A stretch of DNA of 64,000 nucleotides, taken from positions 55,557-119,556 of the IMG/VR virus record IMGVR_UViG_3300042884_000193. The stretch is one strand, 5' to 3'. The translations under genes and the position numbers were made by a program. Numbering within the stretch: the first letter of the stretch is position 1; each line of letters opens with the position of its first letter. Below are positions 1 to 64,000 of this stretch, in pieces. The notes beneath the pieces are model-generated. The model searched no databases. It was not told the DNA's origin and was given only the letters and a program-made list of their open reading frames with translations. This stretch comes from a virus.

Positions 1-2299
1 TTTGTAATGCTGCAATTAGTCCACTATTATAAGCATTTAAAGAAGCAGTGCCTTCTACAGATTCTTTTTTCTTACCTGCTATATGAACAACAATTGCTTC
101 AGCGATACCCGTTAAACATGCTACAATAAATGCTAAGTCAGTAAGTAACTTATGTCTAGGATGTCCAGGAACAGGTCTAAACTTACCCCTTACATTATAA
201 CCAAACTCATCAGAATTTTGAGATATCTCTGTATAGATTTTAAGTTCTGTTGGGGATAAGTAAGGATTTCTAAAGTTAGTTTCTGGTGAGTGAAATGTAA
301 AAAGATTTTGGCTATAAAATTTTATATCAGATGCTGATGTAGTTACACCAGGCCCATAAAAATAAATTTCATTAGTATCATTAACACCCCCATTAGTTTC
401 GTCATTAACAATAGCAGGATCTACATATAATGGATTAAAAGGATAGTTTTGAAATAAACCAATTGTAGTAGGCTCACTTGAGCCATCTACATCACTAACA
501 TTTTGTAACTTATAAGTACGCATGTTATTAATGATACCTTTTGCAAGTACTGTTTTATTACCTACACGAGTACCTCTTAATATTTCATAGCCTACAATAC
601 TAGGTATTATGTTACCATAATTATCTACAGGTGGTTTTATATTATCAAAAGTAACACCTAGCAATCTTATATATTGAGCTTTACCTAATGAGTCAGTTCT
701 AACATGTGTGTAGCTATCATTTATCACACCGTTAGCTGGTCCGTTAAATGTGTTAAGTAAATCGGCTGGCATCTTATGGTGTCGTATCGGCTTACCACAA
801 AGATCATAATCAAAACTATTAGTAGTTCCACCAATGTTTACTCCTGTATCAGGATCTGTATATGTAGCATTCCAGATATTGGGTTTATTATCTGGATAAA
901 TCTCAGATGATTCCCAGTAACCCATATCACCTTGAGCAATTACTACACCTCCATCAGGTAGTGTATAGTTAGTTGGTGTAAAGGTTGCTGTATTATATAC
1001 CTCCCATCTTTTAGGTATATAGGGCTCCATAGGATCCCCAGCTTCAATAGCATCAATATTATTTACAACAAAGTCTTGTCCTGTTGCAATATTATATTCT
1101 ATAAAAGGCTTACGCGCGCGACCCGGTATATGATAAGATGAACTTGTCTCGCCCGTATCATACACCCACCTAATCCAAAAAGCATATTGCTCATCACGCA
1201 TATATCCAACATTGGTTCCTGCTTTTTCATAGTAGGTATGTGGGTACTCGGTCATTACCCACTGTGTTGAAATCTGATTTGCTAAAGGTTGATAGTTGAA
1301 ATCAAATCTTCCTGTAGGTGCAATTCTAAATAAATACTCAGAGCTTGCTGCCATTGTATCTGATTTCTCATAAGGAAAGTTTCTATATGGTATTAGGGCC
1401 AATGGTATAGAGGGTAAAGACTCCTCTAAATTATCTATTGACACATATTTTGTACGAGTACTATAAGTACCAAATCTTTTAGCTGAACTATTAGCAGCCA
1501 CCATCCTAACTACAACAAGTTCAAACTCATCATAGTTATCTTGATCTAAGTTACTAAAGGTAATATCTAAAGATCCTTGTAAGTTATCGTGATTAAATAC
1601 AGCAACAACATTACTTGGAGAAAAATAATCAGTAGCCTTTACTCCATTTATAGTATATGCGATTACAACAAAGTAAGATCCATTAAGTAATGTCCCTCCA
1701 GTTGTTCCAATATCCATTGACATACAAGGTGAATGCGCATGTGATATAAGTCTTATTGCATCACAGTCTAATTGATTTGTAGGTGTGCATATAATACAAC
1801 TATCAATAGTAGTACAGTTTTGGATATACGGAACATTATCTACATTTAAAGATCTATCAGGATTTAATCCGTCTGCCCAGTATAATTGCCAGCTGCAATC
1901 AAAATTAAGTTTAGCAGCTCCAGTAATAAGATTACTTTGACTAAAACTTAAGCAATCATCATTAACAACTTTTATATAAGCATCAGTATCTCCACATTTT
2001 GCAGTATCAAAAAGACCAACCTCAGAATGAATATTATCTGTAGAGAAAATACCCCAAGTGGTATCGTGCATATATACAGCACCAATAACAGTATAAGGAG
2101 CAGAAGCACATAACAAGGTAGCCTGCTCAGTACTCAAGGTACCTAACTGTCCCTCATTTGTATTGTTTACAGCATTACGCGCATGTGACCACGCCCCTTC
2201 GGGAAAGAACACTTCATCATAGTCTTTAGTAAGACCTTTATTAAATGTACTTGTATTAACTTCTGATCCTGCATTTGAAGGGCCTTCTTTCTTTGCCAT
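1..2299 (-). CDS. Tail stabilisation/muzzle protein (crAss-like), truncated at window edge
   Basis: Not in the ORF track. ATG at 2299 gives MAKKEGPSNAGSEVNTSTFNKGLTKDYDEVFFPEGAWSHARNAVN...; the same frame includes GYMRDEQYAFWIRWVYDTGETSSSYHIPGR and is still open at position 2. It follows the ring-protein genes, as in Crassvirales. Confidence 0.8.
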   Translation of the reverse strand, partial: MAKKEGPSNAGSEVNTSTFNKGLTKDYDEVFFPEGAWSHARNAVNNTNEGQLGTLSTEQATLLCASAPYTVIGAVYMHDTTWGIFSTDNIHSEVGLFDTAKCGDTDAYIKVVNDDCLSFSQSNLITGAAKLNFDCSWQLYWADGLNPDRSLNVDNVPYIQNCTTIDSCIICTPTNQLDCDAIRLISHAHSPCMSMDIGTTGGTLLNGSYFVVIAYTINGVKATDYFSPSNVVAVFNHDNLQGSLDITFSNLDQDNYDEFELVVVRMVAANSSAKRFGTYSTRTKYVSIDNLEESLPSIPLALIPYRNFPYEKSDTMAASSEYLFRIAPTGRFDFNYQPLANQISTQWVMTEYPHTYYEKAGTNVGYMRDEQYAFWIRWVYDTGETSSSYHIPGRARKPFIEYNIATGQDFVVNNIDAIEAGDPMEPYIPKRWEVYNTATFTPTNYTLPDGGVVIAQGDMGYWESSEIYPDNKPNIWNATYTDPDTGVNIGGTTNSFDYDLCGKPIRHHKMPADLLNTFNGPANGVINDSYTHVRTDSLGKAQYIRLLGVTFDNIKPPVDNYGNIIPSIVGYEILRGTRVGNKTVLAKGIINNMRTYKLQNVSDVDGSSEPTTIGLFQNYPFNPLYVDPAIVNDETNGGVNDTNEIYFYGPGVTTSASDIKFYSQNLFTFHSPETNFRNPYLSPTELKIYTEISQNSDEFGYNVRGKFRPVPGHPRHKLLTDLAFIVACLTGIAEAIVVHIAGKKKESVEGTASLNAYNSGLIAALQ

Positions 2300-2301
2300 A
2301 C

Positions 2302-3204
2302 TTAAACTGCATTATTAATATTATAGTCAATCGGATAAAAATATGACTTGAACATGTCATAGTATTTACCATACATAGCCTTACGATTCATAGCCCAAAC
2401 TTTCTGCATCTCAGAGAAGTTAGGAGTATTAACTACCGATAGTGCATTATTACGCGCAGCTCTAAATTCAGTAGCAATTAGTTGATACTGAACTGTCACA
2501 TTTTCTCCCATAAGAAGTAATGTCTCATAGATTTTCTTTTTAAGGGCATACTCGTAGTACTCATTTAAAAAAGGGTGATCTGGTACCATTAACTCTCCAT
2601 CCTCATTCTCCATATTTCCTTGATAGTTGATATAGATGTTACCCTCTTGGAAGCTTGTCCAAATAAAATTATCTTTTATGTAGGCGTCATCAGAAGAGTA
2701 CATCTGGAGATTAGGGCAATCACAGTCAATAAACTGAGAATTTTTAAACCTAATAGGAAACATAGATTTGTAATGACGTGTAGTTGTATTGACAACTTGA
2801 ATAAGCTGGTAATCATTTCCACATTTTGTTAGGCATACTGGTGTATTTGTAGTGTTTACTTGAGAACACAAGTTACCTTCAACCCAATCTCTATATTCAG
2901 GAACTACTTGTTGAATCTGAGTACCTTGAGGATTTACAATAGTACTCGTATACTCACCACAAATAAGAGCAAAGTTCATTACAAAGAAGTCATCAGGAAG
3001 TCTAACCTTTCCTTTAACAACTTCTAAAACTTTTTCTTTAGTGTGATATATACGTAGACCTAAATCATAGTTAGCTTTAATTGCAATTTTGACAAGCGTA
3101 GCAGGCTCAATTTTGTTCTCCAATGACGCAGTTGGAAGATCCACTCGGACATCTTCCAAAAGTTGCTCAAAAGTCCTATATTTAAGAGTGTAGTTATAGT
3201 TCAT
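2302..3204 (-). CDS. Tail tubular/ring protein
   Basis: 300 aa directly upstream of the muzzle gene; GNIYINYQG..EDGELMVPDHP motif typical of crAss-like tail tubular proteins. Confidence 0.7.
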   Translation of the reverse strand: MNYNYTLKYRTFEQLLEDVRVDLPTASLENKIEPATLVKIAIKANYDLGLRIYHTKEKVLEVVKGKVRLPDDFFVMNFALICGEYTSTIVNPQGTQIQQVVPEYRDWVEGNLCSQVNTTNTPVCLTKCGNDYQLIQVVNTTTRHYKSMFPIRFKNSQFIDCDCPNLQMYSSDDAYIKDNFIWTSFQEGNIYINYQGNMENEDGELMVPDHPFLNEYYEYALKKKIYETLLLMGENVTVQYQLIATEFRAARNNALSVVNTPNFSEMQKVWAMNRKAMYGKYYDMFKSYFYPIDYNINNAV

Positions 3205-3875
3205 GTTCTGATAATGTTTTGTTTGTCATCTTGAGCACTGTCCGCTGGCATTTGAGCTGTTGTAAAGAATCCTGATACAACCTGCTGCTCAATCTCCATA
3301 AATAGATATTCAGGTAATGCTAGTTGTTGATCTTGTCTTATAGAACATTCTGAATTTGCATCACAAGTAAATAAAGTAACATCATCTTCAAATATACCTT
3401 CAACCTTTGCAGCATCCCAATCTACATTAGGAAAATACAAATAACCATTGAGGTACCAAAAATACTTAGTCTTATTGTATCTAAATTTGGTAGTCTTAGT
3501 CATTGCTGTATATTGAGCAGGGTCTGTTTTATATACAAAGAATGACCCGTCAACAGAAGTCACACTCCTAAGCAATGGGCCATAGGTACCTTCCATAAGG
3601 TTAGGTAACTTTTCTCTAGTGCGTTTTATTATTACTCCGGACTGAACATCGCAGCATGCCTCAACCTTGTCTATCTCAATAAGCTCGACGCAAGGCAAAG
3701 TTTTAAATATACTGTTATACTTAAGCAGTTGATTCAGTGAATCTTGTCGCTTAAGATAAAATTTTGCAGCCTTTGTTATAAGACTGAATAAGAGTCTATC
3801 AGTAATAAAAGCATCTTGAGTAAGACCTTTTATTAATGAGCGGACCCTTGATATGCTTTCTCCTACTGTAGTCAT
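3201..3875 (-). CDS. Tail ring protein (putative)
   Basis: 224 aa in the tail block, with a 4-nt overlap with the next gene; YFWYLNGYLYF motif; synteny. Confidence 0.55.
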   Translation of the reverse strand: MTTVGESISRVRSLIKGLTQDAFITDRLLFSLITKAAKFYLKRQDSLNQLLKYNSIFKTLPCVELIEIDKVEACCDVQSGVIIKRTREKLPNLMEGTYGPLLRSVTSVDGSFFVYKTDPAQYTAMTKTTKFRYNKTKYFWYLNGYLYFPNVDWDAAKVEGIFEDDVTLFTCDANSECSIRQDQQLALPEYLFMEIEQQVVSGFFTTAQMPADSAQDDKQNIIRT

Positions 3876-3877
3876 AG

Positions 3878-4459
3878 TTAAAATTCAAATTCATTATATG
3901 TTGAAATATCTTGTTCTTTAAGCTCAGAGAAAACAAAAGGCTTTGTTCTATTTGATATTAAAGCTGATACATTATCGCGTCTGCCTATGGTTACATAGGT
4001 CTTCCAGTTATTCTTAAACTCAGCAGAAAAGGTTCTCTTAAACTGTCTAATTGGAGTAAACCCCCACATAGAATAGTCTTTCATTGTACCCTTCTGCGTA
4101 TAGTTGGTATAAAATATTTTAGCCAATGCCCCATCTGACTCCCAATTCTTTCTTGCTACAGCTCCATCATCATTATGATAACTATAATAAGTCTTATAGT
4201 TATTACCATCATTGATGCAAGTAGCGCCAAATAACATTCCCAAATGCTCCGGAAGCTTAATACCATCTCGGGTAGTAATAACAGTTTTCCAGATCTCTTC
4301 AGAATGATGCATTATAATTTCTTTAAACTCCTTGTACTCAAGGTCTTTGTATTTAGGGAACTTGTTAATGAATTCTTTAAACATGTCTATGTTCAAAGTA
4401 GTTATAACATTCTTCCTAAATCTAGGTCCTTTTATATCAGGTCTTTGGTTATTACTCAT
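3878..4459 (-). CDS. IHF/HU-like conserved protein of the crAss tail block (putative)
   Basis: 193 aa; IWKTVITTRDGIKLPEHLGML resembles the HU/IHF beta-arm entry; position matches the IHF-like gene beside the tail genes. Confidence 0.45.
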   Translation of the reverse strand: MSNNQRPDIKGPRFRKNVITTLNIDMFKEFINKFPKYKDLEYKEFKEIIMHHSEEIWKTVITTRDGIKLPEHLGMLFGATCINDGNNYKTYYSYHNDDGAVARKNWESDGALAKIFYTNYTQKGTMKDYSMWGFTPIRQFKRTFSAEFKNNWKTYVTIGRRDNVSALISNRTKPFVFSELKEQDISTYNEFEF

Positions 4460-4536
4460 AACGTATACTACAATTTACAAAATTTCTTTCAGGTTTGAAA
4501 GATAATACATAATTGATTACTAGACAAGTAGTAGAA

Positions 4537-4562
4537 AGCCCCCAAGTTGTACTTGAGGGCCC
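4537..4562 (-). terminator. Hairpin downstream of the FN3 gene
   Basis: gcccccaagt-tgt-acttgagggc imperfect inverted repeat in an intergenic gap. Confidence 0.4.
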
Positions 4563-4597
4563 CCTGGTTTAGTCACGAATAAACCAACAAACGTAGA

Positions 4598-5143
4598 CTA
4601 TAATACAGGTAATGTCTTTATCATAATAAGCGCACTAATAGAAGTATCGCCATCACAATCTGTTCTCACTCTAAAATAATAGTTAGTATTAGAGTTTAAA
4701 AGAGTAAGTGTAAAAGTAGGAGTTGTTAAAGTAGGTGAGGTTGTATATACCCCTTCTACAGTTCCATAATCTACAGTATAACTTTCTGCTCCTGTATCTT
4801 CCCAATTAAGTATGATAGCTGTTGTACCTACATAACTAGGATGTATATTGATTGGAGGAAGACAGTTAGGATCAACACTTTGTGCTGACATTGCTTGGTA
4901 AGCATTTTCTAGTGAAGCTCCTGCAGGTAATGCTGGGTAAGAGTCACCACCTGCTAATAATTCTCCAAAGTTAATGATGCTATAGTTACCATGTTTTACA
5001 CAAGTGTCTTGGATAGTCTCATAGCACGGAGTTGGATCCGGGCATTTAATATCAGGAGGACATGTATATACAGGTGCAGTTGTAAGGGGGAGATCCTTAC
5101 AACCGCATGATGTATTTGTAGATTGACAAGTTGAACAAGCCAT
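4598..5143 (-). CDS. Cys-rich virion protein with C-terminal fibronectin type III domain
   Basis: C-terminus PPINI...IILNW...YTVDY...LNSNTNYYFRVRTDC follows the FN3 pattern; N-terminus is Cys-rich. Confidence 0.65.
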   Translation of the reverse strand: MACSTCQSTNTSCGCKDLPLTTAPVYTCPPDIKCPDPTPCYETIQDTCVKHGNYSIINFGELLAGGDSYPALPAGASLENAYQAMSAQSVDPNCLPPINIHPSYVGTTAIILNWEDTGAESYTVDYGTVEGVYTTSPTLTTPTFTLTLLNSNTNYYFRVRTDCDGDTSISALIMIKTLPVL

Positions 5144-5148
5144 TTTAG

Positions 5149-6651
5149 TTAGGGTTTAGTAGTTACTGAGGTAAATGGACAATCTGTAATTGTTGATCCA
5201 ATAATTACTCTCATGCGAATTTGATAATTAGTAGCTGCTACAAGACCTGTTATTTGTCCAAGTACAGGACCTACTGCAGGATTTATAGAAGATACTGTGG
5301 TTACAATTGCAGTTTGAGCTGAATTCCAACACTCAAGCATGTACGTAACAGGACTTGATAATGGATTAGCAAACACATAATCAATATAAGTAACGTCTGC
5401 AGAGTAAGTTACAGATGGACAAAGTGCACTATTCACAATTGAATAATTTAAAGATTGGCTACACTTTAAACCAGCTATTGTATCATCCATACATAAGTTA
5501 AGACTTACGGTATAGTCAGTATAAGCATTTAAAGATGTTGCGGTTATATTAATTGGAACAGGTGCTCCATTAATATTAGATGCAACATTAATTTGTGTAG
5601 TATAGGCATTACCATATGCATCGGTTATTGTTATGTAACAACCTGCTGCATAGCAATCTGTAAATGATCCAATAGAACCAGTTAGATCAACAAGGATACT
5701 TGGTGATGTGTAAGATGCTGTCATAGTTACATCAACATCATCGCAGCTTGGTGTGCAGCATGTAGTAACTACATTGTATACTGCATTACGCATATCACAA
5801 ATAGTAATCCACATATTGTTGATTGCATCTGCCATAGTGTTATAACTACCTGCCAATACCCATCCTGGCAAACTACCCATGTTAACGGATGTGTTAGTTA
5901 GGGAAGGTGATGTATCTAAGTTTATACACTCTTGTGAAATGGCTGAATAAATCTGAGAAGGTGTACCTGTAGAGTTTTGAAGAGCACAGAATGTAGTCTC
6001 AAGGTTCTCTACAAAATCACTAATATCAATATTAGTTCCAGCAGTTAAACAACTAGTAGGAATTGTAATAGGGGGGTATACGGGATTACAAGGATCACAA
6101 GCTTCAATTATTATCAATCTATCATTGATATCTGTTACTGTATTTGTTAGGGCCGTTAAGCTGCTTGCAATAGAGCAAACTCTTGATCCAATTGCTGCAG
6201 CATAATCTGCAATAGACATTTCTACAACAAGATTACCAAATCCATCAGTATATTGAAAACAAGAAGCAATTGGAACTAAACAGCTCATTGATTCTTGACA
6301 ATTGGTTACAGGAACTTCTCCAGGAACTAAAGATTTACTTGTACCTGTAGTAGTGGATGTTCCTGTTGTAAGTGCACAAAGTTGATCTAAGATAAACTGA
6401 ATAAGATCATGAATATTCTCAGGCTTTGGACAAATAGGTGAGAAACACGTTAAGTCAAAACCAGGATTGGTAAGACTTAGTTGCTCAGCTAATGTGCATA
6501 TCTCTATTGCTACCTTATAAGTAACATCAGAAATACTATCTCCTCTGCATAATGTAATGCATGGAATATCCGGTCCCTGCCAGATTACGCAGTTACTTGA
6601 AACAGGATTACATCCTGCTTGAGTATTAGTTGGTTGAATAGGAAGTGCCAT
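5149..6651 (-). CDS. Cys-rich structural (tail fibre/adaptor) protein with C-terminal FN3-like domain
   Basis: 500 aa with many Cys, a coiled-coil stretch and C-terminal GLVAATNYQIRMR; lies in the tail module. Confidence 0.55.
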   Translation of the reverse strand: MALPIQPTNTQAGCNPVSSNCVIWQGPDIPCITLCRGDSISDVTYKVAIEICTLAEQLSLTNPGFDLTCFSPICPKPENIHDLIQFILDQLCALTTGTSTTTGTSKSLVPGEVPVTNCQESMSCLVPIASCFQYTDGFGNLVVEMSIADYAAAIGSRVCSIASSLTALTNTVTDINDRLIIIEACDPCNPVYPPITIPTSCLTAGTNIDISDFVENLETTFCALQNSTGTPSQIYSAISQECINLDTSPSLTNTSVNMGSLPGWVLAGSYNTMADAINNMWITICDMRNAVYNVVTTCCTPSCDDVDVTMTASYTSPSILVDLTGSIGSFTDCYAAGCYITITDAYGNAYTTQINVASNINGAPVPINITATSLNAYTDYTVSLNLCMDDTIAGLKCSQSLNYSIVNSALCPSVTYSADVTYIDYVFANPLSSPVTYMLECWNSAQTAIVTTVSSINPAVGPVLGQITGLVAATNYQIRMRVIIGSTITDCPFTSVTTKP

Positions 6652-6688
6652 ATATATAATTTACTGTTTTTTTATCTATTATCAAAAT

Positions 6689-8986
6689 TTATCCTCCGCA
6701 TAATAAGCATGGCAAAACACCATCTTCTAAAACTATACTTGTAATATTTGCTGAGGTCATAGTATATGTTTGAAAAGTAGGATCGGAACCAGCAACTATT
6801 GTAAATCCAATTGCCCATAAACAATTACCATTATAATTAAATACGTATGCAGAAAAAGGATCCAGGCTATCTAAAATATTATAATCAAGTACCAGATTAA
6901 ATTGAGGACAAAGATTAGCACCTCCGCTAGGGGCACTCCCATCAAGACACTGTGTGCAACCAAAAGTACCTGGATCAACTCCATACGCTCCTACTGTAAA
7001 TGTATAAGTTATAGGTGGAGGTGGTGGTATAAAAGGATTACCTGAAGGTTCTGGACAAATAACTGGAACAACAGGTGTTGTTATTATACAGGCTGTAGGA
7101 TCATTGATAACAGCTAAGTCTGATAAATTCTTTTTAATCCATAATCTTTCTAGGTTAATACCATCGCATTGATTACTTATACCATACTTTAACTCTTTAA
7201 ACAGTCTGTAGTAACCATCTGCAAATCTTATGTTAGCCGTTATATCACACTGACTCTGCTGGATCTGATAAAACTTTCTATCAGGCTTAGGAATAACTCT
7301 TGTATACTTTATAGGAGCTGGATCTGGTGCTGGAAGACAGCACTCACAGTCTTTAAATATTTGAAGAACTCCTTCCTCATCTACGTATATAGTAAGATTA
7401 CTAATTGCTTGATCATCAAAAGGAATTTCTGCTACTTTCCAACAACTTCTTGGATCTGTATCTTGTGTTATTTTAACAACCTGCTCAAGTTCTGCAGGTT
7501 CTGCAAACTGAGAATTATAAGTATAAAGAATATCTAAAGGATCTAAACAATTAGTCAACTCATAAACAGGAGGTGGGCCAGGTAATTGACTTGCACAATC
7601 TGGACAAGTTCCAAAATTATTTAGTATTGTTATTGCTTGAGGTGAATCACCTGATTGTTCTACTACTAACCAACAAGTATTCGGATAACCTGCAATATAA
7701 AGAACTTGGCCTACGTATCCTGATATACCTGGTGTTAAAGCTACCGTTGTGTATTGTGTTTGCTCTAGTGCTATACAGTCCCTTATAGCATAAATAGTCG
7801 GAGGTGGATCACATGCTGCGCAGTTTGCAACCGAGATAATATTAGAATATACCACATGTATTGTATTACTACAATCCTCTGATTCTGTTACATAAAAACA
7901 AGAACCATCAATATTAACAAAACCGTCAAGGTAAGATGAGAATTCAGTATTAGATGCAATTAAAATATCACCTGTTTGACCACAGGGTGTTAATACATAA
8001 CAAGTTACATCAGCTACAGAACTTGTCATTGCAAGTACTGACTTCTGGTATGTGTCAGATACAGATGCCGTAAATGTAGTTAAATTAACTTGTTCTAATC
8101 TATAGATGGTTTCATCAGCGTCACTGTTAAAAAATCCAACTGGGGCACCACTTGTAGTAAATCCTTGAAAAAGGGTTGATCCTGATTTAGAGTCAATTGT
8201 TGTAGGGGGTATCATACCTACTGTATTTATCCAACTAGCACCTGCATTGTAAGAATACAATACATTACCATTACCTGCAGAAGCAATTAAAATATTATCA
8301 CTTGACCAAGCTAGATTAGTATACTTAGGTGATTTGCCCATAGCAGCAACGGTTGTACCAAAGTACTGGACCATAGTAAAACCTAATCCACCATCTGTTG
8401 ATCTAAATATTTTTCTTTTTGTAGTTACTATAATAGTAGATGCATCTGCTGATAAATGCAGACTTGTTATATAGTCATTAGGAAAAGCAGAGTCTATAAC
8501 ATTACCGGTATATAACGGTAACCATGACACACCGCCATCAATTGTCTTATATAATTTAGATTCTTGAGATGCAATACCAACTAAATCATTTATAAAATGA
8601 ATAGCAAGGCATTGAAGGCCAATTACTGCAGTAAAACTATTTAAGCGATTAAATGATACACCACCATCTGTAGATTTTGCTACACCGCCCATACCCGCTG
8701 TATAGATGATACTATTATTATTGGTATAACTTATTCGATAAATAGTTGGTGTATATGCGCTCCAGTTACCTGTACAAGTTACAAGAGTAGTACCACTATC
8801 AACTGACCTAGACAGATAGCCTAATCCTCCTAATATAATTTCATTAGGATTAGTGGGATCAGCTTTTACATCATAGAATGCAGGTGAACCACTAATAGAT
8901 TTATCGGTCCATATGCTTGTAGCATGATCATAGACTTTTAGTTTTCCCTCATCACCACAATAATATGTTTTACCTATAATGGGCAT
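6689..8986 (-). CDS. Tail protein with BNR/Asp-box beta-propeller and Cys-rich C-terminal half
   Basis: Repeated Asp-boxes SVDSGTT, STDGGVSF, TIDGGVSW, STDGGLGF, SYNAGASW, followed by CxxC-rich modules. Confidence 0.65.
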   Translation of the reverse strand: MPIIGKTYYCGDEGKLKVYDHATSIWTDKSISGSPAFYDVKADPTNPNEIILGGLGYLSRSVDSGTTLVTCTGNWSAYTPTIYRISYTNNNSIIYTAGMGGVAKSTDGGVSFNRLNSFTAVIGLQCLAIHFINDLVGIASQESKLYKTIDGGVSWLPLYTGNVIDSAFPNDYITSLHLSADASTIIVTTKRKIFRSTDGGLGFTMVQYFGTTVAAMGKSPKYTNLAWSSDNILIASAGNGNVLYSYNAGASWINTVGMIPPTTIDSKSGSTLFQGFTTSGAPVGFFNSDADETIYRLEQVNLTTFTASVSDTYQKSVLAMTSSVADVTCYVLTPCGQTGDILIASNTEFSSYLDGFVNIDGSCFYVTESEDCSNTIHVVYSNIISVANCAACDPPPTIYAIRDCIALEQTQYTTVALTPGISGYVGQVLYIAGYPNTCWLVVEQSGDSPQAITILNNFGTCPDCASQLPGPPPVYELTNCLDPLDILYTYNSQFAEPAELEQVVKITQDTDPRSCWKVAEIPFDDQAISNLTIYVDEEGVLQIFKDCECCLPAPDPAPIKYTRVIPKPDRKFYQIQQSQCDITANIRFADGYYRLFKELKYGISNQCDGINLERLWIKKNLSDLAVINDPTACIITTPVVPVICPEPSGNPFIPPPPPITYTFTVGAYGVDPGTFGCTQCLDGSAPSGGANLCPQFNLVLDYNILDSLDPFSAYVFNYNGNCLWAIGFTIVAGSDPTFQTYTMTSANITSIVLEDGVLPCLLCGG

Positions 8987-8994
8987 ATCTTAAT

Positions 8995-9129
8995 TTATTT
9001 AGGTGTATCAATAGTTTTAGCAACAGGTTTTGGTTTGTGTATACAATGTGTACACATTTGTTTACCGTCTTTAGTTGTTCTCTTTTGGCAGCCACAACTC
9101 AGGGCTGTTCCACAATTTGCGCATTTCAT
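8995..9129 (-). CDS. 44-aa Cys-rich metal-binding peptide
   Basis: Not in the ORF track. MKCANCGTALSCGCQKRTTKDGKQMCTHCIHKPKPVAKTIDTPK fills the gap between two tail genes. Confidence 0.7.
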   Translation of the reverse strand: MKCANCGTALSCGCQKRTTKDGKQMCTHCIHKPKPVAKTIDTPK

Positions 9130-9146
9130 GATATGTTGGTTTTAAA

Positions 9147-9704
9147 TTATTTACACGTTCCACACCCACATCCACAAGCTAACTTAGTAAGTTTACCTAA
9201 CACATAAGTGTACATTGCCATACCTTCTGTAGGGTTATGACAATACTCTACACGTGCTTTAGCAGCTTGTAACATGGTCCAGAGAAGTTGTACTTCTCTT
9301 AATTTATTTGCTAGAGGTGATAGGGGTTCACAATTAGGAACATCTAGACAACAAAGCAAATCATTTATCTGGTTTAATGCCTGAGTAATACGTAAGTGGT
9401 TATACTCAACATAAACAGTCTCATTAGGAGCAACACTGTATCTAACAACATATACACCATCAGGAATTGCATTACGTGTAGTTCCACAGTTAGTTAATTG
9501 TAAACCTAACTCACATGCTGTATAGTTTACAGAGAAGTCTGTACCTGGTTGCAATTCAATTGCAGTGGTAAATCCAGGAGCTGTAATCTCAAGCTTAGGA
9601 CAATCCAAAGGTACAGTATCATTGTAAGTACTAGTATCTATAACTCTAAAGATACAGTTAGTAAGAACATCAGGAATTTCTATTGAGAGTGCGTGTTGTG
9701 CCAT
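9147..9704 (-). CDS. Tail hub-like structural protein (putative)
   Basis: 185 aa; IPDGVYVVRYSV motif; follows the auxiliary capsid gene as in crAss-like phages. Confidence 0.5.
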   Translation of the reverse strand: MAQHALSIEIPDVLTNCIFRVIDTSTYNDTVPLDCPKLEITAPGFTTAIELQPGTDFSVNYTACELGLQLTNCGTTRNAIPDGVYVVRYSVAPNETVYVEYNHLRITQALNQINDLLCCLDVPNCEPLSPLANKLREVQLLWTMLQAAKARVEYCHNPTEGMAMYTYVLGKLTKLACGCGCGTCK

Positions 9705-9736
9705 AGTACTAAGTTACAAAGATATAGTGTAAAAAT

Positions 9737-9774
9737 AAAAAAGGGAGAGAGTTTTTTTTGCTCCCTCCCTTTTT
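9737..9774 (-). terminator. Rho-independent terminator (possibly bidirectional)
   Basis: aaaaaagggag...ctcccttttt just downstream of the 522-aa gene. Confidence 0.7.
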
Positions 9775-9791
9775 ATAAGTTTTAGTTAAGA

Positions 9792-11360
9792 TTATCGGTT
9801 GTCCGCGTTAGGATCAATTGGGTCGCAAGTCTCTGGACAAGCATATGTTGTCAAAGTAGTACAGCCGCTACCTGCGTTGCTCAACCAAGCTTCAACAAAG
9901 CCTTCAAATGCTACGTTGTAGTTAGTAGTTGCAGACAATACACTTGTTGCATCTAATGCTACAGTTATAGGTGCTGTTGCACTACCTAAAGTAATTGTGA
10001 ATACTGTAGTACTTACTACTTCATAGATGTAAGCATTAGCAACGATAGTACCCGTTCCACCTGTTAAAGTAACAACCATACCTGGTAACAAACCTGCTGT
10101 AGAAGCTACAGTGATTGTACCATAAGCTGGAATAGCACCTGCAGCAGCAGTACTTGTAGAAGCAGCAGTTGAATCAATACCTGCAACAACATTATCCTCA
10201 GTTACAACAATTTGCAACAAGTACTGATCATTATCAAATACACCAGTTGGGTTGTTAAAGCGGGGAACATTGTGCTGAATATAATAGCTAGTATAGAAAG
10301 CATTGCGATTAATTGTATCATACACGTCTGTACCATTAGTGATCTCACGGATACGCAAGTCAGATCCAGTATAGAAAGGTTGTTGCATGTAGGCTTCAGT
10401 TAAGATAAGCTGACGAATAACATTCTCTCCTGTTCCTTTTAATTGCTGAGGGGTACAAGTATCATTAACACAGATACCTGTGAAAGCACAAGGATCTCCA
10501 TTAAGATCTACTTCAGAAGCATAGATTTTAACTGGCTCTAAGAAAGCAATGATAGAATCATTAGGGTAGAAAGTACAGTCTTGGAAACGTGTATCAACAT
10601 AAGCTCCTGTAATAATCAAACCAGCACCGTCAGTAGCATCAGCAGGGTCAACTACAGGAAGAGATGCTGGATTCTGAATGTAACCTAATAATAGATCTAA
10701 GTTTGTCGTAGAAGATGTACCATCTCCAAGCTCAGTCCAAGACCCACCACTGTTAGTTGTATAAGTAATCGCAACTTGAATAAATGGATTAACCAATGGA
10801 GAGTTCAACAATTGGTAAGCCCACTGTACGTATACAATCAAAGGATTTACAGCTACTGGAGCAATTGCATCAGCTGGACAACATCCAGTGTAACCAGCGG
10901 CAGTATAATAACTATTACGAGTTAATGTACGTAATACTGGAGAACCTTTGATGTCTACACGCAAGTTGTAAGTTTCACCGCAAAGGAAATCTTTAGTGCA
11001 AGTACCACCAAATTCATAGTCTGTATCACCTACTACAATTTGAGCTTGTTGAGAAGGACAAGATTCTACTTTGTAGAAAGATGATACATACTTAGGGTTG
11101 ATAGTCTTAGACTTTACAGACTCAGAATATCCACCGTGGAATGGACCAATTTTGTCATTAGGGTGAATAGAACCTGATACAAGTACCAATGGGCACTTTA
11201 AAGCAGTTGATGGATCAAGATCCGTAGGGATAGTCCAAGTTTTTGGATCAACAAAAGTAAACTGACCTAGAGTTAAGTCACTTGTTGATAATCCTGGATC
11301 AGTAACAAAACCATTGTATCCTACAAAGGTTTTCTGAAAGGCATGATTAAAATACGACAT
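9792..11360 (-). CDS. Auxiliary capsid/structural protein (putative)
   Basis: 522 aa; has its own terminator and shares a leader sequence with the MCP gene; synteny with the crAss capsid block. Confidence 0.55.
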   Translation of the reverse strand: MSYFNHAFQKTFVGYNGFVTDPGLSTSDLTLGQFTFVDPKTWTIPTDLDPSTALKCPLVLVSGSIHPNDKIGPFHGGYSESVKSKTINPKYVSSFYKVESCPSQQAQIVVGDTDYEFGGTCTKDFLCGETYNLRVDIKGSPVLRTLTRNSYYTAAGYTGCCPADAIAPVAVNPLIVYVQWAYQLLNSPLVNPFIQVAITYTTNSGGSWTELGDGTSSTTNLDLLLGYIQNPASLPVVDPADATDGAGLIITGAYVDTRFQDCTFYPNDSIIAFLEPVKIYASEVDLNGDPCAFTGICVNDTCTPQQLKGTGENVIRQLILTEAYMQQPFYTGSDLRIREITNGTDVYDTINRNAFYTSYYIQHNVPRFNNPTGVFDNDQYLLQIVVTEDNVVAGIDSTAASTSTAAAGAIPAYGTITVASTAGLLPGMVVTLTGGTGTIVANAYIYEVVSTTVFTITLGSATAPITVALDATSVLSATTNYNVAFEGFVEAWLSNAGSGCTTLTTYACPETCDPIDPNADNR

Positions 11361-11428
11361 GTTTTTTTGTTTTTAAGGGTTATAAATATATATTCAATAT
11401 AAGAAGAACTTTTATATTCTCCAAATTT

Positions 11429-12019
11429 TTACAAATAATCTTTCATCTCATGGTCAAGTAAGCGCATTGCTGTCTTGTCTGTACCAAAAGCATTGAGCTG
11501 GTCTACCCAGTTTTGCATCTTGTTATGCTCTTCTACCTGCTCTTTTAGATACGCTAATGCAAACTCATATAACATATGATCTGCTTTCTTCATAGCATCA
11601 TTTGCTAAATCTTTAATCTGCTTAGTTATGGTAATTTCATGGTCATAAGACATTTCAATAATTTCAGGCAATCCTGAAAAAGTTTGATTTGGTGCATCTA
11701 ACTTAGGAGTCATTGGCTGTACGCCCATAGATAACAAGTAAGTTCTTGCTAAATCTGAATGAGCCATTTCCTCATTAGAGTACTTACGCCAAATTTTAGC
11801 AGCATTAACATAACCGTTATTATCTAACCACATAGACATAGCCAAGTAGATTCTACCTGAGTATTCTTCTTGTTGTACGCGATAGTTTAAATACTCTACG
11901 CAGTCATCTGACAATAGTATGTTCTTACCTTTAGTAGGTATTGCTTTCTTTAAAGTTGCTTGTGGTGCTGTTGTACCTACGACTTCTCTCTTTAGTAAAT
12001 TTCTTGGTTGTTCGGCCAT
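11429..12019 (-). CDS. Non-heme ferritin-like protein
   Basis: Ferroxidase pattern QEEYSGRIYLAMSMW...EEMAH...HEITIT...EQVEE. Confidence 0.85.
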   Translation of the reverse strand: MAEQPRNLLKREVVGTTAPQATLKKAIPTKGKNILLSDDCVEYLNYRVQQEEYSGRIYLAMSMWLDNNGYVNAAKIWRKYSNEEMAHSDLARTYLLSMGVQPMTPKLDAPNQTFSGLPEIIEMSYDHEITITKQIKDLANDAMKKADHMLYEFALAYLKEQVEEHNKMQNWVDQLNAFGTDKTAMRLLDHEMKDYL

Positions 12020-12030
12020 TATTGCATGTA

Positions 12031-12735
12031 TTATGAGTTTTCTTCACTAGAGCTTTGAGCAATTTGATATTGAGTAATTGACTCTATATCACCTGCTAAA
12101 ACTTGCACAGCGTCATCAACAATAGTTTCAGCGACATCATCTTTAAATTCACAAGGAACATCTGATGTAACTACAAAACCTGTGTATGGATTAACACAGC
12201 CTAAAATTTGTATCTCAACTGGATTTCTATAGTAGATAAGGTTAACTGTATCTATAGTAAAATCTGATTCTGTATATACTTTAATCTTGTTACCGGCTAA
12301 GGTACAAAATGTTTCTGCCCATTCAAAACTAGGCTTCTTGTTGGTATCACGTAGCAGAATTGCTGCATTAGCCTCCTCAGCTAAATAAACAATCATGCGC
12401 CTTGGATTAGGGCAACAGTCACTAGAGGCATAAGCATCAATTCTCTTAAACTCCATGTAGTCTGGAGGTAATGATTCTGACATTACATAATCAGGCATGT
12501 TAACAGTTGAGAGAGCTGTTGTTGTTAGCAAGGGTTGAAGATCATCAATTTTCCTTTTTGATTGCTCATCACCTTGCTTTTGGATATTAATACCTGCAAG
12601 TTGTCGACGGACCCATTGGATCTGTGCTTTATTAAAAGCCTCAACAATCTGCCAGCACTCTATGTTATCATAGTCATTACTAGCAAGCTTGTTAAGCCTT
12701 TGTTTTATTTTAATTTGCAGGGTTGAGTTGTTCAT
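12031..12735 (-). CDS. Ring/head-tail connector protein (crAss conserved)
   Basis: 234 aa; FNKAQIQWV and LIYYRNP motifs; synteny. Confidence 0.55.
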   Translation of the reverse strand: MNNSTLQIKIKQRLNKLASNDYDNIECWQIVEAFNKAQIQWVRRQLAGINIQKQGDEQSKRKIDDLQPLLTTTALSTVNMPDYVMSESLPPDYMEFKRIDAYASSDCCPNPRRMIVYLAEEANAAILLRDTNKKPSFEWAETFCTLAGNKIKVYTESDFTIDTVNLIYYRNPVEIQILGCVNPYTGFVVTSDVPCEFKDDVAETIVDDAVQVLAGDIESITQYQIAQSSSEENS

Positions 12736-12908
12736 TATCCTTTAACTCTTTTTAATCTTGGGTTTTTAGCTTTTGCTTTAGCAGAAGCCTTGCGTGTGCT
12801 AGTAGCTAAGATAGCTCCAGCAGCTTTTTTAGAAATGCCTTGTTTAGCAGCAATCTTAGATTGCACTGATTTAAAACCAGGATGTGCCGAATTACTCTTT
12901 TTCATCAT
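12735..12908 (-). CDS. Small basic protein (57 aa)
   Basis: Not in the ORF track. MMKKSNSAHPGFKSVQSKIAAKQGISKKAAGAILATSTRKASAKAKAKNPRLKRVKG; its stop overlaps the next ATG. Confidence 0.75.
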   Translation of the reverse strand: MMKKSNSAHPGFKSVQSKIAAKQGISKKAAGAILATSTRKASAKAKAKNPRLKRVKG

Positions 12909-12916
12909 CTATACTT

Positions 12917-13171
12917 TTAACATTTCCACTTTCTAAGTGACTTATTGATTCTGCTATCAGGATCATTAGCTGTCTTAGAGCTTGTAAGTTTCTTTTTCAT
13001 ACCAGACATTCTAGCACAAAAGCTTTTCTTTCTAGCTCCGCCCTCTGGTTGCGGTGCCTTCAATCCGGGTTTGCCAGGATTGGCTTTGTTATAAGAAGCA
13101 CGTCCTTTAGCATTAAGACCACCACTTGGTGCCTTACCCTCTTTTCTTTGCCATGCTGGTGACTTTGCCAT
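12917..13171 (-). CDS. Small basic phage protein (DUF6321-like)
   Basis: MAKSPAWQRKEGK..GGLNAKGRASY...RKKSFCARM...LRKWKC is a widespread phage family, recognised from memory. Confidence 0.7.
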   Translation of the reverse strand: MAKSPAWQRKEGKAPSGGLNAKGRASYNKANPGKPGLKAPQPEGGARKKSFCARMSGMKKKLTSSKTANDPDSRINKSLRKWKC

Positions 13172-13578
13172 TATTTCTTTTTTTTAACAGTTCCCCCCGC
13201 TTTACGATGCTGTATTTGTGCATTTAATATTGAAAGTTTGTCTCCTGCACGACCGGCCTTAGTAGCTATTCTATTCCCCAAGTTAAAGTTATTATTTTCA
13301 TATGCACTTCTTGCTCTATTTTCCAAATTGGCACTTCTGTTAGTCAAGAAATTTTTCTTAACGTTTTCAGAAAAGGTAGCCTTAGGATCATTTTGTTTAA
13401 AAATACCACCTTCCTCGTATTTCTTAACAGATTTAGCTTTAATCTTTTTCTCTTGCTTAAGCATTTGCGCAGTAGGTTTCTTTCCAGAACCTTTGTTAGC
13501 GCGAATGTTATCCCAAAGTCCTCTTTGAGATGTACTTCCATCTTTGCGCTTAAGCATTTGTTTACTTTTTGCAGCCAC
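13171..13578 (-). CDS. Lys-rich basic protein
   Basis: GTG start; RGLWDNIRA motif; YEEGG and RKAGG motifs. Confidence 0.65.
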   Translation of the reverse strand: MAAKSKQMLKRKDGSTSQRGLWDNIRANKGSGKKPTAQMLKQEKKIKAKSVKKYEEGGIFKQNDPKATFSENVKKNFLTNRSANLENRARSAYENNNFNLGNRIATKAGRAGDKLSILNAQIQHRKAGGTVKKKK

Positions 13579-13696
13579 AGCTAGTCATTTTTGTGGGATA
13601 CACAGAACTCAAAGCACCACCTCTTTTAAAGGTAGGCTTTGAATTAGCATATCCAATTAATGATTTCTTTTCAGCAGTATTTACAATCTTGCTCAT
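13562..13696 (-). CDS. Small basic protein (44 aa)
   Basis: Not in the ORF track. MSKIVNTAEKKSLIGYANSKPTFKRGGALSSVYPTKMTSCGCKK. Confidence 0.55.
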   Translation of the reverse strand: MSKIVNTAEKKSLIGYANSKPTFKRGGALSSVYPTKMTSCGCKK

Positions 13697-13698
13697 TA

Positions 13699-14586
13699 TT
13701 ACTTTTTACCACCTTTTTTGTACATACCACCTTTGTTATACATGCCTCCTTTGTTGTACATAGGTGACATTTTACTACCAGCTCTTCCTCCTCGCTTCTT
13801 TTCACTAAGATCAACAATTTTAGTACCTGCTTTCTTCAAGCGAGTTGAGATAACAGAATTTGATCTTGATGAAGATGATCCACCTTCAGCATTAGAGCTA
13901 GAGTTAGCCTTAGAAGATCCTCCTGTTGCACCAGCATCACTTCTTGATGCAGGATTTGCCTGCACTTTAGTTGTTTGGTTATTGCTGTTAACATTAGTAG
14001 TAGTTGAAACAGATTCAGGATTTTTTCCACCACGCAATACTTCAGCAGTGCGTCTAGCTTTTGCATCTCTAACACCACCTAATACTTCTTCTTTTCTAAC
14101 TTTTTTATTCCAACGTCCTTCTTGACGAGCTGCTTTATCAGCTGCTTTGTTTGCTGCTTTAGTTGCTGCTTTATCTTGTCTTATATCAGCTCTTTCGGAT
14201 CTGCCCTGAACACGTGTAGTACGTCTATCTTGACGATCTTGACGTCTGTCTGCAGCACCAGGACCTTTACCAGCTATGGCTTTAACTGTATTTTTAACTC
14301 CTCTACCTACGGCAGAAGCAGCATCAGCAACAGCATATCTAGCATCATCTAGAGCATATCCAACATCAAATGCTACACCTTTAGCTGTATTTTTGTCTTT
14401 TGATACACCTTTTTTAACAACTGTTTTAAGATAAGGACCATCAGTGCGCTTTATCACTGATTTTTTAATATCACCTTTTCTATTTCGAACAACAGTTTCT
14501 TTAATAGAATAAGGACTTCCATCACCAACAATAGGAGTGGTTGTTGTAGTTCTTCTAGGAACTTTGGGTTTTTTACTTGTTGCCAT
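13699..14586 (-). CDS. Basic low-complexity protein with C-terminal MYxKGG repeats
   Basis: 295 aa, rich in K/R/A/S; ends MYNKGGMYNKGGMYKKGGKK. Confidence 0.7.
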   Translation of the reverse strand: MATSKKPKVPRRTTTTTPIVGDGSPYSIKETVVRNRKGDIKKSVIKRTDGPYLKTVVKKGVSKDKNTAKGVAFDVGYALDDARYAVADAASAVGRGVKNTVKAIAGKGPGAADRRQDRQDRRTTRVQGRSERADIRQDKAATKAANKAADKAARQEGRWNKKVRKEEVLGGVRDAKARRTAEVLRGGKNPESVSTTTNVNSNNQTTKVQANPASRSDAGATGGSSKANSSSNAEGGSSSSRSNSVISTRLKKAGTKIVDLSEKKRGGRAGSKMSPMYNKGGMYNKGGMYKKGGKK

Positions 14587-14603
14587 TATATTATGGGATT
14601 GAA

Positions 14604-14792
14604 TTAGTATTTATCAGGTTTAGCTTGTGGTTTATTTACTCCACCAGATTTTGCATTTTTAGGTGCGCTGTTCTGTGCAGTAGCTTTTGCATTTAAACCT
14701 ACATATGTGCCACTTGATTTAGGTGCACGCTCTACTGTAACGGGTGTGTTTAAGTTTACCCACACTCCACATGCTGAATTCTTTGTTTTCAT
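14604..14792 (-). CDS. Small basic hypothetical protein
   Basis: 62 aa with an internal repeat (VNLNTPVTVERAPKS / VGLNAKATAQNSAPKN). Confidence 0.55.
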   Translation of the reverse strand: MKTKNSACGVWVNLNTPVTVERAPKSSGTYVGLNAKATAQNSAPKNAKSGGVNKPQAKPDKY

Positions 14793-14830
14793 TTTGATAT
14801 ATAAATATTAAGTTGTTATATTAAAGATAA

Positions 14831-15850
14831 TCATTGATTCCAATACTTTTCTACTTTTTTGGTTAAATCTACCAAAATTTCTTCATTTAAAGGATTAGTA
14901 AGATACTCTACAACATCTGGTTGGTTACGACCTAGTAGCACATTTTTATCTTTATGGTAGATAAATCCATCAGCTTTAGCTACAATAAACTTATAGTAAG
15001 TTGCATCTTTAACCAAAGACTTAATTTTCAAAGTCTCCATGCTAAAGTTACATGCATCTAAAAACTGTTGAGCTGCACGATTAGCACTTTTCTCAGAACC
15101 TTCTCCGGTAATATAGGTATCCATGTTGTCATAGATAATATCATTTGGTGTGTTCTTCTTGTACTGAGCACTTGCACTATCAACAACTTTAGCTATATAC
15201 CATAGTTTGTTTGTATTCTTATCAAATAGTTTTTGTAACTCAGACAAAGCTTTATTACGTAACTTCTTAGTTTCTGTTTTAGTAGATACGGTTTCAACAT
15301 GCTTATCCAAGTAAAACTTAGGAACCGGCATTTTTGATCTTGCATCTTCATAGCTTTTAGCAACGATGCTAAAGCCACCTGCATTAATCGCATACATCTT
15401 AACTAGATCATAAGGATCTTTAGGATCAAGAAATACTGGATCATTACCACACTTTAATTCAAGTTTAGACCAGAAATCATCATTGTCAGGTCTAAGCAAT
15501 TTAACTTTTGCCCAAAAGTCTTTGTCCTCTACATCAAGAACATTTGCTGCAAGCTCTCTTTCAATTTCTGCAACCACATTTCTAATTTCTTTAATTACAG
15601 CAGCTCTTACTTCTGGATCAGGAATGTTTTTAACATCTGGTGCAAATTCATTAAGCCCTGTTACATATCTTTTAATTCCATTGAATTCTAGACATGCTAA
15701 TTGTTCAATATGTTTTACTCCCTCATAGAGAGACATTCCGTATTTCTCTAATCCCATATTTGATATTCTGTCATCAAAATATGGTTTAATTGCTATTGGT
15801 GAGCGCTTAGTCTCTGAGTAACGCTCTACTTTTGTAAATGATGTTGACAT
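14831..15850 (-). CDS. Conserved crAss-like protein immediately downstream of MCP
   Basis: 339 aa; position matches the conserved post-MCP gene of Crassvirales. Confidence 0.6.
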   Translation of the reverse strand: MSTSFTKVERYSETKRSPIAIKPYFDDRISNMGLEKYGMSLYEGVKHIEQLACLEFNGIKRYVTGLNEFAPDVKNIPDPEVRAAVIKEIRNVVAEIERELAANVLDVEDKDFWAKVKLLRPDNDDFWSKLELKCGNDPVFLDPKDPYDLVKMYAINAGGFSIVAKSYEDARSKMPVPKFYLDKHVETVSTKTETKKLRNKALSELQKLFDKNTNKLWYIAKVVDSASAQYKKNTPNDIIYDNMDTYITGEGSEKSANRAAQQFLDACNFSMETLKIKSLVKDATYYKFIVAKADGFIYHKDKNVLLGRNQPDVVEYLTNPLNEEILVDLTKKVEKYWNQ

Positions 15851-15890
15851 GTTTGTTGGTTTTATTTTTTATTGGTTTTGTAAAGATAGT

Positions 15891-15921
15891 AAAAAGGGGG
15901 AGATTTTAACCTCCCCCTTTT
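15891..15921 (-). terminator. Rho-independent terminator after MCP
   Basis: aaaaagggggag-attttaac-ctccccctttt. Confidence 0.8.
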
Positions 15922-15936
15922 ACAGATTATTTAAGA

Positions 15937-17556
15937 TTAGAATGATCCGCCAGTGATTGGGTTACGCATAACAATTTTCAATACTTTGGTTGGGTCTTTA
16001 ACCCAGATTGCAGGCATTGTTTGTGTCATGTATACACGGTATCCATTGAATTGTCCAGAAGACGCAAAGCCTTGGCTACGTCCCATGTAATCCATAGTTC
16101 CGTTTTGGTACCACCACTTTAATTGATTATCCCAAGATAATTTCAACAAGAAGATGTTGTCATTAGTATTATCTGTGATATCAAAGATGATGAAGCTATA
16201 AGAAGACAATGGGAAACCATCAATGATTGGGTTTTCAATGTCATTAGTATGTAAGTTGTCAAACGCTGGGTTAAGCACAAACTTCACGTTAGCCAAGAAT
16301 GGGATAACATAAGAAGTGTAAGCAAATCCAAAGTTCAAGTCCATACCTTGACCAGTGATTGCTCCGATGTCAGCAGCTTGGATCAACAAACCTGAAGACA
16401 TTGCTTCACGCTTGATTGCCTCATTAACCATACGCATACCACCCATACCTGTTTGTACAATCAACTGACGCTTAGGATCTGGACCTTGGAAGTCAACCTT
16501 ACCAGCGTAGAAGTTATACAATTCAGAACGGAATAAGTCAAGGTTAAAACCAGACTTGTTATATACGCGCTTAAATGAGTTGTCCAATTGCTTCCAAAGA
16601 CCCACAGATAAACGCAAGTCATCTGGACCGTCTTGACGCACACGACCACCTTGTCCCCACATTAAGTAAGTCTCGATGTCATTTGCAACTTTAGCCAAGT
16701 GAGCTGCTTCCATTGCAGTTAAGAAAGTGCGGCTTAAAGATCCGTTAGACATAGCACGCTTAACATAATCCTTACCCATACGCGAAACCATAGTATCTAG
16801 GTTAGCTACAGATGGATCCATGTTTTTGTCAAAGTTACGCCAGATCTCTACTACAGGTACAGTACCATCAGCATTCATACCACCCTTAAGCATAAGGTCA
16901 GCACGAGAAGATACAGAATAGTGTACGTGAGCTTCAGTTCCTCCTACAAAGTTGTAGAATTCACGGAAACCAGTAGCAGTAGTGATGTCAGAGAAACGCT
17001 CTCCGTACTCACCACGAGCAGAACCTTTACGGAAGATTTTAGTACCTGGTACAAGATAGTTAGTTGATAACGAGAAAGAGCTATCATTGTTTACCAATTG
17101 TACAGTGTACAAGAAACCATCACCTAGAGGAACAATGTCATCTACAGTAATGTACATCTCAGCACCGTTGTACTTGTCATAAGTGATGATATCACCATGT
17201 CCAAATTCACGACGTGACAATTTGATTCTAAATGTAGTACCATCAGCACCTACTGTTGTAGCGCCATCTAATTCTACATCATCAACAATGTAAGGAAGAT
17301 CTAATACAACTGGTGTTTGCCACTTGTACTCTCCACGAGCATTGTCAACATTAATTACATTCTTTCCACCAAAGCTAGACATTTGGTACAAAGGCATTTC
17401 TACCTTTTGCGCCATTGCCCAAAGATCTACTGGTCCTAAATCCATAGGTTCAGAGTTCTTGAGCATGTTAACCAAGTGGTAAGAATCTACGTGTGAGCTA
17501 GCGGTGTAGCTGGTATCCCGCAGAAATATACCATTGTTTAAAACTGGAGTTGCCAT
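15937..17556 (-). CDS. Major capsid protein
   Basis: 539 aa in the terminase-portal-scaffold-MCP order; codon usage visibly differs from neighbours (highly expressed style); strong terminator; GLWKQL and IWVKDPTK motifs. Confidence 0.85.
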   Translation of the reverse strand: MATPVLNNGIFLRDTSYTASSHVDSYHLVNMLKNSEPMDLGPVDLWAMAQKVEMPLYQMSSFGGKNVINVDNARGEYKWQTPVVLDLPYIVDDVELDGATTVGADGTTFRIKLSRREFGHGDIITYDKYNGAEMYITVDDIVPLGDGFLYTVQLVNNDSSFSLSTNYLVPGTKIFRKGSARGEYGERFSDITTATGFREFYNFVGGTEAHVHYSVSSRADLMLKGGMNADGTVPVVEIWRNFDKNMDPSVANLDTMVSRMGKDYVKRAMSNGSLSRTFLTAMEAAHLAKVANDIETYLMWGQGGRVRQDGPDDLRLSVGLWKQLDNSFKRVYNKSGFNLDLFRSELYNFYAGKVDFQGPDPKRQLIVQTGMGGMRMVNEAIKREAMSSGLLIQAADIGAITGQGMDLNFGFAYTSYVIPFLANVKFVLNPAFDNLHTNDIENPIIDGFPLSSYSFIIFDITDNTNDNIFLLKLSWDNQLKWWYQNGTMDYMGRSQGFASSGQFNGYRVYMTQTMPAIWVKDPTKVLKIVMRNPITGGSF

Positions 17557-17588
17557 GTTTTTTTTATTTATTTAAGGGTTAAGTTAAT

Positions 17589-18806
17589 TTATCGTTTAAA
17601 AAAGTTATCATTTCTAGGTATGCGGCGTTGAACTTTCTCCTCTCTTTCTACTACCGGAGTACTAGATGTTTTACGAGCTTCTTCACTTTTCAACTGACGC
17701 ACAGTTTTTTCTACTTGCTCATTCTTGCCGCTGTCCTTTATCTTATTTCTGTATCCTACAGGATCAGCTAATAACCAAAGTGCCTCAGCAATCAATGGGT
17801 AGTTTGGTTCTACATATTGGTGTTTCTCTAGCAAGTGACCTAACATATTTGTAGGTTTACCTGACATAGATGGGTAGTTAGGTTGTACAAGACCAGCATA
17901 TAACATACCCTGTGTCTTCTTATCTAACTTAATTCCATTAAGTTCACCAGGCTGTAAAGTTGTATATACATTATGTACATATGCTTTAGCAGCTTCCTGT
18001 TGTTGTGATCTTATTTGCTCTTGTTGAGCAAGCTTTTGAGCAACAACAGATTCTTGCATTTTGTCCAACTTTGGTTTGAACTTTAATGCCTTAGCTTCTA
18101 GATCACCACGATCTCTCCAGTCTTCAATTTCTTCTTCAATATCAGCGGTAGTACCAAAGTTTGTAGCTCTCAAGTACTCACGTACTATCTGCTCTTGGTC
18201 ATCTGCTTTCTTAGGATTTAATTCTCTTACTTCCTCAACTTGAGCAAGTACTTTAAATAATCCTTTTAAGTCATCACCGCCATCTGCTACATATTTAGCA
18301 GCAGCTTGAAGTTCCTCTGGAAGAGCTTCAAAGAATTCTACAGGTGTTTCCTGACGTATTCTATTTTCTCTTTCACTGAAGTTGGCTTCTAAAAGCTCTT
18401 CAAAATCTTTAATTGAATATTCATCAAGAGACTTATCATCATCAAAAGGTACAATTTGTCCCTTCTCAATAAGCTTATTCATTACCTCAGCCATTCCGCT
18501 TTTGTCAAGCTTAGGGCGACCTCCTGATTTTTTAGTTTCAGATTCATCATCTGAAGCCATAACAGGATCAATGTCTTTTAGAATATCATCAATAGATTCT
18601 GGTGCTTTCTGTCCCTGTGGATCTTCTTCATCCTCAGGATTGTCAATAAAAGAAAGATCTTCATTCCTAGGACTAAAAATACTAGGCTTTGTTTCTTTCT
18701 CAGGGAGCACAACGCTTTCTGCACCCGGTGTTCCTAGAATTTCATCTAGGTTCATTTCTACTTGTGCTACTTCCGTAACATCGGTATTTATATTATCTAA
18801 GCTCAT
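17589..18806 (-). CDS. Scaffold-like acidic protein between portal and MCP
   Basis: Acidic N-terminus and coiled coil; likely start is MSLDNINT at 18806, preceded by AAACCAACAAACA (ORF track extends to 18848). Confidence 0.65.
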   Translation of the reverse strand: MSLDNINTDVTEVAQVEMNLDEILGTPGAESVVLPEKETKPSIFSPRNEDLSFIDNPEDEEDPQGQKAPESIDDILKDIDPVMASDDESETKKSGGRPKLDKSGMAEVMNKLIEKGQIVPFDDDKSLDEYSIKDFEELLEANFSERENRIRQETPVEFFEALPEELQAAAKYVADGGDDLKGLFKVLAQVEEVRELNPKKADDQEQIVREYLRATNFGTTADIEEEIEDWRDRGDLEAKALKFKPKLDKMQESVVAQKLAQQEQIRSQQQEAAKAYVHNVYTTLQPGELNGIKLDKKTQGMLYAGLVQPNYPSMSGKPTNMLGHLLEKHQYVEPNYPLIAEALWLLADPVGYRNKIKDSGKNEQVEKTVRQLKSEEARKTSSTPVVEREEKVQRRIPRNDNFFKR

Positions 18807-18904
18807 TGTTTGTTGGTTTATAATATTAATATAGGCAAAAGTATTCATTTAAACTTTTAAGATTTTAAAATCTCAAAAATTAAAGTTGATCATATAGCTA
18901 ATGG

Positions 18905-21640
18905 CTACTCTTCTGCTCCAGCATCAAATCTATTTTTGTTCTCTCTAGCAATTTGCAGCTTGGTCATCGCAATATCTTTTTGAGTAGCAAGTTTCTCTTT
19001 TTCAAGGTCTAGTTTAGTAGATGCCTGTGAAGCTCTTGAAACTTCCTTATCTTGTTGAATCTGAGTGTTTTGTCTATATAACTCAGTATTCTGAAGTTTG
19101 TCCATAGCATCAACATAGTCACTTTGCTTGTTCTCATTGATGTCTTTCATTGAGCCAAAGCCTGCAGATTTGATCTGAGCTTGTAGAATATCAGCTTGAC
19201 GATTTTTCTCATTCTCAGCAGACTCAAACTCCATCTTCTGCTTAGCTTCATCTTGTTTAGCTTTGATAGCTTGATCTTGCATTTGTTGTTGCTGTTGCAT
19301 TTCTTCTTTACGCTTTTGCTCAGATTTAATCTCAGTAGCTTTAAGTACATTAGTAACTTCGGCAATAGACTCAGACTTCATAATATTACCAAGATCATAG
19401 ATTGACGCATTAGTTGTATTATTCTGAATAGCTAATTGTTTAAGCTGATCTAGTAATGCTCTTTGGTTAGAGCGCGTTGTGCAATATACATTAAAGTCTC
19501 TGAGCATTAGATCAGTACCGTTAATCTCAAAGTTAGCTTTTTCTTCAGCTGTTGTTATATATTGTAAGCGTACCGAGGGTTTGGTACTGTGATAATACTG
19601 GGATAAATCTGTACGCATAGAGTGTACACGTGGCATTAAATAATCACAGTGCTGTATAAAATATATTTCAGTTTGAGCATAAGATGAGTTTACAGCTTGT
19701 TCAACACCTGTTGCAGTTTCTTGTGATAACTGTTGTCCCATCCGTTGCGGAGTAATACCTATTGTCTCAAAAGCTTGCATCTTAAAGTAATTAGCCAACT
19801 GAATACGAGACATTAAGCGGTTAGTTTGCTCAAGGTCAAGTTTCTGATAGTGCTGGAAGGCAAGTGGATTTTCTGTATTACTGATAGATGTATCTAAGGG
19901 TAAGATCTGAAAATTCTTCATTGCAACATATGCTTTTGCATAAGCATTCTTACCCCAGTCTTCTCCAAGAGAATGTTTAGGTAAAGCATTCTGATCCAAT
20001 AAGATAACTGTTCCCAGTTCATCTATTAATATATCTGCAATCTGGTTATTTACAATGTTGTAGCCAATCTGAAATGGCTTCATTAAATCAATTAGGGAAG
20101 TAGATCTTGTATTACGGTCAGAGAATACGGAGCCCTCAATAGGAAGTTTACAACCATACAGAGAGTTGTCTCCTTTAAATTGAAACTTTATTGGCTTGAT
20201 TGCATTTTGGTTCACACCTAAATATATAGGATTAATACCTCCGGGAGATTTAGTTCCCCAGAAAGATGGCGCGTGAGGGCCAATCTTAACTCCACCCCAA
20301 ACCTCATTGATCCAGATCCAATCTATATGTTCACCAAACATTAGATTATTTTTGGTCTTATTTTTAATAAGGTTAGTATCATAGACAGGTTTATCTACAA
20401 CCTGATAGTCTTCTGTAATAACTTCATGTGATGCATTACCAAGATCATCAATCTTGGTTAAGTGCCCTACACGACGCTGCGATTTCCAATATACTGTAGT
20501 TACACGAAGCATATCTGTTAATCCCATGTCAAAGAAATCCTCTGACTCACTCATAATCCATTTAACAATATCTCCACCTACTGTAGAATTTTGCCACATG
20601 GATGTATATTGACGGTAACCAAGAGATGGCATTTCTGTATTCCACTCATGTGATTTAGTGCCATCATAGTAACTACCATCATTCTGATATCCCTGGATAG
20701 GATATCCCGCAGAGCGCACAGGATATATAAGCTCTAATGATTTAAGCTGATCCTCATTCATCAACCACCCATACTTGTCAACTACATCAGCAACAGACAT
20801 CATATCAAACTTACCAGCCCAACTTCCCTCTGATATATAACGTGTGTCTGGTGATTTATGGTAGAATGTTAATACTGGATTCCATAACTCAATATTATAG
20901 TCGTCCTCCATCATCTTAAAGTGCCAGAACTCACGGTCAGTAATAAGCATATCACGGAAAGCTCTTTCTTCAAGTTCTTCCATGTGAAATCTCTCAATAT
21001 CATTCAAGTGTTGGTGAGTAGCCCATTGCTCTACTATACCTGTATAACTTTTCTGAAAAAAGTTCTGTATCTCAGGTAATGTTTTAAGTTTATCTGGCGA
21101 TAGTACATCTTGATATTGTTTTTCATCAATATCATATCCCATATTTTGAAGATTAGTTTTAACCTTCAACTCTGCTTGTTTTAACAATAACTGCTCTACT
21201 TCAGTTCTCTTAGCCTCTAATTCTTCATTATATGAAATATCATCAACAGCTTTAAATATAACCTTTGTACTTCTCTTAGAAAATTCAGCAACAAGTGTAT
21301 TAATTACACTAGGAATAATAGGATAAAACTTAAGCTCTAATGCTGAAGTATCTTCTTTTGTAAGAACTTCTATCATGTCGGCATACTCATTATCCTGCTC
21401 TATGATATAGTCGGTTTTATCTATGATACCTTTAGCCAGCTTATAGTTCTTCATAAGGCGGCGAGCATTGCGACGGATTTGTTTTAATCCTTCCCATTCC
21501 AACCAGTCAAGGTTCCATGCAGCCCAAGCTTCATCTTTTTTGGAACGTGGCAAAAACTGAATAGGCTGATTAAGAGTACCCATTTTGTTGTACTCAACCT
21601 TGGCACCAGCCTTAACTTGCATTGCATTAAATATCTGCAT
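18905..21640 (-). CDS. Portal protein
   Basis: 911 aa after the terminase; LKFYPIIPSVINTLVAE and GITPQRMGQ motifs; Q-rich coiled-coil C-terminus. Confidence 0.85.
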   Translation of the reverse strand: MQIFNAMQVKAGAKVEYNKMGTLNQPIQFLPRSKKDEAWAAWNLDWLEWEGLKQIRRNARRLMKNYKLAKGIIDKTDYIIEQDNEYADMIEVLTKEDTSALELKFYPIIPSVINTLVAEFSKRSTKVIFKAVDDISYNEELEAKRTEVEQLLLKQAELKVKTNLQNMGYDIDEKQYQDVLSPDKLKTLPEIQNFFQKSYTGIVEQWATHQHLNDIERFHMEELEERAFRDMLITDREFWHFKMMEDDYNIELWNPVLTFYHKSPDTRYISEGSWAGKFDMMSVADVVDKYGWLMNEDQLKSLELIYPVRSAGYPIQGYQNDGSYYDGTKSHEWNTEMPSLGYRQYTSMWQNSTVGGDIVKWIMSESEDFFDMGLTDMLRVTTVYWKSQRRVGHLTKIDDLGNASHEVITEDYQVVDKPVYDTNLIKNKTKNNLMFGEHIDWIWINEVWGGVKIGPHAPSFWGTKSPGGINPIYLGVNQNAIKPIKFQFKGDNSLYGCKLPIEGSVFSDRNTRSTSLIDLMKPFQIGYNIVNNQIADILIDELGTVILLDQNALPKHSLGEDWGKNAYAKAYVAMKNFQILPLDTSISNTENPLAFQHYQKLDLEQTNRLMSRIQLANYFKMQAFETIGITPQRMGQQLSQETATGVEQAVNSSYAQTEIYFIQHCDYLMPRVHSMRTDLSQYYHSTKPSVRLQYITTAEEKANFEINGTDLMLRDFNVYCTTRSNQRALLDQLKQLAIQNNTTNASIYDLGNIMKSESIAEVTNVLKATEIKSEQKRKEEMQQQQQMQDQAIKAKQDEAKQKMEFESAENEKNRQADILQAQIKSAGFGSMKDINENKQSDYVDAMDKLQNTELYRQNTQIQQDKEVSRASQASTKLDLEKEKLATQKDIAMTKLQIARENKNRFDAGAEE

Positions 21641-21645
21641 ATCTT

Positions 21646-23859
21646 TTATCTAAAATTTTTAAATGGACTTCTTGGTAACTTCATACCACTAAAGCTCTTG
21701 TCACCCCCACCAATATGACGGAAAGGGCTCATATTCAATTTACTGAATTTATCGTTGTTATCCAAGCTTTTTGGTTTACCGCTATCTTCAAATCTTTTTT
21801 TATAACCTCTATTTGCTTGTTGAACTTTTGCAAAAGCTACTAAAGCAGCAAAAGCTACAAGTCTATCTACGTTAACTCCTTCTCTATAAGCTTGCATTTC
21901 TTTAAGCAACATGATGTCTGGTATACGCTCTATACCATAGGTAGTCTTAACTACTTTACCATCAGCTGTTGTTTCTTCATGTAGCTCCTCACGTAAGAAT
22001 TCAATAGCATAACTTACCATATGACTTTTAAATAAAGTCCCTGTATTACGCCAGCCGTATTCCTGGAATACATTAGCGTTAGCTCCTATATCTTTCAAGA
22101 ATAGAATCTGCTGTCTTGGAACTAAATACTTTTGCTTCTTACGGTTAATCATATGTGTGATAAACTGTGGAATATTATTCTCAACAATAGTCCAGGCATT
22201 GTACCACTCAATAATAAGTTCTAATCTCTCATGTGTTTTATTGATATCATCAAAGCGGCCACACCAAGCAGCTACTAGTTTATCCTGCTCAATAGCAGTC
22301 TCTACCTCATCACCGTCTCTCCTTGTTACTTCTACAGATGTTTTATACACATAGATGGCGCACAAGGACTCTGATGTAGTAGTTTTACCTTCTCCCACGG
22401 GATCGACAGATGCATAATACATCCCAAATTCAGGATCCTTGCAGGGTCTTTCATATACAACAACACATCCTGTTTTATCCTCTGTGTCTTTTGTAATAGG
22501 AAAATCCTTGATAGGTAATTTGTTAGTCTCCTTTGCAGTTATCTTACCATTCTCATCTTTATATATCTCAAGGTGCTCATAAGGATAAATCTTTTCTTCA
22601 ATTCTTCTCATTTGAGCAACAACCAAATGCTGAGGAAATGCAGATGCTGTTCTAAAATCAAAAGCTTCTTTAATATTTCTAGGATGCTGTGATATACGAA
22701 GCTGATATTCTGCCGGATCTAATTCTCTTTTCCATGCCGCAAATTGTTCATCCAATGCAACAAGAGCTTCTTCTACTTTAGAGTTACCAAAAGAATCTAT
22801 AAATGGGGGCATTGACCATTGTTCAGGAATAAACAAACCTGTTCTACCATGCACACCGGTCTCATCAATTAATCTTGATTCTACTGCATATATATCATTA
22901 GCATCAGGCCTGATAATCATTTTACGTAAAGGCTCACACTGAGACAAATCTCCTACAGAACCTGCAGCAATAAACATTCCCGTAGTCATGAATCCTGATT
23001 TCATAGCAGGGCGTATGTACTCAAATGTTGTATCCATCTTAGGAGCAATACCTGCTTCCTCATGGAAAAAATACCTGCACGGTCCCCCTACACCATTGGT
23101 AGGATCTTTCTCAAAAGACATACCCTGGAGTACACCTTTAAGACCTATTTCTGTTTTACGTTTCTGAATACCTGTGGTTATCTCAATCTTCTGTTGCCAC
23201 ATCATAACCTTATTAGGATTCATAGGGCGGTACCAGGCAGTGTGTTGATTTAAAAAAGCCTCGTATTCATTTAAGAATTTCCAAGTTCCTTTCTCATTAA
23301 TATAGTCTTTAAGACTAGCTCCCATTTTAAGAGTAACCCCTTCCTCAAACCAGATCTGATTTATAAACTTACCAGCATGATAATAGGATGATGCAATTTG
23401 ACGTTTCTTTAATATGGCGGCATGTTTAAAGTTTAATTCAGCCAGCATCTCATATAACGCCATATGATACTGAGCATCTCTGACATCAGCAAAACCATAT
23501 TTTTGAATCTCTTTATTAAAGATAGGTAAGAAGTTTAACCACATATAATAGTCACGTGGTATATACCAGGCATTGCCATTATTTTTATATATAGCTCCTA
23601 AACGACATTTATCTTTTTGATCATTCCAGTATTGTATGTAGTCTTTAGTACCCTGAGGAAATTGACAATAAAAACCTTTAGCATTAAAGTTTCTTGCCTC
23701 AGCATTGAATACAAGACTTGTTTCATCAAACTGATATTGACCCGGCTCTTTAAATATGCTAAAAACAAAATCTCTAAAATCATCATGAGTAGCAAAGAGG
23801 GTCATTGACCACTCTCCATTTTCCCATGTAGGAATTTCTATATCTGTTTGTTGTAGCAT
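21646..23859 (-). CDS. terL: Terminase large subunit
   Basis: Walker A-like LKKRQIASSY, Walker B FFHEEAG, RNase H-like YYASVDPV and NVDRLVA. Confidence 0.9.
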   Translation of the reverse strand: MLQQTDIEIPTWENGEWSMTLFATHDDFRDFVFSIFKEPGQYQFDETSLVFNAEARNFNAKGFYCQFPQGTKDYIQYWNDQKDKCRLGAIYKNNGNAWYIPRDYYMWLNFLPIFNKEIQKYGFADVRDAQYHMALYEMLAELNFKHAAILKKRQIASSYYHAGKFINQIWFEEGVTLKMGASLKDYINEKGTWKFLNEYEAFLNQHTAWYRPMNPNKVMMWQQKIEITTGIQKRKTEIGLKGVLQGMSFEKDPTNGVGGPCRYFFHEEAGIAPKMDTTFEYIRPAMKSGFMTTGMFIAAGSVGDLSQCEPLRKMIIRPDANDIYAVESRLIDETGVHGRTGLFIPEQWSMPPFIDSFGNSKVEEALVALDEQFAAWKRELDPAEYQLRISQHPRNIKEAFDFRTASAFPQHLVVAQMRRIEEKIYPYEHLEIYKDENGKITAKETNKLPIKDFPITKDTEDKTGCVVVYERPCKDPEFGMYYASVDPVGEGKTTTSESLCAIYVYKTSVEVTRRDGDEVETAIEQDKLVAAWCGRFDDINKTHERLELIIEWYNAWTIVENNIPQFITHMINRKKQKYLVPRQQILFLKDIGANANVFQEYGWRNTGTLFKSHMVSYAIEFLREELHEETTADGKVVKTTYGIERIPDIMLLKEMQAYREGVNVDRLVAFAALVAFAKVQQANRGYKKRFEDSGKPKSLDNNDKFSKLNMSPFRHIGGGDKSFSGMKLPRSPFKNFR

Positions 23860-23860
23860 A

Positions 23861-24382
23861 TTAAGTCATTTGGTCATAAGCAAGTCCAGCACCCCCGCGC
23901 GCACGACCTGCTTGTTCTTCTTGAAGGTCTTTATAAGCACCTTTATAAGCTTCTCTAATTTGTTGAAACTTAGCCGCTGTATTTGTAAGAGCCGTAAGAT
24001 TACCATCTCTACCATCTGTAATACTTGTTGTACCCATATAGTTAGCCAGCCTATCAAGCATTTGTTTAATACCATTATAAGCTCTCATAGTTGGTGTCTC
24101 ATAAAGCTTCTTACAAAGCTGTAAAGCTCCTGGAATACCATCATCCTCAGGACTAAATTCCGCTTTGATCTCAGCTAATATAATCTCTTCTTTGTCATCT
24201 TCTGCAAGATTGAAAAAAGGATTTAGATCTGGATTAGGACAGCTCATATAAAAAAGATACAGATATATCTTCAAATGATCCTCTGGATAGTCATCCATAA
24301 TTTTCTTTAAAGTACTTATAGTGTAGCAGTGTTCACTAGGAACTACCACTCCATTTTGCATATCAAATAGTTTTACCAGCAT
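23861..24382 (-). CDS. Conserved hypothetical protein upstream of terL (terminase small subunit candidate)
   Basis: 173 aa, predicted helical, adjacent to terL; function inferred from position only. Confidence 0.45.
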   Translation of the reverse strand: MLVKLFDMQNGVVVPSEHCYTISTLKKIMDDYPEDHLKIYLYLFYMSCPNPDLNPFFNLAEDDKEEIILAEIKAEFSPEDDGIPGALQLCKKLYETPTMRAYNGIKQMLDRLANYMGTTSITDGRDGNLTALTNTAAKFQQIREAYKGAYKDLQEEQAGRARGGAGLAYDQMT

Positions 24383-25187
24383 TTCTCATTGTATTTATAA
24401 TACTAATCACCTCATTTTTGAGGTAAGGCACCTCATATTCAACTATTCCACTCACAACAGGCTCACCAAACTGATCATATAAAACAACTCTATTATCATA
24501 AGCATCTTTACCAGCTTCCTCAAACAATATGTGTTCTATAATCATCATCCCTGGCTTTAATCTAGGGTTATGTTTAAGAATCATATACATATAGAAACTT
24601 AACTGTAATGCATAATGGTTAAGATTACAATCATCCAAATGATGGAGTGGAGCAAGCATTCTATCACTAACTCCTTCCCAATTAACATAAGACTCAGTCT
24701 TAATTTCTTTATTAGTCTTGTAATCATATATATTGACCTTTCCGTTAATTACTTCTATTCTATCTGCTTGACCACATAGTCCCGCACTCTTAAGATACGT
24801 CATATGCTCAGGATATATACCATCTGCAAGTTTTTGATCAGGTGCCTTTTTAATCCCATCAACTTCAATAGGTTTAAAAATAGGTATAATACAACCATCT
24901 TTTTCTATAGTGCTACATGATGTATAAGCAAGCTCTCTTTGGTTATGATACCATGTGCCTAGATTAACAGCTTTTTGTGATTCATTTCTCCAAGCTTCTT
25001 TAACATCAGTTTCTGTCATACCATACCATTTGCTCCAATTGTTCTTAACAGATTTAGCAGCTATAATATCAGCATCAAAAGGTTTCTTATATTTAGATAT
25101 GATGCTTGTTACGCTAGTCCATGTGATATTATCACTGGTATCTATGCTTGTATAACTATGTGTCTCGGGTTTAAATACTATTGCCAT
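24363..25187 (-). CDS. PD-(D/E)XK exonuclease-family protein
   Basis: GTWYH...PEH...GQADRI...IYDYKT...HYALQLSFY motifs. Confidence 0.8.
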   Translation of the reverse strand: MAIVFKPETHSYTSIDTSDNITWTSVTSIISKYKKPFDADIIAAKSVKNNWSKWYGMTETDVKEAWRNESQKAVNLGTWYHNQRELAYTSCSTIEKDGCIIPIFKPIEVDGIKKAPDQKLADGIYPEHMTYLKSAGLCGQADRIEVINGKVNIYDYKTNKEIKTESYVNWEGVSDRMLAPLHHLDDCNLNHYALQLSFYMYMILKHNPRLKPGMMIIEHILFEEAGKDAYDNRVVLYDQFGEPVVSGIVEYEVPYLKNEVISIINTMRNAGKTI

Positions 25188-25497
25188 CGGTTTCTAGTTT
25201 AGCGTTTAAATCATCCTCTTCTTCTTCACTCATTACTGCAAACCATCTACCTTTAGGACAGGCTGAAGATAGACTGCGAGTTTTATATTTAAGGGAACAG
25301 CCACAATCACTGCAACACGGTTGAGTTCCAGGTACCTCACATTTATCACCTTTAAGATCTATTAAAGGACACGTACTACATATATCATTTCTGTAACTAG
25401 CAATTCTCTCAATCTTCTTGCGAGTAAAATAGTAATTAAAAACTCCCTCTAAGATGAGCCACTTAGTCTTCCAGATTTTTTTGAGTTTGCTTATCAT
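25171..25497 (-). CDS. Cys-rich putative Zn-binding protein
   Basis: CSTC...C...CCSDCGC...CPKGRW. Confidence 0.6.
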   Translation of the reverse strand: MISKLKKIWKTKWLILEGVFNYYFTRKKIERIASYRNDICSTCPLIDLKGDKCEVPGTQPCCSDCGCSLKYKTRSLSSACPKGRWFAVMSEEEEDDLNAKLETDGNSI

Positions 25498-25843
25498 TTT
25501 TATGTTGGTTTTTCTTTTCTATATACTCATCCATAATTCCTTTAGCTCTGTTATATCTCTTTAGTTTTTCTACATAACTATTATAGATGTTATATTTAAC
25601 AAAGCTTTTAGGGGGATCTTGTGCTACTTCCTTTTTAGCAGACTCAATCTTCTTATTAAGGATGTTATATCTAAGGGTAAATGTACCGAGATTTGGTAAC
25701 CTTATAAAGGGATGCTCAATTTCTCCTAGGGTTTTTCTTACATGTACCCAGTAGAAATCTACAACATCCTTTACAAGATCAGGGCTTTTTTTAAGAGCTT
25801 TAGCTGTAGCGCTACTCAGATCCTTTGCTTTCTTGGGGTTCAA
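25463..25843 (-). CDS. HU/IHF-like DNA-binding protein
   Basis: VKDVVDFYW...IRLPNLGTF resembles the HU signature. Confidence 0.55.
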   Translation of the reverse strand: MNPKKAKDLSSATAKALKKSPDLVKDVVDFYWVHVRKTLGEIEHPFIRLPNLGTFTLRYNILNKKIESAKKEVAQDPPKSFVKYNIYNSYVEKLKRYNRAKGIMDEYIEKKNQHKNDKQTQKNLED

Positions 25844-26201
25844 ATCTTATAAATTTATAGTCCAATAAAATATTACCTGTAGTTTGCACAACAATTTCCT
25901 TAGAGATTTTGATTTTTTTACGGTTTTTTCCAACCTTTACAAAATCAATAAGTCCTTTGCGCTCAGCCTTTGCAACAGCATTTCTAACTGACTGACTACA
26001 ACCAAATATGTTATTGTCAGCAGCCGTATTACAAAAATCAGTAAGTTCTGTTTCACCAGAAATAGCAAGCATAGATAAGCAGCTCAAGTCCAGATCAGAA
26101 ACTTTAATGTTCTTTATAAAGCAATGAGTGATGAATTGGAGTTTTACAATCTCCCATAAGTCCATCCTCACTTTTTTTTGTACTTGATTTACTATAGCCA
26201 T
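25812..26201 (-). CDS. Winged-helix-like DNA-binding protein (putative)
   Basis: SQSVRNAVAKAERKGLI helix-wing pattern. Confidence 0.45.
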   Translation of the reverse strand: MAIVNQVQKKVRMDLWEIVKLQFITHCFIKNIKVSDLDLSCLSMLAISGETELTDFCNTAADNNIFGCSQSVRNAVAKAERKGLIDFVKVGKNRKKIKISKEIVVQTTGNILLDYKFIRFEPQESKGSE

Positions 26202-26204
26202 GAC

Positions 26205-26468
26205 TTATTTCTCAGCTTTTAGTTTACGGCCTTGTTGAGGAATAGGCTGCTCTTTAGATTCTGCTGCATGTGAATCAGGACCTGCTTCAATTTGAGCTAT
26301 CTTCATAGCAGCATACAAGCGTCTAGCTCTAAGTTCTTCTAACTCAGTAATAGCAGTCTCATAACGCTTTTGAGCTTCAAGTAATTCCATCTGAGAATCA
26401 AAGTATTTAATCATCTCAGCTTTTCTCTCCTCAATCATTTCAGGAGTAATTGTTTGTTGGTTTTCCAT
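26205..26468 (-). CDS. Hypothetical coiled-coil protein
   Basis: 87-aa ORF directly downstream of a consensus promoter. Confidence 0.6.
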   Translation of the reverse strand: MENQQTITPEMIEERKAEMIKYFDSQMELLEAQKRYETAITELEELRARRLYAAMKIAQIEAGPDSHAAESKEQPIPQQGRKLKAEK

Positions 26469-26491
26469 AATTTTAAATATTTAGATTTAAA

Positions 26492-26521
26492 CAAATATAG
26501 GTGAAAAGTTTAAACTTACAA
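26492..26521 (-). promoter_or_regulatory. Bacteroidota sigma-A type promoter (-33/-7)
   Basis: Minus strand reads TTG-N19-TATATTTG, matching the TTG...TAnnTTTG consensus. Confidence 0.65.
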
Positions 26522-26529
26522 CATTTAAA

Positions 26530-26575
26530 CAAAAAAAAAGACCCGCTAGCAGATCTTACGGTATGCTAGACGGGT
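26530..26575 (-). terminator. Rho-independent terminator
   Basis: acccg-ctagca...tgctag-a-cgggt stem followed by a U-run on the minus strand. Confidence 0.7.
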
Positions 26576-26591
26576 ACCTAATACTTAAGAG

Positions 26592-26945
26592 TTAAGCTCG
26601 TTTACCGTCTTCTTCTCTCTTAGCCTTTATATATCCTGTTAACTCAGCAATGTTAGTACTCAACTGAGTCATGTGCGTAGTAAGGTTATCCATCTTTAGA
26701 TCAAGCTTCTCGTGAGCAGCTTTCTGATCTTCTTTAAGTATTTCCATTCTATTATAGATGCTTGTCTCTTTAGCCATAAGATCTGTTTCTAGGGAGTCCA
26801 TGTCACTTGCGAGTTTATCCACCTTCCCTTTCAACTTCCCTAGTTCCTGCTTAAGAGCATAATATGCTGATAAACCTGCACCTATTGTCATCACTATCCA
26901 GATAACATCTTTAGTGGTAAATACCCACGCTTCTGCTGATCCCAT
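26592..26945 (-). CDS. Membrane-anchored coiled-coil protein (holin/spanin-like candidate)
   Basis: N-terminal hydrophobic helix VIWIVMTIGAGLSAYYAL followed by a coiled coil. Confidence 0.5.
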   Translation of the reverse strand: MGSAEAWVFTTKDVIWIVMTIGAGLSAYYALKQELGKLKGKVDKLASDMDSLETDLMAKETSIYNRMEILKEDQKAAHEKLDLKMDNLTTHMTQLSTNIAELTGYIKAKREEDGKRA

Positions 26946-27496
26946 TATAATTTCTTTAGAGGGTTAATAATTGCTGGTCCCATAGAAAGTGTTGTTCCTA
27001 CATTATTTAAAGTTACAGCAAAAATAATATATATCGGTTGTGTAATATCAAAAATAGTCGAGTTCGTATATCCCCCAGGTAATGTTGCTGTTGAAGTATT
27101 TTGCACATTAGTATTACTTGTAATACGAGTCATAGCATTAGCCGCACCCCCTGATGTAGAATTAATACCAAAGGCATAAGCTGCGGTACCAGTTGAAGCT
27201 CCGGCACTTAGTCCACCACCTAATTGAATAGGACTACCTGATAAATTAGTAGTATTGTTCATATAAACCAGCATGCTTGTAGCACCTGTTCCCGCATAGT
27301 TTATAGCTGCTTCTACACTTCCAAAATCTTTATTTCCTACATTCCAATAATTACCAATCGTTAACGTATTAGCAGGTATAGTTAAAATCTTTACAATAGT
27401 TTGAGTTAATGTTCCTGTTAAAGTTGTAAACGTTGTATCAGATACGGCAGCTATAGGTAACTGATTAATAGATGGTATTTGTATTTGCGTACTCAT
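26945..27496 (-). CDS. Fibre/decoration-type beta protein
   Basis: Rich in T/G/A; IPANTL motif; lies in the fibre cluster. Confidence 0.45.
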   Translation of the reverse strand: MSTQIQIPSINQLPIAAVSDTTFTTLTGTLTQTIVKILTIPANTLTIGNYWNVGNKDFGSVEAAINYAGTGATSMLVYMNNTTNLSGSPIQLGGGLSAGASTGTAAYAFGINSTSGGAANAMTRITSNTNVQNTSTATLPGGYTNSTIFDITQPIYIIFAVTLNNVGTTLSMGPAIINPLKKL

Positions 27497-27527
27497 AATT
27501 ATGCTTGGTTATAGATTGTAAATATAG

Positions 27528-28445
27528 TTACACTAGTGAAATAATTAATAACTCTCCACCTGCTCCTGTAGCATTGTAAGCTACAGAACCTAGTGTATTA
27601 TTAATAGCTCCGGCATCAAAGTTCATTGTTTCACCAGGTTTTAGTGTAACACCACCAACAGTTGCATTGATAGTTCCTACATTAGCAAATGACATAGAGT
27701 ATCTACCTGCGGGTATAGTACCTGATGTACCTGCAGGTCTTAGGAAAGTAGGAGTTCTTTGAACACCTGCTTGATCACTAGCAATAGCAACTGATATAGA
27801 GTTAGCCATTGTCTGTTGACCTTCATTAGGTAATGCTCCGATATTCACAGTACCATCTACAGTAATAGAACCTCCACCATCTGAAATATTAACGTGTCCA
27901 CTTGCATTTACCTCAATAGTTTGCTGAATTCCACCAGCTGTAACACCTGCTACAAGAAAAGAATTTGGAGGTGCTGTAACCCCATCTGTTCCTACGCAAT
28001 TATCTATAAGTTGAACACTAGTTTCAATCTTAGTAAGAGTCTCATTACCAGCTTCAATAGCCCCTAATATAAGTGCTAATACAGCAGAAGGATCTGCATA
28101 TACTAAACATCCTGGAGTAGCTGCCCCTGGAGGAACTACAGGTGTTGTACTACCTGGTAGATAGTATGTAATCGGACCCCAGGTAGATGTATCAGGATTC
28201 CATACCCGTACCTCTAAATATACTGTATCACCATTACAAGTATCTACTGTAAATTTAGCTTCATACTCTGTACTAGCTTGAAGTGTAGTAAGTATTGATG
28301 AAAGTATAAATTCTACATCATCGGTATTAGCATCAATAATTTTAAGTTGATCACAAGTACATTGAAGTCCTTGTAATACTTTTAACTCGTAGTTAAAGTT
28401 AGAGCCTTTATCTCCTTCTTTTGGGTTTCCGTTTCCTAGTGACAT
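27528..28445 (-). CDS. Virion fibre-like protein
   Basis: 305 aa; ISDGGGSITVDG and GQQTMANSISVAIASDQ fibre-shaft motifs. Confidence 0.55.
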   Translation of the reverse strand: MSLGNGNPKEGDKGSNFNYELKVLQGLQCTCDQLKIIDANTDDVEFILSSILTTLQASTEYEAKFTVDTCNGDTVYLEVRVWNPDTSTWGPITYYLPGSTTPVVPPGAATPGCLVYADPSAVLALILGAIEAGNETLTKIETSVQLIDNCVGTDGVTAPPNSFLVAGVTAGGIQQTIEVNASGHVNISDGGGSITVDGTVNIGALPNEGQQTMANSISVAIASDQAGVQRTPTFLRPAGTSGTIPAGRYSMSFANVGTINATVGGVTLKPGETMNFDAGAINNTLGSVAYNATGAGGELLIISLV

Positions 28446-28459
28446 AGTTTTATAATTTT

Positions 28460-28642
28460 TTAAGCTCTCTTTGGAGCATCTTGAGGATTTGCATAAAGTG
28501 CTAACTTTTCACGTGTATTAGGCTCTACCTTATCCTGATAACATGTTATTGGACGGCCTCCTATAGGAGCTTTACATCCTGCTGATTTAGAACCAGGTAC
28601 ACTGTTATAATATTCTTCTAATGATCCTTTTCTTAATGACAT
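28460..28642 (-). CDS. Hypothetical protein
   Basis: 60-aa ORF filling the gap in the operon. Confidence 0.5.
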   Translation of the reverse strand: MSLRKGSLEEYYNSVPGSKSAGCKAPIGGRPITCYQDKVEPNTREKLALYANPQDAPKRA

Positions 28643-28656
28643 ATGTTTAAGTTTTA

Positions 28657-29304
28657 TTAGTTAAAGTAAACTAGTGTTTGGTCAGACATAAACTCAATAT
28701 CTATGTATGCTGTACCTACCCAAGATGCTCCAGCAGTTGCTACAATAGATACAAAGTAGTCATCAAGACCTGCTATTGTATTATCCAGTACAATCGTTGC
28801 AAATGTAAGTGGTATAGCTGCTCCTGTACTTGCGTTTTTTACTAAAGCGTTTACTGTAAACTTACCAGATACTCCATTATATGTAGTTACGCCAAGAGCG
28901 CCAATCACACTAGCATCATTAATTAATCTAAGTCTAGTATCTCCTGATATTACACCAATTAGGTATGAATAAGACGATTGACCTATCCCATTAAAGTTTA
29001 CAATACCACCTAATTTGTAAGTATTGTATAATAGTGGACCGCTTGTAATAGTATCAGGTAACTGTATAAAATCACTTTCTGCTTCTGGATCTAATATACC
29101 CGTTACATAGTTCATTTGAGTACCCGGAGCAGGTACTATAGATGCAGCAAAATCTTCTACGGTCATACCATAAGACTGGTACTTGTCTCCGCGTTTAGCG
29201 TAAGTTACGTTGTTACCAAGAATTACAAGATCTTGTGTAGGATCTTGTACTGTAGTTTTTACTAGTTTGTTTTTGAGTAGGTATACCCAGTTTAAAATAT
29301 CCAT
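28657..29304 (-). CDS. Fibre paralogue 3 (MDILNW family)
   Basis: Shares a roughly 50-aa N-terminus with 29306 and 29983. Confidence 0.65.
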   Translation of the reverse strand: MDILNWVYLLKNKLVKTTVQDPTQDLVILGNNVTYAKRGDKYQSYGMTVEDFAASIVPAPGTQMNYVTGILDPEAESDFIQLPDTITSGPLLYNTYKLGGIVNFNGIGQSSYSYLIGVISGDTRLRLINDASVIGALGVTTYNGVSGKFTVNALVKNASTGAAIPLTFATIVLDNTIAGLDDYFVSIVATAGASWVGTAYIDIEFMSDQTLVYFN

Positions 29305-29305
29305 C

Positions 29306-29857
29306 TTAGTTATTTATTGTATAAAGTTCATAATAAACGTACAAATCACCATCCCAGTTATTAACCCCAGCTATTGTAGGATTAGCGTTATAAAGATTAA
29401 ACTCTAATCCGTTTGAAACTCCTGTAGCAATTAAATGAGGGATAACATTATCAGTTATAGTGTTTTTGTAATACACTGAGTATTGTACATATACGTTATC
29501 TCTGTTAGTTATAGTAAGGTCTAGATCTGGATTATCAATCAAGAAAGAAACTGAAGTAGCATAAGCTGCACTAGGTGTTAAAGGAGCAGATGTTCCCATA
29601 TTGACAATATCAATAATACCACGGGCAGTAGTTACTGTTACAACGCTAGTAGCTGCAATATCTAACTCATAGTGAGCCGTATTAGCAATGAGACCTGCTT
29701 CAATAAAATCTTCAGCAGGCATGGCATAAGATTGATACTTATCTCCCCGTTTTTGGAATGATACATCAGCACCAAGCACTAGTAAGTCTTGTGGACTGTC
29801 TAGTGTGGTTCTGATTAAGTCTTGTTTCTTTATGCCTAGCCAGTTAAGGATGTCCAT
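29306..29857 (-). CDS. Fibre paralogue 2 (MDILNW family)
   Basis: MDILNW...KRGDKYQSYAM N-terminus. Confidence 0.65.
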   Translation of the reverse strand: MDILNWLGIKKQDLIRTTLDSPQDLLVLGADVSFQKRGDKYQSYAMPAEDFIEAGLIANTAHYELDIAATSVVTVTTARGIIDIVNMGTSAPLTPSAAYATSVSFLIDNPDLDLTITNRDNVYVQYSVYYKNTITDNVIPHLIATGVSNGLEFNLYNANPTIAGVNNWDGDLYVYYELYTINN

Positions 29858-29860
29858 TTT

Positions 29861-29983
29861 TTACATTTTTAGTTCATTAAGGGCTTGCAAAATAACCTCT
29901 ACATCTTTTAGAGTATATACTCCTTTTAATGTAGCTGCATTTAACGCTTGCTCAATAATTTCAATTGCTCTTTCTTTTTCCAT
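29861..29983 (-). CDS. 40-aa helical protein, possible fibre chaperone
   Basis: Not in the ORF track. MEKERAIEIIEQALNAATLKGVYTLKDVEVILQALNELKM; its ATG overlaps the fibre stop codon. Confidence 0.65.
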   Translation of the reverse strand: MEKERAIEIIEQALNAATLKGVYTLKDVEVILQALNELKM

Positions 29984-31722
29984 TATGCTAGTAATACTTT
30001 TTGTGCTACTCCATTGATTATTACAGTCCATGTTTTACTAGAAGATACTGTTGTTTCAGTAGTAACAGCTCCAGCGTTGTAAGTAGTAGAACCTACAACA
30101 AACTGATTACTTCCAGTTGCAGTAGCAGCTCTACCTAAAAGAACAGATCCACTAAAGTTACCTGATACAGTGTTTGGTCCGATGGCTACGTTATTAGCTC
30201 CAGTAGTGTTAGCTTGAAGAGCTTGATAACCCATAGCTACGTTATTACTTCCTGTATTACTTTGTAAAGCTTGGTAACCTATAGCAACAGCATTAGCTCC
30301 ACCGTTTTGTAATGCAGATTGCCCTACAGCAGTTCCGAAGTTACCTGTAAAACTAGTCATTGCTGCAGAACCTACAGCAGTATTACCGTTTCCTCCAACA
30401 TTAGCTCTTAAAGCTTGGTATCCAAGTGCAGCATTACCAGTTCCTGAAGAATTATTTAATGAAGCTTCAAATCCAACAGCTACGTTAGCTGATCCACTTG
30501 TGTTATTTGAAAGTGCAAAAGCTCCAACTGCTGTAAGTTCACCCGTAGTGTTAGTACTGCTAAACAAAGCGCTTACCCCAACAGCTACATTATAATTTCC
30601 AATAACGTTATTTTTTAAAGCTTCTGAGCCAATAGCCGTGTTCTGAAGACCGGAAGTATTAAATCGTAAAGCCTGTACTCCAACAGCAACGTTAGCTGCT
30701 CCGCTTCCATTAGAATACATAGCGGATGATCCAACTGCTGTGTTGTTTCCGGCAGCATTATTATATAAGGCTTGTGAACCAATAGCAGTGCTTCCACTAG
30801 AATTTGAATTTAAACGCAAAGTGTTGTAACCCACAGCTGTGTTTTCTCCTCCAGCAGCAGCTTGTTCCATAGAATAACTACCTATGGCTGTGTTATAATT
30901 ACCAAAAGTTATTGTGACACCAGCTTGATTTCCTACAAGAGTACAGCCAGTAGATGAAATTAAACTATTTCCTGCATAACTTCCAATAGCTGTGTTTTGA
31001 ACACCGTTTGTATTACTTCTTAATGTATTATAACCATATGCTGTATTTTCAAAACCAATGGTATTAGCTTCTAAAGCATTTTGTCCAAAACTAGTGTTAG
31101 AAGGGGCGTCATTTTGACCATTATTCCAAATTGTTCTATCAGTGTTATTCCACTCTAAATGAGGGATCTGTGTTTGATATACAGGAATGTTAATTACTCC
31201 ACCGCCTAATGTTGCAGCACCACCTGTACCAGTAGTAGTTAAGCTATTAGTAGCTCCTGAAGGACCCGTTGCTCCAGTTGGACCTTGTAATCCAGTGGCA
31301 CCAGTAGCTCCATTTGCACCTTGTGCAGCAAGTAATGCCCAGTTAGTAGGATCTGCAGAAGGATTGGTAGCAGATGGACCTACAGGATTTATACAGAACC
31401 AAGATGCTCCGCCATAGCCTACGGCATCATCAATTACATAAGTTCCTCCAGCAGACCAAGCTCCTTGCCAGTTTAAACCAGCAGGACCTACAGGACCAGG
31501 TATACCAGCAGGACCGGTATTACCAGCAACTCCTTGAGGACCAGCTGGGCCAGCAGGTAAGATTTGAGCAAAGTCTCCAATCTCCATTGCGTAGTTCTGA
31601 TAAAGATCTCCGCGTTTATTAAATCCTACTTTAGAACCAAAGATCATTAAATCTTGAAGGTTAGCAGGTTGTGTACGTACAAATTTGTTTTTAGCTAGAT
31701 ATAGCCAGTTTAGAATGTCCAT
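29983..31722 (-). CDS. Fibre/adhesin with collagen repeats and YadA-like beta-roll repeats
   Basis: Gly-X-Y runs, a WSAGGTYVIDDAVGYGGASW module and many NTA(I/V)G 14-aa repeats. Confidence 0.8.
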   Translation of the reverse strand: MDILNWLYLAKNKFVRTQPANLQDLMIFGSKVGFNKRGDLYQNYAMEIGDFAQILPAGPAGPQGVAGNTGPAGIPGPVGPAGLNWQGAWSAGGTYVIDDAVGYGGASWFCINPVGPSATNPSADPTNWALLAAQGANGATGATGLQGPTGATGPSGATNSLTTTGTGGAATLGGGVINIPVYQTQIPHLEWNNTDRTIWNNGQNDAPSNTSFGQNALEANTIGFENTAYGYNTLRSNTNGVQNTAIGSYAGNSLISSTGCTLVGNQAGVTITFGNYNTAIGSYSMEQAAAGGENTAVGYNTLRLNSNSSGSTAIGSQALYNNAAGNNTAVGSSAMYSNGSGAANVAVGVQALRFNTSGLQNTAIGSEALKNNVIGNYNVAVGVSALFSSTNTTGELTAVGAFALSNNTSGSANVAVGFEASLNNSSGTGNAALGYQALRANVGGNGNTAVGSAAMTSFTGNFGTAVGQSALQNGGANAVAIGYQALQSNTGSNNVAMGYQALQANTTGANNVAIGPNTVSGNFSGSVLLGRAATATGSNQFVVGSTTYNAGAVTTETTVSSSKTWTVIINGVAQKVLLA

Positions 31723-31786
31723 GATTAGATTAGATTAATGGATTAGTATATAGTATAATATAAGAAGACTTGTTTACATATGCAAA

Positions 31787-32224
31787 TTATAACTGGACAT
31801 ATACATCTGTAATGTACCAGCTATTAACAGGATCTGGATTAGCAACTACAGTCACTGCTCCAGGATCACCTGTATTACCTAGTGCCATTATGGTTATAGA
31901 AGGATAAGTACCCGCATCTAACTGCACTCCTGCAACAGGTTGTACAGAATAATTATCAGGCGTAACGTTTTTAATCATTACAGTCTGACCATTCAAACTA
32001 TTAGTAGATGGTAAGTATACCGTAGGGCTTGTAGCTGTAGTAGCTCCTGTTAAGAAAATATATGTAAGGTAACTTGTAAACTGTGCACAGCTTAATGAGT
32101 ACTCAGTAATACCAAGAGTATCAAAGTCTAATACAATAACAGTAGGAGCACCTAAAGGTGTAGATCTTGGATCGGGTTTAGTAGCTACATTTGTAGCAAA
32201 TATATTGTTAGGAGGTGTTGGCAT
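31787..32224 (-). CDS. Fibre-associated beta protein (putative)
   Basis: TVYLPS..LNGQTVMIKN pattern seen in phage fibre domains. Confidence 0.45.
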   Translation of the reverse strand: MPTPPNNIFATNVATKPDPRSTPLGAPTVIVLDFDTLGITEYSLSCAQFTSYLTYIFLTGATTATSPTVYLPSTNSLNGQTVMIKNVTPDNYSVQPVAGVQLDAGTYPSITIMALGNTGDPGAVTVVANPDPVNSWYITDVYVQL

Positions 32225-32514
32225 TATTTTAATCTTTTATTGTTTCCTTTTCCATTGCGGGCCCTGTTAGTAGATCTTGATTCCTTAACCAACTTGCCTG
32301 TTTTTGTATGAGATTCATCTTTACCGTTACTGTTCCCGTAGGTACCTGCTGCACGGTTTGCCATGTTTAGCTTAGCTCTATACTTATTTCTCTCAGGTGT
32401 ACTGTGATACTCTTTATTATAAGCATTCTTTTTAGCACGAGCCTCAGGATGACTAGCAAAATACTTTGCAGACTTGCTTTTTCCTGTAGATTTTCCCGCT
32501 AAACTATTTCTCAT
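32224..32514 (-). CDS. Small basic protein with degenerate HNH-like tail
   Basis: Likely start is MRNSLAGK at 32514; contains GKDESHTKTGKLVKESRSTNRARNG. Confidence 0.55.
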   Translation of the reverse strand: MRNSLAGKSTGKSKSAKYFASHPEARAKKNAYNKEYHSTPERNKYRAKLNMANRAAGTYGNSNGKDESHTKTGKLVKESRSTNRARNGKGNNKRLK

Positions 32515-32609
32515 ACTATAAAGATACAACAACAAATATAAAAATATCTGTAGAAAAAGCATTGAAAATCAAAAAAAATTCATAATCTTGTATAAGATAT
32601 CCACACTAT

Positions 32610-33608
32610 ATGAAGCTAACCGCTACTGGTAAACTCGCTAAAGAGTATCTAAAGAAGTATCCTAAACTTCCAATCCAAACACTTGCTAAACTTATGCTTG
32701 CTGAAAATGAGCTACACTTTAATAGTATAGATCATGCACGCTCACTACTTAAAGCACATGCTGGACTAGGAGGTAAACTTACCAGAAAGACTGTAGACCC
32801 TGAGTTACAAAGACCCATAACATATAACTATGCACCCTTTAATGATATACCAAAGTCATATAAGTCTGGACCTAATGACTTTATACTACCAGATGATGCC
32901 AATCATATTCTTGTTCTTTCTGATATACACTTCCCTTATCATGATGAAGAAGCTCTTGGTAGTGCTATTCAATATGGAATTGCTCAAGAAGTTAATACAA
33001 TTCTCCTTAACGGTGATGTTTTAGATTTCTACCAGCTGTCACGGTTTGACAAGGACCCTTCTAAACCTAAGATGCAAGTAGAACTTGAACAAGGTAGATG
33101 GTTTATGAAAGCATTACGTACAGCATTCCCTAAAGCTAGAATTTATTACAAGATTGGTAACCACGAGGAGAGACTTGAGAAGTGGCTAAGGATTAAAGCA
33201 CCTGAATGGATTGGTATGGATGAGTTTGAGTTGAAGATGCTCCTAAGATTTGGAGAGAATCAAATTCAACTTATAGAGTCTACATCTACCATCAAGGCAG
33301 GTAACTTAAATATCATTCACGGTCATGAATATCTAGGTGGTGGTACAGTGAACCCTGCAAGAAACTTATATCTTAAAGCAAAGGCTAGTACTATCTGCGG
33401 TCACTTTCATAGAAAATCAGAATTTATAACAAGAGACATTAACAACAATATCCAAGGAGCTTGGAGTACTGGTTGCTTATGTGAGTTATATCCTGAGTAC
33501 ATGAAAGGTCATTCCGATTGGGTACATGGATTTGCAGTAGTTAAAATAGAAAAGGATGGTACCTTTTCAGTAGATAACAAGATGATCATTGATGGGGTAG
33601 TATCATAA
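32610..33608 (+). CDS. Calcineurin-like metallophosphoesterase
   Basis: SDIHFP, NGDVLD, GNHEER, HGHE and GHFH motifs. Confidence 0.9.
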   Translation: MKLTATGKLAKEYLKKYPKLPIQTLAKLMLAENELHFNSIDHARSLLKAHAGLGGKLTRKTVDPELQRPITYNYAPFNDIPKSYKSGPNDFILPDDANHILVLSDIHFPYHDEEALGSAIQYGIAQEVNTILLNGDVLDFYQLSRFDKDPSKPKMQVELEQGRWFMKALRTAFPKARIYYKIGNHEERLEKWLRIKAPEWIGMDEFELKMLLRFGENQIQLIESTSTIKAGNLNIIHGHEYLGGGTVNPARNLYLKAKASTICGHFHRKSEFITRDINNNIQGAWSTGCLCELYPEYMKGHSDWVHGFAVVKIEKDGTFSVDNKMIIDGVVS

Positions 33609-33610
33609 CT

Positions 33611-33832
33611 ATGGCAACTTATATTAAAGCAGGAACATATCAAGTACCTCATTCTGATGAACAGATTGAGGCTAACATATATATAGACCCGCGAGTAATA
33701 CAAGTACTTGATAGTGAAGAAGAACTAGTAGTAGAACTTACCTATGAAGAACTCCGTGGTATCATGGCCATCATGGCAGCAGAGCAAGAGAAGACTCACT
33801 TCCGTATCCAAGCTCTAGGCAGAAACAATTAA
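33611..33832 (+). CDS. Hypothetical protein
   Basis: 73 aa, starting 2 nt after the phosphoesterase stop. Confidence 0.6.
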   Translation: MATYIKAGTYQVPHSDEQIEANIYIDPRVIQVLDSEEELVVELTYEELRGIMAIMAAEQEKTHFRIQALGRNN

Positions 33833-33907
33833 AAAGAGAGTAGGGTCTACGTTACGAGCAGATCCTATCCCGAGATAAGATGTGTTTGGAGTAAAGCAGA
33901 CCCTACG
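33833..33907. terminator. Long hairpin between convergent genes
   Basis: gtagggtct...agaccctac with further internal pairing. Confidence 0.55.
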
Positions 33908-33909
33908 TA

Positions 33910-34200
33910 TTAATATACAATTGCTACAGCATGGTCTTGAACCATCATGTAGTCAACTCCATCTAGTTGTACTAGCTCAGCATTAGATAGCATACCAGCG
34001 CTAACATACACCTCATCACCAGACTTAAGATCAGTAACATCAGTACCTACAGCAAATACTGTAAGACGAGTCCACTTGATCATCATCTCCTGGTCAAGCT
34101 GTGCCTGAACCTCTGGAGTTATTTCTATAAGAGACTTTATTTCTGATACTGGCTTAGTAATCAGGATGCGTTTTCCGCGTAGTTGTTTGAATGCGCTCAT
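33910..34200 (-). CDS. groES: GroES-like co-chaperonin
   Basis: KQLRGKRILI...VFAVGTDV..LKSGDEV...DGVDYMMV matches the Cpn10 pattern. Confidence 0.7.
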   Translation of the reverse strand: MSAFKQLRGKRILITKPVSEIKSLIEITPEVQAQLDQEMMIKWTRLTVFAVGTDVTDLKSGDEVYVSAGMLSNAELVQLDGVDYMMVQDHAVAIVY

Positions 34201-34223
34201 GTGTTTATTGGTTTAATGTGTGA

Positions 34224-34253
34224 CAAATATATACAAGAATTTGTTACGGGCAA
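34224..34253 (-). promoter_or_regulatory. Bacteroidota sigma-A type promoter upstream of groES
   Basis: TTG-N19-TATATTTG on the minus strand. Confidence 0.65.
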
Positions 34254-34444
34254 GAATTTTTTTTATGCTCCCGCCATTCCATATAGAATCCGACAGCTAC
34301 TATAAGATTCATACCTACAGAAGAAAGTATCTCTACCAAGTCCTCGTAGACATTAATACTGAGGTGGATGTGCCCAACTGTCCAGAAAGGAATAGCTAGG
34401 TTAGAAGATATCCACCGTAGGGTATAGGTAATAAACTGTAGCAT
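34244..34444 (-). CDS. Small membrane protein
   Basis: Likely start is MLQFITY; two hydrophobic segments. Confidence 0.45.
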   Translation of the reverse strand: MLQFITYTLRWISSNLAIPFWTVGHIHLSINVYEDLVEILSSVGMNLIVAVGFYMEWREHKKNSCP

Positions 34445-34599
34445 CTCGTAACAAATATAGCGTAAAATTGTTACCACACTATAGTATGTTTTAATAGTCA
34501 TTAACCCCAATTTCACAGGCTAATGCATAGTATATCATACTTTAATGTGGTTTATAGGGAACAAAAAACCTGGTTTTTATACCCTGTAAGGGATGTTAT

Positions 34600-35438
34600 C
34601 ATGTATAGAGAGTATACTCCGTACCTCCCCGGGTACGTTTCATAGTACAGATATCAGGATAAACCTGGCACCATTGATATGAGATAGATGTGGTTAATAA
34701 CATCTGTCACATATATATGCTAAATTTGTGACGCAAATATCTACTATACTTGCGACAGCTATAGTGGAAAATAATCACCAGAATCAGCCCTTTAGTGGAA
34801 AATAATCCCCAACCCCCTTGCGCTAATCCGCCATTACTGGAAAATTTTAGGAGTATTGGCGAACTATAGAGTGCCAAACTCCGTAACAAAAAGGTGCCAA
34901 ACTCGGAAGTTCTCCGAATTACCCTATATAATTTTGCATGAATTTTTCCAGAAATTACATGCTCCGGCATATAGTAATCCAATATACCCCATATCTATAC
35001 GTAGGGACATATAGTCCCCGGGTAGTAATCTTTACCGGGACACCCCCCGGGCAGGGTGGAGGTAGGGGATTTATATTGTGGGAGAGGGTGTAAGGGGTGT
35101 TCTATAGCGATGGCCCGGCTCGGCTGGCTGGCGGGGGTACCCCCTGGCTCTTGGAGGATCACTCATCTGGTCATCTGCTTGAGGGGGGTGGCTACCTTCT
35201 GCGACGGGCAAGGTTCTCATGCTTGCTTGCACTGCATGCACAGCATGGCCAACACGACCGTGGCACTGCTCCACACAAACACCAGACCACACAGCCACAG
35301 CCTCCTACGTCGGCTCTGTCTGCGTGTTGCTCCAAAGAAACTCATTATCGCCAAAGGCGGTGCTTAACATTTAAGTACTGACTCGCGTGTAATGGACTAC
35401 GCTTCAAGTGTCCTATAATAGCCCAAAAACTTATACAA
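34600..35438. repeat. Divergent non-coding control region with direct and inverted repeats
   Basis: tagtggaaaataatc at 34762 and 34793; gtgccaaactc at 34871 and 34894; ccccggg three times; gggggtaccccc palindrome; coding strand switches here. Confidence 0.65.
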
Positions 35439-36077
35439 ATGGCTATTACTGCAATCCTCCGCTTGCCGAATGCGGACAACAAAACGGCAAAAAGTTCTAA
35501 CATCTATCGCTATGCTGTCAAGTGTGACACGCCTGCCGAGAGACAAATGTTAGACACAGCACTCGACAAGGTGCGTACTGTTAACGGGAACTTGTGGGTC
35601 TTCGACCCAACGAGCCTAGACCCCCAAATCCAGGACCGCACTCGTCGAGACATTGCTGCAGGCTGTATCTTGCCTAAAGGTACAATCACCATATTGTCCA
35701 ATCTACAGATCCCTCACGAGAGATTCCAAGATTGGTCAAGTGCGTGCACCATTCTGCAAACTGATAGCGGGTATTCCATTTCACTGGAAGAACACCCTAT
35801 CGATGCAGAGCAACGTGCTGCAATGCAAGACACCATACTTGCAATGCGTGAGCGCGGTGCTGTTGGTGGTCTCTCACAAGATGATATCAATGCTCGCATT
35901 GGTGACCTCTTGTTTGCAGACATTGCAGTTCCCAAGTTGGTTGTCAAGAAGCGCACCTTTGTGCCGATGACAATTGACTTCAGTGCCACACCTTTCACAG
36001 ACTCTGCACCAGAGACTCCTGAAAGCGAGACACCAATCTTCGGCACTCCTGCTGAAGACACCGAGAGCGGGGAATAG
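35439..36077 (+). CDS. First early gene, hypothetical protein with acidic tail
   Basis: 212 aa; A-rich leader; followed by a terminator. Confidence 0.75.
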   Translation: MAITAILRLPNADNKTAKSSNIYRYAVKCDTPAERQMLDTALDKVRTVNGNLWVFDPTSLDPQIQDRTRRDIAAGCILPKGTITILSNLQIPHERFQDWSSACTILQTDSGYSISLEEHPIDAEQRAAMQDTILAMRERGAVGGLSQDDINARIGDLLFADIAVPKLVVKKRTFVPMTIDFSATPFTDSAPETPESETPIFGTPAEDTESGE

Positions 36078-36094
36078 TCCTCGGCCTCACCTAT

Positions 36095-36134
36095 ACCACA
36101 CACATTGCTTCGGCTCTGTGTGTGGTTTTTTTTT
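36095..36134 (+). terminator. Rho-independent terminator
   Basis: accacacaca...tgtgtgtggt followed by a T-run. Confidence 0.8.
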
Positions 36135-36318
36135 CCTCGGCGCTGCGTATACTCTCACCGTGCACTCTCACCGCACACTCCTCACTGGATCAGCTCCACA
36201 CAAACTCAGCTTACCAGAGCTGCTGCCGCTGCGCGAACACTGACAATAACATTAGTTACTATCACCAACAAGAGAGGGAGCACTACTACTCATATGGAAA
36301 ACTTATACACTTATATAT

Positions 36319-36540
36319 ATGACAACACAAGCAACACTTACAGCAGAGGAGACAGACCTATGCTACAACGAATTCACCAGACAGATGACTGAGGAAGATC
36401 CAGACTGCAGTGACAACTGTAGGATATGTGACACTGAGGATGAGTGCAGTGAGATGCATGTCTGCTGCGGTACTTACAACTGGTCATTCACTCTACCATC
36501 AGGTAGAATAGTATGGTTAGGTTATGACTACGGTCATTAA
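36319..36540 (+). CDS. Small acidic Cys-rich hypothetical protein
   Basis: 73 aa with CSDNCR and CCG motifs, ending GYDYGH. Confidence 0.65.
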   Translation: MTTQATLTAEETDLCYNEFTRQMTEEDPDCSDNCRICDTEDECSEMHVCCGTYNWSFTLPSGRIVWLGYDYGH

Positions 36541-36599
36541 ACAGCAGGGGCTACGGCCCTTGCTCTAACTTTTACTATCACCTCCATGATCAAGGTAAC

Positions 36600-36860
36600 G
36601 ACTATGGACTATTCTTGGAAAGCTAGTATGGTCTGCTACTATGGACAAACACAAACTCATATGCTGAGGATCAGTTAGTTAGCTACTATGGACTATTGTA
36701 TTCCTATGGAAAAGGAAGGGTGGGGGAAGAGGCACAGGCACACTACTATGGACATGCTCGCGCTTCGCGCTCGCTCCCTCTCTTCCTCCTTGCTCCACAT
36801 AAACTCATTTTATCAGACCCATTGCGCCTTCGGCGTTGACAAGGACTATGGACTATGGGC
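36600..36860 (+). repeat. Dispersed CTATGGAC repeats
   Basis: Exact copies at 36602, 36639, 36686, 36746 and 36846, plus partial copies. Confidence 0.7.
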
Positions 36861-36894
36861 ATTAACATTGAACAATTAACAACCAAATATAAAT

Positions 36895-37413
36895 ATGCTA
36901 AAAGCACAATTTATCGGTGCATCTAAGACTGGGTCTTGGAAGTACCGCGTTATCGGCACGACAGCCGAAGTTACAGCCTTTAAGGTATGGAACACTACAC
37001 AGGTTAACAACAAAACCGGTGAACTGATTAAGCGCACTGCGCAGAATCATGATGTCTTATTTGTATCAATGTACAACAGAGATGAGCAGGGTAATGTAAC
37101 AGGGACTGTTGTTCCTTACCCATCAGGTACTGTTATACATAGACCATTAGTTGCGGGTGACCGTATTGGCGAAATGATCTATGAGTTTGAGCCTGATGCA
37201 AAAACAGCGTCCATTATTAATATGGCACAGGCTGTTGGTACAGAGATTACTACTATGATGCACAACATTGGGGCATTCAATGGAGTAAGCAATACTCAGG
37301 CGACTGTGGTTTCTGCAAATCCTGTGGCTGCAACACCTGCCATTAACTTCAATGCAGTACCATTATTGGAGGCTGAGGCAGATGGAGAAGAAGAAGAGGA
37401 AGATGAAGCATAA
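36895..37413 (+). CDS. Early hypothetical protein with acidic tail
   Basis: 172 aa ending EAEADGEEEEDEA. Confidence 0.75.
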   Translation: MLKAQFIGASKTGSWKYRVIGTTAEVTAFKVWNTTQVNNKTGELIKRTAQNHDVLFVSMYNRDEQGNVTGTVVPYPSGTVIHRPLVAGDRIGEMIYEFEPDAKTASIINMAQAVGTEITTMMHNIGAFNGVSNTQATVVSANPVAATPAINFNAVPLLEAEADGEEEEEDEA

Positions 37414-37437
37414 TCTTGATGTAAATCATTAAGAAAC

Positions 37438-37500
37438 GGTAGTTAAGTGGTTGGGTATCAGCGAGTTACAGTGACTTGTTGACACCCACCACTGACTACC
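37438..37500 (+). other. Long intergenic hairpin
   Basis: ggtagtt-agtgg-tgggt-tcagcgagt...acttgttga-accca-ccact-gactacc. Confidence 0.6.
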
Positions 37501-37560
37501 TATCTTTATGCTAATTGCCTCAAAATCAATAACAATAGCCGTAACATATGGCTAAATGAT

Positions 37561-37728
37561 ATGATTAAGACTTTCAACTTCATTGGTAAGTTATACTCTC
37601 ATATAGTTACTATGTACTATAAGCTTAAAGAGAGATACTCTTATGTTAGATTCATAGTAGTTAGACTCCGTGGTGGAGTTTGCTTTGGTTACTTCTCTGT
37701 TAGTAATGATATAGAGAATGCCTTATGA
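37561..37728 (+). CDS. Hypothetical protein (55 aa)
   Basis: Not in the ORF track. MIKTFNFIGK...; ATGA overlap with 37725. Confidence 0.4.
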   Translation: MIKTFNFIGKLYSHIVTMYYKLKERYSYVRFIVVRLRGGVCFGYFSVSNDIENAL

Positions 37729-37919
37729 ATCACCTATTGCTTTATTTCTATCTTATGACCGGGATGGTTACTAAGAACGAGGACGGATTGTATGATATAC
37801 ATAGTCCCAATGCTGTTGTAATAGAATCGGCCTGTGAAGGTGAGGTTTTATTATGGATAGAGACCGGTGAGTTTGCATATGATGATAATCTATGTAGAGC
37901 CGGTGAGTTAAATGATTAA
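37725..37919 (+). CDS. Hypothetical protein
   Basis: 64-aa ORF. Confidence 0.55.
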   Translation: MNHLLLYFYLMTGMVTKNEDGLYDIHSPNAVVIESACEGEVLLWIETGEFAYDDNLCRAGELND

Positions 37920-38075
37920 ATACTATATGCCATGTTAGATAGATTAATTTACTAAATCGCAGTTTCCGTAGTCACCAATTTCTTTGAATAATGTTTAGGG
38001 TGATAAATACGACAGAGAAAGAACATTACATACAGCTGATGAAGTAGGCTGTTTTATTACTTAATACCTTTAAGC

Positions 38076-38366
38076 ATGACACAGATATTAGTTCCCGATA
38101 ATGTCAACCCATATGATAAGAAAGAACTAATGTCCTTTATAGAGTCATTAGGCTTAAGTCTTATGGAAGACTATGAGGAAGTATTCCAATATCTTGATCC
38201 ATTTACCCAAGGTAGATGGATTGATATGGGAATGAAAGTATTTTTAACTGTGAATACTTATAGACGACATCCAGGTAAAAGATTTGTAGTAGGCTATAAT
38301 GTAGACTATGTAAGATCTGATAAGCCTGTTAAGTCTTATGTAGTTCACGAGTATAAAATGATTTAG
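38076..38366 (+). CDS. Hypothetical protein
   Basis: 96-aa ORF. Confidence 0.6.
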   Translation: MTQILVPDNVNPYDKKELMSFIESLGLSLMEDYEEVFQYLDPFTQGRWIDMGMKVFLTVNTYRRHPGKRFVVGYNVDYVRSDKPVKSYVVHEYKMI

Positions 38367-38367
38367 T

Positions 38368-38608
38368 GAGCCGGTGCAGTATAGGTGAAAGTTGAATAAG
38401 ACCTACTCTGTAAACAAAACCTCAACCCGGGTACACGATGTAAGGGTCAACTATGCAGGTCTGTAAATTCACAGTTCAGACAACCTGCGAGATAACAGAA
38501 ACTGTAACAGATTATGAGAGCCGTGACTACCATATAAAAGTAGTCAGTCCACGATGGCAAGGTATGCAAGGGTTAACACTTACTATGATAGGCTTCATAA
38601 TTCTGATT
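38368..38608 (+). ncRNA. Candidate structured ncRNA upstream of the twister ribozyme
   Basis: No listed ORF; several long stems (gcaggtctg/cagac..acctgc, cagattatga..gcc/ggcttcataattctg, gactac/gtagtc) and a possible pseudoknot. Confidence 0.55.
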
Positions 38609-38761
38609 TGTATTAATGCATCATAACTTACTTCACAAGGGTAAGCAGTTATAGTATATGCCGAGTTAGATAGATTTGATAATCTATACTATACGTAGGG
38701 TCTCTTCAGACTTGGAGTAACGTCCAGCAGGTAATACTATAACTGAATGCAGAGTGGTACA
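38609..38761 (+). ncRNA. Twister ribozyme (type P1) with large P5 insertion
   Basis: P1 tgtat/gtaca; TAA cleavage motif; P2 tgca/tgca; P4 cttac/gtaag with loop TTCACAAGG; GA-GTG 3-prime core; T1 CAC/GTG; P5 cagttatagta/tactataactg. Confidence 0.75.
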
Positions 38762-38813
38762 CACCAAGGTTAAACTTCTACCTTAAAAGAAGTAACATAA
38801 AACAAATAGTAAT

Positions 38814-39125
38814 ATGGCAGACGAGAGCATATTCGCTAAACCATTACCAGTATACTGGACTATGGCAAACAAACAGAGTATTAAGGTAGATGATATGGGC
38901 AATGGCCATGTCAGGAATGCTTTTAAAGTACTCATTGTTCAGCATAACAAGTTAAAGCGTGAGTATAATACGCTTGTTGATATGTACGATGACTTGATGA
39001 AGCAATCAGGAACTGTTGTCAAGTCCTATAAAGAGGTTACTCTTAATGGTGATATGGCACAAGAGTTTAATGATAAGCAAGAAGAACAAGCCAATGACCC
39101 TGAAGGTGATGGCTGTCCATTTTAA
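38814..39125 (+). CDS. Hypothetical protein
   Basis: 103 aa; W...I.VDDM...HVRNA motif common in small phage proteins. Confidence 0.65.
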   Translation: MADESIFAKPLPVYWTMANKQSIKVDDMGNGHVRNAFKVLIVQHNKLKREYNTLVDMYDDLMKQSGTVVKSYKEVTLNGDMAQEFNDKQEEQANDPEGDGCPF

Positions 39126-39180
39126 TGTGTGAAGGATAGACATAAGGTTTTTATAAGTTCCTTATTGTCGCTGTGTGGAA

Positions 39181-39219
39181 AACCTGCGGGTGTTGGGCTA
39201 TGCCCGCAGGTACTTTTTT
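39181..39219 (+). terminator. Rho-independent terminator
   Basis: acctgcgggt...gcccgcaggt followed by tttttt. Confidence 0.8.
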
Positions 39220-39250
39220 GTAAATAAGTTAAATCAATTAATACACGACT

Positions 39251-39373
39251 ATGAAAGCTAGAATTAAAGATGTTATTGTATGGGCTATTGTCATATTAGG
39301 CAATGCTGCGATTTGGTATCTGTGGTATCATTTGGGTTATATGGTAGGAAATTTAAACACGGGGTGTTTATGA
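39251..39373 (+). CDS. Small membrane peptide (40 aa)
   Basis: Not in the ORF track. MKARIKDVIVWAIVILGNAAIWYLWYHLGYMVGNLNTGCL; ATGA overlap with the next gene. Confidence 0.55.
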   Translation: MKARIKDVIVWAIVILGNAAIWYLWYHLGYMVGNLNTGCL

Positions 39374-39564
39374 CCGACGCACAAAAGACTAAGATATCTC
39401 TAATAGAAGATATCAATAAGGCCAAACTCCTTATGTATGATAAGATTCTGACTGTTGATGACTTTGATAATCTGTATGACATGACTAACTTTGAGTTAGA
39501 GCATGTGCTATATGGGTTAGACAGAAGCATTGCATTTTCAAGAGAACTAATCAAAAACATATGA
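39370..39564 (+). CDS. Hypothetical protein
   Basis: Likely start is MTDAQKTK within the 39280 ORF. Confidence 0.55.
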   Translation: MTDAQKTKISLIEDINKAKLLMYDKILTVDDFDNLYDMTNFELEHVLYGLDRSIAFSRELIKNI

Positions 39565-39806
39565 GTAAAATGAAAAACACCCCAGAATTTGAGAAAATGA
39601 TGGCAGACCAAGAGTTGGCTGCTTCAGTGCATTATCAAGAAGAAGAAGCTGAACGCTCTGCTCTTCTTGAAGAGTTAGCCAAACTAGAGGCTATTGCACA
39701 AGTAAGAATTGCTTATGATAAAGCTGTTAGAGAATTGGACATTGCTATGAACAATTATGCAGATGCTGTTACTAACCTACATAAATTATTAGATGAAAAA
39801 GAGTAA
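39561..39806 (+). CDS. Hypothetical coiled-coil protein
   Basis: 81-aa ORF. Confidence 0.6.
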   Translation: MSKMKNTPEFEKMMADQELAASVHYQEEEAERSALLEELAKLEAIAQVRIAYDKAVRELDIAMNNYADAVTNLHKLLDEKE

Positions 39807-39945
39807 TGCCCTTATCTTAATGTACTTTGTGTTAATCACATTAGTAGCATTAATGACCTCTTGTACAACCACACATAGTTGTCAAGATAGTTTTAAACCA
39901 AAGATCCGCGAGAACTATAATCCTCGCGGAACTAACGGGTGGTAA
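39793..39945 (+). CDS. Small lipoprotein (50 aa)
   Basis: Not in the ORF track. MKKSNALILMYFVLITLVALMTSC signal peptide with lipobox. Confidence 0.55.
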   Translation: MKKSNALILMYFVLITLVALMTSCTTTHSCQDSFKPKIRENYNPRGTNGW

Positions 39946-39952
39946 GATAATA

Positions 39953-40099
39953 GCCCCGCTCGCGAGGGGATCGTAAAACACAGTAAGCCTCTTGACAATG
40001 CTCAAAGTAACTGTTCTCATCGTATAGGAGATAGAGTTAGCCTTCTCGACGTCGTTTAAAAAGGTTGACAGCTTGGAAAGACAGCCACCTTTAGGGTGT
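39953..40099 (+). ncRNA. Candidate multi-hairpin ncRNA
   Basis: No ORF; tandem stems ending in gacagcttg-gaaaga-cagc. Confidence 0.45.
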
Positions 40100-40130
40100 T
40101 AAAATTAAGTTCAACTAAAAACCAACTAAA

Positions 40131-40559
40131 ATGAAGTTATTAATCAATGTGTGTTATGGCGGATACGGTATATCTGATGAAGCCTTTGAGTTATGGGCAA
40201 AGAAAAAGAATATTGAGCTCACAAAAAAGACTCTTGAGTATGGTGACTATGGTTACTATGTAGATGGTGATACTATTATATCAGAAAATGATATAGATAG
40301 AGATGACCCTACTATTATAGAAGTTTTTGAAGAACTAGGTTCAGAAAGAACTTCGGGTCGGCATGGTCAGCTAAAACTTGTTGAGTTACCTGACGGCTGT
40401 CAGTATGATATCACAGAGTTTGATGGCTGGGAGTCTATAGGTGATACATGGATTACTGTAACTGTTAAAGAACTTATGGAAGGTCTATCACCTGATAAAC
40501 TTGAAGCAGCTCTTAATGTAAGGTCAATTAAAATTAAATCAACTAAACAATCAACTTGA
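40131..40559 (+). CDS. Conserved phage hypothetical protein
   Basis: INVCYGGYGISDEA...RDDPTIIEVFEELG...EFDGWE pattern of a common phage family. Confidence 0.7.
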   Translation: MKLLINVCYGGYGISDEAFELWAKKKNIELTKKTLEYGDYGYYVDGDTIISENDIDRDDPTIIEVFEELGSERTSGRHGQLKLVELPDGCQYDITEFDGWESIGDTWITVTVKELMEGLSPDKLEAALNVRSIKIKSTKQST

Positions 40560-40562
40560 GAA

Positions 40563-41702
40563 ATGGAAACAACAATTATTAGTAAAGCTGTTTTTACAGA
40601 AAGAGAAGCTTATACTACTCTTAAGACACAGTCATTAGATAAGCAAAGATTTGCTTTCTTTGGTCATAAACTGCATACATGGGCAGAAGATACGCGTGCA
40701 GAGTCTGATACGCATGTGTATTGGGCAAGCAATGCCTGTATTCCTAAATGGAATATTAAGACAGGCTTGTATCTTAAAAGAGAAGCTGGTGCAGGATGTA
40801 GCTATGATAAAGTCAAGAAGACTTTTAAATGGTGGTATGGTAAGCAAGCTATTATAGCATGTCCTGTGTTAGTGGCTGATATGTGTAACTATTTTAAGAC
40901 AGAATGGTTTGATGCTATTCCGCCGTCTTTGAGAGTTAGTTGTACTAATACTAATCTTAACAAGGTATTGTTAGGTAAAGTTACTAATCCTCGTGATCTA
41001 ATCAAGGCTATTCTAAAGACTAATCCTGTAATGCGTGGTATGAATATTTCTACAGAAACTCTGTGGAAATATGTAAACACAAGAGGTCAAGCCAATAGAC
41101 TTCAAGCTTTATCTGATATAATGACTGTTGCAAAGGACCCTAATCATGCATTAGAGTACATGGCAACTGCAGAGTATATGAGTTTTGATACGCAGGATTT
41201 GATTAAGCAGGCTCAAAGACTTAACCGCAAAATAGATTTTAAGTGGTCTAGATCTCGTATGGGTGAGGTTCACAGTGAGTGGACCAAAGACATAATGGAT
41301 ATAGAGCAAGAGCATGTGGAATGCATTGACTATGCGTATATTAACGAGTTACCCAATAATGGTAGCCTTGAGTTAGTTACTAATAGTAAGGATCTATATA
41401 TAGAAGGTAGACTTATGTCTCACTGCGTGTATACCAACTATGCTTCACAGGTTAAGGATAAATCTTATTTTGTATTTAAGTTTAATGACCGTGATGTACG
41501 TGCTACTGTTGGTATTACTAGATACTATGATCATAATTGTTTTGTTATTAACCAGATGCATGGTAAGCATAACAAGAGCATTGATCAATGTCATCAGGAT
41601 TATGTAAAGGAATGGTTAGACAAACCAGAAGTACAACAATGGTTTAAAGAGAACTACAAGACTAATCAGTTGGCAAGTCCACCTGAAATGTTGTGGTTAT
41701 AA
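40563..41702 (+). CDS. PcfJ-like domain protein
   Basis: C-terminal DLYIEGRLMSHCVYTNY...RATVGI...QMHGKHN. Confidence 0.7.
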   Translation: METTIISKAVFTEREAYTTLKTQSLDKQRFAFFGHKLHTWAEDTRAESDTHVYWASNACIPKWNIKTGLYLKREAGAGCSYDKVKKTFKWWYGKQAIIACPVLVADMCNYFKTEWFDAIPPSLRVSCTNTNLNKVLLGKVTNPRDLIKAILKTNPVMRGMNISTETLWKYVNTRGQANRLQALSDIMTVAKDPNHALEYMATAEYMSFDTQDLIKQAQRLNRKIDFKWSRSRMGEVHSEWTKDIMDIEQEHVECIDYAYINELPNNGSLELVTNSKDLYIEGRLMSHCVYTNYASQVKDKSYFVFKFNDRDVRATVGITRYYDHNCFVINQMHGKHNKSIDQCHQDYVKEWLDKPEVQQWFKENYKTNQLASPPEMLWL

Positions 41703-41787
41703 TTTTAAGGGTGAGTGGTAGATAAGACCTAATACATTGCAGGAGTGTCAATTCTCCTGCTTTGTAGTTAGGGTTAACTAATTGATT

Positions 41788-41967
41788 ATGAGTGAACAAG
41801 ATAAAAGACCCGTATATATGGGCAACTTTGAGCGTTTCAAGAAAGAAGTGCAAGTGAAGCAAGATGATATTATCCTACAATTAGGCCTGACTAAGAAGGT
41901 ATTAAGGTTTGTAATGATAGTTTCTTGTGCTGCTTTGCTTGCTGCAATTATAGCAATAGCTATATAA
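41788..41967 (+). CDS. Small membrane protein
   Basis: C-terminal hydrophobic helix. Confidence 0.5.
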   Translation: MSEQDKRPVYMGNFERFKKEVQVKQDDIILQLGLTKKVLRFVMIVSCAALLAAIIAIAI

Positions 41968-42022
41968 TGCAATTTATTTTTTGTTACTAGTTGTAAATCA
42001 AGTTATTATTAAGTATAGGGTT

Positions 42023-42030
42023 TATATTTG
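42023..42030 (+). promoter_or_regulatory. Bacteroidota -7 promoter element
   Basis: TATATTTG 16 nt upstream of the 42047 ATG. Confidence 0.5.
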
Positions 42031-42046
42031 TTTAACCCTAATGTAA

Positions 42047-42325
42047 ATGTTATATCAACTTCCCAATGGCAAAGTGATTCATATGAGTATAGATGAGTAT
42101 CTGTCCTTAACTGATGATGATGTCCGCTTTTTAGTAAGTGTTAATGCCGGGGAAACTATTATCAATCCATTTCAGGGTTCTGTACTACAGGATAATATTA
42201 AAGATGATGTCGAGTATGAAGAGGAAGAAGTCCTTGATGAAACTGATGTTATAATCTTTGATATAGATGAGGAAAAAACATTAAATGATTTCCTATCTGA
42301 GTATGATATAGATCCTGAAGAGTAA
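42047..42325 (+). CDS. Acidic hypothetical protein
   Basis: MLYQLPNGKVIHMSIDEYLSLTD followed by a D/E-rich tail. Confidence 0.7.
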   Translation: MLYQLPNGKVIHMSIDEYLSLTDDDVRFLVSVNAGETIINPFQGSVLQDNIKDDVEYEEEEVLDETDVIIFDIDEEKTLNDFLSEYDIDPEE

Positions 42326-42345
42326 TCAACTTTAAATTTTTTAGT

Positions 42346-42834
42346 ATGTCAAAAGTAATTGTAACCGCTAAGGACGGTAATGTCATTGTTTTAACTGATG
42401 ATCAGTTTGGCTATGTGCGCGTAGAGCAAACAGTAACCTCATTTACAGAACGTGGATTTGCATTAGAGAAAAAGCAAAGCGCTCTTGTATTTGGTGAAGT
42501 TAATGTGTTGCGTGGTTTAGGTTGGAAGGACAACCAAGAAATATCTGGTAAGATTGTTATTAAAGAGTCACTTACTCCTTTTAACAAGAAGAATCCAGAT
42601 AAAGATCTTAAGACAGCAGGTTCTTCAGGTATTGCATGCACTAAAAATGGTAGAAATATCTATCGTCGTGCTGTGTATACATCTGATATGTCTGCTACTG
42701 ATGAGCTAATCCCTCATGATAATTATATCCCTTCAGAAAGATCATTGTCAGAGCAATTGCTTGATGGTCAAACTGCTGAGGTAATAGACTTTTCTTCTGT
42801 ACCAAGCTTTGGTGAAGAAGAAGAAGAGAACTAG
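42346..42834 (+). CDS. SSB-like protein (putative)
   Basis: Beta-rich, OB-like N-terminus with acidic tail FGEEEEEN. Confidence 0.45.
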   Translation: MSKVIVTAKDGNVIVLTDDQFGYVRVEQTVTSFTERGFALEKKQSALVFGEVNVLRGLGWKDNQEISGKIVIKESLTPFNKKNPDKDLKTAGSSGIACTKNGRNIYRRAVYTSDMSATDELIPHDNYIPSERSLSEQLLDGQTAEVIDFSSVPSFGEEEEEN

Positions 42835-42855
42835 TATTAATTGTGTATGTATTTC

Positions 42856-42882
42856 GGGGCGGGGAAGTTTCTCCGCCCTTCT
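42856..42882 (+). terminator. Terminator-like hairpin
   Basis: gggcgggga-agtt-tctccgccc. Confidence 0.55.
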
Positions 42883-42905
42883 CATTGTAAAAAATTCAAC
42901 TAATA

Positions 42906-43370
42906 ATGTCATATCAAAAAGTAAATTACACAGGAAGACTACAGTCTTACCAGTTATACGGCTCTAATAATTCCAAGATGGAGTTTGAGCGTGATCCTTT
43001 TAATGCATATCAGAACTTCTTATATAAGAGGGCTCTGTTTGGACTATCTGTTTATCAGGAAGTCGAGTTATCTAAGATGCATAAGGATAAGAAAAAAAGA
43101 ATTACAAAGGTTCACCAGCGTGCACAACAAGTGTTAAACATTTGGAAGCAACAGCTTACTAATCAGTGGGCTGCTGACCTAATGGGTAAGTTCTTTCACC
43201 ATAGTAATTTGGTAAAAGAATTTACTGAAAATGTTGCGGATGCAATTGATCCTGATTATATTAGCAACCTTGAGTTTAAATCTCTTGGTATTGACAAAAA
43301 AGAAATTGTCAATAAGCTAATAGAAGAAAAAGTTTTACCTAAAGATTTTTACACACTTAAAGCAGCTTAA
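42906..43370 (+). CDS. Hypothetical protein
   Basis: 154-aa ORF. Confidence 0.7.
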   Translation: MSYQKVNYTGRLQSYQLYGSNNSKMEFERDPFNAYQNFLYKRALFGLSVYQEVELSKMHKDKKKRITKVHQRAQQVLNIWKQQLTNQWAADLMGKFFHHSNLVKEFTENVADAIDPDYISNLEFKSLGIDKKEIVNKLIEEKVLPKDFYTLKAA

Positions 43371-43371
43371 G

Positions 43372-43683
43372 ATGAGTATCAACGAGTTAAACAATGAAGA
43401 AGTTCTCTTCTTGTATTTCACTAATCGCAAATGGATTGACACATATGAAGATATGTTTAAACATAAAAGCATTATAGACACTATGGAGATTCTAGACTTT
43501 GGTAGAATTAGTGTAACTAAATATATAGATGACGAGTCTATAGATGAAATGCAAGATAGTTCTCATTACAAATACTCATTTGATATCAACGAGAAGCTTG
43601 AGCCTGTTGCTCATATGATTGAGGATATAGATCCTAATCTATTTGACAAGGTTAAAGACTGCTTTGAAAAAACTCAAATTTAA
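43372..43683 (+). CDS. Hypothetical protein
   Basis: 103-aa ORF in operon. Confidence 0.65.
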   Translation: MSINELNNEEVLFLYFTNRKWIDTYEDMFKHKSIIDTMEILDFGRISVTKYIDDESIDEMQDSSHYKYSFDINEKLEPVAHMIEDIDPNLFDKVKDCFEKTQI

Positions 43684-43893
43684 ATGAAGACAACTTTTAT
43701 AATGAATGGTAGTACTAGACTAGTACTTACCCCAGAAACTGAAGCAGAAGAAGTAATGCTTAAACAGTTAACCTCACAAGATAATATTATTACACATGTA
43801 GGAGAGGGCAGTCACATTGCTCTCACCTACGGTAATGATTCTATTATCATAATGAAATCTGATAATGTTACAAGCCAAGCTGAAGAAGTGTGA
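43684..43893 (+). CDS. Hypothetical protein
   Basis: 69-aa ORF in operon. Confidence 0.6.
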   Translation: MKTTFIMNGSTRLVLTPETEAEEVMLKQLTSQDNIITHVGEGSHIALTYGNDSIIIMKSDNVTSQAEEV

Positions 43894-44290
43894 TGGATGT
43901 AGCGAAGTAACAACAATCTGGAAGAGAGAAGGTACGCAAAAGTTTTGTAAGCAATGCTGGACTAAACAATTTAAGGGTTTATCAAGCACTAAAAAACCAA
44001 CAGCCAAGAAACCTATGCGCCTTCAATCTTCCAAGATTGTTAAACTTAATGCAGCTTACTCAATACTACGGGAACAATACATGAAACATCATCCTCATTG
44101 CGAAGCACACCTAGCAGGTTGTGCTATCAATGCCTGTGATATCCATCACAAGAAAGGAAGAGTAGGTGCACTATTCTTAGATGATACAGAGTTTTTAGCA
44201 GTATGCAGGACTTGTCATGGTTGGATTGAGACACACCCTAAAGAAGCCAAGTTATTAAACTTCAGTAAATCAAGAGAATCAAATGAGTGA
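43865..44290 (+). CDS. Zn-binding HNH-like nuclease (NinG/Rap-like)
   Basis: CDGC..CKQC; CEA...DIHHKKGR...LAVCRTCHGWI. Confidence 0.7.
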   Translation: MLQAKLKKCDGCSEVTTIWKREGTQKFCKQCWTKQFKGLSSTKKPTAKKPMRLQSSKIVKLNAAYSILREQYMKHHPHCEAHLAGCAINACDIHHKKGRVGALFLDDTEFLAVCRTCHGWIETHPKEAKLLNFSKSRESNE

Positions 44291-44570
44291 AGATTTAGAA
44301 TTTGTAGGTAATTACTTTGAAGTAGTTATTTATTTTGAAGAAGACTTTGAAGAGCCTTTAACTAATACTTTATTTATTCCATGTGGTCAATTGTCCCATG
44401 AGTTTATCAAATCAAGTATTAAGAAGAGAGGAATGGTCTATGAGAATCCTCCACTATTTGCTCGCATACATGTATATGATGTATGGGGTGAAGATTGGGA
44501 TTTTGTTGATCATAACAGAGTTATTGTAATGAATAGTAAACAATGTAAACATGTTTGGAAATGGTACTAA
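44283..44570 (+). CDS. Hypothetical protein
   Basis: 95-aa ORF. Confidence 0.55.
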   Translation: MSEDLEFVGNYFEVVIYFEEDFEEPLTNTLFIPCGQLSHEFIKSSIKKRGMVYENPPLFARIHVYDVWGEDWDFVDHNRVIVMNSKQCKHVWKWY

Positions 44571-44899
44571 AATTTGAAGTAATAGATGGGCTTGAAAACC
44601 TAAGACTATTAGACCGCACGTGGCGTGGAGACAGCAATGATCTTACACTACATATTGATCTTACTAACCTTATACGTAAGCTATATGGTGATACAGAAGA
44701 TAAGGTACTAACCTTTGAGATATCTGCAGTGCCCATAGAAGACAGTGAGAGATTTACTCTTGATAAAGTTAGCAAAGGATTACCTGGGGCCATGTATACT
44801 CATAGTACACTAGGTCTCCACTATATATGTGAGTTACTGCTCTTGTATGTAGGACCCGATTTCCCTAAACATTTTTATATTAAAAAACAAACAGCATGA
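44561..44899 (+). CDS. Hypothetical protein
   Basis: ORF overlapping both neighbours. Confidence 0.55.
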   Translation: MVLKFEVIDGLENLRLLDRTWRGDSNDLTLHIDLTNLIRKLYGDTEDKVLTFEISAVPIEDSERFTLDKVSKGLPGAMYTHSTLGLHYICELLLLYVGPDFPKHFYIKKQTA

Positions 44900-45135
44900 A
44901 GAAGTTAATGATGATTATTATGCTAGCTATTGGATTAGTTAGCTGCAGTAAAGAAGAAGATAAGCAGTGTAACTGTGGTACAATTGCTAATGATGGTATT
45001 ACTGGTACTTGTTACTGGTTAGAGATTACTAATGATTGTACAGGTAATAAGAAGACATTCTGCTTTGATCAAAGTGTATGGATGGATGCCTATGTAGGCA
45101 GTAACTTCTGCGTTACTAACCAAGGTCAATGGTAA
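44896..45135 (+). CDS. Cys-rich lipoprotein
   Basis: MKKLMMIIMLAIGLVSC lipobox, then six more Cys. Confidence 0.75.
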   Translation: MKKLMMIIMLAIGLVSCSKEEDKQCNCGTIANDGITGTCYWLEITNDCTGNKKTFCFDQSVWMDAYVGSNFCVTNQGQW

Positions 45136-45136
45136 T

Positions 45137-46222
45137 ATGACCCGGGAAGAAATACAAAGCAATGCTCTGAAAGCAATTGAAGATTGTGACAGATGTGGTA
45201 TTGCTGTTAGTATGGGTGTAGGTAAAACCTTAATTGGTCTGCAACATATAGCTAACAGCTATACAGATACACTAAGAGTACTGGTTGTTGCACCAAAGAA
45301 ATCTATTATACAATCCTGGAAAGATGAAGCTGCCAAGTTTAATATGACCTATCTATTAGATCACATTAAGTTTAGTACTTATCTCTCCTTGGTAAAACAA
45401 GATCTTGATTTTGATATAGTATATTTAGATGAGTGTCACAACTTATTATTTTCTCATGAGCCTTGGCTTACTAGTTACAAAGGTAAGATTGTAGGTCTTA
45501 CAGGTACACCGCCAAAGGTTGCAAGTTCTGAGAAAGGTCAAATGGTATCACGCTTTTGCCCTATAGCTTATGAGTATGTAACTGATGATGCAGTTAATGA
45601 TGGCATCTTAAATGATTATCAAATTATTGTGCATAAGTTGGATCTATCTAGTAATAAAGACTATATGCAGAAGACCAAGAAGGGTCATTTTCCTACATCA
45701 GAGTTAGTTAATTATAATTACTGGACAGAGAAGTTAATGAATGCAGTTACACAAAAAGATATACAAATTCTTAGAGTAATGCGCATGAAAGGGTTAATGG
45801 CTTATCCAAGTAAGGAAAGATATGCTAAGTCTTTATTTGAATTTATAACAGACAAGGTAATCTTATTTGCAAATACACAAGAGCAGGCAGATAAACTTTG
45901 CGAGCATAGCTACCATGCAAATAATAAAAGTTCTGAAGAGAACTTGATTATGTTTAAGGACGGTAAGATAAACAAGTTAAGTTGTGTATTACAGCTTAAT
46001 GAAGGTGTCAACATACCTAATCTTAAACAAGGTATTATAATGCATTCTTATGGTAATGAGCGCAAGTCAGCACAAAGATTAGGCAGATTGCTCCGCCTGA
46101 ATCCTAATGAGAAATCTGTAGTGCACATCCTGTGCTATGAAGATACTGTTGATGAGACCTGGGTTAAGAAGGCCTTAGAGCAGTATGATGAATCAAAAGT
46201 TAAATGGGTTAAATATAAGTAA
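45137..46222 (+). CDS. SF2 helicase (DExH, ResIII/UvsW-like)
   Basis: MGVGKT, LDECH, GLTGTP, LNEGVNIP and QRLGRLLR motifs. Confidence 0.9.
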   Translation: MTREEIQSNALKAIEDCDRCGIAVSMGVGKTLIGLQHIANSYTDTLRVLVVAPKKSIIQSWKDEAAKFNMTYLLDHIKFSTYLSLVKQDLDFDIVYLDECHNLLFSHEPWLTSYKGKIVGLTGTPPKVASSEKGQMVSRFCPIAYEYVTDDAVNDGILNDYQIIVHKLDLSSNKDYMQKTKKGHFPTSELVNYNYWTEKLMNAVTQKDIQILRVMRMKGLMAYPSKERYAKSLFEFITDKVILFANTQEQADKLCEHSYHANNKSSEENLIMFKDGKINKLSCVLQLNEGVNIPNLKQGIIMHSYGNERKSAQRLGRLLRLNPNEKSVVHILCYEDTVDETWVKKALEQYDESKVKWVKYK

Positions 46223-46223
46223 A

Positions 46224-46955
46224 ATGGAATTTTCAAAACACATCACAATCGAGGTAACTGTAGACAAGATTAAAGAATTGACTTTTAACCGTGCAAAAAG
46301 CGAGAAGCATGTACAGGCGTTAGTTAAGTCAATTGCAAATGTAGGGGTGTTGAGAACACCTGTGTTAGCTTATACTAAATGTATTAGTGGTAAGCTAGAG
46401 TATTATAATGTAGATGGTCAACACTTGGTTGAGTCATTAAAGAGATTAAACATTAAGAAAGTAAACGCTATTGTTGTTGAGACAGAATCTGTAAATAAGA
46501 TTGTTGAGATGATGGCTATACTAAATAATGTTCAGCAGAAGTGGACATTGGTAGACTATATCAATGCATACTGTGGATTAGGTAATGAGAATTACTTTAA
46601 GTTGAAGACTCACTTCCTAGGTAATGGTCTTACTCCTGCTGTATCAAGTATGATATTGAGTGGTAATGCATCTAGTGGTAAAGGTCTTAACGGTGTACGC
46701 AATGGTAATTTCCAGGTTACTGCTGAAGATTCAGTGCAGCTTACTAAAGATTTGATTGAAGCTTCTGCTTTAGTTAAGACTACTAATGCTAAATTTCATG
46801 GGGCTTTCTGTAACTTCTACAGATCTCAAGGTAAGAAGTACAATCATGCTCGTATGCTTATAGCATTGCGTGGTAATACAGACTTTGATAATATCCCACA
46901 TGATACAAGTTATATTCATAGTTTAATTAATAAAGCTTATAACAATGCAAGATAA
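46224..46955 (+). CDS. ParB/Srx-like (DGQH) domain protein
   Basis: FNR...HVQALVKSI...VDGQHL; likely start at 46224. Confidence 0.65.
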   Translation: MEFSKHITIEVTVDKIKELTFNRAKSEKHVQALVKSIANVGVLRTPVLAYTKCISGKLEYYNVDGQHLVESLKRLNIKKVNAIVVETESVNKIVEMMAILNNVQQKWTLVDYINAYCGLGNENYFKLKTHFLGNGLTPAVSSMILSGNASSGKGLNGVRNGNFQVTAEDSVQLTKDLIEASALVKTTNAKFHGAFCNFYRSQGKKYNHARMLIALRGNTDFDNIPHDTSYIHSLINKAYNNAR

Positions 46956-47187
46956 TTTACCCGCTGGTGCACAACAAGATGTTAATGCACCTTGGAATCA
47001 AGTAGATGATTTATGTAGATACTGTGATCAAGATATCATTAGGGGTATGGCTCAAGAGGCCACCCTTGATGAGTCTGATACACAGGAACATATGGAAACA
47101 TTGCTTGAAGAAGCAGGTTTATGTATAGATTGTTTTAAAGAACAAGATGCAGATGACAATGATGATTGGTGTAACTGGAAGTCCTGA
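46945..47187 (+). CDS. Hypothetical protein
   Basis: NLPAGA....APWNQ motif and two CxxC. Confidence 0.6.
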   Translation: MQDNLPAGAQQDVNAPWNQVDDLCRYCDQDIIRGMAQEATLDESDTQEHMETLLEEAGLCIDCFKEQDADDNDDWCNWKS

Positions 47188-47458
47188 GACTTTAACTGAT
47201 GAAGACGTGACGCTTGACCTGTCCTTTATGGAGGACAGCAAGCTCGTCTTGTATAATGATGATCATAATTCTTTTGATAAGGTGATTATGGCTCTTATTG
47301 TATATTGTCAAATCTCCAGTGCAAAAGCAGCAGAGATTGCAATGAAAGTACACAATGACGGTAAAGCTGTAGCAAAGTATGGTCCTCGTAAAGACCTAGA
47401 AGTTATAGCTGGTATATTTGGTGAACTAGATTTAACCTGTGAAATAGAAGACCCATGA
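47147..47458 (+). CDS. clpS: ATP-dependent Clp protease adaptor ClpS
   Basis: LVLYNDDHNSFDKVIMAL...AAEIAMKVHNDGKAV; exact start uncertain. Confidence 0.85.
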   Translation: MQMTMMIGVTGSPETLTDEDVTLDLSFMEDSKLVLYNDDHNSFDKVIMALIVYCQISSAKAAEIAMKVHNDGKAVAKYGPRKDLEVIAGIFGELDLTCEIEDP

Positions 47459-47682
47459 AACCAGGGGATTGTTTTATAGATGATTACTATGAGCCAGATA
47501 CTGTTGTATTAAAAGTTAGTGATATAATAGGGGTTGATCGTCATAAATGTAAAGTTGTTTATTCAAGTGACCCTGACCGTATGAGCATAGGTGAAATTAT
47601 AGTACGTACATCTGATGATGAGGACCTTATACCAGTAGCTATGATCACCATAGATAATAAAGTAATACTAATTAATTTATGA
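47455..47682 (+). CDS. Hypothetical protein
   Basis: 75-aa ORF. Confidence 0.55.
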   Translation: MKPGDCFIDDYYEPDTVVLKVSDIIGVDRHKCKVVYSSDPDRMSIGEIIVRTSDDEDLIPVAMITIDNKVILINL

Positions 47683-47972
47683 AAAGTAAAAGACTAACTG
47701 ATGATGACATGGTAAAAGATATAATCAACACCATGTTTATAATAGCTGGTCATGATGTATCCTATGAGGACATCAAAGACCGCAAGGATAAATGGTATGA
47801 AGAATGGACCATGACTCCTGAGCAAGAAGAAAAGTGGACGGAGTGGATGGTAGGGTACTTACGTAAGCATAGAAGGCTTACTATTAAGTATGCTCAGAGA
47901 TCTGCTTCTATGTATAACCTGATGTGGGGCCTTAAGGTCAACCGTCCTGAACTAGAGCAAGAGAATGAGTAA
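47679..47972 (+). CDS. Hypothetical protein
   Basis: 97 aa, Trp-rich. Confidence 0.65.
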   Translation: MKSKRLTDDDMVKDIINTMFIIAGHDVSYEDIKDRKDKWYEEWTMTPEQEEKWTEWMVGYLRKHRRLTIKYAQRSASMYNLMWGLKVNRPELEQENE

Positions 47973-48216
47973 GTTTATAACTGCTAACATTGACTTAATT
48001 AATAGCAAGTTAGCTAACCTTATTGGTGGAGAGACCTGTACCATGAAGGCGGAGGTAAAGATACTCACAGATAATATCATAGCCCTAAGAGAATGGGCAG
48101 ATGAAGAGGATGATGAGATCAACCCCAAAATGTGTGCTGTATATTTAACAAGCGGTGAATTCTTCATCCTGTATAAACCGTATGCAGAGGTAGTTGAAAT
48201 CTTAGAATGGTATTAA
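47965..48216 (+). CDS. Hypothetical protein, paralogue of 58634
   Basis: INPKMCAVYLTSGEFFILYKPYAEV vs INPDMCVVYLKSGELFFIFTPYEEV. Confidence 0.7.
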   Translation: MSKFITANIDLINSKLANLIGGETCTMKAEVKILTDNIIALREWADEEDDEINPKMCAVYLTSGEFFILYKPYAEVVEILEWY

Positions 48217-48229
48217 TAATTAAACAACT

Positions 48230-48370
48230 ATGGAAACAATAGGTTATGCTTTATTATGTATGCTAATGTGCATACCCATATTCTTTTTAATCTACATTGG
48301 GGTATGGATGCCTAAAGACAAAATGAAAGGTCATGCAGGTAGAGGTAAATGTAAATGTTGTAAAAACTAA
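48230..48370 (+). CDS. Mini-gene, membrane peptide (46 aa)
   Basis: Not in the ORF track. METIGYALLCMLMCIPIFFLIYIGVW...CKCCKN. Confidence 0.55.
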   Translation: METIGYALLCMLMCIPIFFLIYIGVWMPKDKMKGHAGRGKCKCCKN

Positions 48371-48381
48371 AAACTTTAAAC

Positions 48382-48486
48382 ATGAACAATCTTAGTAAAA
48401 GATTATCAATGCTCACGGTAACCGTGTTGCAGAAAATAGCTAGAGCCTGTGTTGATAGGTCAGCTAAAATATTAAACAAACTTTAA
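48382..48486 (+). CDS. Mini-gene (34 aa)
   Basis: Not in the ORF track. MNNLSKRLSMLTV...LNKL; the stop falls inside the junction repeat. Confidence 0.45.
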   Translation: MNNLSKRLSMLTVTVLQKIARACVDRSAKILNKL

Positions 48487-48498
48487 AACTAAATAACT

Positions 48499-48660
48499 AT
48501 GACACCACAAGAGAAGGACTATATAAGCTATTCTTGCGTAGCTGTTGCAAATAACATTTACTCTTTAGAAATAGTAACTCCTGATGGTCTTATGCTATTT
48601 CAAGGAAGTCTTGAAGATTGTAAAGCGCAAATTAATTATATGAACTTTAAAACTAAATAA
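48499..48660 (+). CDS. Mini-gene (53 aa)
   Basis: Not in the ORF track. MTPQEKDYISYSCV...NFKTK, bounded by junction repeats. Confidence 0.55.
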   Translation: MTPQEKDYISYSCVAVANNIYSLEIVTPDGLMLFQGSLEDCKAQINYMNFKTK

Positions 48661-48662
48661 CT

Positions 48663-48758
48663 ATGGAACACATTTATTTTTGGGTGCCAACCTTATTACA
48701 AGTCATAATGATTATTGAATTAAGACTTATTAGGGAGAACACAAAGAACAAATATTAA
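48663..48758 (+). CDS. Mini-gene (31 aa, hydrophobic)
   Basis: Not in the ORF track. MEHIYFWVPTLLQVIMIIELRLIRENTKNKY. Confidence 0.5.
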   Translation: MEHIYFWVPTLLQVIMIIELRLIRENTKNKY

Positions 48759-48777
48759 ACTCTAAAACTAAATAATT

Positions 48778-49017
48778 ATGACACCTAAAGAGAAAGCAGA
48801 AGAATTGTTAGATAAGATGAATGTAATTCATTATCGCACGTTAGTTGGTAAAAAAAAGGATATGAGAGTTCCTATTTCAATGTACGATAGCCAAATTAAG
48901 CAATGTGCCTTGATAGCAGTAGATGAGATAATTAACACAGGACTTTTAGAAGGCACAACAACAGGAGTGTTAAAAAAGTATTGGAAAGAAGTAAAACAAG
49001 AAATAGAAAAACTTTAA
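48778..49017 (+). CDS. MTPKEKA-family small phage protein
   Basis: MTPKEKAEEL...KQCALIAVDEII...YWKEVKQEIEKL. Confidence 0.7.
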   Translation: MTPKEKAEELLDKMNVIHYRTLVGKKKDMRVPISMYDSQIKQCALIAVDEIINTGLLEGTTTGVLKKYWKEVKQEIEKL

Positions 49018-49030
49018 AAACTAAATAACT

Positions 49031-49297
49031 ATGGAAAAGAAACAAACTGCGGTTGAATGGTTCATTGAACAACTCGATAAACTTGAATATGAGTATGATG
49101 TTGAAGGAATAAGCATATTAGAGTTCGACAAAAGAAAAATAGAAATTGAAAACCAAGCCAGGCAAATGGAGAAGGAGCAACACGAAGAAACTTGGTTTAG
49201 TAGTAGAGTAGAAGATATGGGTGATGAATTTAAGGTGGAGCAAAAGTCATTTGAGGACTACTATAACGAAACTTACGGAGGTCAAGATGAAAACTAA
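49031..49297 (+). CDS. KQTAV-family small protein, copy 1
   Basis: MEKKQTAVEW...QMEKEQ...YYNETYGG. Confidence 0.75.
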   Translation: MEKKQTAVEWFIEQLDKLEYEYDVEGISILEFDKRKIEIENQARQMEKEQHEETWFSSRVEDMGDEFKVEQKSFEDYYNETYGGQDEN

Positions 49298-49574
49298 AAC
49301 TGTAGAGAGACTAATGGCTGAGACACCTGAAGATGTTAAGAAACAAGTAAGTAGATATGCAGATGGTTTAGTTATGGGTAAGTATCTAATGTGGGTATTA
49401 GCATTTATCTTACTACTAGATTGTGCTGCTACAATAGGTTTATACCTATCTGTAAAGGATAAGCCTCTTGAGAGAGAGGACTACCAAATGTTTAAAGCTG
49501 TTAAGATACCGGAGGATACCGTTTGGGTAGACCCGATAACTGTAGGCACAACAACTGATCCTGAAGGTTTATGA
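49287..49574 (+). CDS. Membrane protein
   Basis: Likely start is MKTKTVE; one TM helix. Confidence 0.55.
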   Translation: MKTKTVERLMAETPEDVKKQVSRYADGLVMGKYLMWVLAFILLLDCAATIGLYLSVKDKPLEREDYQMFKAVKIPEDTVWVDPITVGTTTDPEGL

Positions 49575-49717
49575 CAACAAAAGAAGTATTAGAAGATCTT
49601 ATTAAGCAGATGGAGAATTTGCGTAATAACAAGACAGTACCTTATCTTAACCCTTACAAGGGTATAGAGGACTGTGTTGAAATGCTGTATAAAAGAATTA
49701 AAACCCTTAAAGAATGA
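49571..49717 (+). CDS. Hypothetical protein (48 aa)
   Basis: Not in the ORF track; ATGA overlaps at both ends. Confidence 0.55.
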   Translation: MTTKEVLEDLIKQMENLRNNKTVPYLNPYKGIEDCVEMLYKRIKTLKE

Positions 49718-50022
49718 AGACTGAGTACACTAACAGGTATGGTGATGTAATTACCTTTGAGAAGAAGGATAATGTCATAGAGATGACTGGTTTTACTGAG
49801 CACTACCGCGTAGGTGGATGGCCTGGTGAAACAGAGATGCCTAACTATAAGTTCTCTATGATAGACCCTAGTGGTGGACCATACATTACTGCTCAAGCGG
49901 AGTGGCATGGTGAGGAGATGAATGGTACAGATATGGGATCTTTCCTACCAGAGTGGGCAGGTCTTAAGATAGAGTACATTACAGTAGAGGATAAGCTAGC
50001 TAAATTACATTTATGCAGTTGA
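49714..50022 (+). CDS. Hypothetical protein
   Basis: NRYGDVITF...MIDPSGGPYI motif of a common phage family. Confidence 0.65.
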   Translation: MKTEYTNRYGDVITFEKKDNVIEMTGFTEHYRVGGWPGETEMPNYKFSMIDPSGGPYITAQAEWHGEEMNGTDMGSFLPEWAGLKIEYITVEDKLAKLHLCS

Positions 50023-50354
50023 AAAGAGAAGATGAAGACAGACTCAAGATTGCTAATCTTGTAGTGTGGTTACAAATGGCTGTATTTGCAGCTGATGAAA
50101 CTACTCATATTAAGTGGTTTAATAGGCATAAGACTAAGAATGTCTTGAATAACTTTAATGATATCGTGGTTAAAGAACACGGTCCATTACTGAAAGCATT
50201 CTGGGATATACCTGACCAGATAGACATGGTGGAGATGTCTAATAGATTGAGCAAGTTTGCAGAGCTCATAACAGATATGAATTATCTGGAGATGCAAGAG
50301 TGTGCGGAATTAATAGAGAAACATTTAAAACAAAAAAGAAATGGAAACGTTTAA
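50013..50354 (+). CDS. Hypothetical protein
   Basis: 113-aa ORF. Confidence 0.6.
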   Translation: MQLKREDEDRLKIANLVVWLQMAVFAADETTHIKWFNRHKTKNVLNNFNDIVVKEHGPLLKAFWDIPDQIDMVEMSNRLSKFAELITDMNYLEMQECAELIEKHLKQKRNGNV

Positions 50355-50706
50355 TGTATTTGATGTATGTGTATTTGTATTTACTGGTTTAACTACTGGT
50401 ATGGCTATAGGTTTAGCTATTAGAAATAAGAAGACTAAGAATCTTCAGGATGAACTAGACTATCTAGAAAATAGGTACAAGAGTTTAGTAGATGATTATA
50501 CTGAATGTGTTATTGAAAATCACAATGTACAGTGTGTTATTGAAAATCACAGACTACAGTTTGAGAAGTATTTAAAACCTATTACTCCTGTTAAGAAAGA
50601 GGTTGTAGTTAAGAAGAAAGTAGGAAGACCTAAAGGAAGTACTAATAAACCTAAACAAGATGGCAAACCAACTACCCGTAAGTATACGCGCAAAAGTAGT
50701 AAGTAA
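50341..50706 (+). CDS. Membrane-anchored protein with AT-hook-like basic tail
   Basis: N-terminal TM helix, coiled coil, KKVGRPKGS. Confidence 0.6.
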   Translation: METFNVFDVCVFVFTGLTTGMAIGLAIRNKKTKNLQDELDYLENRYKSLVDDYTECVIENHNVQCVIENHRLQFEKYLKPITPVKKEVVVKKKVGRPKGSTNKPKQDGKPTTRKYTRKSSK

Positions 50707-51034
50707 GAACTTAGAGATAGATCCATTGGGATCTGCTAAGTTGTCTCAATTTATCCAGGGTATGGATGAGGGTGATACAATTATTATTACTTATGAAGTA
50801 CAGAATGATGATGCTAGCTATGCTCAAGTGAGTAAAGTGCATAAACACATCAGAGAACTTGCTAGTTATACCGGTGATTCATTTGAAGATATGAAACTCC
50901 AGGTTAAGTTACGTGCTGGTTTATGTAATAATTCAGATTGCAAATCTTTTGCTGATTGTAGCAAAGAAGAAGTGTCTATGGCTATTCAGGCGTCGATTGA
51001 GATTGGGGAGCTTGTGGGTTTTTCTCTGTATTAA
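50660..51034 (+). CDS. NinB/Orf-like protein (putative)
   Basis: ASYAQVSKVHKHIRELASYTGDSFEDMK...SFADCSKEEVS resembles the NinB family. Confidence 0.5.
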   Translation: MANQLPVSIRAKVVSKNLEIDPLGSAKLSQFIQGMDEGDTIIITYEVQNDDASYAQVSKVHKHIRELASYTGDSFEDMKLQVKLRAGLCNNSDCKSFADCSKEEVSMAIQASIEIGELVGFSLY

Positions 51035-51326
51035 CCATCTCACCAGTTTCTACGTCTAATGTAGTTTTTTTAATCTTACCTTGTTCTCTTGCGGCTTCTT
51101 CAATTAGAAGTGTAAGTCCAAAGAGAACTTTGTATTTAAAGAAATCTAGGTTATCATCTGATGTACTAGAGTTAACAGACTCCATTAATAGTTTGTAGCT
51201 GTCCATATCTTTTGGAAGCAAATCAATAATTAGTTTGTTAATTTGAGCATACATTGCTGCAGGAATTTCTACAGTTACTGATGTTTGCTCGTCAAGTACA
51301 TCAATGTCAATAGTTTTATTTGCCAT
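50982..51326 (-). CDS. Hypothetical protein, lone antisense gene
   Basis: 114 aa filling the gap between plus-strand genes. Confidence 0.65.
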   Translation of the reverse strand: MANKTIDIDVLDEQTSVTVEIPAAMYAQINKLIIDLLPKDMDSYKLLMESVNSSTSDDNLDFFKYKVLFGLTLLIEEAAREQGKIKKTTLDVETGEMVNTEKNPQAPQSQSTPE

Positions 51327-51351
51327 AAATTTAAATTTAGAAAGCTAAGAT

Positions 51352-52059
51352 ATGCTAGAAAGTGTAAACCTACAAGATGTAAAACAAAAACTCGTAAGCA
51401 AACTTCAACCTTGTGGTTGGGGTGCTAAGCTAAGAACCTTTATGCTGGGAGAAGATATGGATGTTATATTAGATAAGCTTCTCAAAGATGCCTTAGATAA
51501 TAAAAGATTCACTCCTAAGATTAAGGATATCTTTAATGCTTTTGAGGAATGTCCTTTTGATACTACAAGAGTAGTTGTTATTGGTCAGGATCCCTATCCG
51601 CAACTTAATGTTGCTGATGGCTTAGCATTTAGCTGTAGTAAGAAAGGTAAGATAGAAGCCTCTCTTGCATATATGCACGGGTCTATTAAAAAGACAGCAG
51701 TTCCCGGTTATATTGGTAGTTGTGATCTCAAGCCTTGGGCTAATCAAGGTGTGTTATTATTAAATAGTGCATTTACAACGGTGATAAATAAACCAGGTAG
51801 TCACTATTTGCTATGGCGCCCTTTCCTTGTACAAGTATTAGATAGTTTAGTTTGGGAAAAGCCCGGACTCATCTATGTATTCTTAGGTAAGAAAGCTCAA
51901 GAGTATGCAGATCTAATTCCTGATAACAATTATAAGATTATGGTATCGCATCCTGCGAGTGCTGCTTATGAGAATCAAGAAGAGTGGGACTGTGAAGACA
52001 TGTGGAATAAGATTAACAAATATTTAGAACAAGATGGAGGAACCAAAATATCCTGGTAA
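51352..52059 (+). CDS. ung: Uracil-DNA glycosylase (family 1)
   Basis: VVIGQDPYP, ADGLAFS, WANQGVLLLN and SHPAS motifs. Confidence 0.9.
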   Translation: MLESVNLQDVKQKLVSKLQPCGWGAKLRTFMLGEDMDVILDKLLKDALDNKRFTPKIKDIFNAFEECPFDTTRVVVIGQDPYPQLNVADGLAFSCSKKGKIEASLAYMHGSIKKTAVPGYIGSCDLKPWANQGVLLLNSAFTTVINKPGSHYLLWRPFLVQVLDSLVWEKPGLIYVFLGKKAQEYADLIPDNNYKIMVSHPASAAYENQEEWDCEDMWNKINKYLEQDGGTKISW

Positions 52060-52318
52060 AGTAAAAGTGTCTGCATTTATAGATGTAAACTTTGGAGAGA
52101 TGTGGTTTGAGGTTGAAGGTAAAGGTAGGCTGACTATAAAAAACAAATGTTTATATGATGCTCTATCTAAGTTTGATATCAAGATGGACCGCGCTAAGGA
52201 AATTGTTAAGGTTATTGCTAATGATATAGCAAGCTGTCGTAACTATTATGTTGATTTATGTGATTACCGAGTAAGTTATGAAGAAGAAACAATTGAATCA
52301 GTTACAGCAGAATGTTGA
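52034..52318 (+). CDS. Hypothetical protein
   Basis: 94-aa ORF. Confidence 0.5.
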   Translation: MEEPKYPGKVKVSAFIDVNFGEMWFEVEGKGRLTIKNKCLYDALSKFDIKMDRAKEIVKVIANDIASCRNYYVDLCDYRVSYEEETIESVTAEC

Positions 52319-52763
52319 CAGCTATGTTAGAGACTTAAACACATCAATTAGTGCAGCTGTAAATAAGTTTTTTGCTCAAATGAGTGAGATACTTGAGGAA
52401 GATATTGATCATGATGATTATATCTTACCATGCACTGTAACATTTGAAGAGCTTGTGCAAATTGTAGAGGATACATTCCCTAGGGAAAAACCTTTTACTG
52501 CTAGTGTAAGTTCAAGAGCTAATCGTGTACCTTTGATAAGGCAGCTGACATATTACATTGGTGCAAGCATGGGTCATACATATAATCATATGTATAATGC
52601 ATTGAATGTGCTATATGGTAATAAGGTTATTAAGAATCATGCTACTATAGATCATAGTATTAAGAAGATCCGAGATCTTTTATCTATCAATGATCCTAAG
52701 TGCATTACTCTAAGGTTGCAAATTATGAATGCTGTAATTAAATATGTAGAAAAAGATGAATGA
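52278..52763 (+). CDS. DnaA C-terminal-like HTH protein
   Basis: SRANRVPLIRQLTYYI...NHATIDHSIKKI resembles DnaA domain IV. Confidence 0.6.
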   Translation: MKKKQLNQLQQNVDSYVRDLNTSISAAVNKFFAQMSEILEEDIDHDDYILPCTVTFEELVQIVEDTFPREKPFTASVSSRANRVPLIRQLTYYIGASMGHTYNHMYNALNVLYGNKVIKNHATIDHSIKKIRDLLSINDPKCITLRLQIMNAVIKYVEKDE

Positions 52764-53310
52764 GCTATTTGAGTTTTTAGAAGCCAATAAGATTACACCT
52801 AACCAGTATTATCTTTTATGGTGTATACATACGGGTAACAAGCCTAAGAATATTAATGCTCACCTAGAACTTAGAGCATTACAAGCTTCTAACTTTGTAA
52901 AGGGTGCTAAGCTTAATGACTCAGCTCTTGCTTTGATTGGACATACTCCGGCTGTAAAAGAATTTAGTTTTGAAGAAGGTGCATCAAGCATTGATACATT
53001 TATTTCTATATTCCCTAAGGGTAAGTTGCCTACGGGTAAACCTGCCAGAGTGAACAAGAAAAATATTGAAGATGCTTTTAAGTGGTTCTTTAATAACTAT
53101 GACTATAGCTGGGATGTAATACTACAAGCAACATTGTATTATGTTGAGACCTATGAGAAAAGTAATTTCATGTATATGAGGAATTCTCAATACTTTATCC
53201 GTAAACAAAATACAGATAGATCTTGGGACTCAGAGCTTGCTAATTACTGTGAGATTATTATTAACGGAGATGAAGAAGACACATCTCATTTTACTGATAG
53301 AGTTGTATGA
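52756..53310 (+). CDS. Putative replication initiator/helicase-associated protein
   Basis: FISIFPKG...YMRNSQYFI; located upstream of DnaB. Confidence 0.45.
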   Translation: MNELFEFLEANKITPNQYYLLWCIHTGNKPKNINAHLELRALQASNFVKGAKLNDSALALIGHTPAVKEFSFEEGASSIDTFISIFPKGKLPTGKPARVNKKNIEDAFKWFFNNYDYSWDVILQATLYYVETYEKSNFMYMRNSQYFIRKQNTDRSWDSELANYCEIIINGDEEDTSHFTDRVV

Positions 53311-53504
53311 GTTTAATTTCTGAAAAGTTTTTAGCTAAGTTTTTGGTATCCGCTGTGGTATCACTAATGTGCTGGACAATTATAAATAATGTGGTCACTC
53401 CAATTGGTTTTGGCTCCTATCTTTTTATAGAATTTCTCTTGCTTGTGGCAAGGTTTTTTTATATATTTGCATGGAAGAGAATCGATGGGTACACACCCAG
53501 ATAA
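53307..53504 (+). CDS. Small membrane protein
   Basis: Two hydrophobic helices. Confidence 0.5.
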   Translation: MSLISEKFLAKFLVSAVVSLMCWTIINNVVTPIGFGSYLFIEFLLLVARFFYIFAWKRIDGYTPR

Positions 53505-53522
53505 TGTAAATCCCAATAATTA

Positions 53523-54536
53523 ATGCTTAATGAATCTGAAGATGTAAACAGTCTTCCCTGGAATAGTCAGCGAGAAGGTTTCCTAGACTCGCTCAACTAT
53601 ATGAAGGGCAGACAAGAAGGTCGGATTAAAAGTTTAAAGACACCTTGGGATAAGTTTAATGATGCTACAACAGACGGTCTAGAATGGCACTCTATGACAG
53701 TTATAGGTGGAAGACCTGGTAGTGGCAAAACTCTTATTAAAGATCAAATTGTAAGAGAAGCTTTTAAACTTAATCAAGGTGAATCATTTAGGGTACTAGA
53801 GTTTCAGTTTGAGATGCTAGCCCGGACTAGTGCCATTAGAGAATACTCTAGTGTGCTTGGAAAATCTTATAAGTATTTGTGTAGCGCTGACGGCAAGCTC
53901 ACTACTGAAGATCTCCAGAAATGTTATCAACATGCCGTTGAGAGAGTAAAGTATCCAATAGATGTTGTAGAAAATCCTATTACTGTAAATGAGTTAAAGG
54001 ATATAGTACAGCAGTATATGAACTTTCATGCTATAAGAGATGAGGATAAAAACTTTGTAGCTTATTGCAAGACTGTAGTGACACTTGATCACTCTCTCCT
54101 ATTAAAGAAAGCGCCATTTGAAAAGGACAAGTATGATACTTTGTATAATTTAGGAGAGGCTATAACAGAACTTAAACGTAAGTTTCCAATAGCTTTTATT
54201 ATCCTGACACAATTAAACAGAGGCATAGATAATCCTGAAAGGAATGAGGACGGTAGGTATGGTAATTACATACTTGAGTCTGATATTTTTGGTTCAGATG
54301 CGCTATTGCAACATGCGGATACTCTTGTTGGTATTAACAGGCCAGGTAAACAGAAGATTAAAATGTATGGTCCTGACAAATACCTTATTGAAGATGATCG
54401 TATCCTAGTACTACACTTTCTTAAGTGCCGTAATGGTGATAACCGCATGAGTTTTTTCAGAGCAGAATTTGAAAAGATGAGGATTTCAGAAATGGAAACC
54501 CCACCTAAACAAGAAAGAAAATTAACAACAAGATGA
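53523..54536 (+). CDS. dnaB: DnaB-like replicative helicase
   Basis: GGRPGSGKT, FQFEM, LDH, LTQLNR and KCRNG motifs; TATATTTG element at 53462. Confidence 0.9.
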   Translation: MLNESEDVNSLPWNSQREGFLDSLNYMKGRQEGRIKSLKTPWDKFNDATTDGLEWHSMTVIGGRPGSGKTLIKDQIVREAFKLNQGESFRVLEFQFEMLARTSAIREYSSVLGKSYKYLCSADGKLTTEDLQKCYQHAVERVKYPIDVVENPITVNELKDIVQQYMNFHAIRDEDKNFVAYCKTVVTLDHSLLLKKAPFEKDKYDTLYNLGEAITELKRKFPIAFIILTQLNRGIDNPERNEDGRYGNYILESDIFGSDALLQHADTLVGINRPGKQKIKMYGPDKYLIEDDRILVLHFLKCRNGDNRMSFFRAEFEKMRISEMETPPKQERKLTTR

Positions 54537-55069
54537 GTATATCAACAAAAACCGAGGATTCAAGGGACAAAGTGGCTGAGCTTAGAAAACATCATGAGCC
54601 ATTGCTAGATGCAATAGGACAACCTGATGCTTTATTTCAACCTAAGTTAGCATATGTTCCTAAAGGAAAGACAGAAGCTCATGTGAGTTTCTTCTTAGGA
54701 GATTTTAAAAAGAAGCAAGATATCTACATTGAATTTGCAAGTAGAGATCTTGAAGTAGAAGATCCTTCAAGAACATTATGGTTGTGGCAGTTTAATCCAC
54801 ACTGGGAAGAAGAATATGATACTACCGAGCCTATGGCTAATGGTCAAGTAAGATATCTTATTCCTGTATCAGAATTAATGAAGGTGTCTGCACCTGTAGA
54901 AAAGAAAGTAGCAACCTCTGAGCAATTAGATCTTATTACATTCTTCTCTGAGATTATTGATCCTGATCAGGATGTACCACTTGACCAAATGACTGTTAGA
55001 GATCTTGCAGCTATTCTTTTAAAGAAGCCTGTAAGTAATAAGAAATGGTTAAATGATTTAATTAAATAA
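54533..55069 (+). CDS. Conserved replication-block hypothetical protein
   Basis: 178 aa between the helicase and the ATPase. Confidence 0.65.
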   Translation: MSISTKTEDSRDKVAELRKHHEPLLDAIGQPDALFQPKLAYVPKGKTEAHVSFFLGDFKKKQDIYIEFASRDLEVEDPSRTLWLWQFNPHWEEEYDTTEPMANGQVRYLIPVSELMKVSAPVEKKVATSEQLDLITFFSEIIDPDQDVPLDQMTVRDLAAILLKKPVSNKKWLNDLIK

Positions 55070-55070
55070 C

Positions 55071-55814
55071 ATGGAGATTAAACTTCCTACTAGTAAGGTT
55101 CCGGCTGAGCAATCAAGTCCGCGTAACCTGGTAATCTTTTCAAAGCCAAAGACTGGCAAAACAACATTATTGTCACAGCTTGATAACTGTCTTATTCTAG
55201 ATTTAGAAAAGGGCTCTAAGTATGTAGATGCGATGAAAGTTGAAGCTCACTCTATTGAGGAGATTAAGCAAATCGGTAAAGCAATTACAGAAGCAGGTAA
55301 CCCCTATAAGTATATTGCTGTAGACACAATCACTGCATTAGAAGAGATGTGTATTCCGTATGCTGAACAATTGTATATGAAAACTCCTATGGGTAAGAAC
55401 TGGCCTACTGATGGTAAGCTTAAGTACGGAACCATTATAGGACTACCTAACGGTGCTGGTTACCAGTATCTTAGAGAAGCTTTTACGAAAGCTGTAGCCT
55501 ATATTCAAACATGGGCACCTAGAATTATTCTAGTAGGACACGTGAAAGATACAATGTTGGAGAAAGATGGTGCTGAGTTTAACTCATTAGATTTAGATCT
55601 AACAGGTAAACTAAAAAGAATTACAGCATCTAATTCTGATTCTATTGGATATCTTTACAGAAAAGGTAAGAAGAATATCTTGAGCTTTAAGACTAGTGAT
55701 GAGATTGCATGTGGTGCAAGACCTAGGCACTTGAGTAACCAAGAAATTATTCTATCTGAAATAGATAGCGAGGGTAATATTACTACAAACTGGGATAAAA
55801 TTTACATTGATTAA
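55071..55814 (+). CDS. AAA_24/Sak4-like ATPase
   Basis: SKPKTGKTT, LDLEKG, AVDTITAL and LVGHVKD motifs. Confidence 0.8.
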   Translation: MEIKLPTSKVPAEQSSPRNLVIFSKPKTGKTTLLSQLDNCLILDLEKGSKYVDAMKVEAHSIEEIKQIGKAITEAGNPYKYIAVDTITALEEMCIPYAEQLYMKTPMGKNWPTDGKLKYGTIIGLPNGAGYQYLREAFTKAVAYIQTWAPRIILVGHVKDTMLEKDGAEFNSLDLDLTGKLKRITASNSDSIGYLYRKGKKNILSFKTSDEIACGARPRHLSNQEIILSEIDSEGNITTNWDKIYID

Positions 55815-55824
55815 ACTAGAAAAA

Positions 55825-56517
55825 ATGATTAGCACAAAAAACATCGGAGGAGAACAATCCTCGTCAACACCAAAGACATTGCAACCAGGTAACAATGCCT
55901 GTAAAATTCTTGGTTTAAAGCTTGAACCAACTCGCTTTGATCCTAAAGCTTTTAATGTAATGTTGAGCCTTGAAGGTAATGATCTAGGATCAGACTTTGA
56001 GGGATTCTTTATCAATAAGGATGATGAGTCTCTGGGTCGTCACAAAGGTCAAGTAGGTAGAGTGCGTCTTAGTGAGTATGCTTACCAAGATGGTACTACT
56101 AAAAGTGGTATTAAAGTTAACCGTGACTATGAGATATTGCGCGCTCTTCAGAACCTGTGCAAAGTAACTGGATGTACTGATTGGTTTGAGAAGCAAGATA
56201 ATCAGCATGATACTATAGAATCTTTTGTTAATCAATTTGATTCTGATCTTCCTTGTACAGATAAGTTTGTTAACTTCTGTATTGGTGGTAAAGAGTATCA
56301 AAACAAACAGGGCTATACTAACTTTGATTTATATGTAGTAAAGCCAGCTCGTGGTCAATATGGTTACGAGTCAGCTGATGTAGCACCTGAGAATAGTAAG
56401 CTTATGAAATTTGATTCTGCTCTTCACATTAAGAAAAGTAAGTCAGATACAGTTACATCCTTTGGAGATGGTCCTGTAACAACCTCATCATCAGTGAGTA
56501 ACGATTTTGAGTTGTAA
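55825..56517 (+). CDS. SSB-like protein (putative Sak4 partner)
   Basis: Likely start is MISTKN; follows the ATPase; ends NDFEL. Confidence 0.5.
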   Translation: MISTKNIGGEQSSSTPKTLQPGNNACKILGLKLEPTRFDPKAFNVMLSLEGNDLGSDFEGFFINKDDESLGRHKGQVGRVRLSEYAYQDGTTKSGIKVNRDYEILRALQNLCKVTGCTDWFEKQDNQHDTIESFVNQFDSDLPCTDKFVNFCIGGKEYQNKQGYTNFDLYVVKPARGQYGYESADVAPENSKLMKFDSALHIKKSKSDTVTSFGDGPVTTSSSVSNDFEL

Positions 56518-56535
56518 ATTATTTGGTTGTTAATA

Positions 56536-56567
56536 GGAAGGGGAGTATTTTCACTCCCCTTTCTTTT
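56536..56567 (+). terminator. Rho-independent terminator
   Basis: aaggggagt-atttt-cactcccctt followed by a T-rich run. Confidence 0.7.
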
Positions 56568-56579
56568 ACCCTATAAATT

Positions 56580-64000: not shown

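What the first reader, a model, noticed from the sequence alone, without database searches (positions are those of the whole stretch)
38368..38614. About 245-nt structured RNA whose 3-prime end would be set by the ribozyme
Seen: no listed ORF here in an otherwise dense region. Domain A is ccgg/ccgg enclosing tgcag..taggt/accta..ctgta, with loop gttga(38391) complementary to tcaac(38422), a possible pseudoknot. Domain B is gcaggtctg/cagac..acctgc. Domain C is cagattatga..gcc(38508)/ggcttcataattctg(38591), enclosing gactac/gtagtc, and it ends just before twister P1. Inference: a ribozyme-processed phage ncRNA (decoy, anti-defence or regulatory) of a family I cannot name.
Basis: partly seen in the sequence, partly recalled or inferred. 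Interest (0 to 1): 0.75.

Follow-up and report, generated by a model that had tools for sequence, protein, structure and literature searches.

The report
Transcribed phage spacer RNA before twister
The gene-free stretch is a real non-coding piece of a lake phage's early message that turns up in environmental RNA libraries and ends at a self-cutting twister RNA, but its proposed fold is unproven and a sister phage keeps it without the ribozyme.

Summary
Partly confirmed. No Rfam family matches, even at E<=10.

Only two relatives could be fetched (L127, L128). They show the stretch is non-coding: the 57-aa ORF loses its start and frame in L127 and gains a stop in L128. They give no usable covariation: of 49 reader pairs, 41 are invariant, 1 compensatory, 6 broken. 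Only the 3' third (38508-38606) changes less than four-fold sites. Domains A and B change at least as fast.

Four of four lake metatranscriptome runs hold contigs only inside 38379-38596 (one also covers the upstream gene's end). None covers the ribozyme or the next gene.

The adjoining twister is real. It belongs to a large phage family that Rfam misses: 41 sequences, 13 of 28 pairs compensatory, 0 of 500 shuffles. It should cut after U38614.

L127 keeps the RNA but carries a different, uncatalogued 77-nt folded RNA in the twister's place.

The scan noted similar twister-plus-RNA-module layouts in other lake crAss-like phages, but not this sequence.

The parts
38076..38366 (+). Upstream 96-aa gene of unknown function. 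Its stop codon lies 1 nt before the RNA stretch.
   Evidence: ORF list. No Pfam or PHROG hit. 23 homologues at 70-93% identity.
38368..38430 (+). Domain A: nested helices CCGG/CCGG, TGCAG/CTGTA and TAGGT/ACCTA.
   Evidence: MFE reproduces it (z -1.12). In L127 two inner pairs break and z is +0.61. Divergence from L127 is 9/61, not below the four-fold rate.
38431..38452 (+). Hypervariable linker.
   Evidence: Indels and substitutions cluster here in L127, L128 and RNA contigs X16 and X19. Divergence is 5/22 and 3/19.
38453..38507 (+).
   Evidence: z -2.02. There is one compensatory change in each model in L127: G38455-C38488 to A-U, and A38473-U38503 to G-C. Two reader pairs are broken in L127. 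Divergence is 10/55.
38508..38605 (+). Domain C: a 14-bp closing helix with two bulges, around hairpin 38524-46 and a second hairpin at about 38570-87. This is the best-conserved part.
   Evidence: Fold. Divergence is 5/99 from L127 and 2/99 from L128, against four-fold rates of 0.110 and 0.063 (P 0.03-0.08). The hairpin loop position 38533 is T, C or A. A38526G keeps a G-U pair on the + strand only.
38606..38614 (+). Nine-nt tail up to the predicted cut. It includes the 5' strand of twister P1 (38609-13) and U38614.
   Evidence: Alignment A5 and pair counts. Position of the scissile U-A next to P1 is from PMC5408937 passages. Cleavage itself is inferred.
38609..38761 (+). Variant type-P1 twister with a roughly 100-nt P5 insertion. 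It is the only copy in the 119.5-kb genome.
   Evidence: Both halves are conserved in IMG/VR loci. Of 28 pairs, 13 are compensatory and 0/500 shuffles reach that. Rfam misses it. Single copy. Absent from L127.
38762..38813 (+). Leader of the downstream gene, invariant in both relatives.
   Evidence: 0/50 differences in L127 and in L128.
38814..39125 (+). Downstream 103-aa gene.
   Evidence: ORF list. Distant homologues lie behind long twister-bearing gaps in L002 and L003.
38453..38626 (+). 57-aa ORF. Not a gene.
   Evidence: In L127 the ATG is ATA and there is a +1 indel. In L128 there is a premature TAA, leaving 38 aa. No family hit.
38573..38601 (+). Sigma-70-like hexamer pair TTAACA-17-CATAAT inside domain C.
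   Evidence: Consensus scan. Kept in L127. The number of such sites is not above shuffles (10 against 12.0).

Best explanation
38368-38614 is a non-coding, transcribed intercistronic segment of the rightward early-type gene block of a lake phage distantly related to crAss-like phages. It is read through from the 96-aa gene.

In this genome and in L128, the variant twister directly behind it is predicted to cut between U38614 and A38615. The upstream RNA would then end nine nucleotides after the long closing helix of domain C, with a 2',3'-cyclic phosphate.

That 3' domain is the only part that looks constrained. I propose that it acts as a terminal plug against 3' exonucleases. The segment, and to a lesser degree the upstream message, would then outlast the neighbouring coding RNA.

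Domains A and B and the linker behave like loosely constrained spacer. The RNA belongs to no catalogued family and is confined to a narrow phage lineage.

Shown: non-coding status, presence in RNA libraries, reality of the twister fold, independence of the two modules.

Inferred: cleavage, the 3' end, the stabilising role, the 5' end.
For: - Non-coding: the ORF is destroyed in 2 of 2 relatives, and indels are not multiples of three.
- RNA libraries: 4 of 4 metatranscriptome runs (four studies) hold contigs at 38444-38594 (plus 22 nt of L128-type linker, depth 21.3), 38384-38552, 38444-38583 and 38379-38545. The only other contig on the 1301 nt laid is 38233-38379, at depth 3.9. None touches 38604-39200. 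Six RNA runs in all hold 0.13-0.17 of the words.
- Twister: 41 sequences, 93.5% of cells paired, 13 of 28 pairs compensatory, 0/500 shuffles. T1 changes from C-G to A-U in 6 of 41, the window among them. TAA next to P1 is invariant.
- No intrinsic terminator lies between the two genes.
- Domain C diverges less than four-fold sites (5/99 against 22/200; 2/99 against 13/205).
- Long ORF-free stretches before the cut are typical of this twister family: median 358 nt in 36 loci, 248 nt here.
- Literature: self-cleaving ribozymes have been suggested to process polycistronic transcripts into pieces of different stability (PMC6765202 passages). Two early intergenic RNAs of crAss-like phage phi14:2 exceed most genes in abundance (preprint 10.1101/2020.03.07.982082 passages).
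Against: - Folding energy equals shuffles. Among 42 twister loci, the 240 nt before the cut here are among the least structured: z -0.3 against a median of -2.65. Even control places have a median of -1.66.
- There is no significant covariation.
- Domains A and B diverge faster than four-fold sites from L127 (24/138 against 22/200).
- L127 lacks the twister, so the end cannot always be ribozyme-made.
- The RNA runs are Logan contigs. They give no strand and no true ends, DNA carry-over cannot be excluded, and the runs were chosen for holding part of 38300-38830. The contigs stop at 38545-38596, not at 38614.
- A hairpin within 6 nt of P1 is only modestly commoner than at control places (33/42 against 38/63).
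Confidence: 0.45

Rival explanations
1. A stand-alone, trans-acting early ncRNA (decoy, sponge or regulator). It would have its own 5' end near 38368-38379, and the 3' end would be made by whatever cassette follows.
For: RNA contigs are deeper than, or present without, the upstream gene. The RNA persists when the twister is swapped. The linker is hypervariable between conserved blocks. There is a precedent of abundant early intergenic RNAs of unknown function in phi14:2.
Against: No promoter or 5'-end evidence. No target or partner was identified. Domains A and B are unconstrained in L127. No homologue was found outside a very narrow lineage. No similarity to the first 9 kb of phi14:2.
Confidence: 0.2
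2. A functionless transcribed spacer or decaying remnant. It appears in RNA libraries only because it lies between processing sites or by sampling, and its helices are chance.
For: z -0.27. Overall identity is no higher than the neighbours: 87.9% and 97.0% against 92.4% and 93.5% for the gene. A and B diverge at or above the neutral proxy. Stem-breaking changes occur in L127. The lineage is restricted.
Against: Domain C is below the four-fold rate in both comparisons. Four of five RNA contigs fall inside it, out of 1301 nt laid. Other gaps of this region are also more conserved than four-fold sites, which suggests the gaps are not junk.
Confidence: 0.25
3. Domain C is conserved as DNA. It would hold a promoter or operator for the 103-aa gene (TTAACA-17-CATAAT at 38573-38601), with transcripts starting at about 38608, at the head of the twister.
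For: The hexamers are kept in L127 and lie at the same distance from the cassette boundary. 38572-38606 is invariant in three sequences. Earlier notes of this scan describe twisters heading phage RNAs (untested here).
Against: Promoter-like sites are not enriched (10 found, 12.0 expected). RNA contigs run through the site up to 38594-96. The host and its promoter type are unknown.
Confidence: 0.07
4. A small protein gene (57 aa, 38453-38626).
For: An ATG ORF with a hydrophobic C-terminus is present in the window.
Against: In L127 the start is lost and the frame shifts. In L128 there is a stop after 38 aa. No family hit. The ORF runs into the ribozyme core.
Confidence: 0.02

Closest known systems
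Abundant early long intergenic RNAs of the crAss-like Cellulophaga phage phi14:2 (g004-g005 and g005-g006 junctions; Drobysheva et al. preprint 10.1101/2020.03.07.982082, passages read)
   Same: Non-coding stretches between small genes, transcribed in the gene direction and reported as more abundant than most protein-coding genes. Function unknown. The phage here has a crAss-type large terminase (about 25% identity).
   Different: No sequence similarity and no twister motif in the first 9 kb of phi14:2. The phi14:2 RNAs are longer. The time course and strand are not known here.
Twister self-cleaving ribozyme, type P1 with optional P5 (class described in PMC5408937, passages read). This applies to the flanking element only.
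   Same: P1, P2, P4 and pseudoknot T1 are present and covary. U-A follows P1. The conserved loop L4 is present.
   Different: No Rfam twister model scores it, even at E<=10. The core is A/U-rich. Here it has a roughly 100-nt P5 insertion. Cleavage is untested. It is a neighbour of the finding, not the finding.
Ribozyme processing of polycistronic bacterial or phage transcripts into pieces of different stability (hypothesis reviewed in PMC6765202, passages read)
   Same: A self-cleaving ribozyme sits between two cistrons, with no terminator. RNA cover is unequal on the two sides.
   Different: This is only a hypothesis in the literature. Here the upstream product carries a 240-nt non-coding tail rather than ending at a gene.
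3'-UTR-derived stable RNAs protected by a terminal stem-loop (general bacterial RNA decay knowledge, recalled, not from a call)
   Same: A long helix close to the 3' end. The non-coding tail is more abundant than the coding body.
   Different: The end would be made by a ribozyme, not by a terminator or RNase E. There is no evidence of trans action or chaperone binding.

Membership tests
Any Rfam 15 family (for 38368-38614) | Covariance-model match at the gathering score, or at E<=10 | tested here: not met
   0 matches in the whole window at gathering. 0 at E<=10 in 37400-39000. 0 at E<=10 in L127:2100-2560.
Conserved structured ncRNA (generic) | Compensatory base changes beyond chance | tested here: inconclusive
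Only three sequences. Alternative helix: 1 compensatory, 166/500.
Conserved structured ncRNA (generic) | Folding energy below shuffled controls | tested here: not met
   z -0.27 for the whole stretch. Domains -1.12, -2.02 and -1.55.
Conserved structured ncRNA (generic) | Purifying selection relative to a neutral proxy | tested here: inconclusive
   Domain C: 5/99 and 2/99 against four-fold rates 0.110 and 0.063 (P 0.03-0.08). Domains A, linker and B: 24/138, above the proxy.
Twister ribozyme (flanking element 38609-38761) | Stems P1, P2 and P4 with covariation | tested here: met
   P2 and P4 are 100% paired, P1 69.8%. 13 of 28 pairs compensatory, 0/500 shuffles.
Twister ribozyme (flanking element 38609-38761) | Pseudoknot T1 between loop L4 and the strand before P1's 3' side | tested here: met
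   3 pairs, 100% paired. The middle pair is C-G in 35 and A-U in 6 of 41, the window among the 6.
Twister ribozyme (flanking element 38609-38761) | Scissile U-A next to P1 and conserved L1/L4 nucleotides | tested here: met
   TAATGCA and the loop CAAGG are invariant in 41 of 41. The definition is from PMC5408937 passages.
Twister ribozyme (flanking element 38609-38761) | Match to Rfam twister models | tested here: not met
   No hit for the window, for 8 loci at gathering, or for a compact copy at E<=10.
Twister ribozyme (flanking element 38609-38761) | Self-cleavage | not testable with these tools
   Needs an in-vitro transcript or end-specific RNA-seq.
phi14:2-type early intergenic RNA | Higher transcript level than neighbouring genes | tested here: inconclusive
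   Contig-level data only. Depth 21.3 against 3.9 in one run. Only the RNA stretch is seen in three other runs.
phi14:2-type early intergenic RNA | Sequence or model homology to the phi14:2 regions | tested here: not met
   nhmmer and blastn found nothing significant in NC_021806 1-9000. The domain-C model found nothing there.
Small protein gene | ORF conserved in relatives | tested here: not met
   Start lost and frameshift in L127. Premature stop in L128.

The most novel reading that the evidence does not exclude
The 240-nt RNA is a stand-alone early phage ncRNA of a new family, and its 3' end is made by interchangeable RNA cassettes. In this genome the cassette is a twister. In the sister strain L127 it is a 77-nt uncatalogued multi-helix RNA, which would then be a new class of self-cleaving or end-forming RNA occupying the same slot.
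Probability: 0.12. Interest if true: 0.8.

Novelty: new member of a known kind. Interest (0 to 1): 0.4.

Why it matters
If the reading holds, it gives phage twisters a concrete job: making the tail of a stable non-coding RNA inside an early operon.

It also offers a natural experiment. Sibling strains in the same lakes carry the same RNA with the twister (window, L128) or without it (L127).

The practical lesson is a caution. A list of plausible helices in an A/T-rich gap did not beat shuffles, and only the last third shows any sign of constraint.

The more valuable by-product is the 77-nt covarying RNA that replaces the twister in L127. It is a candidate for the same function in a different fold.

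Tried and rejected
Homologue searches that found nothing for 38368-38614:
- blastn 'distant' against GenBank phages.
- blastn and nhmmer against 125 fetched loci.
- A covariance model of domain C over 1.19 Mb of loci plus the window. It found only the three input sequences.
- Exact-pattern scans of IMG/VR. One found a single hit, L129, which is a chance match inside a coding region. The other found none.
- An exact-pattern scan of GTDB genomes, none.
- The window's own genome: self match only.
- The scan's earlier notes, by sequence and by relatives: nothing.

Protein-anchored searches with the 96-aa gene:
- IMG/VR gave none.
- Metagenome contigs gave 2 loci.
- GTDB genomes gave one irrelevant 18-residue match, L131.
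This is the main limit of the report.

Other ideas rejected:
- tRNA or tmRNA: none in the window.
- Coding gene: rejected.
- Stop-codon recoding: not needed, because all frames are broken several times.
- Homology to the phi14:2 early RNAs: not found.
- A general rule that the upstream RNA ends in a hairpin just before P1: only 33/42 against 38/63 at control places, so not claimed.
- The inner hairpin I added to the alternative domain-B model was in the wrong register and is void.

RNA-run parts without cover (twister, downstream gene) are reported as absence of contigs only, not as absence of RNA.

Literature:
- Four searches listed no paper that, by title or abstract, describes ribozymes or their flanking RNAs in crAss-like phages. 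The term 'crass' also matched unrelated words.
- PMC8375218 held nothing relevant; the only match was in its reference list.
- PMC8782182 was seen as listing and abstract only.
- Supplements were closed. Supplementary Tables 2 and 3 of the phi14:2 preprint may bear on the comparison.

Full report
**Context**

The window is bases 55557-119556 of a 119,556-bp IMG/VR virus record with direct terminal repeats. GC content is 36.6%. The left half of the window encodes portal, large terminase and major head proteins on the minus strand. The large terminase finds crAss-like phages of Bacteroides, Flavobacterium and Cellulophaga as its best GenBank matches, at about 25% identity. So 'distantly crAss-like' is fair.

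From about 35 kb a block of small genes runs rightward. The finding lies in a 447-nt gap between a 96-aa gene (38076-38366) and a 103-aa gene (38814-39125). Neither gene has a Pfam or PHROG family. DNA runs that hold the stretch are lake or freshwater metagenomes.

**The observation**

The minimum-energy fold reproduces domains A and C and a version of B.

They are not more than chance would give:
- The 247 nt fold at -55.3 kcal/mol against -54.0 +/- 4.7 for dinucleotide shuffles. That is z -0.27, and 79 of 200 shuffles fold as well.
- Taken alone, the domains give z -1.12, -2.02 and -1.55.
- The minus strand of domain C does better, z -2.87.
- No Rfam family matches the window at gathering score or 37400-39000 at E<=10.
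- There is no tRNA or tmRNA.

**Relatives**

GenBank phages, IMG/VR and GTDB genomes hold nothing like the stretch.

The 96-aa gene has 23 homologues at 70-93% identity in the large protein collection. A metagenome scan with their alignment gave two contigs, L127 and L128.

L128 has the same layout as the window. L127 keeps 38368-38606. From 38607 to about 38763 it carries roughly 65 unrelated bases instead of the twister. It then resumes with a leader identical to the window's. The break points coincide with the outer ends of twister P1. So the RNA stretch and the ribozyme are separate modules.

**Coding or not**

The only sizeable ORF is 57 aa (38453-38626). In L127 its ATG is ATA and it has a +1 indel. 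In L128 it has a premature TAA after 38 codons. Indels in the first 120 nt are single bases. The stretch is non-coding.

**Structure in the light of the relatives**

- 41 are invariant.
- 1 is compensatory (G38455-C38488 to A-U).
- 1 is a wobble-compatible change (A38526G, which pairs only on the + strand).
- 6 are broken in at least one sequence.
- 142 of 500 shuffles do as well.

RNAalifold adds a covariation term of only -0.21.

L127's own best fold of domain B uses another helix, 38471-76 with 38500-05. In the window this helix is ACAGUU/AACUGU. In L127 it shows one compensatory change (A38473-U38503 to G-C) and one wobble change. With one informative sequence this has no statistical weight (166/500).

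In L127 domain A loses its inner pairs (z +0.61). Of the proposed loop pseudoknot, four pairs (GUUG/CAAC) persist in all sequences. The fifth is lost in L127, L128 and two RNA contigs.

**Selection**

Four-fold degenerate sites of six flanking genes differ at 22/200 (L127) and 13/205 (L128). Against that proxy:
- Domains A, linker and B differ at 24/138 from L127. That shows no constraint.
- Domain C differs at 5/99 and 2/99. One-sided P is 0.03-0.08, and the two comparisons share the window branch.
- The 50-nt leader behind the twister is invariant.
- Two other gaps of the region are also below the proxy.

Variation among four haplotypes (window; L128 with contigs X15, X18 and X19; X16; L127) piles up in the linker 38422-38445 and at loop position 38533, which is T, C or A. 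So, if anything here is a functional RNA domain, it is 38508-38606.

**Expression**

Fourteen DNA runs hold at least 0.89 of the sampled words, and six metatranscriptome runs hold 0.13-0.17. I laid four RNA runs from four studies on 37900-39200. Their contigs lie at:
- 38444-38594, preceded by 22 loose letters that are the L128-type linker (depth 21.3).
- 38384-38552 (depth 5).
- 38444-38583 (depth 3.2).
- 38379-38545 (depth 4).
- 38233-38379 in one run (depth 3.9).

Nothing lies on the twister, the leader, the downstream gene, or upstream of 38233.

The runs were chosen for holding part of 38300-38830, so some cover there is by construction. Even so, 150-175-nt pieces falling four times out of five wholly inside the 247-nt stretch is unlikely for uniform cover. 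My rough estimate is below 1 in 100. This estimate is an inference, not a computed test.

These are contigs. They give no strand and no true ends, and DNA carry-over cannot be excluded. None crosses the predicted cut, but they stop at 38545-38596, not at 38614. I read this as moderate evidence that the stretch is over-represented as RNA.

**The ribozyme**

Of 127 matches, 65 have the 5' half within 700 nt, and 64 are distinct.

Forty compact copies plus the window align with an invariant core. Of 28 pairs in P1, P2, P4, the base of P5 and pseudoknot T1:
- 13 show compensatory changes.
- 93.5% of cells pair.
- No shuffle of 500 reaches this.

The window carries the rarer A-U form of the middle T1 pair, together with a U-A form of the last P2 pair.

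This fits the published definition of the class: essential P1, P2 and P4; optional P3 and P5; two pseudoknots; a scissile U-A next to P1 (passages of PMC5408937). Yet Rfam scores none of them, not even a compact copy at E<=10.

The cut is predicted between U38614 and A38615. The genome has one copy. In 36 loci with enough flank, the ORF-free stretch before the cut has a median of 358 nt (248 here). The distance from the ribozyme to the next ATG ORF has a median of 140 nt, with many at 35-45 nt (53 here).

The 240 nt before the cut are often strongly structured in other phages (median z -2.65 in 42 loci). Places 1.5 kb away are also fairly structured (median -1.66). The window's stretch is among the weakest (-0.3).

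**How it most likely works**

Transcription reads through from the 96-aa gene. No terminator-like site lies between the genes. The twister folds and cuts. The upstream piece ends nine bases after the 14-bp closing helix of domain C, with a cyclic phosphate. The downstream piece starts with a 5'-hydroxyl, the folded ribozyme and an invariant leader.

I propose that domain C protects the upstream piece from 3' exonucleases, which would explain its excess in RNA libraries. This matches the published suggestion that such ribozymes split polycistronic RNAs into parts of different stability (passages of PMC6765202). It also resembles the abundant early intergenic RNAs of phi14:2 (passages of the preprint). 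There is no sequence similarity to those.

Cleavage, the ends and the stabilising role are all inferred. A trans-acting role, a functionless spacer, and a DNA-level promoter inside domain C remain open. The promoter candidate is TTAACA-17-CATAAT at 38573-38601, kept in L127.

**What replaces the twister in L127**

The replacement is not filler. The same element occurs at 81.6% identity in L077 and in part in L004. A degenerate motif finds it in eight IMG/VR stretches.

Eight copies align as a closing helix around two variable hairpins and a small third one, joined by near-invariant strands. Of 20 pairs, 11 are compensatory, 96.1% of cells pair, and 0 of 500 shuffles reach this. The closing helix occurs in four different complementary versions.

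A model built from the eight copies finds three further copies, in L135 and L137, and none in the window. Rfam has no match at E<=10. In most loci the element ends 18-53 nt before a start codon. That is the same slot as the twister.

Whether it cuts itself is unknown. It is the most interesting loose end of this locus.

**Verdict**

- Real: a lineage-restricted, non-coding, apparently transcribed segment; a genuine twister neighbour; a natural with/without-ribozyme pair of strains.
- Not shown: a defined fold, a discrete transcript with mapped ends, any function.

I class it as a new member of a known kind: non-coding RNA modules beside self-cleaving ribozymes in early regions of crAss-like phages. 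Earlier notes of this scan describe the same kind on other genomes, though not this sequence. Interest is moderate.

Noticed in passing
L127:2379-2458 (takes the place of window 38607-38763); also L077:1674-1753(-), L004:2381-2453, L134:602-673(-), L135:3230-3312(-) and 2808-2894(-), L136:7930-8006, L137:1806-1926 and 1129-1260, L138:7889-7961, L139:1745-1820(-): An uncatalogued folded RNA of about 77 nt sits in the twister's slot in the sister contig. It has a covarying closing helix, two variable hairpins, a small third hairpin and near-invariant joining strands. Of 20 pairs, 11 are compensatory and 0/500 shuffles reach this. There is no Rfam hit at E<=10. It usually ends 18-53 nt before a start codon. 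It is a candidate functional equivalent of the ribozyme.
   Followed up: partly
window 37920-37945 and 38651-38676: A 26-nt direct repeat (88% identical), with one copy just after the stop of ORF 37725-37919 and the other inside the twister's P5 insertion. The copies end 131 and 138 nt before the next start codon. The first copy is kept in L127 and L128. Meaning unknown.
   Followed up: partly
IMG/VR loci L002-L126 (64 distinct copies): A large, A/U-rich twister family in phage contigs gets no hit from any Rfam twister model. Some copies have the 5' core placed after the 3' half or carry large insertions, which suggests permuted or P3-bearing forms.
   Followed up: partly
L002:983-1134 and L002:2100-2540: A Hatchet ribozyme (81.7 bits) lies about 1 kb upstream of two tandem twister-like units. 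A tRNA-like T-arm sequence lies between the core strands of the second unit. All of this is in one 776-nt gene-free stretch before a homologue of the 103-aa gene.
   Followed up: no
window 37920-38075, 39126-39279 and 38764-38813: Other gene-free gaps of this early block differ less between strains than four-fold degenerate sites: 5/155 and 7/147 against 22/200 for L127, and 0/50 for the leader. The gaps as a class seem constrained. In L128 the first gap is partly replaced (68% identity, 34 gapped positions).
   Followed up: partly
L123 and L098, about 150 nt before their twisters: The two loci with the most similar twister (92-98% over the core halves) have no homologue of the 245-nt stretch. 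Instead there is a terminator-like hairpin after the upstream ORF, and a short hairpin abutting P1.
   Followed up: no

Follow-up and report, generated by a model that had tools for sequence, protein, structure and literature searches.

A probable type-P1 twister ribozyme in a viral genome and the phage-borne subfamily to which it belongs

The window analysed here is the whole stretch of 64,000 nt taken from a virus record in IMG/VR, and all coordinates are those of the window unless another sequence is named. The element that is the subject of this work (38609-38761, plus strand) lies in a gap of 447 nt between the ORF at 38076-38366 and the ORF at 38814-39125, and the larger ORFs listed near it are all encoded by the plus strand as well. 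The first ORF downstream (38814..39125, plus strand) encodes a protein of 103 aa with no match in Pfam or PHROG, and no relatives of the 96-aa protein encoded upstream were found among viral contigs. Further to the right, a PcfJ-like protein is encoded at 40563-41702. No tRNA was found in the window. The gap also contains, directly upstream of and slightly overlapping the element, a block (38444..38614, plus strand) that is probably non-coding.

All parts of the element are on the plus strand. It opens with the helix P1, which joins tgtat (38609-13) to gtaca (38757-61) by 5 bp, the innermost of them U-G. The 5' strand of the internal loop L1 follows, TAA (38614-16), whose U-A step is next to P1; the twister consensus has the same arrangement (Rfam alignment; structural sections of PMC5408937). 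P2 consists of four pairs between TGCA (38617-20) and TGCA (38748-51), and the next two letters, tc (38621-22), form the 5' strand of the pseudoknot T2 and face GG at 38639-40. The junction AUAA (38623-38626) replaces P3, so that this position has no P3 hairpin. The P4 hairpin is built from cttac (38627-31) and gtaag (38641-45) and closes the loop L4, UUCACAAGG (38632-40), which contains CAC (38634-36), the 5' strand of the pseudoknot T1, then AA (38637-38) and then GG (38639-40), the 3' strand of T2. The P5 domain (38646-38745) comes next; it consists of a 12-bp stem (38646-57/38734-45), an inner stem of 4 bp (38659-62/38730-33) and three hairpins, A (38665-94), B (38699-712) and C (38713-26). 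It is connected to P2 by the junction AA (38746-38747), a place where 62 of the 69 listed elements described below have AG and the other 7 have AA. The 3' strand of L1 is GA (38752-53), whose position fits that of the GA in the Rfam twister-P1 consensus, and the 3' strand of T1 is GTG (38754-56), complementary to CAC at 38634-36. A first-pass annotation of this DNA had proposed these stems and pseudoknots, and a direct reading of the window's letters found each of them where it had been placed; the P5 stem that had been counted as 11 bp is indeed present, its true length being 12 bp.

Minimum free energy (MFE) folding of the plus strand recovers P1, P2, P4 and P5 (z = -2.74); among 200 shuffles, 3 fold equally well. 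The minus strand folds worse (z = -2.00). The isolated P5 domain has an MFE of -31.7 kcal/mol.

The order of these parts and their pairing scheme had been recognized as those of type-P1 twister ribozymes, and this is borne out by the Rfam consensus, by the description of the class in sections of PMC5408937 and by covariation. According to those sections, a twister has three essential stems and two pseudoknots, may carry P0, P3 and P5 as optional stems, and conserves an A at its scissile step. The type-P1 twister model RF03160 and the element have in common the order P1, U-A step, P2, T2, P4 with a loop forming T1 and T2, P5, P2', GA, T1' and P1', and they are alike in having a T1 of 3 bp and, in a scheme that a possible fifth pair of P2 would alter, a P2 of 4 bp and a T2 of 2 bp. 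Of the conserved letters in the Rfam twister-P1 consensus, the element retains UAA, the C of P2, the AA of L4 and GA. The letters U38614, A38615, A38616 and G38752-A38753 are all present, TAA and GA having belonged to the selection or search pattern by which the family described below was collected. Where the loop letters of Rfam twister-P1 are U, CCC and AA, then GA-GGG, the family retains the U and the AA, and of the three C it has kept two.

The first-pass annotation had also named three deviations from the class, and all three are real. The first pair of T2 is C-G or U-G in the family and G-C in the twister consensus; the U-G form of the window is found in 7 of the 69 listed elements, the window included. 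L4 reads UU-C(C/A)C-AA-GG in the family, one U more than in the canonical twister, and this extra U occurs in 69 of 69 listed elements, the form of L4 being a criterion of their selection. The third deviation, the large P5, is present in the window, and a P5 occurs in all 69. Furthermore, the pair that closes L4 is C-G in 49 of the listed elements, A-U in 16 and of other kinds in 4, in contrast to a near-invariant G-C in the class. P3 is always absent from the family and is dispensable in the class, whereas P5 is always present in the family, with a conserved base, and is optional in the class (both as given in the parts of PMC5408937 that deal with the optional stems).

Rfam does not see this element. 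A search with the Rfam twister models, by which it had been suggested that the assignment be checked, gave no match to RF03160, RF03154 or RF02684 at E ≤ 10, and a scan of the whole 64-kb window at the Rfam gathering thresholds (67.2, 39.9 and 37.6 bits, respectively, for the three twister models) returned no match either. A permissive scan of 38450-38900 at E ≤ 10 yielded no ribozyme and two chance-level matches, a snoRNA and a miRNA. Across the whole 119,556-bp virus record the three twister models give no match at the element; a match of RF03160 at G000:C1:23090-23122 (21.7 bits, 33 nt) is far from it and is not considered real. At E ≤ 10 the same models also miss the family members with a short P5 and the minimal element L132, so that the cause is the divergent core together with the absent P3, not the long insert alone. 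BLAST searches with 501 and 8000 bases against 50,697 phage records found no match.

A descriptor of the type-P1 core was of limited use on its own account, as its shuffled controls make plain. It specified 4 bp each for P1, P2 and P4, 3 bp for T1, 2 bp for T2 and the letters UAA, AA and GA, and was written with the candidate already known; on both strands of the window it finds a single site, the element at 38609-38761. In 804 dinucleotide shuffles it finds 0.053 sites per 64-kb strand, which means that a bare twister core is not rare, and the element taken alone exceeds chance only weakly. What raises it above chance is its family, because it is recovered with a high score by a covariance model derived from 58 further members.

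Relatives of the locus were found by way of its proteins. For the 103-aa protein encoded downstream, distant relatives were found in five viral contigs (L002-L006, 30-44% identity). Upstream of its copy, L002, the closest of the five, carries a Hatchet (81.7 bits) and two twister-type elements; an Rfam-type twister-P1 match in this contig reaches 49.4 bits (E 2.6e-8), which is under the cut-off of 67.2. A Hatchet is also found near the family element of another contig, L013 (79.3 bits). The PcfJ-like protein led to four closer contigs, and the same element is present in two of them, L007 and L008. In both of these closest relatives, the two halves of the core are nearly identical to those of the window and the interior of P5 is unlike that of the window in sequence and in length. 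P4 is CTCAC/GTGAG in L007 and CTTAC/GTAAG in the window, which is a compensatory change.

The family is much larger than these few loci. A 20-letter IUPAC pattern of the 3' half matches at least 120 IMG/VR stretches, and when this pattern is taken together with a scan for the 5' half, the family comprises at least about 200 IMG/VR stretches overall. Among 185,579 species genomes the 3'-half pattern was found in 5 only, all of them MAG contigs, so that the family, as measured by this pattern, is nearly restricted to viral contigs. The L4 motif lies upstream of the 3' half in 114 of 128 instances among the matches listed. Parsing and removal of duplicates yielded, from the matches listed, at least 69 distinct full elements with the layout of the window; these were kept out of 98 distinct regex parses, and the 29 dropped were spurious 5' halves, elements with an insert in L4, and variants that have CAA or carry two added letters after UAA. 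The family consensus reads, in its 5' part, P1, UAA, UGCA, (C/U)C, AUU or AUAA, a P4 of 5 bp, UUC(C/A)CAAGG, P4' and CAGUUGUAAU, and it continues with a variable interior, AUUACAACUG, A(G/A), UGCA, GA, G(G/U)G and P1'. The junction in the place of P3 is AUU in 37 of the listed elements, AUAA in 23, ACAA in 5 and something else in 4.

Membership of the window element in this family was assessed with the covariance model R1, which was built from 58 of the 69 elements; the 11 excluded are the window itself, L007, L008, L032 and seven elements with a very long P5. At E ≤ 10 the model finds one match in the window, at 38607-38763 on the plus strand, with 93.5 bits, an E value of 1.8e-22 and the full model length. 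The window element is also the sole match of R1 across the whole genome. It is thus a member of the subfamily.

The fold is conserved in the family and it covaries. Covariation of P1, P2 and T1 among homologous phage loci had been named as a test of the assignment; it is present in these helices, and in P4 also. In the alignment A1 of the 69 listed elements, 92.9% of the cells are paired, compared with 82.2% in shuffles, and the covariation score is 0.318, compared with 0.125; in each case 0 of 500 shuffles reach the observed value. When the partners are slid by 1-3 columns, pairing in A1 falls to 32-45%. P4 is 99.4% paired among the listed elements, with both sides changed in five of its five pairs and with 13 combinations of strands. 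P1, which is dispensable for twister activity according to PMC5408937 in its treatment of the stems, is 77% paired in the same elements, and four of its five pairs have changed on both sides; its consecutive pairs form runs of 3.58 on average, whereas shuffled partners give 1.97 and a maximum of 2.39 in 1000 shuffles. As for the pseudoknots, all three pairs of T1 are 100% paired in the listed elements, the middle one being C-G in 63 and A-U in 6, and T2 can pair in every one of them, its first pair being C-G in 62 and U-G in 7 and its second C-G in 69. A further relation exists between 38621 and 38747, which covary perfectly in the listed elements (C..G in 62, U..A in 7). Judging from this pattern, the two positions may form a fifth pair of P2 that competes with T2, or they may take part in a base triple. 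The six or seven elements that share the A-U and U..A variants of the window may derive from few independent events.

Some parts of the element owe their constancy to the way in which the set was collected. TAA was a selection criterion and is found in 69 of 69 listed elements; GA is invariant in the family, yet it is part of the 3'-half search pattern; and the first 5 pairs of P5 are invariant, with 3' strands that all lie inside that pattern, whereas the distal pairs of P5 covary. The invariance of P2, of GA and of the first P5 pairs in the 69-element set is therefore uninformative. Because P2 is fixed by the pattern, two further scans started from the 5' half and placed no constraint on the letters of P2. 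The first of them found L132 (363-435), a minimal member in which P2 is AAUA/UAUU, P1 has 5 bp and P5 is a hairpin of only 13 nt. The second found 34 distinct elements with the P2 strands UGUA/UACA (27), UGUA/UGCA (6) and AGUA/UACU (1); here the 3' half was located without the use of P2, and 25 of 59 5' halves lacked one under the strict rule and were left uncounted.

Taken together with the class comparison, these observations make it likely, in our judgment with good confidence, that 38609-38761 (plus strand) is a self-cleaving ribozyme of the type-P1 twister class, belonging to a large phage-borne subfamily that has no P3 and an obligatory P5. Catalysis is predicted from the sequence, and so is the exact site of the cut, which would be U38614/A38615 because the U-A step adjoins P1. 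G38752 would occupy the position of the general-base guanine of twisters, and a catalytic role for it is suggested by analogy with the twister chemistry treated in portions of PMC6765202.

The alternative that survives best, and which nonetheless appears rather improbable, is that the element is a conserved twister-like RNA which has lost the ability to cleave or never had it, for instance a leader with a folded structure or an element bound by a protein, in which the pseudoknotted core persists only for its shape. Such an RNA would agree with the failure of all the Rfam twister models at E ≤ 10, with the departure of T2 and L4 from near-invariant canonical letters, and with the possible fifth pair of P2, which would compete with T2; a P2 with more or fewer pairs than usual may upset the active site of twisters (PMC5408937, in its discussion of P2). 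It would also have precedents, since RNA structures from the vicinity of ribozyme-associated genes have in some cases failed to cleave when tested (as reported within PMC6765202). However, the letters important for catalysis in twisters are all present and constant in the family, namely the two adenines that directly follow the scissile bond, the G of GA, the three pairs of T1 and the AA of L4, and the pairing of both pseudoknots has been kept possible through changes of their letters. Moreover, deviations of this kind are tolerated in twisters that have been tested: in the high-throughput data on natural twisters presented in sections of PMC11662667, the 2-bp pseudoknot accepts G-U and U-G wobbles with little change in cleavage, and activity is independent of the length of L4. 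A twister-class ribozyme that cleaves is the reading followed below.

The P5 domain differs from the core in its behaviour. In the 69 listed elements it measures 41-203 nt (median 86) and has 1-5 hairpins, and its base is formed in the MFE structure of 61 of them. The interiors are modestly more stable than their shuffles, with a mean z of -0.99 and 19% below -2. The interior of the window (38658-38733) is 83% identical to positions 533-605 of the contig L054, where the corresponding module (521-617) is free-standing between two twisters and lies directly upstream of P1 of the second one. This second twister has P1, T1 and T2 letters of the window's type. The two modules adopt a common three-hairpin fold, in which 2 of 33 pairs are compensatory, and the sequence of another contig, L216, is the same as that of L054 at the module. 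Pattern matches in L214 and L215 look like chance, with neither the rest of the module nor a twister core nearby; the flanks of these two matches, judged by eye, resemble coding sequence.

Because the interior of P5 varies and also occurs outside P5 in L054, it behaves as an exchangeable module, and the 100-nt P5 domain of the window is proposed to be a peripheral, exchangeable structured module outside the catalytic core. The suggestion in the first-pass annotation that P5 might regulate cleavage finds no support in an interior that is so variable and whose window version stands outside P5 in L054. A conserved aptamer was rejected because of the variability, the window version being shared by L054 and L216 only. 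Pairing of the junction letters AUAACU with the 5' strand of P5, considered as an alternative helix, was dropped, the junction being AUU in 37 of the 69 listed elements.

The exchange of P5 interiors bears on a second alternative, in which conservation acts at the level of DNA: the near-invariant base of P5 and the core would be a target for recombination or for a nuclease, with cassettes open to exchange beside it, and the folding of the RNA would be a by-product. In keeping with this idea, the base of P5 is strongly conserved and its interior freely swapped, the window interior is found at a different position in L054, and the family occurs in phages that otherwise have no DNA similarity to the window. 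However, the compensatory changes in P1, P2, P4 and the long-range T1 fit an RNA and not a DNA site, the elements are co-oriented with the downstream genes in 56 of 61 listed cases, and the conservation of the P5 base is partly imposed by the search pattern; a DNA site is accordingly considered very unlikely. The last alternative, a twister resemblance that arose by chance in an AT-rich spacer, could point to the loose descriptor, of which about 0.1 chance occurrences are expected over the two strands of a 64-kb window, and to the lack of an Rfam match, but it is refuted by at least 69 covarying elements and an independent model with an E value of 1.8e-22, which leave it almost no probability.

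For the predicted self-cleaving ribozyme, a mechanism can be proposed. The element would be transcribed together with the rightward cluster of small genes. T1 (CAC/GUG) and T2 (UC/GG) would then fold L4 onto the internal loop, and the RNA would be cut at the predicted site, U38614/A38615. On the upstream side the RNA would end at 38614 with a 2',3'-cyclic phosphate, the block at 38444-38614 forming the 3' end of this 5' cleavage product, and the downstream RNA would begin with a 5'-hydroxyl and contain the ribozyme body followed by the ORF at 38814-39125. We infer that the cut serves to detach the upstream non-coding RNA from the message that follows it and that the ribozyme thus processes a polycistronic transcript, which is among the roles suggested for bacterial twisters in PMC6765202, in the portion that discusses function.

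RNA data are available for this region in the form of assembled metatranscriptome contigs of relatives, and RNA ends are not visible in such contigs. In four of the four runs examined, all from freshwater or lakes, contigs with 95-99% identity cover 38444-38583, 38444-38594 or 38444-38617, or else 38384-38552. One of them, contig X8, reaches 38617 and then continues into unlike sequence. The rest of the element (38618-38761) is covered by none of the contigs, a coverage gap that carries no evidential weight, and only 7-10% of the sampled words are present in the ten RNA runs listed. As the contigs come from relatives and their ends are scattered (38552, 38583, 38594, 38617), they speak neither for nor against the cut. 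They are informative on another point. An ORF at 38453-38626 overlaps P1 and P2, and in three runs the change C38567T converts its codon 39 to a stop; this ORF is thus not conserved, which suggests that the upstream block is probably non-coding. The possibility that the 248 nt upstream (38367-38614) are a thermodynamically stable structured RNA was rejected, their z of -0.04 being unremarkable.

Throughout the family the elements are mostly intergenic: 53 of the 69 listed have no overlapping ORF of at least 70 aa, and the median gap to the neighbouring ORFs is 243 nt upstream and 168 nt downstream. Co-orientation is seen with the next ORF for 56 of 61 listed elements and with the previous ORF for 44 of 59. 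Family elements lie directly ahead of a tRNA in L082 and L059; tRNA processing as a general role was discarded, as ARAGORN finds a tRNA within 100 nt of 1 of the 69 listed elements.

A sister architecture of the family, found for example in L002 at about 2266-2535, has a conserved two-stem insert within L4, and a more far-reaching idea links this insert to the other variable parts. The interior of P5, the L4 insert and the L054 module would all be exchangeable cassettes that bind a factor of the phage or the host and so time the cut, which in turn would mature the 3' end of a conserved upstream non-coding RNA (38444-38614), the part covered by the freshwater metatranscriptome contigs. This idea is speculative, and we regard it as doubtful.

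Self-cleaving ribozymes in the neighbourhood of phage genes have been reported before. Bacterial twisters and hammerheads near phage genes (Roth 2014 and Weinberg 2015, as cited in passages of PMC10085705 and PMC6765202) share with the present family the phage-associated context, and other self-cleaving ribozymes occur nearby in both, here the Hatchets of L002 and L013 and the canonical twister of L002, which share an intergenic stretch with the family elements of these contigs. The bacterial cases, as far as those passages describe them, are linked to genes of Mu-like prophages in chromosomes, whereas the family resides in uncultured phages, in genomes that are large or complete and in many cases 110-125 kb long. 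The theta ribozymes, minimal HDV-like RNAs found beside phage tRNAs (PMC10879173, in the part that describes them), are likewise small, self-cleaving and spread in uncultured phages. However, they belong to another class, and adjacency to a tRNA is rare in the twister family (1 of 69 listed elements).

What is already in print, on the basis of the sections of these papers drawn on here, is the twister class, its type-P1 form, the optional P5 and the link to phage genes and to other ribozymes. No description of the phage twister subfamily was found among the listed papers on twisters and phages, and the alignment of Roth 2014 may include members of it. The subfamily is a credible new form of this known class.

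The finding has consequences for the class and for the phages that carry it. Since the subfamily is invisible to the Rfam models, surveys of ribozymes in viral metagenomes undercount twisters. Positions regarded as invariant in canonical twisters, i.e., the first pair of T2, the length of L4 and the closing pair of L4, are changeable in nature. In addition, the family indicates L4 as an insertion site that does not appear among the optional stems P0, P3 and P5 enumerated in the relevant section of PMC5408937. If the reading of the variable parts as factor-binding cassettes were true, L4 would be a new site of insertion besides these three, and twisters would gain a defined role in the maturation of phage RNA. 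The chemistry of twisters is well understood and their biological role is open, as stated in parts of PMC6765202 and PMC10085705. The defined intergenic sites of this family, in phage genomes that are large and sometimes complete, provide a concrete setting in which the purpose of the cut can be asked.

A second architecture occurs within the same phage twister family, in 11 distinct elements (L002 2268-2535 and those of loci L015, L016, L019, L049, L059, L072, L073, L092, L116 and L127). In nine of these, 67-164 nt separate the 5′ half, which runs through the P4 5′ strand, from the downstream loop L4, and the insert occupies the site at which the standard members carry their extra U. The P4 pairing across the insert is kept, with covarying variants, in the eight elements whose inserts were folded. 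The insert is itself conserved, with two stems, conserved letters in an internal loop and compensatory changes, and an Rfam scan of L002 returned no match for it. The optional twister stems named in the excerpted text of a review are P0, P3 and P5, and an insertion domain in L4 is absent from that list (PMC5408937).

The large P5 domain of the window's element is also found in a second setting. The whole P5 module recurs outside P5, as a free-standing unit, at positions 521-617 of L054 (equivalent to about 4028-4124 of L216), where it is flanked by two tandem twisters, at 420-521 and 618-769, the second of which has its P1 directly downstream of the module. This arrangement suggests that peripheral modules move from one position to another.

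A minimal natural member is present at positions 363-435 of L132, with a P2 of AAUA/UAUU, a 5-bp P1 and a P5 hairpin of 13 nt; none of the Rfam twister models detects this minimal element at E ≤ 10. Other members vary near the predicted cleavage site: two additional letters separate UAA from P2 in L024, L085, L096, L115 and L109, and CAA replaces UAA in L014, and these six are left out of the set of 69 standard elements. At positions 2243-2272 of L002, directly upstream of the UAA of the next element, lies a family-type 3′ half in which GAG replaces GGG; no obvious matching 5′ half was found for this fragment, which may have arisen by decay of a tandem copy.

In 13 loci (L011, L026, L038, L046, L056, L061, L077, L084, L089, L105, L107, L111 and L130), the motif AAACUG(C/U) recurs a few letters 5′ of P1. 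The motif is the complement of the stretch at which the P4 3′ strand meets the P5 5′ strand, so the two may engage in an alternative pairing. The window lacks this motif.

Other structured RNAs were found in several of the loci. Hatchet ribozymes were detected at L002 983-1134 (81.7 bits) and L013 6387-6553 (79.3 bits), both above the Rfam cut-off, together with a canonical P3-bearing twister at L002 2035-2098 (49.4 bits, below the cut-off), all on the same strand as the family elements and within about 1-1.5 kb of them. Judged from these matches, the phage intergenic regions of L002 and L013 are clusters of different predicted self-cleaving ribozyme classes. A tRNA gene begins directly at the 3′ end of a few family elements, as for L082 1924-2074 on the minus strand, which precedes a tRNA-Gln (ARAGORN), and for L059 about 1249-1374 on the plus strand, where the Rfam tRNA match begins 7 nt past the 3′ motif. 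A tmRNA gene (4500-4876; 61.1 bits, above the cut-off) is present in L004, a viral contig related via the 103-aa protein.

Upstream of the window's predicted ribozyme, positions 38444-38617 have matches of 95-99% identity among the contigs of four metatranscriptome runs, which come from different studies; in three of the four runs C38567T introduces a stop within the overlapping ORF 38453-38626. This block, the folding energy of which is not unusual, may be a conserved non-coding RNA that ends at the predicted ribozyme cut. Downstream, a terminator-like hairpin with 12 pairs and a T run after it (39182-39221), the only strong one near the element, lies just 3′ of ORF 38814-39125. Because of this placement, the RNA remaining after the predicted processing could be a short monocistronic message.
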